Assembly (NCBI GenBank): GCA_035084275.1
Contig: CM068755.1
Location: forward strand, 9,486,001 to 9,550,000
Length of the DNA: 64,000 nucleotides
Direction of reading: 5' to 3'
From: Hydrolagus colliei
Taxonomy: Eukaryota
Part shown: positions 1 to 64,000 of the stretch, piece by piece
How the letters are laid out: every line of letters starts with the position of its first letter
Position numbering within the stretch: the stretch's first letter is position 1
Program-made: the position numbers and the translations under genes
The notes under the pieces: generated by a model
The model's input: the letters and a program-made list of their open reading frames with translations, nothing else
Databases searched by the model: none
Told to the model about the DNA's origin: nothing

Positions 1-752
1 ATGACGAGCAAGACAGAGAGATCGATTGCAAGTGAGCCAGACTGACCTTCCAGGCTGGAGGTTGGTTACAGATCTCAAGAGCCATCTGTGACAGAAAGAA
101 AATCTCCAAGCAGATACATTATGTAGAATTTCAGAACTATTGCCTAGCACTAGTTAACTGTATTGCTTCTAATGCTATCTCATCTTGAATAGCAGAGATT
201 ATGTTGAAATATACCAACATTTTGCTGTGCATCGTTACTCTTTCAACAAGTAATGCTAGAATTTAAATGGTTAAAACAGTTTTAAAAAGAGCTGGTTCCC
301 CCACATACTGACCATGGCCATTAGTGGAGTGGGCAAATTACGCAAGCGTTTTGCTGACCTTTGATAGAAATGCTGAAGGTCACAATGAGATAAAGCAGTT
401 TTTAGCTCCACAAACTTTGTTCTCGTCCCAACATCTTTCAAGATTGCATTGCTGATGGACACAATCCAGCCTGGAGAATACTCAGCATTCCTGAGCTGCT
501 TTTACCATCGCAGAATTGGGAGTGCCGCCTGCTGTGATAAAGGCAACTGCAATCATGGAAGAAATTCTGTTCTGCCAACATGCAACAGATCAAATCTGAG
601 GATTATTGTGATTATTATTATAATGCTGTGGATTGTTTGTGCTTTTAGTTACTGCTGTTCAAGAGTTAGACTAGTGGTACAAATAAATCATTCCCTGCTA
701 TGAACATCTCATAAACCATTAGATTTAATAGCATCCTTAAATGTTTGCCCAA

Positions 753-2016
753 GTGCATTTCATATCGCGCTTTTCATGTCTTCTCGATGTCTCGAAGCAC
801 TTCACAGAATATACTATATAATGAATTGACTATACATTTGTGGGCGAAATGCATCAACAACAACAAAATTACATTTATTGAGCGCCTTTCCCGTCGGAAG
901 TTCGTCCCAAGGCACTGAACAGTCAGGTAGGGACCCAAGCAACTCGGAGGGGTAGGGTGGAGGGGATGGGAGGGAAAGAGTTGGGATGGCAGCAGAAGAC
1001 ATTATCTAAGAGGAGGGTCTTAAGACCGGTCTTGAAGGAGGCAAAGGTGGAAGCGATCGAAGGGAATGTGGGATGGAGTTCCAGAGTATGGGGGCAGAGA
1101 GGCTTTCACCGATGGTAGGGCTGGGGACATGGAGCAGACCAGAGCCTGCTGGACAGAGAGGGCGGGCAGGTTCAGAGGGAGACAGCAGGTCGGATAGGAA
1201 GGAACTGGCAAGGCCACCTTGAATGTGAGGACAAGGATTTTGAATTCGATTCTCTGGGGGATGGGGAGCCAATGGAGCCGGGCAAGGATGGGAGTGATGT
1301 GGTCATGGAGCTTGGTGCAGGAGAGGACACTAGCTGCAGAGTTCTGAATGACCTGCAGCTTGCGAAGGGAAGAGCTGGGAAGGCTAATGAGGAGGGTATT
1401 TCCATAGTCAAGCCATGATGTGATGACTATGTGGACAAGGTTTCCAGCAGCCCGAGGGGTGAGGCAGTGGCGGTCTGGCAATGTTGCTGACATAGACATG
1501 GAAATGTACCCCATGTCTATGGATGATGTCACCGAGGGGGGAGCATGAAGAGGGTGAAGAGGAGGGGACCAAGGACAGAGACCTGTGGAACACCACATGA
1601 GATGCTGTGGGGCTGGAGGAAAAGGCGTTGGCGGATACAAAGTGGAGATGGTGTGAAAGATCAGACCGGAATCAGTCATGGACTGAACCTTGAAGGTTGA
1701 GGTGGGAGGAGAGGCAGAGGAGGAGGATTGAGTGGTCCACGGTATCGAAGGTGGCGGATAGGTCAAGGAAGATGAGGAGGCAGGAGCCCTGGTCACAAAT
1801 GGTCAGGATATCATTTGTGATAATTGCAGCGAACAACGCACAGCAGTGCCCCACAAACAGTCGTGGATTGAAATGACCAATTTATTATTTGTTTTGGGGG
1901 ATTATTATCAGGCGTGTGAAGTAAGGAAACTTGCCGAAGGTTTTGCCCTGCCTGGAATTGAACCCAGGTCTTTTGCTCGTAAGGTGAGTGTTCTCACCAC
2001 TGATCTGCAGGACTCC
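753..2016 (-). mobile_element. tRNA-derived SINE (Deu-like body, L2-like tail) split by a nested L2 fragment
   Basis: SINE tail at 753-852 and head/body at 1826-2016 match the other copies in the window. Confidence 0.8.
853..1822 (-). mobile_element. L2-clade LINE 3' fragment (degenerate RT/ORF2 C-terminus)
   Basis: Translations LIFLDLSATFDTVDHSILL and SWLDYGNTLLISLPSSSLRKLQVIQNSAA...HITPILARLHWLPIPQRIEFKIL; (TTG)n tail; frameshifted. Confidence 0.9.
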
Positions 2017-2348
2017 ACAATGAACGGAGAGGGAAAGATATAATCATTGCAGAATAACTATCTGTTGGAATACCTGTGGTACAGCATAATGGAGGCGTAG
2101 TTGGAGATTTTTCAAATACGTTTGTCTGTGCTGCCAGAAAGTCAGATCAAGCATGTACAGTAAATAGCAAGCTTCTCATAGTGCTCAACTAAAACCTGTA
2201 AAAACAAAGACTAGCAGTTTTGTACGAGCTGTTCTGAGGTTTGAAGACCCAATTACAAAGGTACAGAGGCATGTGCATATCCAAACAGCAGAGGCAGACT
2301 CACAAAGAGACCATATTTGGCAGAATGCAAGTTGGCCTCTAGCTTTGT

Positions 2349-2824
2349 GGTGTCCTGTAGCTAGTGGTTACAGCACTTTCATCACAAGCGAGAGGACCCG
2401 GGCTCAATTCACTGGCAGGGCAAACTGTTTGGCAAGTTTCCTTACTCCATAGGCTTGTGTTTACCACAAGTTTGTGTTTACCACAGGCTTGTATTTACCT
2501 AGCAGTAAGTAGGAAACCGGTTGTGAGTAAATTGGCGGATCTCTTTTCCAGCGGGTAATAATCCCTTCAAAAAATAATAATTTGAGCACTAAATCCACAA
2601 CTGTTTGTGGGACACTGCTGTGCGCAAAGGACTCCCTTGTTTGGCCCACAAGCTATAGTCAATGGACTTTATATTCTCTTTATAAGCTCTTTATGAGACG
2701 CCCCCGGGATCCATTATTGTTAATCGCTCTGAGATGCCTTCCGGTGTGGAGGGAGCTACATAAATCAAAGTTGTTGTCCCAAAGACATGATAAGGCGCTA
2801 TATCAAATGCAAGGATTATTATTC
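2349..2824 (+). mobile_element. tRNA-derived SINE, long variant, with an internal 17-bp triplication and a short nested LINE-tail insert (about 2703-2777)
   Basis: A/B-box-like head, GGCAAGTTTCCTTACTCC, tail GCGCTATATCAAATGCAAGGATTATT. Confidence 0.8.
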
Positions 2825-4240
2825 ATTGCACTAACCTTAAAAATGGCATTAACTAAAATCAGGATATATTTGATAGACAATTGTAAAACAAGACAAATGT
2901 ATTCAAGTTCTGACCCACTGTTGCAGTGTTTGGAAGTAATGTATAACAGGAAGTTGGAGGACATGACACGTGAACATGGACGTCACAGAAATTACATCAT
3001 CAGCCTTCCTTTGAAACCTTTAATTTCTGTGAATACAAAAAATAGCTTTTGTGGGCAGATAAATTAGCACTTTATGTTACATACAGTATTACATTCGGTT
3101 ATAGCGGAGTTGTACATGTCACTTGAGTTTTGGAACCCACTAAAACAACAAGCAAGCCCAATGAAGCTTGCGGAGGGAGTATATAAAATGTTACAGGCAT
3201 GCATTGATTTGAACACACCATCTTAAAAATTATTCCAAAAAAGACAATAGTAGATTATTTTACTCTAATAATTTGAATACATTAGATTTTTAATTTGTTT
3301 TTAAATCAAATCTCTCAGTGGTTTAACTTAACAGATGGGTTTTTATACATAAGGTTCTTGATCTATCTGCTACAGACTAACAATTTACTGAGATGACAGA
3401 TACTGGCTGAGCCAAAGAAAATCTGTCTTCCTAAGATTTGAAATTGCATCTTGGCACAGGATTGTGGAATGCAATATAAAGAGGAGTAGTATGTTTACAG
3501 CAGCACATACTAGTTAAAATGAGAGAGAGTGAGAGAACACCATACAAGGCAATTTAGGAAAAAGGCTTGCAGTTAAATTAGGAATTCCCTGTGGTGCTGA
3601 CTTTGAGTAGGATTTTAAATAAATTTTCAGCAGGCATTCAGTGTAATCCAGCTGGATGGCTTTTAGTGGTTAAGTGCTGTAAACTAAGGCACTATGCTGC
3701 AGCCAACAAAAAGACAAATTAAAATATTTCCAACTGAAAGTAAAGCATTCTGCAGTTAAAATGAAAAGCCGAATCAGCAGCACCTCATCTGAAACGTAAT
3801 GTCCCCAAACCTTAAGAAAAAACACGTGAATTTCAAATCAATAGTACGGAAAATAGGAAACAAAAGACAAGTCTGTAGTTTGGAATTCACTTGAGTTCAC
3901 TCAAGAGATCGGAATCTTTGTTGCTCTTTTGTGACTGGATTTTGCTAAACAAATGCAGCAATTTGACGGTTTCCAAATATGAACCGTTGACAAAAAAATG
4001 CACCAATAGTGAGCAAAGATTGTAAAAGAAGCACAAAACCACTTTGAACTTTTAAAAAACACAAGTAACGTTACATTGCTTTATATTGGATTCGCCCTTA
4101 CCTACAGGAAACTGATTTCCCAGCAACACAGCTGTACAGTACTCTGGATTAGTACAGGCCCAAAACTGTGTTGAAATATTTTTTTTATACAATGAAAACA
4201 TTTATAAATCCCATCTTATTTTCACTGACATTCTCCCCTT

Positions 4241-4246
4241 TTTATT
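4241..4246 (-). promoter_or_regulatory. Candidate AATAAA polyadenylation signal (the 3' UTR may extend further, towards about 3000)
   Basis: Plus-strand tttatt about 370 nt after the stop; usage not verifiable from sequence. Confidence 0.3.
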
Positions 4247-4570
4247 CATTCTTGGGATGCCCACAGTTTTGTTGCCCCATTATCCTACACCACTCCAACA
4301 CTAGAGACTCGAAATCTCTTCAAACCTATTTCCGTATATTAACTTATTTTCCTGTACAGAAGGCATGTTGTCTAGCCCTACACATGCTCTATAAACTTCC
4401 CTGATATATATTTAGTGCATGCAAGGCTCGGGAACACGGGAAGCTATCATAATCTACGCTACAATCTATAAAACTGAATAAATTCAAGACTACGCAACCG
4501 TGTATACTTCCATTACATACAATTCAATAAGATTTCTAAATAGATGTGGCTCAAATTATTGAAGTACTTA

Positions 4571-4585
4571 GATATGTTTGATACA
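4571..4585 (-). promoter_or_regulatory. Extended miR-190-5p target site in the tln2 3' UTR
   Basis: Plus strand 4571-4583 GATATGTTTGATA equals miR-190 nt 2-14, so the mRNA is complementary. Nt 15 is a G:U pair and nt 16 pairs. Confidence 0.6.
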
Positions 4586-4612
4586 GAACTAGCTTGGTAC
4601 AAAAAGTTGTTT

Positions 4613-4741
4613 TTAGGTTTCATCTTCCCGTAGTTCTGATGGTAGAAATTTATACTGCTGCTGGCGAATCTGCGCTAACTTCTTACGGGCTTCCTCCAAT
4701 TCCTTCTCTTTTCTCAGCATTTCCTCTTGTGCGGCAATGAT
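4613..4741 (-). CDS. tln2: tln2 coding exon 56 (last; stop TAA at 4613-4615)
   Basis: [42 protein letters not shown]; 129 nt. Confidence 0.95.
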   Translation of the reverse strand: MIAAQEEMLRKEKELEEARKKLAQIRQQQYKFLPSELREDET

Positions 4742-7700
4742 CTGCACAAAGAGTAACGTTGATCTGTTAACTTACCTCTACACGTTAAAAAGTTGCAAGC
4801 AAAGTCAACATATAATCTGAGCACTGTCCTGTGAAGCTCAATCTTCATCATTCTCCATGTATTATAAAAGGACACACACACTCAAGTCAACTAGGAACAT
4901 ATTATTTTATACAGGTGAAACAGAATAGTTGGATTGAATAGTCATAATACTGAGTACAGAGGTGACACATTTATTAACAATAATTTCCATTGATTTTTAT
5001 GTTGGATAGGATTGTAACTTGTGACCCACAAGATGGAAAAAAGGACTCCGCATGGAACTTGTATTCCATTCTACCGGCTATCAGCAAATATTCCATCTGG
5101 TTATCTGTTGGCACTACAGTACACTGTGTTCCATACTTGCAAATACACTGCATGAACAATGATGTAATGCAACAAAAATGAGAGCGGTGTGGAGGCTGTG
5201 AATGGTAATGCATGTATTTAAGTTCCAATTCACTGCATCAATCGCAGAATAATATTTAAGGCAATCATTTTATAAGTGGGATTGAATGCACATCTTAAAT
5301 CTATGCAGATATCACCACTGAAACAGGAAACCATTTGATTGAAAGATTTCAAGTTGAAATTTGCACAAACAGTTACAATAAGAAGGTGCATTTATAACGC
5401 CCTCCACGCCGGGCGGTGTCTGTGCGGTTCACAATGGCGGAGCCCGAAGCCGAGCCTGGGGGAGTGGTATGATGACCGTAAGCGCGGTCGAAGAGAAAGG
5501 TCTTCAGACACGACCTGAAGATGCACATTAAGTACAAACAAACCAATTCAAGATATGATAGCTTATGAGAGGGTCCCAAACTGTTTCATTGATTACACAC
5601 GCACACACACTACAAACCTGAGCAATTCCTCCGACAAATCGTGTTTTGACCACAACATTTTCTTCATCGTGTTTGTCAAATGCTGCCTTTTGAGCTGCTC
5701 TGACCAGATTGTCTGATGCCCGTTTGACAGCGTTTCCTGCAGTCTAGGAAAAAAATACACATAAATTTGAACTCGCACTATTTCTCCTGTGAATAAAAAC
5801 ATCCAGTATTTGTTTGTTTTGAATTAAGGAGAGTAAAAAGGAAGTTAATGTCAGATAACACTGGAGTGACTCATTGGTCGTGGAATTCTATTCCAATTCT
5901 GAGGCAAATTTTGAAATGCTAAAATAACACATATTATTAATATGTAGTCTGGCAGCCTCCTGTGACTTAGAACTAATTATGAAGTCTGAAAGTAGGTGAC
6001 ATAAACGAGGAACGTGTCAGAAATGTGTTAATTAAGGATTTTCAGGCTCAAACTTCAATACAGTCTTAGCCTTGGTTACTGTCTTAAAGTTTTGGTTTGT
6101 GCAGAATTGTAGCAGATTCGATATTTCAGAATTCATATGGGAGCCAATTTCTGCAATTCTTAAATGAACTGCAGAACACCAACTTCAAAATGAAAATTCA
6201 AAATAAGAATTTGGAAAATTCTTCACAATCTGATTTATGGTTAAAGCTGAGTGGAATTTCAGGTACTTGATGCTCATGTAGGTATTTTGTTTCTCCCAAT
6301 CTAGGCAGTGAAAGAGGATAAAGAATAATGTAGATTTCACAGGATATAGCATTTGAATTAATTGGGCATATTTTTAGGTTTACAAAGAGGTGAAAGAAAA
6401 TGGAATTAAAATGGATCGGTTGAAGGAAAGCACAGGGTTAAACAAAACCACAAGATTGCACACAAGCTGTTTGAGCAAACAGAGTTTGAGAGTCATTTCA
6501 AATGTTGTTGAAGCTCCTCCTAGTGATGGAAAATAATTGAACATTGGGGAAAGTTGATCTCTCTGTCCCAATTACTGACAGTGCTGAACTTGGGGAGGGA
6601 ATACAGCACAAGAAAATTATACCACACAAATACAAAAGCCTTTGAGACATTTCGAAGATAAAACGGGCTCTCTATCAATGACAGGATATCATTATTACAA
6701 ATAAAATTCTAGTGTGATCTTTACACTTCTAAACTAGATGTACGGCTTAGGCCGAAGAATGATGGTGGCTGACTAGCACAAGGTTAGCCGATCTAATCAA
6801 TCCCTGGCTAAACGGGCACAACAATAACGGCATGACTGATCGAATAATATGTTTACCTGCAGCCTCCTCATAGCTTCTGAATCTTGGTCTGCTTTCACTT
6901 TGCAAGCTACGAGGAGCTGTGCAGTGGATGCTGCCACTTGTTTGGCTGACGATATGAGCTTCTCTTCACTGGCATGGCCCTGAACAGAAGCATTTGCTGC
7001 CTCGCATAGATTGCTTGTTGCAGCTGCCACCATTCGAGCCTGAAACAATAAGAGAACAACGAATAGGCTCATTCCAGACACTGAGATGCCAAATCATAAC
7101 TACAGACTGGCACCCAGGTACAGTATTTCAATTCTGTAAAAAGATTTATCAGCCCTGTCTGCCAGTCACAAAAAGCAGCTGCACAATAATTCAGGCATGT
7201 ACAAATTCCTTTCAGTGACCACCAGTATATATTTATGGTTTTGCTTCTAAACATCGTTTGGATTAAAAAGTGTTGTGCCTGTTTTAAGAAAAAACAATAA
7301 TTTTCAGTAGAAAGGTGGATTAAGCAGTAGGACCAGTAAATTAATTCCACCTTGAAAGCATTGGTATTGATAACTCGATTCAAACATCCGTACAAAAGTC
7401 ACATTTTATCATTTGCTTATTATAAAATTGGGATTGAAAAAAAAAGGGAATAATAGCTGTTCACTGAACCAACAGTCTTTTGAATGAAATTGTACTCTAG
7501 GAATTTCAACACTGAAGCAATGGATAGATAACAACAAAATTACATTTATAGAGCACGTTTCACCTCTGGAGGATGTAGATAATTCTCTTCAGCAGACAGC
7601 CTAGGCCAGAGATTCAAAAAGTCACCCAAAGGGAAATTGGGATAAACTTTTCATCATGGATTATATTAACTAATAAGAATACTTGCATTTGATATGGCAC

Positions 7701-10700
7701 TTTCCAAGTCTTCTAGACATCTCAAAGTACTTCACAGAATATACTGCAAAGCAAATTGACTTTATATTATGTGGGCAAAACGTGGCAGCCAATTGAGCAC
7801 AGCAGTGTCCCACAAACAGATGTGGATTGAAATGACCAATTTACTGTTTTTTTGAGGGATTATTATCAGGCGTGTGGAATAAAGAAACTTGCTCAAGGTT
7901 TCGCCCGGCCTGAAATCAAACCCAGCTCTCTTGCTTGCAAGGCAGTGATCTAACCACTGAGCTACAGGATTCCACAAAATATCAATTGAAAGACACCCAC
8001 TGCAAAGGATGGAATAATATCGTTTACAATGATATTGTAGAAAGATACCTACTGCAGATATAAGTCCTTGAGACCACTGTCCATCATCTACTGCATTAGC
8101 CAGGATAGCTCCAACCTGTATTAAGAAGATGTGGTGAGAAGTTAAGGCACTAAAATACAACAAATACTAGATCAATAAATATACAAAAATAAGCACTTCT
8201 CGCCAACAAAGAATGCTCACCTTTCCTTGTGCAACAAGCTCTCGCTGGGCTGCTGAAGCAGACTTGACCAGTGCACTGGTAGCAGCTGCAATGGACTTGG
8301 CGGCCTCCAAAATCTGCTCCTCAAAGTTGAGGGTCTCGTCTGCTTGCTACAGGGAAAGCACAATACAGTGTTACAGCGAAATACCGTAAAATCTGTGTGA
8401 ATTACATAAAACCAGATAATTATGTGAAGGAGCATTCTATCCCTGCCCCCACCCCCTCGCCCCATTTACATTGCTCCAGCGACCACCCACACACAAAAAA
8501 AATTCTCAAAGCACAATTTTATTCATCAAGTATTCCAATTAAGGAAAAAAAAAGTAATTAGTCCTGCTCAATAGTGTGTTTTATTTCAAAGACAAACTTT
8601 ATACAACTAAAATCTGGTGTTGATTCTTTTTAAAGAGAATTGCTCCACACACAAAAAACAGTCACCAATTACTTTTTTCTTTAAGAAGCAAGACCACTAT
8701 GGATGTGTTTTATTCAACATATCGCCTCCCCCCTCCCTCCCCAACCCCCCCAAAAAAAATCACAATGAATGTCCATTTTGCCCATGAAAAATTTTGAACC
8801 CCGGAGACAGGGCAGGACACTATAGGAATATGTTTGATATATAGTTGGCTTTAATAACAACCTAATATATCAAACATATCACACAGAGTCTTGCAAGACA
8901 GGCATCCAGGTTTGATTCAGCTTCAAAGAACACAGTAGTACATGCAACTAAGCACTAACAAGACACCAATGACTGCGAGCAACTTAATTCACTGTGGTGG
9001 CTGAATAGAGAAACTCTTTGGATACTTGAACTAAACTTCTGATTGACACTTAAGATAAATCATGTTTATTCAGAAACTACAATAACTTTCATTTGTGTAA
9101 AACCCCAGAGCGCTTGTTTAGAAACATCAAACATCAAAATGTACACTAATCTTTGGTAGTATAAATTGGCAGCTAGTCATCTACCAGAGAATTAGCCCTT
9201 ACCCTTGGCTTAGCCCTCGGCTTAAGCTGTTCCAATTTCTTGGCTGCAGCTTCGATAGACGCTGCAGCTCCCAGAAGCTCAGCTTCAGCAATGACCGTTG
9301 GGTCTTCAGGGTCCACCCATTCTGTGCCTGAGCAAATGAGAACATTCACTATAACCTCTCCGCCAATGTGTACATTTGTAGCAAGCATTTTAAAAATATA
9401 TGAATAACATTTTTAATAAAATTGAGTTTTTTGTAACTGGAAGCGAATAATATCTTAAAATGTTTTTGTTTTTTGAAGTGTACAGTATTTCCTTTGATAA
9501 AGTTCATGAACCTTGTGATTAATTTAGAATCGCAAAAGGCTATAGTTATTATAACAGTTGCATTTGAAATTACACCTTTCATGTCATATGGGTGTCTTAT
9601 AGTTTCACAGGTTTTGACTGTAAAATGTGCAGCGGCTGTATTTTATCATAATACAGGTAATAATAATCCTTGCATTTGCATTCACATCTTCTAGACGTCT
9701 CAAAGCGCTTCACAGAATATACCGTAAAGTGAATTCAGTGTATGTTTTGTGATCGAAATGCGGCAGCCAATTGCACACAGCAATATCCCACAGTTGTGGA
9801 TTGAGTGAACAATCTATACATTTTTTAGGAGGGATTATTATTAGGCATGTGGAGTAAGGAAATTTGCCCAAGGTTTGCCCTGCTTGGAATCGAAACCAGG
9901 TCTCTCATTTGCAAGGTGGGTTCTCTAACCACTAAGCTACAGGACTTCGAATTAGAAGAACGCAGTGGTCAATTTGAGTGGCCAATTTTATTTGGGGGTA
10001 TTAGCCATGAGGCTGGGAGTAACTTGTGCCAGGGGATACTTAACGTCCACCTGAGCAGGTGGACTGGACCTTGGTTTAATGTAGATTAATACAATAACTC
10101 CCAGCCGTGTATTACAGTATCAGCCTAGACTATGCGTCTTACCTTCTAACTCGGGTTGTGAGAGTGCAACTAACTGCGCCAGCCTGAAACCTAAATTATC
10201 CGTAAACTGGTTTATCGCATTAAAGCTGCTAATCTCTGATTTAAGATGCTTACGGCTAATGATTCTCCCAAAGTATGATTAAACAATCTTTATTTCTCTT
10301 TACAACAGAATAGACGCTTAGAAATGATGTACAAGAGCATCATGCAAAAAGACATTTCCACATATTCTTCCAAAATCTCAAAAATTTTGGAATCTCACAC
10401 TTCACTCAGAGGCCAGATATTAGAAACACTTGAGTTCACTGTAATGACAGAGATCAATCTTAGAAGCAATTGCGATTTGTTTGGATTTAACAAACGTTGG
10501 ATTGGGCAAAACTAAAATATTTAATGTGGATTATTTTCTCGCTTCCAAATGCAAGGACCAAAATTGTACAAAAATGATCCAAGAGCCAAAATGGAATAAT
10601 TGGAACAGATTTTTTTTGTCTGATATTTAGACTACGGGGGGCTTTGTTTAATTATTCTATTTCAGAACACAAATGATCATTGAAGTGGAATGCTGTATAA

Positions 10701-13700
10701 TAACACTGCAAGGAATTGCTCTTGAAATTGTACTGTATATATAAAAATATATAAAAGATCGTAAAAAGAAAATATATTTTCTAGCAGAGGACCAGGGCTG
10801 TACTTTGTAAAGCTAAATGCTTTAGCAACCTTAATCTGTAATGGATAATGGTTAAGAGTTATTATTTTATTCTCCATCTAATTATCCTGACCTTTCATGG
10901 CTTCTGCTGACTGAATCAGTTCCGTGACTGCTGAAGCTACTCGCTTAGAGTATCCAGACAACTGCTGTTTCTGGTCAGATGTGGGCTTCTGAACAATCTG
11001 TTAAAATGGGGGTGGGGTGGGGGGGTGGGTGGGGAAGAGAAAAAAAAAGTGATGATGACAGAATGCAAACAAAACTGGAAGACAAATGATATACTGTGCT
11101 CATTCTTCAAATCATTTCAACTCTCCGCATACAAGAATAGTCAAAACACAAACTTAATCTGAAATCCAACACTTTCTGCGAGCAGGCGGAAATATTTTGT
11201 GAAACACCATTGATTGTGAATATTTTAAAAGAAACTCCCTAATTGCTTTGTTCATTTAATGTCATTTCGTTGGGTTCATTTAACGTAAAAATAACAGTGA
11301 ATTATTTTAGCTGATAACTCACCACGAGAACATGGTCCAGCATTTCCATGTAGCTAACGGTGCATTCTGTTGCAAAATGCAGTGCTCGATTTCGTACATC
11401 TTCAGATACTTCTGAATGATAAGCTGCTTGCTACTCAAAACAAAAAGGCACATTAATCTTTTACAGACTGTTACAACGCAGAAAATAAAGCATTCAGCAC
11501 AACACAACCAGTTCTTGTTCTAGCCCATATTTATATTTCACTCGAGCTTCCATTCCTCTTAAGGCTCCTTCATATGCCCCTCTAGGAAGCGCTTGAAAGC
11601 ACTCCTTTAGTCATAGCTAATAACGCTGTACAAACTCACACTGTTAAAATCCGCTGTACCAAAAGCAGTCAATTACCTTGCAAGCGGTTAACATGTCAGC
11701 CATTGCTTTGCGACTGAGATTGGCTGTTGAAATCACATCATCTTGCCTGCACGAGTTGCCTGCTGCCACAGCTTTCGCAGTTGCAGTCGTAATGCCCTTC
11801 GTCATTCGGATGAATTCTTCAGGTGAATAAGTCTTTTCTGGCAGCTCCTTTGACTGGAACACCTGCAAGTGATAACAGAAGCAACATTTGACAAATTCTA
11901 CAGACACTGCAATCTATGTTCACACAATTCAATCTGCCTTATTTATCTAGGGTACGGTTGAGACTGACAATTTGTCATTTGCTTTTGGCTATCCTGCCTT
12001 AGGATGTACAATTAATACTGTGCTTGGTTGTATGTTGACTAAATTCATTCACGTACCGTCAGCTCCTGCTTGATACTTTCAATGGTGGCTTCGAGCGCCC
12101 TTGTGCCACGAGTTGCCTCATCCTCCACCGCTTTTACAGTTTTCAAAAGAGAGGTGACATTGGTAACCATCACCTAAGGAACAAAAAAACCCTGAATGTT
12201 CATTTCACAGAATTAATTAAAAAAAAACCTATAAACTATATGAACGAATGAAAGAAAATCACTGCAGAGCACTGATATCACATTTCCACCTAATGTTTCA
12301 ATTAAAACATATCTGCACAAAGAGAAGACACACACACACACAGACGGGCACTTACTTTGGCTGCACTCTTTAGCTGATACATGGATGGATCATCAGCCGG
12401 TTTGCCAGCAGCACATTTTGTTGCACTAATGAGGTCGGTTAGAGCCTTAGCCACATCTTTCACTGCATTAATTAGGACCACCTACAAAAATATAAAAAAT
12501 TCCCCGCAAGCTTTTCAAGCAATAACCTTATTCTTACAAATATATTCCATCCCAAATTTTTTTCACCTGTAATAAAATGTTGCAGTGCACGATTACTTCT
12601 TATCCAACACAAATATTTTTAAAAAACTTTCAATAAACTTAGGTCAAACATATTTCTTATAAACCCTTATATACTGTATATCAAAAAAAGCCTTGGCCTT
12701 TATGTTTCTAGTCATAAACTTGAGTGTACATACTCGATTTGATTACCACGATCATTTGCTAATCAATCAATAATATCTTTCAATATATTTACTCTCTCAA
12801 GCTCTTTTCCCCTGGTTGGAGAAACTATAACTAGGTTTTAAGATTAGGAGTCAGCCTTTTTGCACTGAGTTGAGGAAAAAAATTATGGAATTTTCTACCC
12901 CAAAAGTCTGTTGATGCTCAGTCCTTGAACATATTCAAGACTGAGATTGATATATTTCTTATGGATAAAGGGATTAAGGGATATGGGAATAAGGCGGGTA
13001 GGTGGAGTTAGATTAGAAGATCAGGCATGATCTTATTGAATGGCTGCGCAGGCTTGAGGGGCCGAATGACCTACTCCTGCTCCTAATTGTTATGTTCTTA
13101 TAATTTTGATCAGCAATGGGGTTCAAAAAAAAGAAAAACACTGAGTGAAACAAACCTGGGTCCTTTACGGGCTTTGGGAAAAAAAATCCAAATTGGTCTG
13201 TTTGAGAATATCCTGAATGGAATGGCTTTAGTTTAGTGCATCAAATCTAGTTTGCAAAGGTTGCAGATTAACTCCTGATATTAGGCTAATTCTAAATTGG
13301 CCACATTACCAGAATTTTTACCTGTGTTTCTGGGTCATTTGAACCAAGGCTGGCTGCTCCCTGCTTCACCACCTCAGCCAACTGTGTGATAGTGTTAACA
13401 GAAGAATGAGCAGCTTGTGCCAATTTTTCCTGGCTGGAAGCTGCACCAGATACAAGGAACTTTGTGTCCTCAACAAGAGCTTTAGCAGTTTTCAGGATAT
13501 TTTCCCTGGGAAACATAATTGTAAGAATAAAGCCGTCAAAAACAAAGTGGATAATAGCTCATCTTTAACAAAACAACCAAAATAACCCTCTCTCTCATGA
13601 AGAAACTGCACAATAGGTATCTTACCAGCTAGATTTTAAAAAATGGATCTTGCAGGAGAAGTTCTACTCGCTGAACAATTCATTAAAGAAACTCTTGCTT

Positions 13701-16700
13701 AGTCTTCAATTACAATGCAACTTAAATCCTTTCTGTTAATGATACTCTTGGATGTCAACACATTTTGATACAAGTTAAATCCTTTTAGAGTGATTCTGAT
13801 ATTCTTATAGAATACCTCACTCTCACTCACTGTAATCTCATACATCCTCCCCCAGTCATATGAAAATTCCTATTAATAATATGAAATCCTTTTGTCACTG
13901 TTGTTTTACGCTCTGGTGTGTGTGTGTGTTTTTAAAGGTGAAATTTCATAGTTTCTATCACCCTCTCCTTTGCAGGATTCTGAATGTGTACATTCTGTTT
14001 TTACAATGGAGCCTCTCCCGATTATCAACATTCCTCAAATTTGCCAATTTCTCTCTTTTCTTTAAAAACATTTCGAGTATAAGTACAGCTCAGCTTTGTT
14101 TTTAATCATGTTTTAGATTACAGTTTTTTAAGCAGCTACTGACCTCTGATTGACTGCAGTAACCTCTTCTACATAATATAATCACTTTAGCCAGTAATAA
14201 CAGTAGGACTGTTTTCTTGCCTACTCCCTTGCTTCCAAAGCTCATATATATATTATATTATCTATAAAAAAAATTAAATACTAAAACAGCTTGACTAAGT
14301 TATTTTCTTTAAAGTATTACATTGCCAAACCAGGACTGTCCAGAGCATTTGAACATCCTCCCGACATGAAAGTTGCCATAAATATGTAAATTGTTTTGAA
14401 TTGTATAAAGGTGTAATTTTAATTTATTCACCAGCTTTCCATAAGATACTGACCTGTGATCTGCAAATGACTCGTCATTCTCTGCATTCAGAGTACCAGC
14501 TGTAGCAAACATAATGGTGGTATCCAGATCTCCAATGATGCCAGACACTGCACTGGCTGCAGTAATACAAGCCTGTGTACCCCGGTTTCCTGCTTGCAGA
14601 GCAGACAGAACCAGGGAAACCTAGGCAGAAAGAAGATTTAAGCAAAATAACAATAATAATAGCGATGTAAAAGGTATAAGTCACCTTTTACTTTGTCAGG
14701 CTTATTTCAAAAGTCTATCAAAACAATGTGCAATGTTGCCCTTATTTTCATAGGAGACTATTTACCTAAAAGGCAAAAACTCCAGGAATGGACAAGTCCA
14801 TATAAGTGACTATGAATCCACTGCACTGATGCACTTACTGTTGAACGCAAAATCCGCAGCTCCTCACCTTTTCTGTCACAGCACGAGCACATTCAATCAG
14901 CTCTCTCTTTGTAAAGCTATCCGTGGGGCAAATTTGGAGTGCGCCGGCTTTTTGTACCAGAAATATACAGCCATGGCCAAGGTCCTGCACCCGGGTTTTG
15001 ATTTGGAATCCAATCTGCAGAGAGATTTAATTTTACAATTCAACATTGGTCATCACGAGTGGCACAAATTGTTGTCTGGGGATTGTCCATACGTTTTGTT
15101 TTCAAGATCTATCCACATTGACAGAAGGCACAAGGGTACACAATATTTCATTAATTTGCTGAGCTGGTAGCTGTACGAGTTTTGAAACCTGCAAGTTATA
15201 AGGGATATCTTGGAAGGTGGTTAATTTTTGCAAAGGCATTGACTGGACTTTAGGGTATCTCATTTTCCATGCCTCTCCCATTTTGTTCTTGGCACGGAGA
15301 GGTGGTGAACATATTGGCAGTGCCTGGCCCTGTTTAAGACTCAGTGGTGGGAAAGCTGAAAGCTGTCAGGGTTCAAACGAAACACACCTACATTAAATGG
15401 ATCACTCACTTCGGTGTCCAAATGAAGACATCACAGAACAATCCCCAGGTCATCATCTCATTGATCAGTCAGCATACTGCTCAGGGTTCTGAGTGGTAAT
15501 TTGATTCTTTAATTTCTGTGTAAAGGCTTGGGATGCCAACATTTCCACCATTCATGTTGTATTCCCTCTTTCAAAAATTAACTTAAAATTAGAAAATTAT
15601 TTTTCATCAAGACAAACGGGTGAATCTATTTAATTTCACTCAAATATAAATCGCCCTTTTAGCTTAGGCTGAAAGGGCGAAAGGGCTTTGTAGAGGAGAG
15701 GCAGAATTTTTTTTGCTGGGGGGCTTTCAGCCTTTGCTCAAAGTAGAAAGTATTACACTAATGAGAATATATCTGACCTCCTCCGTGTCAGCTGTTGCTG
15801 TCGCTAGTCGCCCCTGGTGAGCAAGATGGCTGTAATCAGTCGTCACTTGGGAAGCCAAACCACCCAGCTCTTCAGGGCTGGTGATAGATTTGGACATCTG
15901 CAAAATGAAACCATAAGAGTCGTTTACAGAGCGATGTTTATTTATACCATTTCATTCATCATGAACATGCCATTTGGCTGGCACCAATGCCATAAGTGAT
16001 AGCACATGTATAGCCACAAAGGTGAATTGCAATAATTTACATTTTTCGGTGGATCAGCTGCCACATCCTTATTTATAAAATATCAAATATGCAGCATTAA
16101 TTTACTCCGGATTTCAAAAAATAGAGTAATTTGCCTCAAGATTTAATCCTAACGAGTAGGTGGCTAAAATGAACAGAATGTTTGGGTAATAATAATCCTT
16201 GCATTTGATAGACAGCCTGATCACGTCTTTGAGGCGTCTCACAGAATATACTGTAAAGTGAATTAACTGTATTTTTTGTGGGTGAAATAATTTAGTAGTC
16301 TCAATCCCGGATCCAGAAAATCTCAACTACTCCATTATATTTGTTATGAAAAGGTCAAAAGAAATCTGTATTGATCCCTTACCATTTCCTGAGCAGTGAC
16401 TGCAATCGCTTTAGAATATTTTACCATCGTCGTTTGATAGTCAACATAAGTTCCTTCTGGCTCTGGTGGTGTGCCTTCATCAAGCTGGGAAAGAAAGAAG
16501 TGCAAGGTATTAAAGAGAGCGTCTCCCCCTAATAAACCCATCAATCAATAAAAATCCGATGATCAAGCATTGGAAATAGATGTGTACGAAATGTAACTAG
16601 CATTAAACATATATGTAGAAAGGTCTTCATTATCCTACTTCAGTACATTGCACTTTAAAGCTGATCTCTTTCTAGGAACCAAAGGATATTTTCTTTAAAA

Positions 16701-19700
16701 GTGATCTGTTGCTTTTTTTTGTGGGTTGGGTGGGGGCTGGGGGTGGTGGGGTGGGGGGGGGTGGGGAGGGTGGGGGGGGGTGGGGTGGGGGGGGTGGGGT
16801 GGGGTGGGTGGGGGTGGTGGGGTGGGGGGGGGAAGGTCGGAATTTACAAGCACAGTGAAGGGAAAACCCGAAAATCAAAGCACACCTTTGCGGTCAGCAC
16901 ATATTCTGATTGATGTATAGAAACAGGATCCCACCAGCTACACAAACTGTACTTGGCACATTGAGATGATTGGTATTAATGCAGCCGTGTGACACATTAG
17001 CTGTGAGGTCCATCAGGACTGTAGTTTGAGATTGTGAAACTTCCACTGGGACGATAAGAATGCGTTTATCAACTTTTCAATGAAAGGCAACAATATTTAT
17101 TTACCGTGCTGTAGTTACCCTTGCAGTACAACCACCGCATTGATTCTCTAGCAGGGGGACACTTGCTTGGCTTGAATAAATCAGCAGATCATGACAGGCA
17201 ATTTGGAAACGCACCAGATAGTGTGTCTCGCCCAAACCACTGAGTACTTACTCTGTTCATTGCTTCAGCAATCGCATCCACCATTCCACTGACCATACCC
17301 ACTTCACTTGCTGCCTCATTCAGAGTTAGCATAATATCATCCACTGCCTCCTTCATTAGCTGGGCTGCTTCTGCAATGGCATCATGTGTGTGTGAAGCCT
17401 GTGGAATTAATTCCATCATACACAAAAGTCATTTACTAGCGAATGTTAGGTGCTTTATATAACACTTGCTTATTTATAATCGGTTCCTATTTTCCTTTTA
17501 AAACATGTCGGGATGGAAACAAAAATAACCGTGGTCCCAGAAATTAAAAAAATAATATGTTCTATATATTGTGGAGCATGTTTTGTGCTAACCAGAGGAG
17601 TGAAACAGCTCTGGAGAATACGAGCACACCCAATAAAAGAAAACTGTTTGTCTGCACAGATTTGTCTGGTTTACACAATCATTCCAAACAAAGTACTGTA
17701 TGTGGACTTGCAAGATGGCTTTGTCCCCTTCTCTCCTGAGGCAGTAATTTATATTTGATTCTGATAGTACCAGTACTTACAGACTGTTAGTCTGGACAGT
17801 GAACGATTTGACCACGAGGTAATCATTGCCAAGTGATCTATTCCTCACCCGATGTCACAAGCTCACATTTTCTGATAGGATCATGTCAGAGTGATCAGTG
17901 GGAGAATCGGCGATTGCTCCCCTTGCTGGGTAAGGGGTGAAAGACATTATACAAATGTAATTTTGTTGTTGCTCTCGAGCTTTGGTGCTCTCACTGTTGC
18001 CACAACTGCGATGAGATAATAACTCCGCAAGTTAAGGAATTAAATTTGAGATCTTCCTGGGCTGTATGGGTCAGTGCCACACCAGGTGTCACATCTATCC
18101 ACTGAGCCATCAAGGAGCTCAGTGTTACATCACCATTCTCCATCCCTTTGACGACAGGTTTGAAATCTGCTGCAGCCAGAATACTTTTACCCTCTTCTTC
18201 ATAGATAGATGAGGACATGGGATTAAACAAATGCCTCATAGTACTTCCAACATCTATCTCAAATGCAGATATATTTTCTTAAAAATCACATTGCACAAGC
18301 CAAACAATTCAAGCTTAATTGATCACCGCAAAATCGGAAACCTGGATCAAGACTAACGGCGTTCAGGGGCTTTAGTGTGTTGCTTCCCACACCCTTGAGA
18401 AGAGGATGGGTCAATAATTTAGTCAAAAAGTTGCAGATTTTAAAGTTAAAAGGCAAGTATATGGCAAAATGCAACAGAATATTAGAATTGTGGGGATGAA
18501 GTGAAATTACAGAAAGTTGCTCAATGCAATATTTACAGTTTCTGTATCTTGGTCACAAAGTCATTTCTGTGCTGTCAGTCAAATCCACAGTAGGTGAAGG
18601 AGAATACAAAGGAAATTGATGCTTTAATTTACGGATCTTGGAATTTTAAACCCTTCTGCTTATGTGACTGACACACTGTAGCCTTATAGACTGAGATATA
18701 TATAATACAAAGGTTTTTCTTTCATTTCATTTTAGTTTCCCTACTGCTATTGCTGTGCTCATTCCTCAATAAGCAGCAGATTAGCTTCAAATTACAAAAC
18801 CATGCTGGATGCATCAGCTCAAATAAGCACTGGCAAAATGTTCATCTCAATTTTAGCTTGGATATAATTTTCGGATTCTCTGGTTTGGAAAATCAGTAAG
18901 CTATTGCTGAAGTTTTCTGAGGCACTAATAGATCATACAGTGATTAATCAACAAGCAATATCAACACAAATTCTAAATCATAAAGTACATTTGCCGGAGA
19001 ATGTTTAATAACAAAGATTTTTTTTTAAAAAATTGCCTTTCTAGGGCTATCTCGCCTACATGTTGCGTTAATCTTGATCCTTGGTGACACACCACATACA
19101 TGTTACAACACATTATGGGAACAAAAAGTAACTCCCGTGCATTAATGAAGTAAATGTCATAGCAAATCAGTAAAGAGTAGCAATGTGTTCAGCTGTGTAG
19201 AAGAAATAGGCTATAATTAGATCCACATCTGAGATGGCAGCAGCTGATTCAGTTATTGCTTTGCACAGCACTTTTAAATGGAATGTGTCACACACACAGG
19301 TCTTCCATAAATCTCTCACACCATAAAAAAAACTTGGATTAGGGATTTCTGAATTTCACTTTTCTTTTTTTTAAAAAATGTTATGGTACATACAAATTTG
19401 TCAGACCAAGAAACAATGAGGATTATGTACTCAAAATGTCTCAGGGTTCTTTGATTGGAATATCTTTTGTGAATTCTCCTTTCAAGTCAAATTATAAAGC
19501 TGTCCAATAATGTAAAGGACAAAATCATCAAAATATAGACTACAATATTTGCCACTATGGTGTTTGAAATGTCATCACAATTCTATAAAAATTTACACTT
19601 GCCAAATAAACCACCATGAAATTCAGAAAGCAGCATCAGCAGTTACTAAGTAAAGTGTTTTGGCACCAGCTGAGAGACAAATCAAATGCACTCAAGTATC

Positions 19701-22700
19701 TACATGACACTTTTTACCTTCCTGATACTTAAGTGCAGAGACGTAGTTACCCAAGTAAGGGTGGGAGTCTGAGTGGGAGCTTCATTCATCTGGACTCTGG
19801 CATTAAGTCCAATTTTCTCTACCAATGATGCTCTTTTGTTTAGTAAGTGGAGCAGTTTCATCTATTCTAAGTGATGCATGGAATCCAAGTCAAAAACCAT
19901 TATTAAAGCCACTACTGACAGCCTAGCTCAGCTGGCAGGACACTTGCCTCAAAGACAAAAAGTTATAGGTTCAAGTTCCACATCGGGTCTTGGAACTCCC
20001 ACATCAGGAATGTCTCTCTGAGCTGACACTCCAAGATAGCGCTTCACAGGATATACTGGGATGTGACGCATTGTTGGAGGTGTGGTCCTTCAGGTGAGAC
20101 ATTAAACAAAAGCCCCGGTCTATCTGTTCATGTGGTATTAAAGCTCCCATTCAAAAAGAGGGCCTGGCCAATATTCCTCCAAAATAAGTCATTAATTTCA
20201 TGGCTATTTGTGGAACACTGCTGTGTGCAAATTGGGTGCCGCATTTGCCCATAAAACACACAGAGTCTGTACTTTAACAGTTATATAGGGCCTTCGGACA
20301 TCCTCCTGACATGAAAGACGTTATACAAATGTCATTTTTTGCTGCTCTATCTTGGAAGAGCTTTGGAGATATCCTACCTACGTGAAAGGGACGATACCAA
20401 ATGTAACAGTAATTATTATTTATTATTCTTCAGTAGGAACTAACCATGGGCAGAAACCACATACAAAATGATGCTGGACTCGTAAGTGCAACAGCAACTG
20501 GTCTGTGAGAGTGGATTCAATTCTCCACCAGAGGACAGTGATTCAGACTGAAGCCTAAATGTTGAATGAGCAGGTTACCCAGCCCCCCCCGTCTCTTTCT
20601 TTCTCTCAAAGAGAAACCATAGGAGAAAAGACGACAAATAAACTTTGGATCGCAGCAGCAAAAGAAAATTCATCAGCAAAAGAAAATTCATCAGCTGGTG
20701 ATGGTGCTAAAACACCTCATTAACATCCCGCCACCATTAATTTTTCTAAAAAGAATGTTACACAAGTAATTCATTTTGGATGGTAGCAGAACTCCAACCT
20801 TTCATTAATGCCCAAAGATCCATTTCATAACACTCAAATGTTCACCTGAGCAGTCTGCATGATCAGCTGTTGTGATTTTGTTTCTGCCTAGGCACGTGCA
20901 TGATTAAGGTTCTGATCAATCACAAATAGAAGCAATCAAATACAGTAATAAAGATTGAATTTAGTAAACTGTTCAAAAGAACTTACATGACAACCCTGAA
21001 ATGCCCTCATCAAGCTGGCTCATCCCTGTCTGCAGTTAGTATGAATCACATGCCATTTTTACACTATATGTTTTTATCACACACAGAGAATTTTGAGCGC
21101 ATCACTTAATACTGTAACCTAGGAAAAACAATGAACAGCATGCAGTTGGCACATTGAATCTAAATCAAGTCGTTTTGGCACACATTATGCTGCACAATCA
21201 GGGTCACAGATGGGCACATACATATTGCTGCCCAGCACATAAATGCTTTAAGCAGAAATTCTTAAGCAGCCGACCAGCTTTCTGCACAGACAAGCACGCT
21301 GATTAGCTTACGTGTAGACACACATGCAATGCATTCCTGACAATAATCAGGCACTAATACACAGCTCAGCCAGCAATAACATTCTGACGTCATTGGCCGA
21401 GCATTATTTGCTTTCAAGCATGCAAAGGTGACATTGATTGGTAAACAAAGTCACTGAGGTGTTAAAATGGTTCTTGCGATAATCGGGTTTAGTTTATGAT
21501 GCATAAAGTACATTCACGCAACAAATAGTGCACATCGGCAAGAGCTAAGCAGATATAGGCAAAGGTGCAAGTTGCAGTGATTGAACAGATAACCAACAGT
21601 ATACACAATGCATTAGTTCTTAGAACAAACAGATCAATAACTTTACACCTTGTGCAACAATTTCAAAACTTCTTGTGTAATTGCCATAATGTGGTTACTG
21701 CAACAGTGAATGATGACACAAATTTTAAAATTTGAAGGGATCTCTGCGCAGATGTTTTTGCGTACATCTGTCAAAAGATCTTTACTAGGTTTTTCTCAGG
21801 TACACTGCCAACCCATGTGATGAGTACCAAACAGTTCATTTCAAAATTTAATTGCTTTTTAAAAAAAAATTGTTAAGCACTCTGCTAGGTATGCAACGGA
21901 TTACATTTTCACCGTTATATTTTCAAGTAAATATAAATATAGGGTTTTATCCTCAACTAAACGATAAAGGAGAAGAATGCAAGGGAGGCCTAAATAGTGG
22001 AATATTAATTTAAAAGTTTAAGACACACTGGATTTACAGACCAGAATATGTGCAACTCAATTGCACATAATGTTTTTCCGTATGGCTTGAATCAAACTTT
22101 CACAGCGTTTGATTCAAATTAAAACAGGCAATTGCTCAAGAAGCAAAAACAGAAATCTGGACAGATACATGAGCTGAAAAGAAAGAACAGTGGGTACACA
22201 CCGTGTGATAACATTCATGATCAGTGCTCTGTCCATGAATGTGAAGTGAGTAATCCTGCACATGTGCGGCAACAGGAACACAGCGTGAATAAGCACACAC
22301 CACACGTGAAACACGGGCAACTCAACACATCAAAAACAATTGAAAAACCCCCAATATTAAAGCTGTCACATACACATCTGGGGAACACAGATGAAAAGAA
22401 AACATCTAAACAAAACAAAAACAATTAGTCACATGTGTCATTTGAAACATTGAACAATTCACAGTTAGACATTCATTACTCTGGTTTCCAAACACATTTT
22501 ACACAACTGTTAGTGATTTGAATTGGATTAGTGGCACATCGAAGCAGCCATTTTCCATGCAGTGGTAGGGGGGGGGAGGGAATTCTATCAACTCTTGTGG
22601 ATATATCAAAAAAACTGCAGTTCATTAATTTAAAGACACCGCCAAATTGGTATGTTAATATCAGATTCATATAATGAGTTCAATGTATTAGGAATTCACA

Positions 22701-25700
22701 AAGGTAAATCCTGGATTTTAATCTCGCAACTTCCCCACAGAGGGAAACTGGGTTATTAGGGGGCTCTGAGCTCAACTGAAGCACTTACCCATAGAGGGCC
22801 AGTTTGCCCCATCTGCTCTTGTGCCATTCCAACATCCACACAGAAGGCACTGGCAGAGATGGAAGCAGGGTGCCCAAATATATATCCAGTCAACACACGG
22901 CAACTGCAAAGTACAGAAGCACACGCAACGTGGACCCTAACCAGTCACACAGCACTGCTTTCGTTATGTCAGTCTGATTTAATATACAGGGACAACCTGG
23001 CTGATTATACCGACAGCTTTGGGAGCATCTGTGGTGCTCCCCTTTTTTAAAAAAATCTCTACATCTGTGGAAAAGTGAGTGTGAGAACAGTGACAGAAAA
23101 AGCTTTTTTGATCCACTTTTAGCTTCTCTGCAGTTCAATCCTTTCAGCATCTCCTGCTTAAACACTGCAGTGAAATGTAGGACTGTACTATGAACAAACA
23201 GATGTGAATCAAAAGTGACAGAATTTTTTTTCTGGATCATACAAAGCCAACCAATTTGGCTGCTTTTCTACCCTCATCATCCCTCCAAGGTGATCTGCTA
23301 CCAGGCCTCTAACAATGTCATTCATTCAGGTGGCCTCGGTGTGGGGGTGAGCATGGGGGGGGGGGGGGGTGGTAGCTGACAGATCCTAGGAATGATTTTC
23401 CTTCCAACAACATCTCCTCCCCCACAATGATTAGACCCAATCATGCCTATCAGTGGAGTCAAGATTACAATCTGTGGAATGATGAGAAGAATCAAACCTG
23501 TGCCCATAAATCTTGTGGCCCTATGATGTGTCACCTTATCAAAGCAATGCGTAACCAGATCAACTTAACTAATTGTTTCAATGTTGGGCTGCACCCAGTT
23601 ATTTGTATAATCAAAGCCAAGCAGTAAATAAATTGGTTTATAATAATAATAATCCTTGTATTTTGATATAGCACTTTTCACATCTTCTGGACGTCTCCAA
23701 GCGCTTCAAAGAATATACTGTAAAGTGAATTGACTGTATATTTGTGGGCGAAATGCAGTGCCCAGCAGGTCCCACAAACAGTCGTGGATTGAAATGACCA
23801 ATTATATTATTGTATTTTTCTGAGGGATTATTATTAGGCGTGTGGAATAAGGAAACTTGCCCAACGATTCGCCCTGACCTGCCTGGATTCGAACACAGGT
23901 CTCACGCTTGTAAGACGAGTGCTCTAATCACCGAGCTACCAGATTCTACAGTTTGAATTAAGACTTGTATGTTTTCAACAATTACTTTGCAATCCTTTTG
24001 CTCATTATCTCCATGCACTTTACCTTGGGGTTGCCACCGCCTTCCTTAGCAGCATAGAGCATTTGCAACGCAGACTCGGCCAGAGTCTTTGTCTGGTCCA
24101 ATACAGTCATTTGCTGCCGGTGGTCAAGCAGTTTCGAGGCAACACCAATGGAGGCCAGAGTTAAGGGTTCAAAGTAACTGGCCAGTTGAGTAACCTGCAT
24201 TGACAGGGGGAGAATTGTGTGGGGTTTTTTTTAAACAAGAAAAAAAGTTCCAAAAGGAAAATCATTGTCTTGTAAAAGATTTGCAGTTAAATATTCAGGA
24301 TGGTGTTCCTGCACCTTGTGACCCAGCTGTGCAGCTTCTCCGCGAGCCGCTGTGGTTATTGGGTCAATCAGGTGTCCTATCTCTTGTACTGTTGAGGTCA
24401 TCTGTTCCTGCAAAGCCTGATGGAGACAGAGACAGAGAATAAAAAGTGTTGACATTAAAAAGAATCCTTGCATTCAATGTAGCTCCTTATCACATCAAAG
24501 CGCGCCACAGAATATACTGTAACGCGAATTGACTGTATTTTGAAGATGAAACTGAGCACTTTTTTTAAAAAAAAGCACCAGGCATTTACGGTGAGCATTT
24601 AAGTGATGCTTAATTTGATCTTTACTGGAGGCTGGATCCTCACAATGGAAGGAGGGTGTTCAGGTTTAATTAATTGCTTAATGAGCTAAAATATAGGTCA
24701 CCATTGACACCACTGGGTACTGTATGTAAGATGCTCACTAGTGAATGAAGGATCATCTATTAGTCACTGTAACTGCATTTTACAGCTTTTCTTTAAATGA
24801 TAGGAAACTACAATAGGATCTTGATGCATTTACTCAGATTTTAAGATGGTTATGTAACCACATATACAGTATTGTATATAAATATTTTACCTCCAGTGAA
24901 ATGTCATCTCGTGTGGCAAGGTTCTGACTGACAGCTGCTAAAGAAGCTTGCTCAATCTCACGAATGCACCTATTAATATTGTCAATCGAGTAGTCACATT
25001 CTCGTTGTCCTGGAGCTTTATCCCTTGAAAAGGAAAGAAACTTAAATAAAAGCAACAAATCACATACGCATTTTTGTAATTTAAAAAGAGAAAAACTGGT
25101 CCTAGGATAAAACATCAACTTGATTGGTCAGATAGTCTGGGTCCTGGGCACGCATCCAGTCAGCAAAGGTGCAAGCAATCGTTTAATCCCACCACTGATA
25201 AGAAATATCTGGTGAGATGATTACCAAACAGAGAGATAATATTACATGAACATACCTGATAGAGGTTATAAGACTCTTAATAGAATCCGATACAGTGCGT
25301 GAATGACCAGCTAGAATAGACCATGTTGGTGGGTCCTTTGGATTAATGGCCAATGAACGGGCGGATCTGATCAGAGAGGATGAACTGTCCAGCATAGCTC
25401 GAGCAGCTGAGAGAATTGGCTCCTGAGCCTGAGCTCCCTTCAAAATAAACCGAATGGTTACAGCTCAACACAACATGAAATCTTAAAGATGCTTTCGAAC
25501 TCTATTGTAACTACGACCTGAATCTTCAGTTCAGTGAAACCATGTAATTAAAAAGCTTCATTGAAATGGGTCATAATATTATGAGAGTTTTGATTACAAA
25601 TTAGTAACACACCCACACAATGAAGAATGCCTTTTGCCCAAATGAACTCAATGATAGTAACCTTTCTAAATGCAATCTCCAGTTCCCATCAACACACAAT

Positions 25701-28700
25701 AACTCCAATTTTGATGCCTTAGTAAATAGTTCACGAAGCTGCCTAAGACAATGAAAATGAATGAATTGGAATAATTATTACCTCCACTCCAATCTGCGCT
25801 GGAATGCTGACAAACTCTGGGTTTGAGGAGAAAGCTGTCAAATTTTCTACAGCCTCTATCAAAGGAGAGGTGGCAGCTCTGCACTTTTCACGGTTTTCTT
25901 CAGAGAAGTCGCCATCCAGAGCCTAATAGTAATTCATGTGAAGTAAATACATGAATGGTTATTAATATCTGCAATTATTAAATACTATAAGTCACTATTC
26001 AGGAGGTATACTTTTTCTTTTACAAAAAAAAGGTTAAATGCCCAATAATAGCTAAGTGAAATTATTCAGAAAGTAACTAGGCTGTAAAGAGAGAGAAAGT
26101 CTTAAACTTGATTCAGATTTAGTCTGTCAGCATTAGTTAATAGCCTAATCAGGCTTCTGGAAGTTTTTCTGCGTATTCTTTGATGTTCAAACAGTGACAA
26201 CAAATGTAAGACACTTAAACGACACAAGGCAAATGTCAACATAGTTCATTTGGTAGCATAATAATCACCTTGATTGTCTTCACAAGGTTGGCAGTGCTGT
26301 TGGCAACCTCTTTTGCTGACTGAACAAAATGCCTCTTAGCAACTGGATTGGCAGTCTTGGAAGAAGCTATACGACAAGCATTGCACAAAGCAGAGGTGTG
26401 TTTGGCTACTATCGTGGCAGCAGACAATACCTGGAAGGGGGTGGGGAGAGAGTAAACTATCACACAATATAAAGTGGTTGTTGCTTAAACTTGAATGGTT
26501 ATGTCAAAATTAACTCAAATGAATATTAGAAATTGTTGTATCTATACCTGGGATGGACTACTTGCTGGATCCACAAGATTCTGACAAGCCATTTGGATTG
26601 CCTGGTTGGATCTGGCAAATTGGATGGGATCCACTAGACCTTGATGCCCAGCCTGGCTATTGGGATCAGATATACCAACCAGATAACTAGACTGTACAAG
26701 GAAAAGACAATCAGCTTTGGAGAACTTAAAGATTTGATAGTTTCATTTAAAAAAAAATTAAACTGTCTGCCAGTTTTCCTCCCTGCCTTTCTCCTTTTCT
26801 GTCAGACACAGTGCCACAGCATCTGTCAGCACCTTACCCAAGAGTTGAAGGCAACATTGGATTGGTAGATTTTATTTGACTCCAGGGAGTATTGCAGTGG
26901 AACCTCACCCTGCCCTTGCTTTATAGTTTGAAATACATTAATATTTAAGCAGGATCTCTGGATGGGGATTTGGAGTGATTGCACCAACTTCCTCTTCCTA
27001 AACAAGAGTTGATGGGGTGGTGGGGGTGGGGGGAAATCAATTGGAGCACCATTTAAATCAGCCAACTCAGCACAGACAAGGATTCAAACCTGCAACTTGA
27101 CATCCTTTATGACTTAATGCTGCACCAGGAGGTGTCCTATCAAACAAAGCCACCAGGGGAGCTCATGTTCCATTTACATTAAAATTGGCAAATTCTTATT
27201 GTGGCAGTAGAAGCTTAAACATGTATGGAGAGACATTAAGAGCCGGCTCATTCTACACACTGCATCAAATGTATTTCAGACAAGGCTAGAAAAGAATCTC
27301 AGGCCACGTTTGGTTTTAAAATTGCAATGATTCTTAATAAGCATTGAACTTATTTTTTCCATTTCCAAATAACTTTTTTCATCACCACCATCACGTGTAG
27401 CTTAATACTCATCAGTTGACTGATAACATAACTTCCAATTTTAAAGCATCATAACATGTTATGGATTAGATGTGACACCAGAAAGGCAGAACAAGTGAAA
27501 CACTAGTACCAAAGGTAAATGAGGAATACAGTTAATGAAGAATCTAAAATACAATTTTTTTTCCTTACACCCATGGCTGTGCACGAGTACAAATAGCAAG
27601 TATAGAATTACTGTGATGTACTGAACAGCCACTATGATTAATGTGGACACCAACTGGGCATATCTTAGGAAGCTTTCGAAACCGCATTTGAAATAGACTT
27701 TCTGTAAAAGAGGACCTCTGGAGGTTTCAAATACACATGAAAATGCAAATCCATTCTTTACTAAATTCATCTCAATAAAATATTGTTCTGATTGAAGCAA
27801 CACAAGAATTATCCAAACAGGTTGTTAAATTTTAGAAAAATCACCTGAGCTGCAGCTTCTGTCAAACCACAGAGCGCCTTGGAAGCGACACCAACAGAGT
27901 CTCCAAAGGCTGGAAGATCACCAGTCTTAGCTTTATGAGAAATTCCTGCCATTGCCTCTCCGAGGGCCTGCAAAAGTGAAGAACCAGTGTCCACAAAATA
28001 TTGTTTAATTGGTGCACAAATTGGTGCACAAAGTGTAAAATTAAACCTGCCTACCTTCGAATTCTCCATGACACTTTCAATGCAGTCAAAGTAGGAGAGA
28101 TCACTAACTGGCTCATTCGGGTTATCCAGCATACCTTTCACTGTCTGTAAAACAATTAAAACAAGGCAAGTTAGCAAATTTCTACCCAACCTTCTTGTTG
28201 AACATCATGGTTGAACACAGGCCAGTGAGAGAAGTGGCCGGTGTGGGTAATAATTTACCATCTAGTTTAGTCCTACAGCCAATCAAATATTTTTAAAAAG
28301 TATGAAACCTTTCTGACTACTAATAACTAGAAAAAGGATTCAGGAAATAATACTACTTATATTTACATTTGATATAGCTATGTATCATGTCTTCTGGACA
28401 TCTCCATTTGCTTCACAGAATATACTGTAAAGTGAATTGACTATATTTTGTGGGAGAAATGTGACAGCTGATTGAACACAGTGGTGGATTAAATTAAATG
28501 ACAAACATTTTTTTTTTAAAAGAGAGGCAGAGCAGGAGGTATGATACAGTCATGGCATAGCAAGGGATAGATATTTAATCATTGCCTGTCCACCATAAGT
28601 ATGTGCCACCCAATTTTCCATTGCTAGGAATAAAATAAGCATTCAGCACTGCAATAAACATTCAGTTTCTTATCTAATTAGATGTACTACAAGAGAGCAA

Positions 28701-31700
28701 TTGACTAGATGTCAGACCTTGATTGAAGCAGTAACTTTAATCCAACAGAAATGATGTTGAAATCCTGCAGATATACAGTAACTCAAGCAACAGAGATCCT
28801 TTTTGTTACAATTGACCTAATTAAAAGCAAACTTTTCTGGACATTATTGCAATCATTGATAAACCATTTGGATTCTAAGATTTTATTTTGTGTGACCCCA
28901 AAATAAGTAAAATGATTACCTGAGCTATTTTAAAACAAATTGCTCAATGATAATAATACTAATCATAGCCTTGCCTTTGATGTAGCATCCTTCATAATCA
29001 GGAGGACGTCACAAAGCACATCATTGGATTTTTACTGTAAAGTGTCGTGACTGTGCGTACACTATTACACATAATCCAGTTAGAAAGCTTTGGGTTCAAG
29101 TCGTACTTGACTGCACTGATTTGTCTGAGGCGAGCATGTTACCAACACGATGCAGGCTGACATCCAATATAAATTTGGCCCTTTACGCTCAAAGAAATAA
29201 CAGGTGCTAAAGGTTCTTTGATTTGACAGTTTTGAACAGATGTAACACGCAGCATCAAAATGAGCAGGGATGTACATTATAAGCATAGATTGTCAGAGTT
29301 CATTGCAATTCTGTACCTCAAGCTCTCGCAGAGCATTGTCACATTCCTTCTGGCCAGGTGCCTGCTGGGTGCACAGTGTGATCAACTGATTGATACTGTC
29401 TGTGACAGCTCTGTAAAACATTAGGGATGGTCAAAAAAAATGCTTCTTCCACCACCAAAGGATTTTGTACAGATTTATATAAAGCTGTTGCTTAGTGACC
29501 ACAAACTAGAAGTACACAAATGAATTAAACAGTACAAAATGACTATGTCCATTTAACCACAGTCAATCACCTTATAAGTTTCCTTATAATGATCATCATC
29601 TGTGAATCAAGGCCCAAGATTTTTTTCCCCATTGAAAAGTTCCTCCAAAAATCAAGAGATTGGGAAGGGTGGGGGGGGATTCACACAAATATAATACATC
29701 ATAAAACAAATCCACTAAGATTAAATCAAAAAAATCGTGAACGTTAACCAAATGTATACGTGATTCAACAGCCATGCATAAATGTTTTTTTGAACACGGG
29801 CCAACATTAATACTGCAGTATAGTATAGAAAAATAAATAATTAAAATAATCCTCACCGAGCAGCAGCTGCCAGGAGATGTTTGGCATTAGGAGCTCCTGG
29901 ATCTACAGACAGTGATTTGGCAGCCAGAAGCAGTTTGCTGGAAGCCATGGAAATATTCTTCAGATTACCAACGACCTGAACCTGATCCTCTTTCGTCTAG
30001 ATTTAAACCAGTAAAACATGCAGTCAGTTCATTGTTCTATTTAAACATTCTACATCTTTCACCATACTATTATTGTTAGAGTGGCTTTACTGTATCTTAG
30101 TGCAACCTTACGTTATGTCAGCAAGTAGCAACTTCAATGATCTTACATCACGAGTTACAAATTTCTAATAATTAGTACTTCAATTCTTAACAAGAAATGT
30201 CTTATATTCAAAAGTATTTGTGCCAAATAAAATTTTCTTGTTACACCAAACATGACTAACTTAACCTGTGATACATCGACTGAATGATCAAGTTACACAA
30301 AAACAATGTTTTATGTACAAAAAAATGTATAAGAAAGTGGCAGCACAGGATGCAAATCATTTTGGAAGGCGTTTCACTGCTGAGCCGGGTTTTATCTTCA
30401 TCCAAATTTGTATATATGTACACTTCTAGCAAAGACCACATGGTGAGTTGAAGGACACCCAGACCACAGCATAGAATTGCCTGCAATGCAAACTGGCATT
30501 TCACTCAGAGAAGCCATAGGACACATGGTAGATAGGGCTGGACTAAACAGTAACTTTGTTCTGCATCTGGCTGTGCTATTTCTTGAATGCTTCATACTGG
30601 TATGATCTAACCCCTGCGTCATCTGACCCTGCCTTCAAAATCTCCCTAAAATGCTGTCCTTCTGACAGTTCTTTCAGCTAACTCCCACACCACCAAGCTA
30701 CTCCACCCACCCAAGCTCCCTCCCCAGCTCATGCTCCCAGTCAGCCATGGAAAGGGCTTTGAGATATCCCCTCACATAAAAAGTGCTATTTAAACATATA
30801 AACAATGTTGTTGATGCTGGGTTCCCTGTAACCTGAATGGAAAATTATTACACTCCCCCATCGCTAACCTTGCTTATCTTAAGCATAAAAATTCACCAAT
30901 TGTGTGTATGAATTGTCAGACAGAATATAGTAAAGTCTTAGTACAGGCCTGTTACTGTAATAGAAGAAGAGTGAATGAATACCGACTGTGCTAATCAAAT
31001 ACGACTTTGAACACAATTTTTTGTTTGGGTGGGCAGATGTGCCGACAGGAAATTAAGAAAAAATTCTGAAGAAACATCCTTACCTGAGTCTGTCCAGCCA
31101 TTTCAATGCCTGCATCTAGAAACTCGTCAAAATCCTCACTAAATTTTCCAGAAGCAACTGCCAATTGGCCACTTGTTCCCCTCGAGGAGTGTACCACTTC
31201 ACCTGCCGACTGATTCAGGTCAGCCGCAGCTTGATTCAGCTCGCTCTGAGCTTCTTGGAAGCTTTTCGTGCTTGACGGTAACTGAAGGGAGGGTTTTTTG
31301 TGGGAGAGACGGGGGACATGAGGGGCACAAACAATAATTAAGGGGGAAGAAGAGAGGTGAGATGGATGAGTACAATAGAAAATTACATTTGTGTAGCGCC
31401 TTTCATGTCGAAAAAATTGAGCAAACTATGGAATTTCTGCTATATTATAATATCCCCAAATGTTCAGATTGTTTTGCTATCCATTTCAGCGTCTTGGGAC
31501 GTCCTCCCGACGTGAAAGGCACTCTATAAATGTAATTTGTTGTTGTTGTATGAAGCGGTTTTATTCCAAATGAGCCACCATATCAAAAGACTTACCAAGT
31601 CAACCAAGAGTTTCTTGCTTGACTCGCCGATACTCTTAAGGGCCATATCAACATCCTTCTGCCCAGGCAAGCAGTTGACACAGTTATTCAATGAGTGTGA

Positions 31701-34700
31701 CACTGCCTTTGCCACCTTTTGGAAGACAAAAAAAAAAGCTTAATTTAAAATATCAAATGACTCCTCCATCGGAAATCTGTAAAACATTCTTGCTGAGTGA
31801 AAACACTGACAGATTTCATGTATTTTGCGGGCACTGATTAGCAGCAGTGTATACCAGCAAGGTACACTACAACCACTTCTCTAGCTTGCTGAACACAACA
31901 ATCAATGACTTGGAGCAGAAGAGGAAACGAACAGGACGGATATACACCATATTGCTCTCTCTTTCTCTCCTCGGAAGTAAAAGGATTGTGAAACACAAGA
32001 AAATACTGCATTCAAAATAAAGTTTAGAATCTACTTAGCATCATGCAATTCCCCCTCCCCAAAAAGGTGTATGTCTGCATTCACATGTGTGGTAGATGCT
32101 TATTGTGCATCTAATATATCCAACATTGAAGAAACTACTCAAGTACCAGAGGTCTGTTACCAAGTTCAAAATAGATAGCAATGCAATTTCCTCAGCAAAC
32201 TGGAAGGCTAACCCAATTGAGGAAGTTAGATGATCCCGAAATTGAATTACTGTCTACAATTCACTGACAGACAGCAAGGATTATGTATGATATCTTATCT
32301 GCCCGATAGGAGCTATTAGTCCTTGTTTTTGGCAGGAGAGATATTCAGAGCAGAGAACAACACTTCCCACGTTTAAACCACTGTTGCAGGGACTGAAGAA
32401 AGGTTTGCCTTAGTTCAATATTATTTAAGAGACAGTTGTACAGCTGATTAAAATGAAGAGCTTCTTTTGAATGTTTAGTGGCTGTTTGTGGTATATGATG
32501 AATACAACAGCCACAGCAAAAACAGAAAATAGTATTTTTGAAAAAGGAAACAGAAGTATTCAATGCCAGATGTTGCACTTTTAGCTTCCCACCACCACAT
32601 TTTGGAATGCCGAGTGCAATGTCTTTCACTCTGTATTCAAACAATTCAGCAAACAGTTTATATTGGAATATAAACTGAAGTCTGCAAGCACACACTGCAG
32701 CAAGTTTTACAGTGCATCAAGTTTTTGAGTGCACTAATAAAAAGGAACAAATGGATCGTACTGTAAATTCCACATACTCAAAAAGCCACTCTGAGATATC
32801 CACTTTTGCTGTTAAATATTTCATTGAAAAATGAATGAAACTGTCCTTCAGAATTTAACTGAATAAATTAGGTCAGATTGTCAGAAATCATAATTGTCCA
32901 AACGGCACATATTGTTCACTTCAACCAAACTAGGTTAAAAATTGCTAACTGCAGCATTTAGCAACTTAAACTCTACCTTTATTTAAAATATATTGAAAAA
33001 GTTGTCATTTATAATATTAATTTAATTAATAATATCCCTCCCATGTTTCATTATACTGTATTAAAATTCTATTCCTTTTAGGTGACTATAAAGGAAAGAT
33101 GGCACTGGGATCTCGCCAATGTCAATCCTCATTACTATTGCCATTTTTACACCGGTTCCAATTGCAACAATCAAGTCAGGTTAACAGATAATTCAATAGA
33201 TCCCACCCATTTGCACCTACGATCTTGTTGGGTGACAGTCGATGATAAAGATTTGTGTCAACGTACTTGCACATAGGGGAGCTGTGCATGAAATGGCTTG
33301 GTCTGAGAGGGGGGGGTGACAAAAAAAAGCCAAACACATGATGCTTGTCAATCTTTAAAAAAAAAATAAAACAATGCCTGACCTGAGCCAGTCTTTGCTG
33401 GCTTTCTGCATCTCCAGAGGAGGCCAGGGCCTGCTTGGCTTCCTCAATAAGCACAGCTGAGCCTTCCATGACATCTCGTGCTGTGTCCAGCATTGAATTC
33501 TGAGCCTGAGGGTTATCCGTAGATGCTGCAACTCCGCGAGCGGCTGAAGCCAGCGTCTTGAGAGCCTGTGCTGTTTCTCTGGCAGCGATTCCTAAGACGA
33601 GAGAGCGCAGCTGAATATTTTGTGCAAATATATTCATTGTCTTTGTAAAATCAAGTTGAATAATATGTGTACAGAATTTCAAAAGAAATTCATATTCCTT
33701 CAATATAGTTTATCTTTCTGCACACCCTCTATAACATGCAACATATTCCAAATCAGATATATGTTTCTAGGCTTCAACCTAAAAGACTCGCAAAATGGCA
33801 AAAGGAGAGCGCGGAAGAATAGTAGAGATGTATAAATAATAATATTTTATAAAAGGAATTAGAAAATGGTCTAACTTATTGTCTTCAAATATAAATCAAC
33901 TTAACAGTAGAATGAGCATAAACCTTCAAAAGAACTACAAAGAACGTAATCTACCTGTGTAATGTTCATTGCCTTGAGCTGCACAGGTAAGAAGCTGTGC
34001 CATTGACGAGCCAACAGCCTTAGATGTGCTTCCAAGGTCCTGAGCACACTTCTCAAGCTGCGGAGAGATAAAACCAAGAGTGTTTTCATATATAACCAGC
34101 GTCTTAATGAAGGTTCACTGAAAGCAGTGCAAGGATAGACACAATATTTGTTGACCCCCCTGGGGAGAAATTTTTACAAATAACATTCTACTCCTAGACT
34201 CTCAGGAACACTACATTTTATGGCAAACACAATATTGCCCCCAAAAAACAATCTTGGGTTTATCAAATATACACAAGCATAAACTCTGCAAGTGGTCATT
34301 AATCTTCTATCTTAGCAAATGTTAAATAATAGATTTTTTTTTAAAAAAGAACAACTTATATAGTGCCCTCAACGCAGAGTAGTATCTCAGAGCTTAAGAG
34401 TAGTGGAGCCTGGACATGTGAGAAATAGGAGAGGCAATCATAATTCTTTGGAACCAGTTAACTTCTGAGAGGCACTAAGAAGTTAATAGCATGGAGCTCC
34501 TTTAGCTCAGTGGTTTGAGCATTCGCCCTACAAGAGCGAGACCTATGTTCGAATCCAGGCAGATCAGTGAGAAAAGTTTCCTTACTCCACACGCCTAATA
34601 ATAATCCATCCAAAAAACCCACAATAATAAAATAGGTCATTTCAATCCATGTTGGTGGGGCACTGCTGTGTGCAATTGGCTGCTGCGTTTCGCCCACAAA

Positions 34701-37700
34701 TATACAGTCAATTCACTTTTAGAGTATATTCTGTGAAGCGTTTTGAGACATTGATAAGATGTGAAAAGCGATGTATCAAATGCAATGATTAGTATTATTA
34801 ACAGGCATACTCCTTCATTTAGAATAAGATTGTTTTGACACAATAGTCCAACATACCGTCTCTCCTGGCAGTGGCTTCAACTGTCCATCAGCTGCAGCTC
34901 CCCTGGCATCCTGCAATTCATTTTTCAGCGTTTGCACTGAATGTAGAGCAGAGTCGATTTCCATTGGCCCACAAGCTTCATGAGCCTGGAATCAGGAAAC
35001 ATAGCAATTAAAACAAAAAAAAGACTTTTGCTGTAATCTATTTTATTCGAAAATGTGCCCGTTTAAAAAAATATATATTTTACATGTACTTATGGCACTG
35101 CCCCGAATAGTTTACAGACAATTAGATATGTTTCACTCTGTAAAGCTACAAGGCACTTAAAAAATAATAACATTTAACTTGTTACTAACCTTTTGCACAG
35201 AAGTTCGCAACTCAGCCAAACTGGTCGCAAGATTCTTGGCACACTGACCCAGCTGCATGGCTGCCGCCTGGTCGGCAACAGTTGGCACGACTGCCTTGGC
35301 TGATGATACCATTTTGCTTCCAGGCTTGGAAATAAAATGACATTTAACATGGCTGCACCAGGTAACAATAGTCTAAAACTTTCTTCATAATTCAACTTAA
35401 AGCGTTACATTCATTTGAATGGAAAGCACAACGGCAACAACATCGGATGTGGCTACAAATAGCCGAGTTAAAGTGAAACCATAAATGAACATGTACTATA
35501 CACACTTGGAGGAAATTCTGACTGGCAATAATCAAGGCAAGCTGGGCACTTAGATTTTCTGGTTCAGCCTGACTCCCTCGAACACCTTGCACCAATTGAG
35601 GTATATAGTCGGCAACAGCCTGAAAAATAGGATGAAACAAGTTCTACAAGGAAACCATCTTGTTTTTATAGACCCCATTTAAGTTAATGGTTCACAGGTT
35701 CATATTCTAAAAAAAAACTTTATATGAAACAATCGTATTCCACAAAAATATTTGAATGATATAAATGTGCAATATAAACACCCAAGACATCACCTTGAAG
35801 CTTACTTGTAAACTGCAGAATTACTCACTAGGTATTTTATAGATCTTTACTGAACTAAATTTGTGCTTTTAAACGTTACCAGAATATAAATATATGTTTT
35901 GTTAAAATGAAAGAGAAGTAACTGGAATAGATTTAAGTTTGTTAGGTTCATGATGAATCAATCTCGTATTTCAAATCAGGCCATTACCTTACAGCTCTGG
36001 ACCAGCTGTTGATGTGCAGCTGTGTTCTTGTTGGATGAAGATGCATTCTGAGAAGCTGCAATGGTCTGAGTTGCTGCAGCTGCGGCTTGTTTAGCTGCAT
36101 TCTAATTTGGAACAGAGCAAACATGAGTTGCTTTGATCTTAAGTGAACCAATAGTTGCATATATTTAACGCAACACACTTGTGAACATTACTAGTGAAAT
36201 GGGGACAGAGTCCTTTTCTTCAAACCAATCTACCATTAGCTACAAATGGGTAAATTCATATTGAAATTTTTTTTTCAGTGAGAAATTCTTACACATCCAT
36301 CAGTCCTTGGGACTGTCTTCTCAGCTGCTAGGCCACTAGAATATGCTTCATTGAAAAGTTGGGCAAATCTTGGGAGTAAGTTTAATGAACGCAAATCCTT
36401 TTGAATTGGGCAAAAAGAAACCCCGAATCACATAACCCCAAGAAAACATAGACAAAAAAAGGCACCAACTTTTTTATGGAGACAATGAACAATCAAAATA
36501 CCCCGTTTAGATGGCATTGTGAAATGAAAGGACTCAAAAGAACTGAATCATGCTAGTACAGTCAGTCAATTTTCAACCAGTCCTGGTAACATCCAGTTGT
36601 GTGCCGCAGTCTTAGTAATTATACTTACCCTATTATAGGCATATCTGATTATTTTTACTTTGGTTGCGAATACCACCGCATGGAAGAATTGTACAGCACC
36701 ACCAAATTGTTCATGTCAACAATTAACTGCAGGACTTTGTGTGAACACAGTACAGTGGATGATAGGACTCTTATATTTGCTTAAACACAGCCGTCACCAT
36801 CAAAGGGGCTCCGCATTTCACTTACGTAAAATTACACCAGAGGCATTCAATCATTGTGTACTTATTTTATAACTTCATCCAGATCAAAAGATCCGAAGAT
36901 ATTTTTCCCAGTGAATAAAAAGGTTAATGACCTCCCATTTTTAACTCGTCAGAATTTGATTCCTCCCACTTTGTTAAACTGACAATTCAAAGAAAATATT
37001 TTGTGATGTGGAAATCTTTTGAATTTCATAGAAATCAAACTGCAAAATTGTAAATGTGGAGTTTGAACCCATAGTTCCCCAGTAACCCTGGAAGCCTCAG
37101 AATGTTACACTAAAAAGTTTCTACTAGAATAAAAAACAAACAGAATATTTAACAATTTCAACTGAATACAATATAAAAGTTGATTCCATTGTTTGCAATG
37201 TGTATACAACCCACCCCCAAAATAAATTGAAGAGTTAATCCTCACCCCAAATGAAATCTCAGAGAAAATGACTGACAAGTAGGATTTATGGTGAATAATA
37301 AAGATAATTTTCTATACTTGAACTTTACTGCCAAATATTTCAAAACAGTTTTGAAAAAATCTGTGGAATTCAATGTCTTGTTAGATATAGGTGAGCAATT
37401 TGCTAGCATATTGATGAAGAAGCTTTGTAAGCACTCAAGCCTCAAAGGGGCAGTCTGAAAAGAACACAGCTGCTGTGTTTGCAAAAATATCATTAATTTG
37501 CCCTTTAATACACATGAAATTCAATACCAGATCACAGATATTACCTCTAGTCGGTTGATTAACTTTTTCTTGATGGCATTCTGTGCAGCTGAATTGGTAA
37601 CAACTCGAAGTCCCTCTGCTGCTTCTCTCAGTTTCTGTTGCTGATCCTCATTTTCTGGATTAGCAGCTGCACCCTAAACACGGAGATAAAATATTAACAA

Positions 37701-40700
37701 GCGGAAATGTGAGGGTTGAAATAAAAGCAAATAATGTTTTCAGAGTAAAACATTTTCAGGGGTCTGTTGGATCCGTTGGAAATGGATCATTCCATTTGAA
37801 ATTAAATGTGCGATGTAATGGGAGAAGCGGTTAGGTGATGGAATCCTCACTTACAGCCACCAAATCTTGGTTAAGCAGCACAATTGGTCTCAGCTTTCGA
37901 GGGTTGGGAGGTGAGAAAATGACAGTCAAGAGTTTATTTTCCTTATTGCTATCTTGTCACCCTCTGCAAGGAATGTCCTTACAGGAACAAGTGAGGCCAG
38001 GTTTGGTAAAGACAAACCCTATGATCAAACGCAGACACTCACTGCCGGTGGCCTCATAAATGAATAATGTCTTGCATGAGATACCAGCTGCCTGTGCAGT
38101 GATACACCAGTAGGAGTCGCTGCCTTCAGGAGATAAAATATAAAGCAAAGGGAGAAAAACTCAAGAGAGGGGGAGAAGTGGAAAAGGGCCTGTGGCTGTA
38201 TTTCAAGTCTACACTTGCAAACCGTAACACAGCAAGTACTCGTTTTCATCCTTTAAAGCTCGACACACAAACAATGAGCAACACCACCAGATGCCTGGGA
38301 GAACAAATCCATTCTTTTGACTGCACTGGAATGTAAAGGACCTGCCATCGTGTAATTACAGTACAACGGCAGGACAAGATCAATTGGTCAAATGGCCAAC
38401 TCCTGCTCTCAGACACCTATAAAACACGGGTAATTTGTTTTACAACAGTTGTTAAATTAGATTCCACCTTAGATTGACTGTACCAGATTTAGGATGATGG
38501 AAGAGAAACTCTTGAGAACATTGAAATACATTACACTGCAGCATCTTTTTTTTAATATAAAATGCAAAGGTCTAAAATGTCACGCTTACTGTTTAAAGTA
38601 AATCTTGACATAAATCAGTTATGTAGCAATCAGTGTATCAACACACTGCTTTGCCAAGGTAAATAGAACTTTGATACTGGCCCTTTTTGCTAACTCACAG
38701 TGCTTACAACTTATCTATAAAATAAACTATTCTGACCACATAAACCCTTGGGGAGTCTTACTTAACAAGCAGAAACTACCTTTGCAGCTTCAACCATTCG
38801 AGCAGTAGAGTCAGCGAGGAGCTTGGCAGCAGCCAGAAGCTTTTTAGAATTTTCCACATCGCTCTCGGCCTCTGCATCAGATCTCATTGCGTTGACCAGA
38901 TCAGACGTTGCTTGGGCCAAGACTCGAGCCTGACGAACCATCTCACCTGTGTGTCCCAAATTGCAATTCACCATAATCACACATTGTAACCGATTATGAT
39001 TAAGCTTACTCCAAGAAACAGGAGTAGGCTAATCAGCTCCTCTAGCCTGTTATTTCTTTTATGAAGATCATGGCTGAACTACACCTCAAGTCCAGTTACC
39101 CGCACTTACTCCATATCCGTTAATACCCCGACTTAACATATATCCATCTACTCATGTTAAATCTCCCCCAAAATGCTAAAGAAGCGATGAAATTCTCAGT
39201 GTGTTGAAAAAAATAAAAAGCTGACTGTCTAAACTTCAAGTAATGCCAGTATTCAGCTTGATCTTCTAGTAGTAATTGTACTCCAGCATATTTTATACCG
39301 TATATCAGCAGTGTTTTTTTTCCCCCAATATATCTCAAGCACAATGTTGAATTAAACCTGGCAATAAATTCCACTTCCTTCCTGGGCAACCATCAGTTCA
39401 CTTTGAACAGATTCTAATAGTGTTAAGAACTAGGCTGGCATCATTCATCTTGAAAACAAACTGCAGCTTTCTCATTTTAAAAACCTGGACGTAATCTGTC
39501 TCTGGAATCCAACTGTTTAACTGGTAACAAAAACACAAAATACTGCAGATGCTGGAAATCTGGAACAAAAACAGAAATCGCTGGGAACAACCAGCAGGTC
39601 ACAGCAGCATCCATGGAGAAAGGAAAAGTGAGTCAACGTTTCAGGTCCACAATCCTTCGTCAGAATTTCTTTTAAATAGTAAATTTACTTATTTAAATTA
39701 AAACTCTATATACCTAATACCATTCTATTCTATTAATTAACGCTACAAGTTGATATAAAGTACACATTGGCTTGGTGTTTGGCTGGTGGACTTCCTCCCC
39801 ACCTCCACGCACAAACTCCCCAAACAATACAAACTTACATTTATATGACACTCTATTGTATAGTGATTCCACTTACCAGCATCACCCATTGAGCTAAATA
39901 TGCTCTCTGTAACTGTCATAATCGTGTCCGTTGCCTGGTCATAACGGCCAATCGGTTCTCCTCTGCTTGCATACCGGCGGACATGCTGCAGGAGATCATT
40001 CAGAGCCTGGCTGACCACACTGGCTGCTGCGCTGACCTGTTTCAGCAGTTCACCATCATCGGTTGCGGCATGGCAAGCTTTGACGCAGCCCTCGACTGAA
40101 CGGTCTACCAGCTTCCCAGCCTCAACGAGTTGCTCTTGGCAAACAGGCGAGCTGATGGTTGGACTGACCACCTATACCACACCAAACAAGACCCCCAACA
40201 ACGTAGAGTTAATCTGAAACTGGAGGAGGGAGCAATATACCCAATACAAATAGACAGGCGCATTCCATCAGACTTTAAGTAATTAAATCACATTTCGAAA
40301 TTAATGGTGACTCATTAATGGTGGCTCATGCAATTTACAGTTAAATTGTAATTTATTCAATTTAATTTTGCAGAACTAATAGACAATGTTACTCATTAAA
40401 AAAAACATGGACATCAACCCAATAGTAATTGATCTTTTTAATGTTGGGAGCTTCAGCCAGGATCATAGAAAACATCAGGAGAGGATGATCAAAGCCTCCA
40501 ATTAAAACACCACCCAAGAGAATCCTTTACAAACAAGCATCCATGGGTACCAAAGGTAAGAAATGAACGTAGATGAGTAATGACTGAAAAAATGTCTTGT
40601 CGAAAAGTTTTGCTTTTAGTAAGACTTCGAATGCTGATGGCAAAAAAAAATATTGCTTTCAGAAGCTTTTGAAGCATTGCTGTGAGCAGGCAGTTACCTT

Positions 40701-43700
40701 GGCACACGCGACCAACTGAGACGTGGAAAGTGCACACTGGGTAGCAGCTGCGATGACATGGTTTTGAAGAACGGAGTCTTCAGCGACTTGAGCAACATTT
40801 TTAGCTTTCAGCACAAGCATAGCAGCAGCATTGGCAACAGCTTTGGCCAAGCTCATCAGGACGTCCTGAAACAAGAGAAATCAAGTTAGCAGCAGGACGG
40901 TTCGTTCCACCACTCCAAACACGAAATGTGGTTCTACACTGTAAAAAGCTTGTTTGTTAACATGGTCTGACCCAGTATTCCATAGAATTCAACAAATATA
41001 ATTCAGTGTTTGTACTTGTGTTTATAGCCTCTATAAAAGTGACCAGTACATCATAAATGCACTACCTGAAATGCACTTTTATTTAAGGAAACAAATGACT
41101 TGGGCTTGCTCTGTTATCTCTTCTTTTCCCTCCGAATTGTTTCTTCTTCCCCATTTGTCCCTTTTCTCTCACCATCAATTCCAAATCCATTTTTTTAATA
41201 TAAGAACACACTACTTCCATCTCGTATCTCACTCTATCCATTTTGCAGGTTGGAACAATGAATAAAAATGAGGATTTCATTGGTTCAAAACAGGCCTTGG
41301 ATGAGCTGGGGGTTGTTTCACAGACCAGTTTCTCATACCTGAAAACGTTCATCAGTTTCACTCTCTCCAATGTGTCGGAGAAGGTCACCACTAGCCTGTC
41401 CAATGCTTCCTGCTGCTGTTAAGACAGTTTGACGAGGCTGCAAATCAAACACACAATATGCGTTTATGACAAAGTATATGTTTTTAGGGGGGAAAAAAGC
41501 CACACTCAGTAAATATCCCATCCATTATATGGCATAGAGCAATATTCCTCCTCCCACCGTTTGTCTCAAATACAGAAGCAGTGGTGGGATGATGACAAAG
41601 CAATGCCCTGAAATTCAAAGCCAATCTTCCCACTGTGATTGCTGTTTGGTAACTATGTATGTAGACACACTTGGGCTCAACATTGATGTCCATTACAATT
41701 AAACATACCACTTACATTCACTCTGTAGGTATACACTTAAAGAACGGCCACTTGGGCAGAACAGGAAGCAATGCTGTTGTGGTTTCAACATATCAGATTT
41801 ATGATTTTGCTGGTAATTCGGAGAGTGTGCAAAGCGAATAAAACGTTGTATCGTGAAACATTTACCCAATTTTACTTCATAACATTCAGCACTAAAAACT
41901 GACAGAATCAGGGTGCCAATATTAATGTGATGGAAAACACAAGGGTAAATTTAGCAAATAGGTAAAGATGATATCTGCCCCCAGTGTATTTTTATTCCTG
42001 GCTCACCTCTCCCGATGATGGCTCCACAGCTTTCAAAAGATCAGACACAGCGCCAGCTAACGTTCTGGCAGCACGCATAAGGTCCTGACCACTTCCAACA
42101 TCATCATCCATTAATGCAGCCAGCATTTTCACTCCCTTCGACATTTCAGTTAAGTTGGAGGAAATGGTTGTAATTGCGCACCCAACTGCAGTGTAGTCTG
42201 TGTCAGCTGGATCACCTGGAGTCATAACAAAACGCGACATTTCAGTTTTTACACTGTGCTTGTCACGTACCTTTGTTAAGACTCATGCAATTGGATGTTT
42301 CTTCTCTCTTCCTCTTCGGGGACAGTAGTATTTCACTTGGTGAAAAATCAAATCAAATACTGCACAACTCATTTCTTCAGGTTCGAGGCTGTAATAAAAG
42401 TCATCTGCGCAGCCAGTTCCTAAAACATTTTGACAATATATATTTTGAGCAACTATTCCCAGTTCATCCACTCCTCCCTACATAGGAAATAACAATGCAG
42501 TGCCCTACATGTAATATGCGTGGAAATCTGGGGGCAATACAGATCGTAGATGTTTTATTATTGTAGGGAAATTAATTTGAGACTGAGCTTTTGAATGAAT
42601 CTCTGATGTGGATTTTTAGATAAATATGACTGTATGAAGTGAAAGCATGAAAAAGCTTGGCAGCTGCATGGGATTATTCAGAATATGTGTCAATTGCACT
42701 GTACTCATTTGAGAAGCCATAGATGAAATTGCATTATCGCAGGAAGATCAGGTTTTCCAAACCCACCCAGTTTGAGTTCTATATAAGCCTATCTCAGCTG
42801 GTAGTACTATACCTCTGAGTCAGAACGTATAAAAATAATCCTTGCATTTGATATCACACCTTATCATGCTTTCAAGATGTCTCAACGTGCTTCACAAAAT
42901 AGACTGTACAGTGAATTAACTGTATATATTGTGGGCGAAACCTTTGTAGGTTGAAGCCCAACTTTGTGTCTAGGCTGATGTTTCAAATCAGTGTTGGGGG
43001 TGTGCTGCATTGGAGGTGCCATCCTTCAGATGAGTTGTTATAGGTACCCTATGCTTTTTCAGATGGACAATAAGGATGGATTTCACAACACTGTTCGAAA
43101 AGAGAAAGAAATTTCTCCTGGTTTCCTGTCTAACAATCGGCCCTAATAAAATTTGTCATGCACTTCATGGTTGTTTGTGAGACATTAGTGTGTACCAATT
43201 GGCTGTAGAGTTCACCTACAATATACACATTCATTGCATTTTACCGTAATTATGTGAAGCACTTTGAGTCATGGTCATGATGTGAAAAGCACTATATCTA
43301 ATGCATTAGTGCAAGGATTATTATTTGCAATGTTCACTTGGTTTGGGCCTCGGAGATTTACAGTTATAAATATAAGATTGAAACTACCTTTGGACAATGA
43401 TTTTGGATCTCCAGGCCTATTGATTGAATATGCATGGGATGGAGACAGAATGGAGACACACCAATTGAAGTCTGCGGCTATGTCTCCATTTCATTTACTA
43501 CTCAAATAAGGTCACATTTACTCAACTTCTTCTGGCACACAGTAATTTGAAATGAAGCCAAAATGGAATAAATGAAGTAACAATTCTGTATTTGACAATG
43601 TGCAAGTGCTATTTGTAAAGTAAATATTTAAGAATGCAGATTGCTGCTTGGAAACGTATTCAATGTTTCTGCTGGATCAGCAGAAAAGGTAGTGAATAAG

Positions 43701-46700
43701 GGAGTAAATCTAATTCACACTGACTCTTTATTTCAAACAATTATTTTGAAAATAGTTCAGAAAAAAAAATCATGCTCAAATTACAAGTCCATTATAACAT
43801 GTTTCGTTATAATGCAATATGCTGATACCATGATTTGAGTGTGGACCCCGACATGCGAGCAGAAAAGCTGTCTACTCGCTTCAAATTGTGTTGTCTCGCT
43901 TCAAAAAGCCAGCTGGCTTTCCATCCATCTGCGCAGTGAATTCAGAAGGTCTCACCAGCAATTGGGCCCAGTTATGAGTGGGGTTAGGATTGTATGGACG
44001 CCAACTACCATTTGAAAATGGGATTCAACTGTGTTCTGGAAACATTTGACTCATCAGAATCTCATTAAGTGATGTATTTTCTTCCAACTCACCAGCTGTG
44101 AGATTGACAACAGATGCAGTCCCTGCAGTGATTGCATCGACCTGTGAGTGAATCTCATGTTTCGACTCATCAACTTTGTTTTGAACCCACACCTTAGATG
44201 CCTAAGAAAAATAGAGTACATAACAAACAGTTATGTAGTTACAGTTCAGTAGAGCAATACATAGTGATAACTGTCTACGAGAAAATTATGTGAGTTGGTG
44301 TAATGTTCAAATAACATTTTCCTCAAGCATTGGTCATTCTGAGAAGTTTACAAATTTTCAATTAAAAAACGTTTAGATTCATGATCTATACTTTAGATCA
44401 TGTTCTTATTTCTGACCTTTATTCAATAATACTTGTGCAACACGTAGGATGGAAAATTAACCTAATTAACCAAATCCAAGTGGACTCACCAGGTCGCGTC
44501 CCAGGGGAGGTAAATCATCAACTTTAGTTAGGTCGGACTGGGCTTGCTGTACTGCGTGCATACTGGAATTAATGGTCCCCATTAAAGCTTGCTGTGCAGA
44601 GGTCTGTTACACAGGGCAGATTGACAGGACAGGTTCAAATGAAAGCAATATCACTTTTTCATATGAAAGTAAAAATGCATTTTCATCACTTTAAATCCCG
44701 GAATCACTGAACAATTAAAGGCATATCAATCACTTTTGTTTTAAAAATGTGAAAAAAATCCAAATCCAGCAAGCAAAGAAAACATATAGGATTTCTACAA
44801 TATCTTGCCATACGCATATTTGGCATTTAGGCCCATTTTCAAAACATTAATTAATAGCTGGTTAACAACTAAATTAGACATTTTCAAAAATCAATGGTAT
44901 TAACCACTGCAAATATCCTTCCGTTAGTTAGAATTCCTCACCAGTGGAGGCATGTGACCTCTGTGCATTTGTCCACTGAGGATCTGTTGCTGAGGAGCGG
45001 GCATTGTTCCCATGTTAAAAATCTCTGGTCCACCTGCTCCGGGACGCATTACTGCTGGCAATGCAACAGAGGCATGCTCCACCTTCCCAGTCTTATTAAA
45101 CTGTTGCTGCAAAATTGTCGATCTGAGACAGGGAAGAAGTTATTAGTGTACCTATTGAGAAAGAGCTTAAAAAATGTGAGAGCTACCACCAGTGAATCAT
45201 GTTTTTCACCCCCAATATATGTCTTTATGAGTGAAGGCACTGCACTTTTCATGTCTTCTAGTGAATTCTAGTATATTTGTGAGGAAATATTTGCTGAATA
45301 AAGTTTTGTTTCATAAAGCTTTATACTGTACTAAATGACCCCAGTGTGCTTTTCAGACTTTTCTATTTAGGAGGTTAGCATTCAATAATAATAACAAACC
45401 ATGGAGTGATTAATTTTATTTGGGGGATTTCTGGCCCAAACCCTGGGAGAAACTCCCTTCTCTTTTTGAATAATGCCATTTCAGAATCAATTAGGTTTTT
45501 GGCATGGAACGATAGGTTTTAAGTACATTGCTGGGCACCAGATCAATAAAACAATTTTTTAAGTCACTTACATTCAAACTATGGATTACTTTATACACAT
45601 GAGCATCCATAAGATAACAGACATGCAAATGGACCCATATAGTATTTTCAATTCTCCAGATCCACCAACTTTTTGACTGTATACGAAATTATTGGACAAC
45701 TTCAAGAGAATTAAACAAAGTTAATGTGCAACCAGATACATCATTGGTATAGCTGTATTGAGCAACTTAATGCAGTATTTTAAATTGTGTTACTTTTTTG
45801 GAGAAACGGATTCTTCCAACATTGTTGATTCTTCATCTCCTTCGAGGCCAAATCGGTCTTTACTTTGTTTCTGCAAAAAGGTGAAAGGGTTTGCTAACAT
45901 TACAAAAAATAAGAAACCCTGAGCAGGATGAGAACCATATTCTGCGGGGGTATTAACATGCTTACAGTTACTCTTGATCAATAGAAGAACTATTTTTAAA
46001 TTTCAAATAAAGTTTGAAGTGAAATATAATAACAATAATCCTTGCATTTGATGTAGTGCCTTATCACTTCTCTGAGATATCTCAATGCACTTCACAGAAT
46101 ACACTGCAAAGTGAATTGACTGCATATTTTGGGCTGAAACATAGCAGCCAAATGCACAGCGCAGCATCCCACAAACAGTCATGGATTGAGTGATCCAATT
46201 ATATATATATATATTTTTAGGAATTGTTACCCCTCAGAAAAGTGATCCGACAATCAATTAACAACTCTGGTCCTACTTACTTTCAGGTAAACTGAGGCAT
46301 GTGTGTGGAGTAAAGAAACTTGCCCAATGTTTCGCCCTACCCGGGAATCGAACCCACGTCTCTCGCTTGTGAGGCGAGCGCTCTAATCACTGAGCTACAA
46401 GACTCCACTCCAATAAATGAAAGAAGGGGAATAACAAGCGATTTTCAGAACAATTCAGAGTACAAGATCTGCTAGAAATGTTCAGTTGAAATGTACAGTT
46501 TATTAAACAACTGTGCAATGGGGTTTGAAGAAATGTTGAAATGCCTCCAAAACACCCATAGAAGGGTAAAGTAACAGTAAACTAAGTAAAGCAATTCAGA
46601 TAAAATAACTTTTTATAGTAAATTTCTGTAACTTTATTCAGTAATAATAATGTTGAAGGCATTTTCATCAAAATTAAGTTTAAATTAACTGAGCTCACGG

Positions 46701-49700
46701 TTTCCTTTCATTGTATTCGTAAAAGTTTTCAACACTTTAAAAAAAAAGGTTTTAAAAACGTAACATGCACAATCCCGCTTAGATCATTCATTACCTATTC
46801 GTTAACATTTAGGTCGGGGGAAACAGCCCAGAGTGTCACCAAGGCCAGTCACCAAGATTAGTCAACCAAATGTTGGGGGAGGTGAATCCATCACATATGT
46901 AAATAATGGGGAATGAATTGCAGTCAACTTACTTTTGTCTGTCAAATTCTACTCTGTCTTGACAGACAACATGAATTTTGATGTTGTTGTTCACACAAGT
47001 CAAGTTGCTCATAAAACTTAACACTCACCTTCTTCAGGATAATATCAATATAGCCAGCAATTAGCTGTGAGATTTGTTCGCCCTCAGTTGTCTGAACTGA
47101 ATAGTAGCTTTCCTGATACTCTCCAAAATCCTATGCAAATAAAGGAAGGTACATTGTTTAGACCTCACAGATCAGAAAGTATTTATTCACATTGTGGGTT
47201 GTGAGAATGCAGAATGTGTTGCCCCAGATGGCTGCAGAGCCAGAATCAATTTTAACATTTAAAAGAAACAGATAGCATATCAAGGGAAAGAAGAAAAGTA
47301 TTTGCTCCCAGCAAACATTGCAAAGGCTGCCAATAAATCCCTTTGTGAGGAGATTGTTTCCCTTGAAGCAGCACCTCCCACTGAAGACCAGATTTGAAGA
47401 GTGAAAATATTGCCAACTCCATCACTGAATGGAACACCCAAAGAGACCTCACAGAATCACGCAGTTCAATTATAAACCATCAAACGATTCCAGGCAATAA
47501 GTAGTACTAATAATAATAGTAATCCATCAGTTTGGTACACTGCCTTGTCACGTCTTTGAGATGTCTCAAGGCACTTCACAGAATATATATTATAAGTGAC
47601 TGTATATTTCGTGGGCGAAATGCAGCAGCCAATTGTGTCACACAACAGTCGTGGATTGAATTGACCAATTTATTGTTATGATTTTTAAAATTGAATTATT
47701 ACCTCCAGAAAAGTGATCCGCCAATCGATTAACAACCGGGTTTACACTTACTGCTAAGTGAACAGAGGTGTGTGGAGTTAGGAAACTTGCCTAACGTTCC
47801 ACCTAGTATCTTACCAGAGTGAAGCTTTTCGGAGAAGCTGCCCAACGTTTGACTGTTGTCAGAGGCCATTCCTGTATCACGTCTTTTGTCTTTTCATCCA
47901 CACGCAATACTGAATCTTTAGTTATACCCAAAAGTCGAGGAACCAATTTGTTCTTGCCCTTCATTTTTTCCTAACAGTAAATATACAACAAAATTAGAGA
48001 ATACCACTTTAACATAACACGGCTGTAGAGAGCTCTCATTAGTCTGCATGTGAAGCGCTGTGTACAAAGCTAACTGTCATGAAACAAGAACATGGGAATT
48101 TAAGAGGCAAATAATTATTAAATAATGAAGCTGTTGGGAGGATGAGCTGTGAGGAACAACACCAGGTTAAGTTTCTGCAATTTCAAAAGAAGTATGCGAG
48201 AGGGAACCTTTCACGTAGGATATAAAATGTGGACAGAAAACAAAATAAAAATCCTTGCATTTGATGCAGTGCTTTCACGTTGGGAGAACGTCTCAAAACG
48301 CTTCACAGGATCCACTGTAAAGTGGAGTGACTGTATTTGTAGGCATAGGCAAACATAGTAGGCAGCTTGCACATAGCAAAATCCCATCATAGAAGACAAT
48401 GCTTTCAGAAATGACAAGGCAGCAGGACAAGGGTCACAGGATCAGGGTTGTGAGGGGGTAAATTTATAGGTAAACACCAGAAAGCATTTCTTTGAACAGA
48501 TGGTATTCAAAAGCTGGAATGATTATTGCAAAGGTTGATGTCAGGACACTGGACACAGCTTGATGCTATTTCAGATGTTAAAGTTTGCATTCTGGAAGGT
48601 TGAGATCAAATGCGCTAAAGGGTCATCTTCAATTCAATCTTGTGAAAAGTTCTAAGAGAAGTGGAGATATAATATTACTCGCGCAATGAAACATTTTCTT
48701 ACCTTGACCAGAAAGAATGATACACCATAGGTTCGGAGAGAGCGTGCCAATTTCACGTATTTGACTTTTGCTTCGATCTCTGTCATTTCGCCACAGTTCT
48801 TGTGCTCCTAATGCAAGATTTCCATCATATTAAAAACAGCCCAGGTCTTGTATTTATAGACACTAGAATTTGCTTAATGTGAAGGTACCTTTAATTACCT
48901 GAAATACCCTCTTTTCAGCTCCTCTCTGCTTAATGTACTCCTTGGGCAAGAACTCTTTAAGACTAGATAATCGTATCAAACAAATGCTTAATGTTAGTGT
49001 CACATAATAATAATCCTTGCATTTAATATAGCACTTTTTACATCTTCTAGATGTCTCAAAGCGCTTCACAGAATATACAGTAAAGTGAATTGGCTGTATT
49101 TGTGTGGGCAAAACGTGACAACAACAAAATTACACTTGTATAGCGGTTTTCACGGCAGGAGGATGTCCCAAGTCGCTGGGCAATCATTGTTTCAGACCCG
49201 AGCTGGGGACAGGGGGGTGGAGGGAAGGAGGGGGATTTGGAGTAGCCGATGGGACCATTGATTGAAGTGACCAATTTATTATTGGTTTTTCCCCCCTCAA
49301 GAAAACCTATGTAATTACCTGAAAAATCATTAGATTAAAAGTGGAACTTACTCCAAAAATCCAGGTTTGTGCTTGTGTTCAACATGCGGTCCAAACTGGA
49401 TTTGTGCCTGAATTCCACCAAACTCGCAGGCTTTTTCAAAGGAAACTGGATGGGATCCATTGAGAATATCATCCCTGGCCTAAGAAAAAAGAATTGCAAA
49501 GGAAACTGTTCCCAGTGGCTGAATTTTTAAAATCACTTTAATTCATAGCTTGCTTAGTAACAATAAGAAAAGTGCACATATGTTTGGCCTTTGGGACATC
49601 ATTATCAGCCCTGATCAGAGATGCCTGGTGAGAGATGAAAATGTGGATGTCAAGTGAGGACAGGATGCAGCTTGACATCAATGCCCACTTGGACTAATTG

Positions 49701-52700
49701 CTTGCTGAACATTTGTTGTTTGGCTCACACATGAACAACAGCCTGTCGGGTTTGACGTTGGAGGCGGCCTACAGCTCACACATTTACAGTGAAACAACAT
49801 CCTATCAGGTTCGAAATAGAACATTGAGGAAAGAGATAGGGATTGTTTGTACCTGTACGTAGAGCAGATTCAGCTGAACTGGATCTCTGGAGTCCACGTT
49901 TTGATCAGAGTAAAAAAATTTCCGTCTTAAAAGCAGAGTTTCATTTTCGTCAACCCCCTGTTCTCTGAAAGTTCGACTATGATCCAACCAGTTCACTGTC
50001 AGAGACACAAAGAACATAATGGCCAACATTGCACATGTTGCTTCATAAACACTTCTGTCTTTATTTTCTTGCAGAAGCCATTTAATGAGAGCCTACCTCA
50101 GATATTTGAGTCAGGGTTGTGAACGTCAACCTGCTGTTATTAAGAGGGATTTTTTTAACAGTTCAGCAAAAGAATGTTTAATATAAGATGATCATTATAG
50201 CTATTTTTAACATATGCATAAGGAAAATACACAAATAGTGGTAAAAAAAAAGTTTTAGTCCCATAAACATACGTTTTTGTCATGTAGATGTATATATCTA
50301 CAACCTCCTTGTGGATGAAGAAAGCTTTCAATTAAGCATGGGTTCTGTGCACCAAAGGCACAGCTGCATACTCCCTATATTATAGTGATCGAGAATGGAA
50401 GTGGACAAGAAAACGACACCACTTCCTGCACAACATAGCGATTAGCACGTAAACGTTTGCCTGGAATTTGTTTCTAGAAACCAGAGAGACTACTGCTGGC
50501 TTTTCCAATTTAAGTATAAAATGCAGCCATGGGTTCTCTTCGCATATAGAAGTATACATGTGTAACTATATATGTTGAAAAGGATACTCAGAAAACTCTG
50601 ATCAATTTGCAAAGATACTTTTTTTTGTCAAAATGAGTTCTATAGGAATTTAAGGCATTAGTCTTCTACTTCTAATTTCCAGGATTGAGATTCATCCCTG
50701 TCCATCCTAAATTCTCTAATTTATTACTATTATTATTTGCCATGGTGAAATTCAGTGGCATTTATTCCAAATCAGTTTCTGAATGTGTTTTGGTCAACAA
50801 GCATCTTACAGTCATCATCAGTGTGAAGTTTTGCTTTCAATTTTTCCATTTTCTTTTCGTCTCTCAAAAGCGTTCTGTCCTTTTTCAATGTAGCGGTGCC
50901 ATCTTCTTTTTTCTCGTCAGTGGTTTCTTGAATTAAAGAATATTCTTCATAATTGGTGATACCTGAAATTTAAAATGTTAGCTATCATTAATTCACATTC
51001 ACTTATTAGGTTTAAAACGGAAAACCAAAGTTCCAACATTTCCTCCTGCCTCTTAATTATCACCAGTTTCAGTTCAAGCTTGGGTAGATTACATACAGTG
51101 CAGATGTACACAAAAATCCCACAAAATTTGAAGTGCAATAGAAACTTCTTCCAAAAAAATAAAATTTCAGCTGAGCACCATTGGAAAGTCAACTTTTTCC
51201 ATGGAAAGATAATATCTTGTATGATCAGCTCATCGAATCTAGATTTGATAAATGCTATATCTGATAGTGTTTTATCTTTTCTAGAAAAACAAGTTCCAGC
51301 TTATGCATAAAACAGTCATTGAATGTTACTTTTTTTTAAAAAAGTCATCATTGCCCAAGTTAAAAAAAAACCTCAGCATTTTTTTTAACCTGAGATTTTA
51401 GTCAATACATACCTATCCTACTACATATAGTAACTAGTAGTTCCCCAACAGTTTTGGAGTCATCCACCATTATAGTTTTTACTGCACCATCCAGCATTCG
51501 CACTTTCTGTGGTCTTTGTTTCTTCTTGTACTCCAATATATCCTAAACAGAAAGAATAGACATGGAATGAGTAAGGCCCCCTGTCCAACAATATTTAAAG
51601 CCTCCATAATGATCCAATCTATTTCCTGTGACATTGCTACTTGCCTAAAACAGCCCATTATTTATATCCTCTATTATATATATAAATATAGATATATATA
51701 AAATTGCGCACAGAGGTGTCTCACAAACAGTTGTGGATTGAAATGACCAATTTATTATTTTATTTTGGGGGGGGGATTATTATTAGGCGTGTGGAGTAAG
51801 AAAACTAGCCCAAGGCTTCACCCTGCCTGGAATTGAACCTAGGTCTCTCGCTGCTCTAATCACTGAGCTGCAGGACTCCGCATCCACTAATAACCACTAT
51901 ATGTCCAGATTGTTCTTTCAGCACTCTAAGATGCTACCCATGAGTGAAGGCGCTATGGAAATGCAAGTTGTTGTTGTAAATTAAATGAATATCTAACACT
52001 ATCTGTGTTTCATCACAGCTTATCTCCTCGTATTATGCATTATCTGCACAGGAACCATCCCCCAATCTGCAAACTCAATTTCCTATTGTACACATTATAG
52101 TCACTCATTAACATTAATTATACAATCACCCTTTTTATGCCCCTGATAACACTGTAGACAAATAATTTACAATTGCCTTGTGTAACTATGTGCCTTCATA
52201 ACTACTTACATCTTCATAAATAAAACTCAGAGCTTCAGGTGCAAAGTATTTTATCACATGGAACTGAAACTCAGTGATTTTAATTATCCAATGCTGCCTT
52301 TAAATGCTAAAGAAATTGAATATACCCCATTTCGAAGCATATAATAATCCATTGTGCGCCCAGACTCCAGCCAAATTCCTTTTCTTGGATCTTCATCCGA
52401 TAGAAATAAACCATAGTCGGATGCTAGAAAAATAGAAAACCCATATTCAACATGTTTGTAATGTCTCTAAAATTGGTGACATTGAAAATCCTAACTAAAC
52501 ACACACTGTGACAAACTACAACATCATTGTACTGTTGAACATGATCATCATCTAGGTTAATGTTCTCACCATATTCAATAAAATGTGTCTCAGTTTTATT
52601 GTATTTGAGCAGCGATAGAATGTTTGCCCTTTATCCAGCAATGTCAATCTGCCTTAGCTAAAATTGAAATTAATAGCATCGGCAATCTATTTCCAGTCAC

Positions 52701-52875
52701 CTTCTTGTCGGGGAAAAAAAAAGGGCAAATCACATTCACCTTGTCCTGTCTGAGCCTCCGGTACACGTTCACGTATTATACGACAGGCATCATACACTAC
52801 TGTAGAAGGTTCAAATTGCATCGTCTTCACGACATTGCACTGACGGACGCAGATCTTCAGAGAAAGGGCCACCAT
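4613..52875 (-). CDS. tln2: Talin-2, complete multi-exon CDS (56 coding exons, 7629 nt, 2542 aa; FERM head, rod helical bundles, C-terminal I/LWEQ actin-binding domain and dimerisation helix)
   Basis: N-terminus [25 protein letters not shown] and C-terminus [13 protein letters not shown]. Talin-2-type segments ([37 protein letters not shown]). All exons are bounded by AG/GT with consistent phases, and the intronic mir-190 is characteristic of TLN2. Confidence 0.97.
5375..5522 (-). mobile_element. Short CpG-rich L2-like 3' end in intron 55
   Basis: Encodes [14 protein letters not shown] (L2 ORF2 terminal motif) and ends GCGTTATAAATGCA. Confidence 0.6.
5618..5743 (-). CDS. tln2: tln2 coding exon 55
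   Basis: [18 protein letters not shown]...FVGGIAQ; 126 nt. Confidence 0.95.
6857..7039 (-). CDS. tln2: tln2 coding exon 54
   Basis: [16 protein letters not shown]...SEAMRRLQ; 183 nt. Confidence 0.95.
7672..7973 (-). mobile_element. tRNA-derived SINE, near full length
   Basis: Head TGTAGCTCAGTGGTTAGA...; body and tail shared with other copies. Confidence 0.85.
8053..8115 (-). CDS. tln2: tln2 coding exon 53
   Basis: [21 protein letters not shown]; 63 nt. Confidence 0.95.
8221..8346 (-). CDS. tln2: tln2 coding exon 52
   Basis: [19 protein letters not shown]...ELVAQGK; 126 nt. Confidence 0.95.
8811..8895 (-). ncRNA. mir190a: mir-190 precursor in tln2 intron 51 (5p mature 8860-8881; 3p about 8824-8844)
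   Basis: Minus strand 8881-8860 reads UGAUAUGUUUGAUAUAUUAGGU (canonical miR-190-5p) and pairs with CUAUAUAUCAAACAUAUUCCU. Basal UG at -14/-13, apical UGU and a downstream CNNC are present. Known intronic miRNA of talin genes. Confidence 0.97.
9203..9327 (-). CDS. tln2: tln2 coding exon 51
   Basis: [14 protein letters not shown]...KPRAKPR; 125 nt. Confidence 0.95.
9658..9948 (-). mobile_element. tRNA-derived SINE, near full length
   Basis: Same family; GGTTTCGATTCC B box. Confidence 0.85.
9990..10192 (-). mobile_element. Older Deu-type SINE fragment (SacSINE1/AmnSINE-like)
   Basis: Motifs gtccacctgag, cttggtttaatg, tcagcctagactatg resemble DeuSINE consensus (from recall). Confidence 0.55.
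10892..10997 (-). CDS. tln2: tln2 coding exon 50
   Basis: [35 protein letters not shown]; 106 nt. Confidence 0.95.
11323..11430 (-). CDS. tln2: tln2 coding exon 49
   Basis: [17 protein letters not shown]...LDHVLV; 108 nt. Confidence 0.95.
11677..11862 (-). CDS. tln2: tln2 coding exon 48
   Basis: [10 protein letters not shown]...DMLTACK; 186 nt. Confidence 0.95.
12057..12173 (-). CDS. tln2: tln2 coding exon 47
   Basis: [39 protein letters not shown]; 117 nt. Confidence 0.95.
12356..12481 (-). CDS. tln2: tln2 coding exon 46
   Basis: [14 protein letters not shown]...QLKSAAK; 126 nt. Confidence 0.95.
12795..13101 (+). mobile_element. CR1-clade LINE 3' end
   Basis: Ends GGGGCCGAATGACCTACTCCTGCTCCTAATTGTTATGTTCTTA, a typical chondrichthyan CR1 terminus. 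Confidence 0.8.
13322..13505 (-). CDS. tln2: tln2 coding exon 45
   Basis: [15 protein letters not shown]...SNDPETQ; 184 nt. Confidence 0.95.
14454..14620 (-). CDS. tln2: tln2 coding exon 44
   Basis: [18 protein letters not shown]...ESFADH; 167 nt. Confidence 0.95.
14868..15014 (-). CDS. tln2: tln2 coding exon 43
   Basis: [16 protein letters not shown]...ARAVTEK; 147 nt. Confidence 0.95.
15778..15897 (-). CDS. tln2: tln2 coding exon 42
   Basis: [17 protein letters not shown]...TADTEE; 120 nt. Confidence 0.95.
16187..16288 (-). mobile_element. SINE 3' tail fragment
   Basis: aataatccttgcatttgata...ttgtgggtgaaat. Confidence 0.7.
16383..16484 (-). CDS. tln2: tln2 coding exon 41
   Basis: [34 protein letters not shown]; 102 nt. 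Confidence 0.95.
16721..16837 (+). repeat. G-rich low-complexity tract (G-quadruplex capable) in intron 40
   Basis: Many consecutive G3-G10 runs separated by single T/C/A bases. Confidence 0.9.
17252..17398 (-). CDS. tln2: tln2 coding exon 40
   Basis: [16 protein letters not shown]...IAEAMNR; 147 nt. Confidence 0.95.
17780..18120 (-). mobile_element. Degenerate tRNA-derived SINE of a third family (LF-SINE-like)
   Basis: Head GAGCTCCTTGATGGCTCAGTGG...TGGTGTGGCACTGACCCATACAG; related head at 27060-27165. Confidence 0.45.
19918..20345 (+). mobile_element. Deu-type SINE, near full length
   Basis: tRNA-like head TAGCTCAGCTGG...GGTTCAAGTTCC; Deu-like core CTGCTGTGTGCAAATTGGGTGCCGCATTTGCCCA; L2-like tail. 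Confidence 0.7.
20656..20695 (+). repeat. 18-bp tandem duplication
   Basis: (cagcaaaagaaaattcat)x2 + cagc. Confidence 0.85.
23640..23947 (-). mobile_element. tRNA-derived SINE, near full length
   Basis: Same family as 7672-7973. Confidence 0.85.
24024..24194 (-). CDS. tln2: tln2 coding exon 39
   Basis: [11 protein letters not shown]...KEGGGNPK; 171 nt. Confidence 0.95.
24315..24416 (-). CDS. tln2: tln2 coding exon 38
   Basis: [34 protein letters not shown]; 102 nt. Confidence 0.95.
24891..25023 (-). CDS. tln2: tln2 coding exon 37
   Basis: [14 protein letters not shown]...RDDISLE; 133 nt. Confidence 0.95.
25256..25437 (-). CDS. tln2: tln2 coding exon 36
   Basis: [13 protein letters not shown]...IKSLITSI; 182 nt. 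Confidence 0.95.
25782..25922 (-). CDS. tln2: tln2 coding exon 35
   Basis: [14 protein letters not shown]...IPAQIGVE; 141 nt. Confidence 0.95.
26269..26430 (-). CDS. tln2: tln2 coding exon 34
   Basis: [19 protein letters not shown]...NLVKTIK; 162 nt. Confidence 0.95.
26548..26691 (-). CDS. tln2: tln2 coding exon 33
   Basis: [18 protein letters not shown]...ASSPSQ; 144 nt. Confidence 0.95.
27060..27165 (-). mobile_element. SINE head fragment (third family)
   Basis: Similar to 18020-18120. Confidence 0.4.
27845..27967 (-). CDS. tln2: tln2 coding exon 32
   Basis: [16 protein letters not shown]...LTEAAAQ; 123 nt. Confidence 0.95.
28055..28144 (-). CDS. tln2: tln2 coding exon 31
   Basis: [30 protein letters not shown]; 90 nt. 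Confidence 0.95.
28350..28505 (-). mobile_element. SINE 3' half
   Basis: cttcacagaatatactgtaaagtgaattgac. Confidence 0.7.
29317..29410 (-). CDS. tln2: tln2 coding exon 30
   Basis: [31 protein letters not shown]; 94 nt. Confidence 0.95.
29857..29996 (-). CDS. tln2: tln2 coding exon 29
   Basis: [23 protein letters not shown]...LLAAAA; 140 nt. Confidence 0.95.
31084..31281 (-). CDS. tln2: tln2 coding exon 28
   Basis: [15 protein letters not shown]...EMAGQTQ; 198 nt. Confidence 0.95.
31596..31715 (-). CDS. tln2: tln2 coding exon 27
   Basis: [20 protein letters not shown]...KLLVDL; 120 nt. Confidence 0.95.
33383..33591 (-). CDS. tln2: tln2 coding exon 26
   Basis: [13 protein letters not shown]...ESQQRLAQ; 209 nt. 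Confidence 0.95.
33955..34057 (-). CDS. tln2: tln2 coding exon 25
   Basis: [34 protein letters not shown]; 103 nt. Confidence 0.95.
34493..34800 (+). mobile_element. tRNA-derived SINE, full length, antisense to tln2
   Basis: GGAGCTCCTTTAGCTCAGTGGTTTGAGC...GTTCGAATCC...TCAAATGCAATGATT. Confidence 0.85.
34857..34985 (-). CDS. tln2: tln2 coding exon 24
   Basis: [14 protein letters not shown]...LKPLPGET; 129 nt. Confidence 0.95.
35190..35324 (-). CDS. tln2: tln2 coding exon 23
   Basis: [15 protein letters not shown]...ELRTSVQK; 135 nt. Confidence 0.95.
35506..35619 (-). CDS. tln2: tln2 coding exon 22
   Basis: [17 protein letters not shown]...ASQNFLQ; 114 nt. Confidence 0.95.
35988..36101 (-). 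CDS. tln2: tln2 coding exon 21
   Basis: [16 protein letters not shown]...QQLVQSCK; 114 nt. Confidence 0.95.
37545..37673 (-). CDS. tln2: tln2 coding exon 20
   Basis: [15 protein letters not shown]...KKLINRLE; 129 nt. Confidence 0.95.
37850..38150 (+). mobile_element. Degenerate SINE body (LF-SINE-like); similar segment at 49590-49770
   Basis: Shared motifs aagtgagg(c/a)cagg and gctca(t/c)a(a/c)atgaa; family assignment from recall. Confidence 0.35.
38780..38946 (-). CDS. tln2: tln2 coding exon 19
   Basis: [14 protein letters not shown]...ARMVEAAK; 167 nt. Confidence 0.95.
39010..39125 (-). mobile_element. CR1 3' end fragment
   Basis: caggagtaggc...aagatcatggctga, the reverse complement of the 12795-13101 terminus type. 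Confidence 0.6.
39530..39666. mobile_element. Chondrichthyan interspersed repeat terminus (possibly Penelope-like)
   Basis: aaatactgcagatgctggaaatctg...aacgtttcaggtc motif recalled from shark genomes; class uncertain. Confidence 0.45.
39877..40171 (-). CDS. tln2: tln2 coding exon 18
   Basis: [15 protein letters not shown]...FSSMGDA; 295 nt. Confidence 0.95.
40698..40865 (-). CDS. tln2: tln2 coding exon 17
   Basis: [12 protein letters not shown]...QLVACAK; 168 nt. Confidence 0.95.
41339..41437 (-). CDS. tln2: tln2 coding exon 16
   Basis: [33 protein letters not shown]; 99 nt. Confidence 0.95.
42007..42215 (-). CDS. tln2: tln2 coding exon 15
   Basis: [13 protein letters not shown]...AVEPSSGE; 209 nt. 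Confidence 0.95.
42785..43325 (+). mobile_element. Deu-type SINE with a nested opposite-strand SINE tail (42833-42941)
   Basis: Head agcctatctcagctggtag...ctctgagtcagaa resumes at tgtaggttgaagccc after the insert. Confidence 0.65.
44093..44201 (-). CDS. tln2: tln2 coding exon 14
   Basis: [36 protein letters not shown]; 109 nt. Confidence 0.95.
44490..44603 (-). CDS. tln2: tln2 coding exon 13
   Basis: [15 protein letters not shown]...LPPLGRDL; 114 nt. Confidence 0.95.
44942..45122 (-). CDS. tln2: tln2 coding exon 12
   Basis: [12 protein letters not shown]...MHRGHMPPL; 181 nt. Confidence 0.95.
45794..45870 (-). CDS. tln2: tln2 coding exon 11
   Basis: [25 protein letters not shown]; 77 nt. 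Confidence 0.95.
46027..46406 (-). mobile_element. tRNA-derived SINE, long variant, full length
   Basis: Head GGAGTCTTGTAGCTCAGTGATTAGAGCG...GGGTTCGATTCCC; extra internal segment of about 75 bp. Confidence 0.85.
47029..47130 (-). CDS. tln2: tln2 coding exon 10
   Basis: [34 protein letters not shown]; 102 nt. Confidence 0.95.
47510..47800 (-). mobile_element. tRNA-derived SINE, long variant, 5'-truncated about 15 nt from the exon 9 donor
   Basis: Same family. Confidence 0.8.
47815..47970 (-). CDS. tln2: tln2 coding exon 9 (F3)
   Basis: [15 protein letters not shown]...[11 protein letters not shown]; 156 nt. Confidence 0.95.
48245..48560. mobile_element. SINE tail (minus, about 48245-48385) followed by a CR1 fragment (plus, about 48420-48560)
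   Basis: atccttgcatttgatg tail; aggacaagggtcacag...catttcttt...gctggaatg CR1 ORF2-end pattern. Confidence 0.55.
48703..48807 (-). CDS. tln2: tln2 coding exon 8
   Basis: [35 protein letters not shown]; 105 nt. Confidence 0.95.
48899..48962 (-). CDS. tln2: tln2 coding exon 7
   Basis: [21 protein letters not shown]; 64 nt. Confidence 0.95.
49005..49290 (-). mobile_element. SINE fragment with a nested L2 3' end (about 49118-49257)
   Basis: SINE tail, then acaacaacaaaattacac... L2 end as at 853-970, then the SINE resumes at gattgaagtgaccaatttatt. Confidence 0.75.
49352..49479 (-). CDS. tln2: tln2 coding exon 6
   Basis: [20 protein letters not shown]...HKPGFL; 128 nt. Confidence 0.95.
49853..49995 (-). 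CDS. tln2: tln2 coding exon 5
   Basis: [13 protein letters not shown]...LNLLYVQ; 143 nt. Confidence 0.95.
50810..50962 (-). CDS. tln2: tln2 coding exon 4
   Basis: [12 protein letters not shown]...KLHTDDD; 153 nt. Confidence 0.95.
51413..51542 (-). CDS. tln2: tln2 coding exon 3
   Basis: [19 protein letters not shown]...ICSRI; 130 nt. Confidence 0.95.
51700..51879 (-). mobile_element. tRNA-derived SINE, 5' half
   Basis: Same family. Confidence 0.8.
52326..52423 (-). CDS. tln2: tln2 coding exon 2
   Basis: [32 protein letters not shown]; 98 nt. Confidence 0.95.
52740..52875 (-). CDS. tln2: tln2 coding exon 1 (exon extends to acceptor at 52912; 37 nt precede the ATG)
   Basis: [12 protein letters not shown]...EAQTGQ; 136 nt. 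Confidence 0.95.
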
Positions 52876-53102
52876 GATGTCAGATGATTGGGAGGCCGTC
52901 CACTCAACAAACCTGCATCAAAATTGAAAAAAATAAAAGGTTTCTAAATATTTCATGAAATTCACATATTTGTGGCATTATCATCTTTCTAATCAATTCG
53001 AAAAAGCAAGTGATCAACAACTACAACAATTAGCATTTGTAAACCTTTCACTTGGGAGTAACGTTGGTGGATAAGGAGGCAATAAATTGTGCATCTAGAG
53101 AA

Positions 53103-53290
53103 ATCATCATTCTTGAATTTGATATAGAGCCTTTTACATAGGGAAGAGAACTCACAATGCTTCATAGGATTCACGGTAAAAAATATATCAACACAGTAGT
53201 AATAATTCTTGCATTTGATCAAATAACTTATGATGTGTTTAAGACTTCTCAGTGTTTCACAAAATACATTGCAAAGTGAATTCACTGGGA
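53103..53290 (-). mobile_element. Two tandem SINE/L2 tail fragments
   Basis: ttcttgaatttgatatag and ttcttgcatttgatc. Confidence 0.55.
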
Positions 53291-53294
53291 ATAT

Positions 53295-53650
53295 TCATAG
53301 AATCGTAGAATTTTACGGCACAAAAGGAGGCCATTCGGCCCATCTGGCCTCCACCATCTTTTCAGGCAATGCATTCCAGATTCGAACAACCTGCTGAGTG
53401 AAAACATTTCTCCTCAGCTCCCCTCTGTTTCGTTTTGAAACTATTTTAAATCTGTGACCACGAGTCACAGATTCACCCATCAGTGGAAACAGTTTTTCCT
53501 TATTCACCCTGTCGAATCCCCTCATGGTTTTATAAACCTCTATTAGGTCTCCTCTCAACCATCTCTATTCTAAAGAGAATATACCTAGCACATCTAGCCT
53601 TTCCTCATAACTGAAGTCCCTCAATCCTGGTACCATTCTAGTAAACCTTA
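53295..53650 (-). mobile_element. CR1-clade LINE 3' fragment
   Basis: ORF RGDLIEVYKTMRGFDRV...TRGHRFK...FTQQVVRIWNALP is the canonical CR1 ORF2 C-terminus. Confidence 0.9.
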
Positions 53651-54387
53651 TATTGTGAGCAAAATGGAATCAGATGGAATCACCTTAATTCTCTCAAAGA
53701 ATGGGAGTTGAGGTTGTGCTGCATGTCAAATATATTAGGCTTCTTAGACAGAGAGAAAAATAATTTGACCCAGTTGACAAGGAGAATTTAAATTGATGTT
53801 CTGAGTTAGGCTGCAGTAAAGCATGACATCGTGGCACAAAGGAGGTTTCGTCTACAAGGTCAGAAGGCATGGAATAGGAGAGGAGGTTCTGAAGCGGAAC
53901 GGAAATAGGCTGAATCGGAGGAAACTAAACTAAAAAAATGATAAAAATAAGGGGTCAGAAGACCAACATAGCTTTAAAGCCACTTGAAATTATTTTTGTT
54001 TCCTTAAATCACTTTGTTTCCTTAATGAGACAAATGAATCACAAAGGAAAACCAACGCAGGAGCTTGCACACTCTGAATTAGCGGATTTGAAAAAGTTCA
54101 CCTTACTTATGAAAATTCAATGGGGAAAGCAATTTCCCCTGTGAAACTCAGCAATTTCCTATCTGCAGATAGCGGTATAATATTGAAGCAACCATCATTT
54201 TCTGGTTGTTTCAATGGAACAAACTCAAACTCAAATTTTGCAAAAGAAAAAAATGCTTGCAAATTGAGTTAGGAAAACTGCAAGCGGTTAAAAATAGCGG
54301 ATTGAGGTGCACAAGAAATATTAGCAACGAGCTATGTTCAAGATAAAGAGTGGTGCTAATATATCAAAAAATCTGAATTAACTCAAT

Positions 54388-54497
54388 TATAATAATACTT
54401 GCATTTGATATAGCTTTTTTCACATCTTATCGACGTCTCAAAGCGCTTCACAGAATATACTGTAAAGTGAATTGACTGTATATTTGGAGGTGAAATA
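54388..54497 (-). mobile_element. SINE 3' tail fragment
   Basis: Same family. Confidence 0.75.
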
Positions 54498-54827
54498 GCA
54501 ATAGTATAGATAGTATTTCTAAATTGAAAATGTTGTTCCTGTTCTCAGCCCTGCCACTAGGAGAGGGTGCAGGTCACCCATAGGCCAAGAGATGTGCACA
54601 GTGTGGGAAAATTACAGCCTAGTTCTCACTCACATAAACAGTGAGTATCCAAGCAGCCCATTCATATATTGGGGCTACTCTATAAACATTATGTTTCTGT
54701 GTGCAAAATTGCGCCGAATAATTTCTCAAATAAAATGATGCTGGAAAGAATTTTGGCAACACATAAGCAGTGCAAGTGTGCATAGCCAGAATTTTCCTAG
54801 TAGGCCATTGTACCCTGTGTATACAAT

Positions 54828-55103
54828 ATAATAATAATCCTTGCATTTGATTTAGCGCCTTATTATATTGTTGAGACATCTTAAAGCGCCTCACGGAATG
54901 TAATAATAATCCTTGAATTTGATATGGTGCTTTTCACGTCTTCTAGACCTCTCAAAGCGCTTCACAGAATATACTGTAAAGTGATTCGACTGTATATATG
55001 TGGGCGAAACGCAGCAGCCAATTGCGCACAGCAGTGCCCCACAAGGAGCCTTGGATTGAAGACACCAATTTTAATTTTTTTTGGGGGTTGGGGATTATTA
55101 TTT
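54828..55103 (-). mobile_element. SINE 3' half with a second tandem tail
   Basis: Two aataataatccttg tails at about 54830 and 54902. Confidence 0.8.
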
Positions 55104-56329
55104 TCAAGGACAACTTCATGATAAATACATTAAATAGTAAATCGTGAACCACCGTTTCATCTTAACCCATCAGAAAATAAGACACATCCAGAAATTCCTT
55201 CCATTCCATTGATTAAATAAAATAGGTTTATCGCAGGTGGGATATATAGAGACATCTTACAAATTAGCTTAATTTTAATCAAGACTTAGTGCTTACTTGG
55301 TGCTCCATTGTATAAAGATGTTGCATTTTGATCTGAAACTGATCAGAAAGACCGACCACCTGTTACAAGAACACCCTAACATCTGTTCTAACAAGTTAGC
55401 AATTTCAAACTAGCACTGGTCTGAAACTTATCTCGAAAGTGATCAGTAGAAACCAGTTTTAATGTTGCCCTTTCAATCCCATAACCAGGCAGCTGCTTAG
55501 CCTGACTGCAATTTTTTTTTAAAAAATCACCAGGTGGTTACACTTGCATAAAAAATATCTGCAGTAATCTGGAATACAATTTTTCACATAAAAGATAGAC
55601 AATGAAAGGATTGTACAGGCCTTTGAATCATTTTAATTGGCTTTGTATTTAAGGATCTTTGCAGCCCAGATCCATAAACGGACAGAGTTCGAACACAATA
55701 TTTGAAAGTAATTTCACATCAATAAACATAATACACCAGAGTCAAAAGAAATAAGCAATTGTTTGGACGCGTAATGCAAAATTACCAAGTCATCTCTTTG
55801 GCAAGATGAGAGGCAAGAGCCTTCAAGCAAGGAAACCAAAGCAGTTCCCCTCCGGGTGATCGCCTCTCAGGATACCCACACCTAATATTTCTGAAGAACT
55901 TCAGGAAATAACTCCACAAGCGACACTGCAGGCAGGGCACACCAGAGGTCACTGATTATACAGCAGGCTCTGTAGATTCTGCAAAGGCTGATCCCTTCAA
56001 TTTCAGCTTCTGCCACCAATATATTAAATTGGGCTTCCAACCCCGAGGCAAGTACTTAACATAAAACAAAAAAATGTGGTGCAAACACAGCCACAGAAAA
56101 GGCTTAGAGAAGCATGTGGGAAACAGAAGCACAAACCACACTAGCTCAAACCTATTTGTTTAACATTATAAATAAAGTCACAATCACAAAGGAATATGTA
56201 TCCATTTTTACAATACATTTTTGGATATCCTATTCCAGACTGAAAAGCAGTCAATAGATACAGTGAAGCTCCAGAAACTCTGACAATATGAGGTTATCAA
56301 CTTTAGAAAATGATTCATTAATCACACAA

Positions 56330-56358
56330 TGTTTAATGTGTTCGGAACACATTAAACA
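56330..56358. repeat. 29-bp palindrome (14-bp perfect arms, 1-nt spacer)
   Basis: tgtttaatgtgttc-g-gaacacattaaaca. Confidence 0.9.
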
Positions 56359-56392
56359 ACGTCAGCATTCCCTCCTCTATCAATCACTTGAC

Positions 56393-56506
56393 AACAATAA
56401 TAATCCTTACATTTGATATAGCGCTTTGCATGTCTTCTAGACGTCTCAAACTGTTTCACAGAATTTACTGTAAAGTGAATTGACTGTATATTTTTGTGGG
56501 CAAACC
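56393..56506 (-). mobile_element. SINE 3' tail fragment
   Basis: Same family. Confidence 0.75.
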
Positions 56507-56974
56507 ATATTCTTCACAATCAGAGGTAACCCCAGTGCAACTATATGTGTAAAATTCACACATGTCATCTCAGTAGGGACCAAAACATTCAATAACTTAC
56601 ACAAAATATGAGTTTCAGGCAAACTTGCGTAAGTCTGATTTTATATGACTAACACATAACAATAAACAAGTATCTTATTTTCTGTGCTTGTTTCAACTGA
56701 GTTCACTGTACTGCACTAGGCATGCAGTATTTTTCAGAGGGTTAGTTGGGTGCCTGACACATGCAGAAACTCATTACCATGACTAAGGGGATCCACAACA
56801 AACTGAGATTTCCATGCATCCCACCTACTCATGGAAATCCCAGAGACAAATTGTTTGAATGGCATGTGCAATCTCTCCCTGGAGGGACACATCCTGCTTA
56901 CCTAATTCAGGAAAGTACTGTGTTACAACAAATACAAAATTACATTGGTAGAGTGCCTTTCATGTTGCCTTTCA

Positions 56975-57220
56975 TATTGGGAGCACCTGAGTATGGGGGC
57001 AGCTGAAGGCACAGTAGAAGAGGGTCTTGAGTCAGGCCTTGAAGGAGGCAAGAGACGGAGCAAGGCAAAGGGATTGAGGGATGGAGTTTCAAAGGGTGAG
57101 TGCAGAGAGTCTGAAAGCCAGGCCACTGATGTTTGGATCGAGTTGGCACTTGTTGGCAAGAGCAAGGCGTGGGAATCCCAGAGTGTGCGTTGGGGTAACT
57201 GCTGGAGCCTAACCAACTCA
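56975..57220 (-). mobile_element. L2 LINE fragment
   Basis: aagagggtcttgagtcaggccttgaaggaggcaag is similar to 1008-1045. Confidence 0.6.
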
Positions 57221-57705
57221 ATCAGCATAGCTTGCTATTGATATTGCTGTCCGGGAAGCATTCCCGCTGCTTTTCCAGTAAGGATAAGAGCTTTGCTCCA
57301 GTTTTATCGGGGGGGGGGGGGGGGGGGCGGGTTGTATATGCATGGACCATTCCGATGTGTACAAATACAGCCAAAGCTGTTTTAAAATGGCAACATTTCT
57401 TGGCAGTCACTCCTTGACAAAATGTACAAAGATGGTGGTGTTTTACATATGATTGAATGTACTGATTTATTTTTGAATGTATGTCAATCCAGTTCCCATC
57501 TGAAATTCCCTGCCCCACCCTGGTCTGCCAAAACTGCAAGCTATCCCCCGGCAAGGAGAAAATGACAAAGAAGGACATTGCCATTGATACTATTAAACTG
57601 TTTCTAACAGTCACTAAAAATCAAGCGTTTTTTTTTTAAAAAAAGCTACTTTGTACAATTCAAAGGACTATTGAAAAGCAAAAAAGGTTGCTGTTTGTCA
57701 CTCAC

Positions 57706-57749
57706 CTTGAAGCAGAATGTTTAGAAAACCTTGTTGAAATGTCAATCAT
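57706..57749 (-). CDS. Candidate alternative upstream exon (coding part) giving an in-frame 27-aa N-terminal extension of talin-2
   Basis: ATG at 57749 and donor AAG|GTGAGT at 57706/57705; 44 nt plus the 37-nt leader of exon 1 is 81 nt, stop-free and in frame. Confidence 0.45.
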
Positions 57750-60179
57750 TGCTTGCAACACAGTTAAAAAAAAATCTAACAATTTTGTTTGCTGGAAACT
57801 GCACCCTTCAAAACTGGGCAGTTAAGAAAAGGATCTAAAACATATCCTAGATGTTCAGTGTTTCGTCTCTGAGCTTTCTTTTCGCAATTCAATTTACTGG
57901 TTTAGTTTCCATGGCACCACTTGCACCACTCTAACTATGTGATTAACTGTATCATGTGCGTTGCGCTTTGGTTAGGTTCCATCTTATACTCTATCACTCC
58001 ATACTTCAGCCTTTATTGCCTGCATAATATTTTCTACATTTTAAATAAATTACAGTCAATTTGAATACTAGCACCATCAATTCAGCTAATTTTTACAAAA
58101 AACCAATCACATGCTTGGTTTACATTCCAACCTAACATTGGCTATTGTCAAATTATCAGACCCATTCTGCTCCATAACATACAATTTTCTGCTGCTTGTG
58201 ATTGCTATTTCTGAACTCACCATATGGTCTGAGTAGCATTAAAATGTAGCCTTGCAAGTATTTTCACAGCCTGGATAATGCACCCCATACTATGAAGCAT
58301 AGAAAATTGGACTTCAGAAAGGGTTCAACTAAACAAACTTTAACATGTTCCAATTTAGGGTAAAAAGTTGAGAGATCATGGTAAAGAAAGCAGAAACAAC
58401 ACAGCAGGGCTACAAGACAACAAATATATTAAAAGTCCAGCAATCCTAAGTATGATAAGTATTTGCCAAAGCCATTTTCTTTACATAAAAAGATTGATGA
58501 ACTGTGTCTTTCTCGTATTTCTTTTTTTAAAAGTTTACATGCACTTGTGACTTTATTGCAAGGCTGAGTTTATTATCTGTACATGGGAAAGTGGGTCTCC
58601 ATTCAGTTCGGTGTAGGAATCTGCATTCCATGAGTAAAGTTTCCGTCTTTCAGTTTTGGGTCAGTCGGAGAAGCAAGTTAATCCTTTTTTCCATAGTCAA
58701 TGTTACAATGTTTAAGGGAACTAAAACCCATTTGTACTGAATTAGAAATCTGTTTGATGAAGGAGAAAAGTGCCCAAATCTTTGCCAGGAGTTTAAAAAC
58801 AAAACACCAGTAATCCCTTCTTATTGAAAAAGTATTCATTTTGTCAACCAATTGAAAAGGAATCAGGGCTATTATAGTTTACAGAATTGAGGCCTTTCTT
58901 GAATCAGGCAATCTTTGAACCCTCAGGCCAGCAATGTTCAAAAATTACATTCCTAAAGAATATAATGCACAAAAAACAAAGTCACAGAATGTAAGGACAT
59001 GAGTTATTGCCTGCAAATTCCAGTAAGTGTATAAATATCTCCTTTTTATAGAATACTGCTTTCATTCAACTAAGTGCTGGATAAATTTGAATTCTTTGTG
59101 GCAGCAGCTAAACTGGTTTGTGAAGATGTTGTAATTTACTTGTGATTTTCAGACAGCCTTTAACCCCGGCCTGAGGGTCCAACGATTGCCTGACTCAAGA
59201 AAGGACTCAATTTTGTTGTACAAAGCTTGTGAAATTTATTTAGTTTCAGATAAATTAGGGTAAATATTGGTTTAACAAAAAGCTGGGGACAGGGAGAATA
59301 ATCTCACCTGGACAGTGACAAGCACATTTTAATCACGGTCTGTTCTCAGCCTATATCATGATAATATGTGGGATATATTGTGGAACATGAAAATGATGAA
59401 TATAGGAAAGGTTAAAGAGTATTTAAGTATATCTGGAAGTTAACTGAATTACAGTACCTGGATTTTTATATAGATGAATATAATTTCATGTATATTAAAC
59501 TAGAATCTTGCAATATTTGCATGATGAAGTCAGTTAGCAAGGGATCCATCCGTAGGGTAGAGAAGGTAAAACAACAAAATTTATAGAGCGCCTTTCACGT
59601 CGGGAGGAGTCAAGTGTAAACATTGATTATGGATTGAAAGTTTTCAATCAATATGAAGTAATTATCAAAAAAGCTAACAGATTTGCACATGGGACTTGGG
59701 AGAGAATAATCAAATTTATTTTAACCTTGAGAGGCCTCATTTGTGAAATGAGTCTGAAAGCAGGGATTCCTCCCACTCTACTGTCATTAACCCAGATACC
59801 TAATGGGTTGGGTGGCCAGCCAGAGCTGGACCAGAAGTGGTAAGCATTGGTAACTGGTTAAAATCCACCATAACACCAAGGTACACTCTGGGGGTCTCCA
59901 TGTCTGGGTTCTTGCCAACCTGTAACCAATTATTTCCAAAATAAATCTGGTGCATGCCTCCTGGAAAAGAGAGTGCACTGCATTCCAGGCACAGAGAAAT
60001 TTCTAAATGTTGGTGACGTACATCTTACTCTTAAGTGTGGTGATGGCTTTCCACGTGTCAGATATCCGACCTGAAGGAAACGTGAAATGAGGGGTTAATT
60101 AGCTCATTTAACATTGGAAGTCCGACAAGCATTGGAGCTGATGAATTTGGCCACAGCATTCCAAAATTACAGAACAAAA

Positions 60180-60282
60180 ACACAGTCAAGTCACTTTACA
60201 GTATAATCTGTGAAGCGCTTTGAGACGCCTGGAAGACATGAAAGGGGCTATGTCAAATGCAAAGATTATTATTTATTATTTT
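60180..60282 (+). mobile_element. SINE 3' tail fragment
   Basis: tgtgaagcgctttgagacg...tgtcaaatgcaaagattatt. Confidence 0.75.
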
Positions 60283-62450
60283 TATGTAAAACAAATTCCA
60301 ACAAGTGATGCTCCAACTTGAAGTATACGTCGAATGAATAAAAAGTGTAGCTTGTTTCAATAGCCTGTACTCAAAGAGCTAAACTACTGTTACACATATT
60401 TTCCAGAATCGCCTATATTTGCAATTTAATCAGAGGCACTGCTGTTCCATAATGACTCAATAAGTGACTAAATTCAGGAGTCAACAAAGTGAAGCAGAGG
60501 AAACACTTCCGATATGTGAAAACTATTCCAATGAGTATGAAATAATCTCTCAAGCACTAAACGTTATTTGTGCTGGTGTTCCCCAATTGCACCAAAGACT
60601 ATTGTTTTAATGAGCAGAATCAGGATTTGGGGTAATCAACAAAACTGAAAGGAACAGCTGGAGTTTTAAGAATTTGAGACATTTGGGATTGGTGTTCACC
60701 CGTGTACGAAAGCCATTTGTGGAGCTTCAGTCACACATGTGAAAGCTAACTCTTCACATTGTGTGCATGGTTTTCAACTGAACCATTCACAGCTGCACCA
60801 CAAGATATATAGTTACACTGTACATGAACGTCAAAACCATGTCCTTCCACAACCATTCATTTTTTTAAAAAAATTTTAAAAAGCAAAAAAAAAAGGAATT
60901 AACCATTTGCTTTCCTCAGTCAGGTTATCACTAACCGGTCTTTGGTAGATCTACAGTAGTCATTAATACTATTCCCACATTTCAAGATTTGTGAAGTCAA
61001 GAGGAGGCAAGCCAGATGGAGCACAAGCTTAAAACTCAATGAGAATTGCACATGTCAACAGTTTTAAATATGGGTACAACTGTAAATGTCCACTGGCTGA
61101 ACTGTGCTTAAGAGGTCAGTTCAACTCCGTATGTGAATGCCAAAGCATTCAGTGTTGCATGAGATTGCAAACTGCACACCTGCCAAGCGTCACTCTTTAA
61201 GAGTGACATGGAAATTATTTTGATAGGGTTTTAAAGTAAATAAAATGCCTTCTGCTTGACAAGCCCAAATTAAACATCACAATATGAAATATTGATAGCT
61301 CTGCAACAGATTATATCCAGATATTATCACATATTATTCACAAGTAATTTCTGAAATGGTTATGCAAAACAAGAAATTACTTCCAATACAGTATTGTGTA
61401 AATGGCAGAATTAAATGTACGTAAGAATGCGTTTCCAATTGTTCAGTTACAAACCATTTCAATGTGCCACTTGCTCAAAAGTGAATGCCCCTTGCCTTCT
61501 GTTTTCGGGTGAGACCAGGGTCAGATTTGGTAGCATATGTCTGACTACTGATCGGCCCTAAAGATCTCATATGGATAATGTGACTGAGGCACCTGTGAAC
61601 CTGTACTTCCATGATAGCTTTGGGACCAAATTACACATTTGAAAACCAGCACAAATCCAAATCACTGGTTCTGATTTTCGGAGGTGGTTCATATAAGGAA
61701 AGCAGGTGTCAAAGGCAATTAAAAAGGACAGTATTTTCTGCAGACCATAGTCAGAAGCATTGCATGGCCCTTTATACTTATAAAGCTGGTTTGCAGTCAT
61801 TACATTTTGAATGCCCTACATTTTCCACTCCATTTCGAAGTGCTTGATCTGTACAAAGCCAAAAATAACCAGTGAATATGGCAGAAATGTTGGTCTGCAG
61901 TGCATTAAATGTTTTTATATCACCAGTGTCCTGAACTTCCCCTCTCTTTGTTTTAAAAATACTCAGACTTTGTCCATCTAATCACATTGTTTCAGTTGCA
62001 TTTTGCGAATGAGTAAGCCTCAAACTGCCTAATGAACCAAGATGCTTAGGCTGCCAGAATGGCATGAAGAATACTGACTGCATAATGGATTAGCTGCTGC
62101 AAAAGGTCAGACAAGCCACAATTTCGCACATGAGCCATTCTCCCCCACTCTTTTTGCTTGTCCTAAAACATTTTTGGTACTTATTTAATTCAAAAAACAT
62201 GTGCAAATAAAGATTAACTCCATCACGTGAGAAGCATTAATGATGGTCTTCAAACTTATCCGTTCTTACCTTTATGGAATTGCTTCAAATCTGGACAATG
62301 CAGGTCAGATTGAATAACATTTCAATGGGATTGAGGTTTTAAAGGACATAATTCAGGAACATGTGACAGAAATGGTCTTGCATTCATGCCTCAAATTGCT
62401 TTTTAATATGCTATAAGATAATAAAATATTTCAACAGAAAAATATCCAAG

Positions 62451-62460
62451 CTAAAAATAG
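62451..62460. promoter_or_regulatory. MEF2 consensus site (a second at 63588-63597)
   Basis: CTAAAAATAG and CTAAAAATAA; motif match only. Confidence 0.25.
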
Positions 62461-63287
62461 AGTTGTGGAAGTTACAGATTTCATATCTTAATTGTTCCAA
62501 AGCACACTGACAGTTTTAAAGCTGTGTTTTCCAATGCGTAAGTGGCAATAAAGGGTACTTCACACTGGTCCTCAACCCCTTTTAAATCGGTTTTGGTTCA
62601 GTGTTTGAATATATCAGGCCTCCAAGTTAATTTCTAAAAGGCAAACATATCCCCTACCCTCCATTTTCATAAGTTCTTGCAACTCCAGTGGTCAATCACT
62701 GGCATGAGCAACACAAAAATTCTCAACCTTTCAAAACATTCGCAGTGCAATATTCTGTACCATGTAGCAGATGATCAGAATAATTTTCAGTCTGCACAAC
62801 ATATTCACTGTAAAGCTGATCGCCTGAAATAAAAGTTTTTTTTTGCTGCAATTCATTGCCAAGTGATGACAGAAAGAACTATAATAAATAACAATTAAAC
62901 AGTGAGTACATTGGAAAGGGAAGTCAAGTCTGGAGGGAACACCGCTATTTAATGTACACCTCCCAGAAATAACATGGGACATTTGAGGATATTTAGTGAA
63001 GTTATCAAAATGTTCAAGATTCAAAGATCACAAAGAGCCATTACTCCTCGTTCCTCTCCTGTGAGATTTTCCTTCCTTTCTGATGAGAATGACTGAAATC
63101 ACACAAGTACCTGAGTGACTTCACTCACTTATTTGGGGATAATCACCCAGGAAATAATGCAAAACTGGATTGGATAAATATAAAACTTTACAAACATGGG
63201 ATGTGGGGGACACAACGACGACGACAGGGAAATGGGGTTACGGAAATAGTTGTAGTCTGGGAGATGACAATAATAATAAAAGACCAG

Positions 63288-63392
63288 CCCTGCATTTGAT
63301 ATAGTGCCTTATCAAGTCTTTGAGAAATCTCAAATTACCTCACAGTATTTACTGTAAAATGAATTGATTGCATATTTGGTGGGAAAAATAGG
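63288..63392 (-). mobile_element. SINE 3' tail fragment
   Basis: Same family. Confidence 0.65.
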
Positions 63393-64000
63393 GCCAGCAC
63401 AGATATGATGAATCAAACCACGTCTTTTACTATGTTGTTAATGTTCCTGATCTGTTTTGAAGCATCTTTAGCTTGTACTTGCTCAGCTGTCGAGGAATAC
63501 ACAAGTGCATTTTGTTAGTAAGAGGGCCCTTGCATTAAATTACTCTGCCACACAGAATACTATCCAAATGTGCATTTGGAAACCAGGCTAAAAATAAGGC
63601 ACAGTGTCATCCAAGTAAGCAGCCAAGACTGTTAAAACTGCAATTCAAACCCAAGCCCTTTAACTGGGAACACTTCTGATTGCCAAAAATGTACAAGAGA
63701 TGAAAATCCAAGGCTGGGAATCCCTGAAATAGAACACTAAAGTGATCGACAGGATTCCTGATGGCGAGTATTTAGACTTCACCAAATGGATGCACTAGTG
63801 CAAAGGTCTGCATTTGTAGTATAAAAATGCTGCATCTGAGCTACAGTGACCCAAGACACTAGGCTGGCAGATGTTCTCACGGAATTTAAGATCTACCAAT
63901 GATACTTCATGTCACAATCCCAAAACGATTTCAATTCCATTTACACATTCAGTCTCAGCCAGAACACAATTTGTGCTTTCTTGCAAATTAAGGCACATGA

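Follow-up and report, generated by a model that had tools for sequence, protein, structure and literature searches.

Does the TLN2 gene of the chimaera Hydrolagus colliei carry, in one of its own introns, a microRNA that represses it? The question is raised by a window of 64,000 nt (the whole stretch of contig CM068755.1, assembly GCA_035084275.1, that was analysed), for which the original prediction had described an unusually long complement of miR-190 shortly after the stop codon of the gene that hosts this miRNA, and had read it as a self-silencing loop, possibly acting by cleavage. Judging from the sequence, miR-190 likely dampens its own host gene, because a long match follows the stop codon here and a shorter one is present in three of the four other vertebrate talin genes compared; cutting of the message is probably absent. 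The features on which the argument draws are listed below in window coordinates.

4241..4246, minus strand: first AATAAA 3' of the stop codon (at UTR +367), a putative poly(A) signal that lies 3' to the target site
4571..4583, minus strand: target site (UTR +30..+42), Watson-Crick pairs with miR-190-5p nt 2-14
4571-4577, minus strand: 7mer-m8 seed match (UTR +36..+42), part of the target site, adjoined by the central pairing
4584..4592, minus strand: possible 3' extension, predicted by duplex folding (G:U at nt 15, then one pair, or a 3-nt bulge and five pairs)
4613..4615, minus strand: TLN2 stop codon TAA
4616..4741, minus strand: coding part of the last TLN2 exon, the same as in Callorhinchus milii Talin 2b
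8347..9202, minus strand: host intron of mir-190, 856 nt, GT-AG, with flanking exons located by tblastn and splice sites read
8816..8890, minus strand: mir-190 precursor hairpin (Rfam RF00672), in sense orientation inside the TLN2 intron
8860..8881, minus strand: miR-190-5p arm, with predicted ends that follow the original prediction and the family consensus

Host gene, hairpin and target site

By the homology of its exons the host gene is TLN2, because among PDB entries its F3-domain exon matches Talin-2 best, with 61.3 bits (Talin-1: 56.5), and its last exon is identical to the named Talin 2b of C. milii; TLN1 is ruled out. The Rfam model RF00672 matches 8890-8816 on the minus strand with 84.1 bits (E 1.7e-15), above its gathering score of 48, and the precursor folds as a single hairpin (-32.0 kcal/mol). 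Hairpin and host intron both lie on the minus strand, which makes mir-190 a sense intronic miRNA. These matches bear out the gene identity and intronic miRNA of the original prediction, whereas its label 'intron 51' is borrowed from mouse and human papers (PMC2702505 and PMC3091682, each in part), not from an exon count in this gene. The TLN1 paralogue of the same genome also contains a mir-190 hairpin (58 bits), between the equivalent exons.

The target site is exact: its register starts at miRNA nt 2 and runs through 13 contiguous pairs, followed by a G:U at nt 15, a pair at nt 16 and, in register, unpaired nt 17-18. The scissile bond opposite nt 10-11 falls between 4579 and 4580 and is spanned by Watson-Crick pairs. 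On re-reading, the predicted positions of the 5p arm and the site, the distance of about 30 nt from the stop codon, the pairing pattern through nt 16 and the cut position all hold. A U stands opposite miRNA nt 1, so that the seed class is 7mer-m8 and not the canonical 8mer, which has an A there. In the predicted lowest-energy duplex (-20.0 kcal/mol) nt 2-15 are paired, three target bases are bulged and nt 16-20 are paired, while the unbulged duplex of nt 2-16 is predicted at -18.7 kcal/mol. Effective 7mer-m8 sites lie more than about 15 nt beyond the stop codon in AU-rich, accessible sequence. The TLN2 site shares these properties, with its position at +30..+42, flanks of 68% AU and a predicted accessibility in the 88th percentile among UTR positions. 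It also sits 5' of the candidate poly(A) signal, which would place the seed match within the host 3' UTR.

Chance and the miR-190 sites of other talin genes

A match of this length could have arisen without any regulatory role, as an AU-rich 13-mer that arose by drift in the UTR of a chimaera and came to notice through a scan of very many genes and genomes; among the alternatives it is the one we take most seriously, although we regard it as unlikely. Of the 59,243 sense 13-mers that precede the last exon, a single one finds its complement within the first 100 bases of the UTR, namely miRNA nt 2-14. Counting both strands and the miRNA itself, the 1.003-Gb genome contains the 13-mer 73 times, against 46 times for its reversed control, and a repeat origin is therefore ruled out, the count being near background. 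The genome-wide rate is 3.6e-8 per position, and the chance of the 13-mer is 1.4e-5 in a 390-nt UTR and 1.4e-4 in 4 kb. None of 300 shuffled 400-nt UTRs attains -20 kcal/mol with miR-190, and the chance that a seed site grows from 7 to 13 pairs is 4e-4 per seed site. Yet a per-pair chance of 1e-5 to 1e-4, multiplied over a few hundred intronic miRNA-host pairs, comes to an estimated 0.4-4% per genome, the number of pairs being an order of magnitude from the human set (PMC3091682, in part). The scan also spans many genomes, and beyond close relatives no copy of the long site was found. Those relatives keep the target site unchanged in the three of four runs that cover it, but at a divergence of about 1% (in run X6, 10 other letters differ in 932 nt) 13 unchanged bases are expected anyway, and their retention of the site is therefore uninformative. 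What argues against chance is that three other talin loci have seed sites for this miRNA, which gives a functional reason to expect one in this UTR. Moreover, a 7mer-m8 in AU-rich, accessible UTR sequence would often be bound when the miRNA is co-expressed, even if it had arisen by chance.

These other sites were found in a small sample of four vertebrate loci, three of which have a canonical miR-190 8mer within the first kb after the stop codon: the TLN1 paralogue of the same genome, G000 (UTR +636), the teleost-type TLN2 locus L007 (+536) and the amniote-type TLN2 locus L008 (+421, with a 7mer-m8 at +266). The teleost-type TLN1 locus L009 has no miR-190 site in 1410 nt. With the chimaera TLN2 included, seed sites thus follow the stop codon in four of five vertebrate talin loci. 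By dinucleotide shuffling of the first 1000 nt in the four loci, the probability of an 8mer in at least three is 8e-5, and that of a 7mer-m8 in at least three is 1e-3. Among 210 8mers of the same composition only the real miR-190 8mer attains three of four loci; at the 7mer level 3 of 210 also do so. The full 8mer is contained in the only 10-mer common to at least three of the five vertebrate loci, and on the antisense strand the 7mer is found in none of the five. From the 8mers in three of four loci within the only shared 10-mer, host targeting therefore looks like a wider trait of jawed vertebrates. A BLASTN comparison among the five downstream regions returned only repeats common to the two loci of G000 and no part of the UTRs that could be aligned, so that the flanks give no evidence of orthology for the 8mers. 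The miR-190 sites of G000 TLN1, L007 and L008 are preceded by a poly(A)-like hexamer, and short isoforms of these genes may therefore be without them. Of the 13 invertebrate-type loci, ten lack any seed site and three, which are near-identical, have only a 7mer-A1.

The long site follows a different pattern. The original prediction had looked to its conservation across vertebrates, and as far as this was run the expectation fails: the site is absent from all four other vertebrate talin loci (the teleost-type and amniote-type TLN2, both TLN1), from the 13 invertebrate-type loci examined and from 19 of 19 read-through tails, while scans of genome-contig and viral-contig collections yielded no talin loci. 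Distant talins also lack the 7mer-m8 at this position and have their 8mers elsewhere, whereas the chimaera TLN2 lacks the shared 8mer across 14.5 kb downstream. Because the long site is absent there and the shared 8mer is absent here, the chimaera TLN2 site is not the conserved one.

Mode of action

We favour, with a confidence somewhat above even, the reading that miR-190 binds in the TLN2 UTR and reduces the output of talin-2 through ordinary repression by Argonaute, any slicing being predicted to be slow. miR-190 would likely be processed out of the host's own TLN2 transcript and, loaded into Argonaute, would bind at UTR +30..+42; TLN2 would then be repressed by deadenylation or translational inhibition, and talin dosage would be buffered. 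One transcription unit would thereby give rise to an mRNA and its own repressor, an incoherent feed-forward loop. The site likely serves ordinary self-repression and bears an extension restricted to the lineage, in which the central pairing of nt 9-14 may add affinity and may owe its origin to selection or to chance. The self-silencing interpretation thus gains in its self-targeting part from the 8mers of the other vertebrate talin loci, whereas its cleavage part is weakly supported. Two reports stand against ordinary self-repression: the effect of a miR-190 sponge in fly was independent of rhea transcript levels (PMC9542781), and just 2 of 193 miRNAs targeted their hosts in human CLASH (PMC6049507, in part).

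That AGO2 loaded with miR-190 instead cuts the TLN2 mRNA between 4579 and 4580, as the main mode of control, appears improbable to us. Such a self-slicing switch would draw on the unbroken Watson-Crick pairing of nt 2-14 across the scissile bond, on the improbability of the extension from 7 to 13 pairs, and on an AGO2 predicted to be slicing-competent: all four catalytic motifs are kept in this genome, and the exon that corresponds to human AGO2 614-679 differs from it in only two residues and agrees with it at E637 and F666, which we take to be the two AGO2 positions changed in teleosts. It is in teleosts that the loss of AGO2 slicing arose (PMC7765534). However, nt 9-12 of miR-190 stack with -5.4 kcal/mol, the same as UUCA and far weaker than GCGG (-9.1). 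For guides with weak nt 9-12, according to part of PMC11100590, human AGO2 requires pairing past nt 16, a perfectly paired 16-bp target of a UUCA guide is sliced 250-fold slower and mismatches at nt 17 lower slicing rates 8- to 64-fold, kinetic rules that derive from human AGO2 and other guides and may differ here. The TLN2 site is weaker still than that 16-bp target, with its G:U at nt 15 and either a mismatch at nt 17 or the 3-nt bulge, and it has neither a strong nt 9-12 segment nor contiguous pairing past nt 16. Pairing through nt 10-11, on which the original prediction relied, is thus necessary for slicing and, with weak nt 9-12, insufficient (PMC11100590, in part). Known sliced sites are, moreover, conserved across mammals or vertebrates (PMC10772731, in part), and the TLN2 long site was not found beyond the chimaera's relatives. 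Because of the weak centre, the G:U at nt 15 and the unpaired nt 17 in register, efficient slicing of TLN2 is predicted to be unlikely. A joint reading, in which talin/miR-190 feedback predates the TLN1/TLN2 split and the chimaera TLN2 site was later upgraded to a centre-paired site cut by AGO2, seems slightly less probable again. If it were true, one pre-mRNA would yield the guide that slices its own message; and a feedback older than the split would help explain the long stay of miR-190 in a talin intron.

Very unlikely is a local templated copy, by which part of the hairpin, 4.3 kb upstream, would have been transferred into the UTR and have since decayed, whether or not it was used later. 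The site does match the inverted 5p arm over 13 nt and, in direct orientation, the 3p arm over 12 nt, but the likeness ends at the core: among 300 random flank pairs, 12-80% attain the flank scores against one or the other arm, and the summed score is attained by 42% of them for the 3p arm and by 15% for the 5p arm, so that the flanks are no more alike than random pairs in a test of low power for an old copy. The reverse relationship, in which the talin-2 mRNA would act as a TDMD trigger and destroy its own miR-190, has a precedent in the trigger of the fly wgn 3' UTR, through which fly miR-190 is degraded, and some resemblance in the best duplex, which combines a paired seed with a bulge and partial pairing at the 3' end, but is the least probable reading of all, since TDMD calls for central mismatches and an unbroken run of more than seven pairs at the miRNA 3' end, or of nine (PMC10102002, in part), whereas the TLN2 site has a fully paired centre, a bulge only after nt 15, a 3' run of five pairs (nt 16-20) and free nt 21-22.

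Comparison with known systems

Fly miR-92 in jigr1 and miR-338 in AATK are reported to be intronic miRNAs with their own hosts as targets. In human, some 20% of the intragenic miRNAs have been predicted to target the host (PMC3091682, in part), and CLASH gave the host-targeting pairs miR-615/HOXC4 and miR-93/MCM7 (PMC6049507, in part). Our literature search, which did not extend to target-prediction databases, found no paper naming miR-190/talin as a self-targeting pair, and five text supplements of PMC3091682 list mir-190 in TLN2 with no self-target call. The parts of PMC2702505 and PMC4880290 consulted place mir-190 in intron 51 of mouse and human TLN2 and in intron 14 of fly rhea, and describe co-expression, not host targeting; co-expression of miR-190 with its host is described for fly rhea and mammalian Tln2 (PMC4880290 and PMC3485561, in part). 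mir-190 has been kept in a talin intron from insects to mammals, for which the literature found offers no tested reason; the seed sites after the stop codon suggest one, namely that the dosage of this adhesion protein is under direct feedback, its level being described as under tight regulation (PMC3485561). In addition, the long site of the chimaera would serve as a natural test of the minimal pairing for AGO2 slicing, whereas without a signal in a wider vertebrate alignment the finding would be a lineage-specific curiosity.

Unlike the mammalian and fly hosts of mir-190, TLN2 and TLN1 here each host a copy, each with a site after its stop codon, and the host intron has 856 nt as against 12.9 kb in human. 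The fly wgn trigger (PMC10102002, in part) shares with the TLN2 site the miRNA family and a 3' UTR position with pairing beyond the seed, yet TDMD triggers combine a central mismatch with long 3'-end pairing, the opposite shape. With the AGO2-sliced animal targets (miR-196/HOXB8; miR-151-5p with N4BP1, ATPAF1 and LYPD3; miR-671/CDR1as; PMC10772731, in part) the TLN2 site has in common the pairing across nt 10-11 and a predicted slicing-type AGO2 encoded in the genome; those targets, however, are extensively complementary and conserved, whereas the TLN2 site has 13 contiguous pairs, a weak centre and broken 3' pairing and was not found beyond close relatives. The closest likeness is to the host-targeting intronic miRNAs that act by first-order negative feedback, with which it shares the sense intronic position, the seed site in the host 3' UTR and the single transcription unit, and from which it differs in that the pairing reaches nt 14 instead of ending at nt 8. 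miR-190 self-targeting in talin would thus be a further case of a known host-feedback arrangement.

TLN2, its intronic mir-190 and the 3′ UTR site

Most of a talin gene lies on the minus strand of the window and, on the evidence of its sequence, this gene is TLN2: an F3-domain exon has its top PDB score with Talin-2, and named Callorhinchus milii Talin 2b proteins match the last exon without a difference, which marks the genome as chimaera-like. Its relevant features are as follows.

Features of TLN2 (window coordinates; UTR +n, nt after the stop codon)
8890-8816, minus strand, sense to TLN2: mir-190 hairpin (Rfam, 84.1 bits)
9202-8347, minus strand: host intron of mir-190 (856 nt, GT-AG)
4615-4613, minus strand: TLN2 stop codon
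4583-4571 (UTR +30 to +42), minus strand: target site, Watson-Crick paired with miR-190-5p nt 2-14
UTR +367, minus strand: first AATAAA, 3′ of the target site

The Rfam match and the GT-AG intron bear out the original prediction of a sense hairpin within a TLN2 intron, and the site was also correctly described as lying about 30 nt past the stop, with pairing to nt 2-14 followed by a G:U (nt 15) and one further pair (nt 16). In register, nt 17-18 are unpaired, and the target base facing nt 1 is U. In the best predicted duplex (-20.0 kcal/mol), nt 16-20 also pair, beyond a bulge of three target bases that follows nt 15; the 7mer-m8 site in this duplex is AU-rich and predicted to be accessible.

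At 2863-2875 (minus strand), 1738 nt past the TLN2 stop and 3′ of the first candidate poly(A) signal, a further 13-nt sequence nearly matches nt 2-14, nt 7 forming a G:U. Three weak intronic Rfam tRNA matches (30-39 bits; 9875-9946, 23875-23945 and 46341-46397) are likely the heads of tRNA-derived SINEs.

Chance and conservation of the 13-nt match

Taken for miR-190 and TLN2 alone, the match goes far beyond what chance would give. The genome rate gives an expectation of 1.4e-5 per 390-nt UTR and 1.4e-4 per 4 kb, and the observed duplex energy was attained by none of 300 shuffled UTRs. Of the sense 13-mers that precede the last exon, 59,243 in all, exactly one has its complement in the first 100 UTR bases, and that one starts at miRNA nt 2; over 400, 1000 and 4000 UTR bases the counts were 3, 6 and 135. 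Counting both strands and the miRNA itself, the 1.003-Gb genome contains 73 copies of the 13-mer, near the frequency of its reversed control (46), so a repeat as its carrier was ruled out.

The original view that this match is hard to attribute to chance holds for this pair; over a few hundred intronic miRNA-host pairs we estimate it as a 0.4-4% event per genome, so that a survey of many genomes will find some by luck. A chance match without function is accordingly a serious, if unlikely, alternative. For any one seed site, the probability of gaining six further pairs by chance is 4e-4, a value compatible with selection for higher affinity as well as with luck when many sites are drawn.

Among 4 runs from related organisms, of 11 listed, the long site was unchanged in all three covering it, at a divergence from the window of only ~1%, which gives this observation no power as a conservation test. 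The wider check for conservation across vertebrate TLN UTRs, as originally suggested, came out negative in a comparison limited to TLN1 of the same genome and teleost-type and amniote-type sequences: the site was found neither in the TLN1 paralogue of the same genome nor in three vertebrate-type loci from metagenome records (L007, teleost-type TLN2; L008, amniote-type TLN2; L009, teleost-type TLN1), and its peptide signature, in any register, appeared in 0 of 19 read-through tails among 120 listed talin proteins (18 of the 19 reach past the matching position; judged by their C-termini, they look teleost-like). Nor was it found in 13 invertebrate-type loci among the matches listed (at least 16 talin loci in all).

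Seed-level sites in other talin genes

Judging from predicted sites, seed-level miR-190 targeting of talin appears to reach beyond the window's TLN2. Canonical 8mers occur in the TLN1 UTR of the genome under study (+636), in L007, whose last exon is that of a named teleost talin-2 (+536), and in L008, whose last exon is that of mouse talin-2 (+421, besides a 7mer-m8 at +266). The talin-1-like L009 has no miR-190 site within 1410 nt, and the shared 8mer was not found in 14.5 kb downstream of the window's TLN2. We ran 3000 dinucleotide shuffles on the first 1000 nt of each of four loci, a limit fixed by the shortest TLN2-type locus and chosen once the sites had been seen. The 8mer was present in 2-4% of shuffles, and the probability of at least three of the four loci carrying a site was 8e-5 for the 8mer and 1e-3 for the 7mer-m8 (n = 4 loci). 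Among same-composition controls, 1 of 210 8mers (the real one) and 3 of 210 7mers reached three of four loci; the antisense-strand control gave 0 of 5 loci.

The sole 10-mer common to three of the five vertebrate loci (the TLN1 downstream region L004/L005, L007 and L008) includes the entire 8mer, and 12 letters at this site are common to L007 and TLN1. Shared by chimaera TLN1 and both teleost-type and amniote-type TLN2, this 10-mer may predate the TLN1/TLN2 duplication. The flanks of the 8mer sites do not align between loci, and each of the three loci has a poly(A)-like hexamer ahead of its sites. Among the matches listed, 10 invertebrate-type loci have no miR-190 seed site, and three near-identical ones (L011-L013) carry a 7mer-A1 at about UTR +292. 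In the fly, a miR-190 sponge is reported to act independently of rhea transcript levels (PMC9542781).

Mode of action and known systems

We lean towards a mechanism in which the TLN2 primary transcript would yield miR-190, and Argonaute, guided to the accessible, AU-rich 7mer-m8 site, would lower talin-2 output without cutting the message, thereby buffering dosage. The cleavage envisaged in the original prediction is credible for the enzyme and much less so for the site. The sole stand-alone AGO gene on contig C2 best matches human AGO2, retains all four catalytic motifs and agrees with human at E637 and F666, which we take to be the two positions changed in teleosts. Loss of AGO2 slicing is reported to have arisen in teleosts (PMC7765534). 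By these residues, the enzyme is likely slicing-competent. In its PIWI exon (L043:3986-4186, on C2), 2 of 66 residues differ from human, one being Phe for human Ala644, seven residues past the catalytic glutamate.

For human AGO2 loaded with other guides, pairing beyond nt 16 is reported to be needed unless nt 9-12 pair strongly; UUCA at these positions slowed slicing of a 16-bp target 250-fold, and mismatches at nt 17 cost 8- to 64-fold (PMC11100590). The stacking of miR-190 nt 9-12 (-5.4 kcal/mol) equals that of UUCA, and the TLN2 site pairs less than a 16-bp target. Self-slicing as the main control of the TLN2 message therefore appears improbable even with such an AGO2 encoded, the weak part on this analysis being the site, not the enzyme; some slow slicing may nevertheless take place. 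Origin of the site as a decayed local copy of a hairpin arm is more doubtful still, since similar flanks would be expected but those observed score like random sequence. That the site triggers degradation of miR-190 (TDMD) is hardly credible, as its shape does not fit the criteria of PMC10102002.

Host-targeting intronic miRNAs are already known as a kind (PMC3091682, PMC6049507), as are mir-190 in talin introns (PMC2702505, PMC4880290, PMC3675212, PMC3485561) and sliced animal targets (reviewed in PMC10772731). In the literature accessible to our search, which lay outside subscription journals, target-prediction and miRNA gene databases and the PMC7016697 supplement, we found no statement that miR-190 targets talin and no report of a mir-190 copy in TLN1. 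The host intron is 856 nt here versus about 12.9 kb in human (PMC4880290). Whereas the sources available place mir-190 of vertebrate talins in TLN2 only, the genome under study has it also in TLN1, as a second, sense hairpin in the equivalent intron (L002, C1:145878872-145878947, 58 bits); its seed is unchanged, the 3′ half of its 5p arm has two changes, and its pairing with the TLN2 site ends at nt 11.
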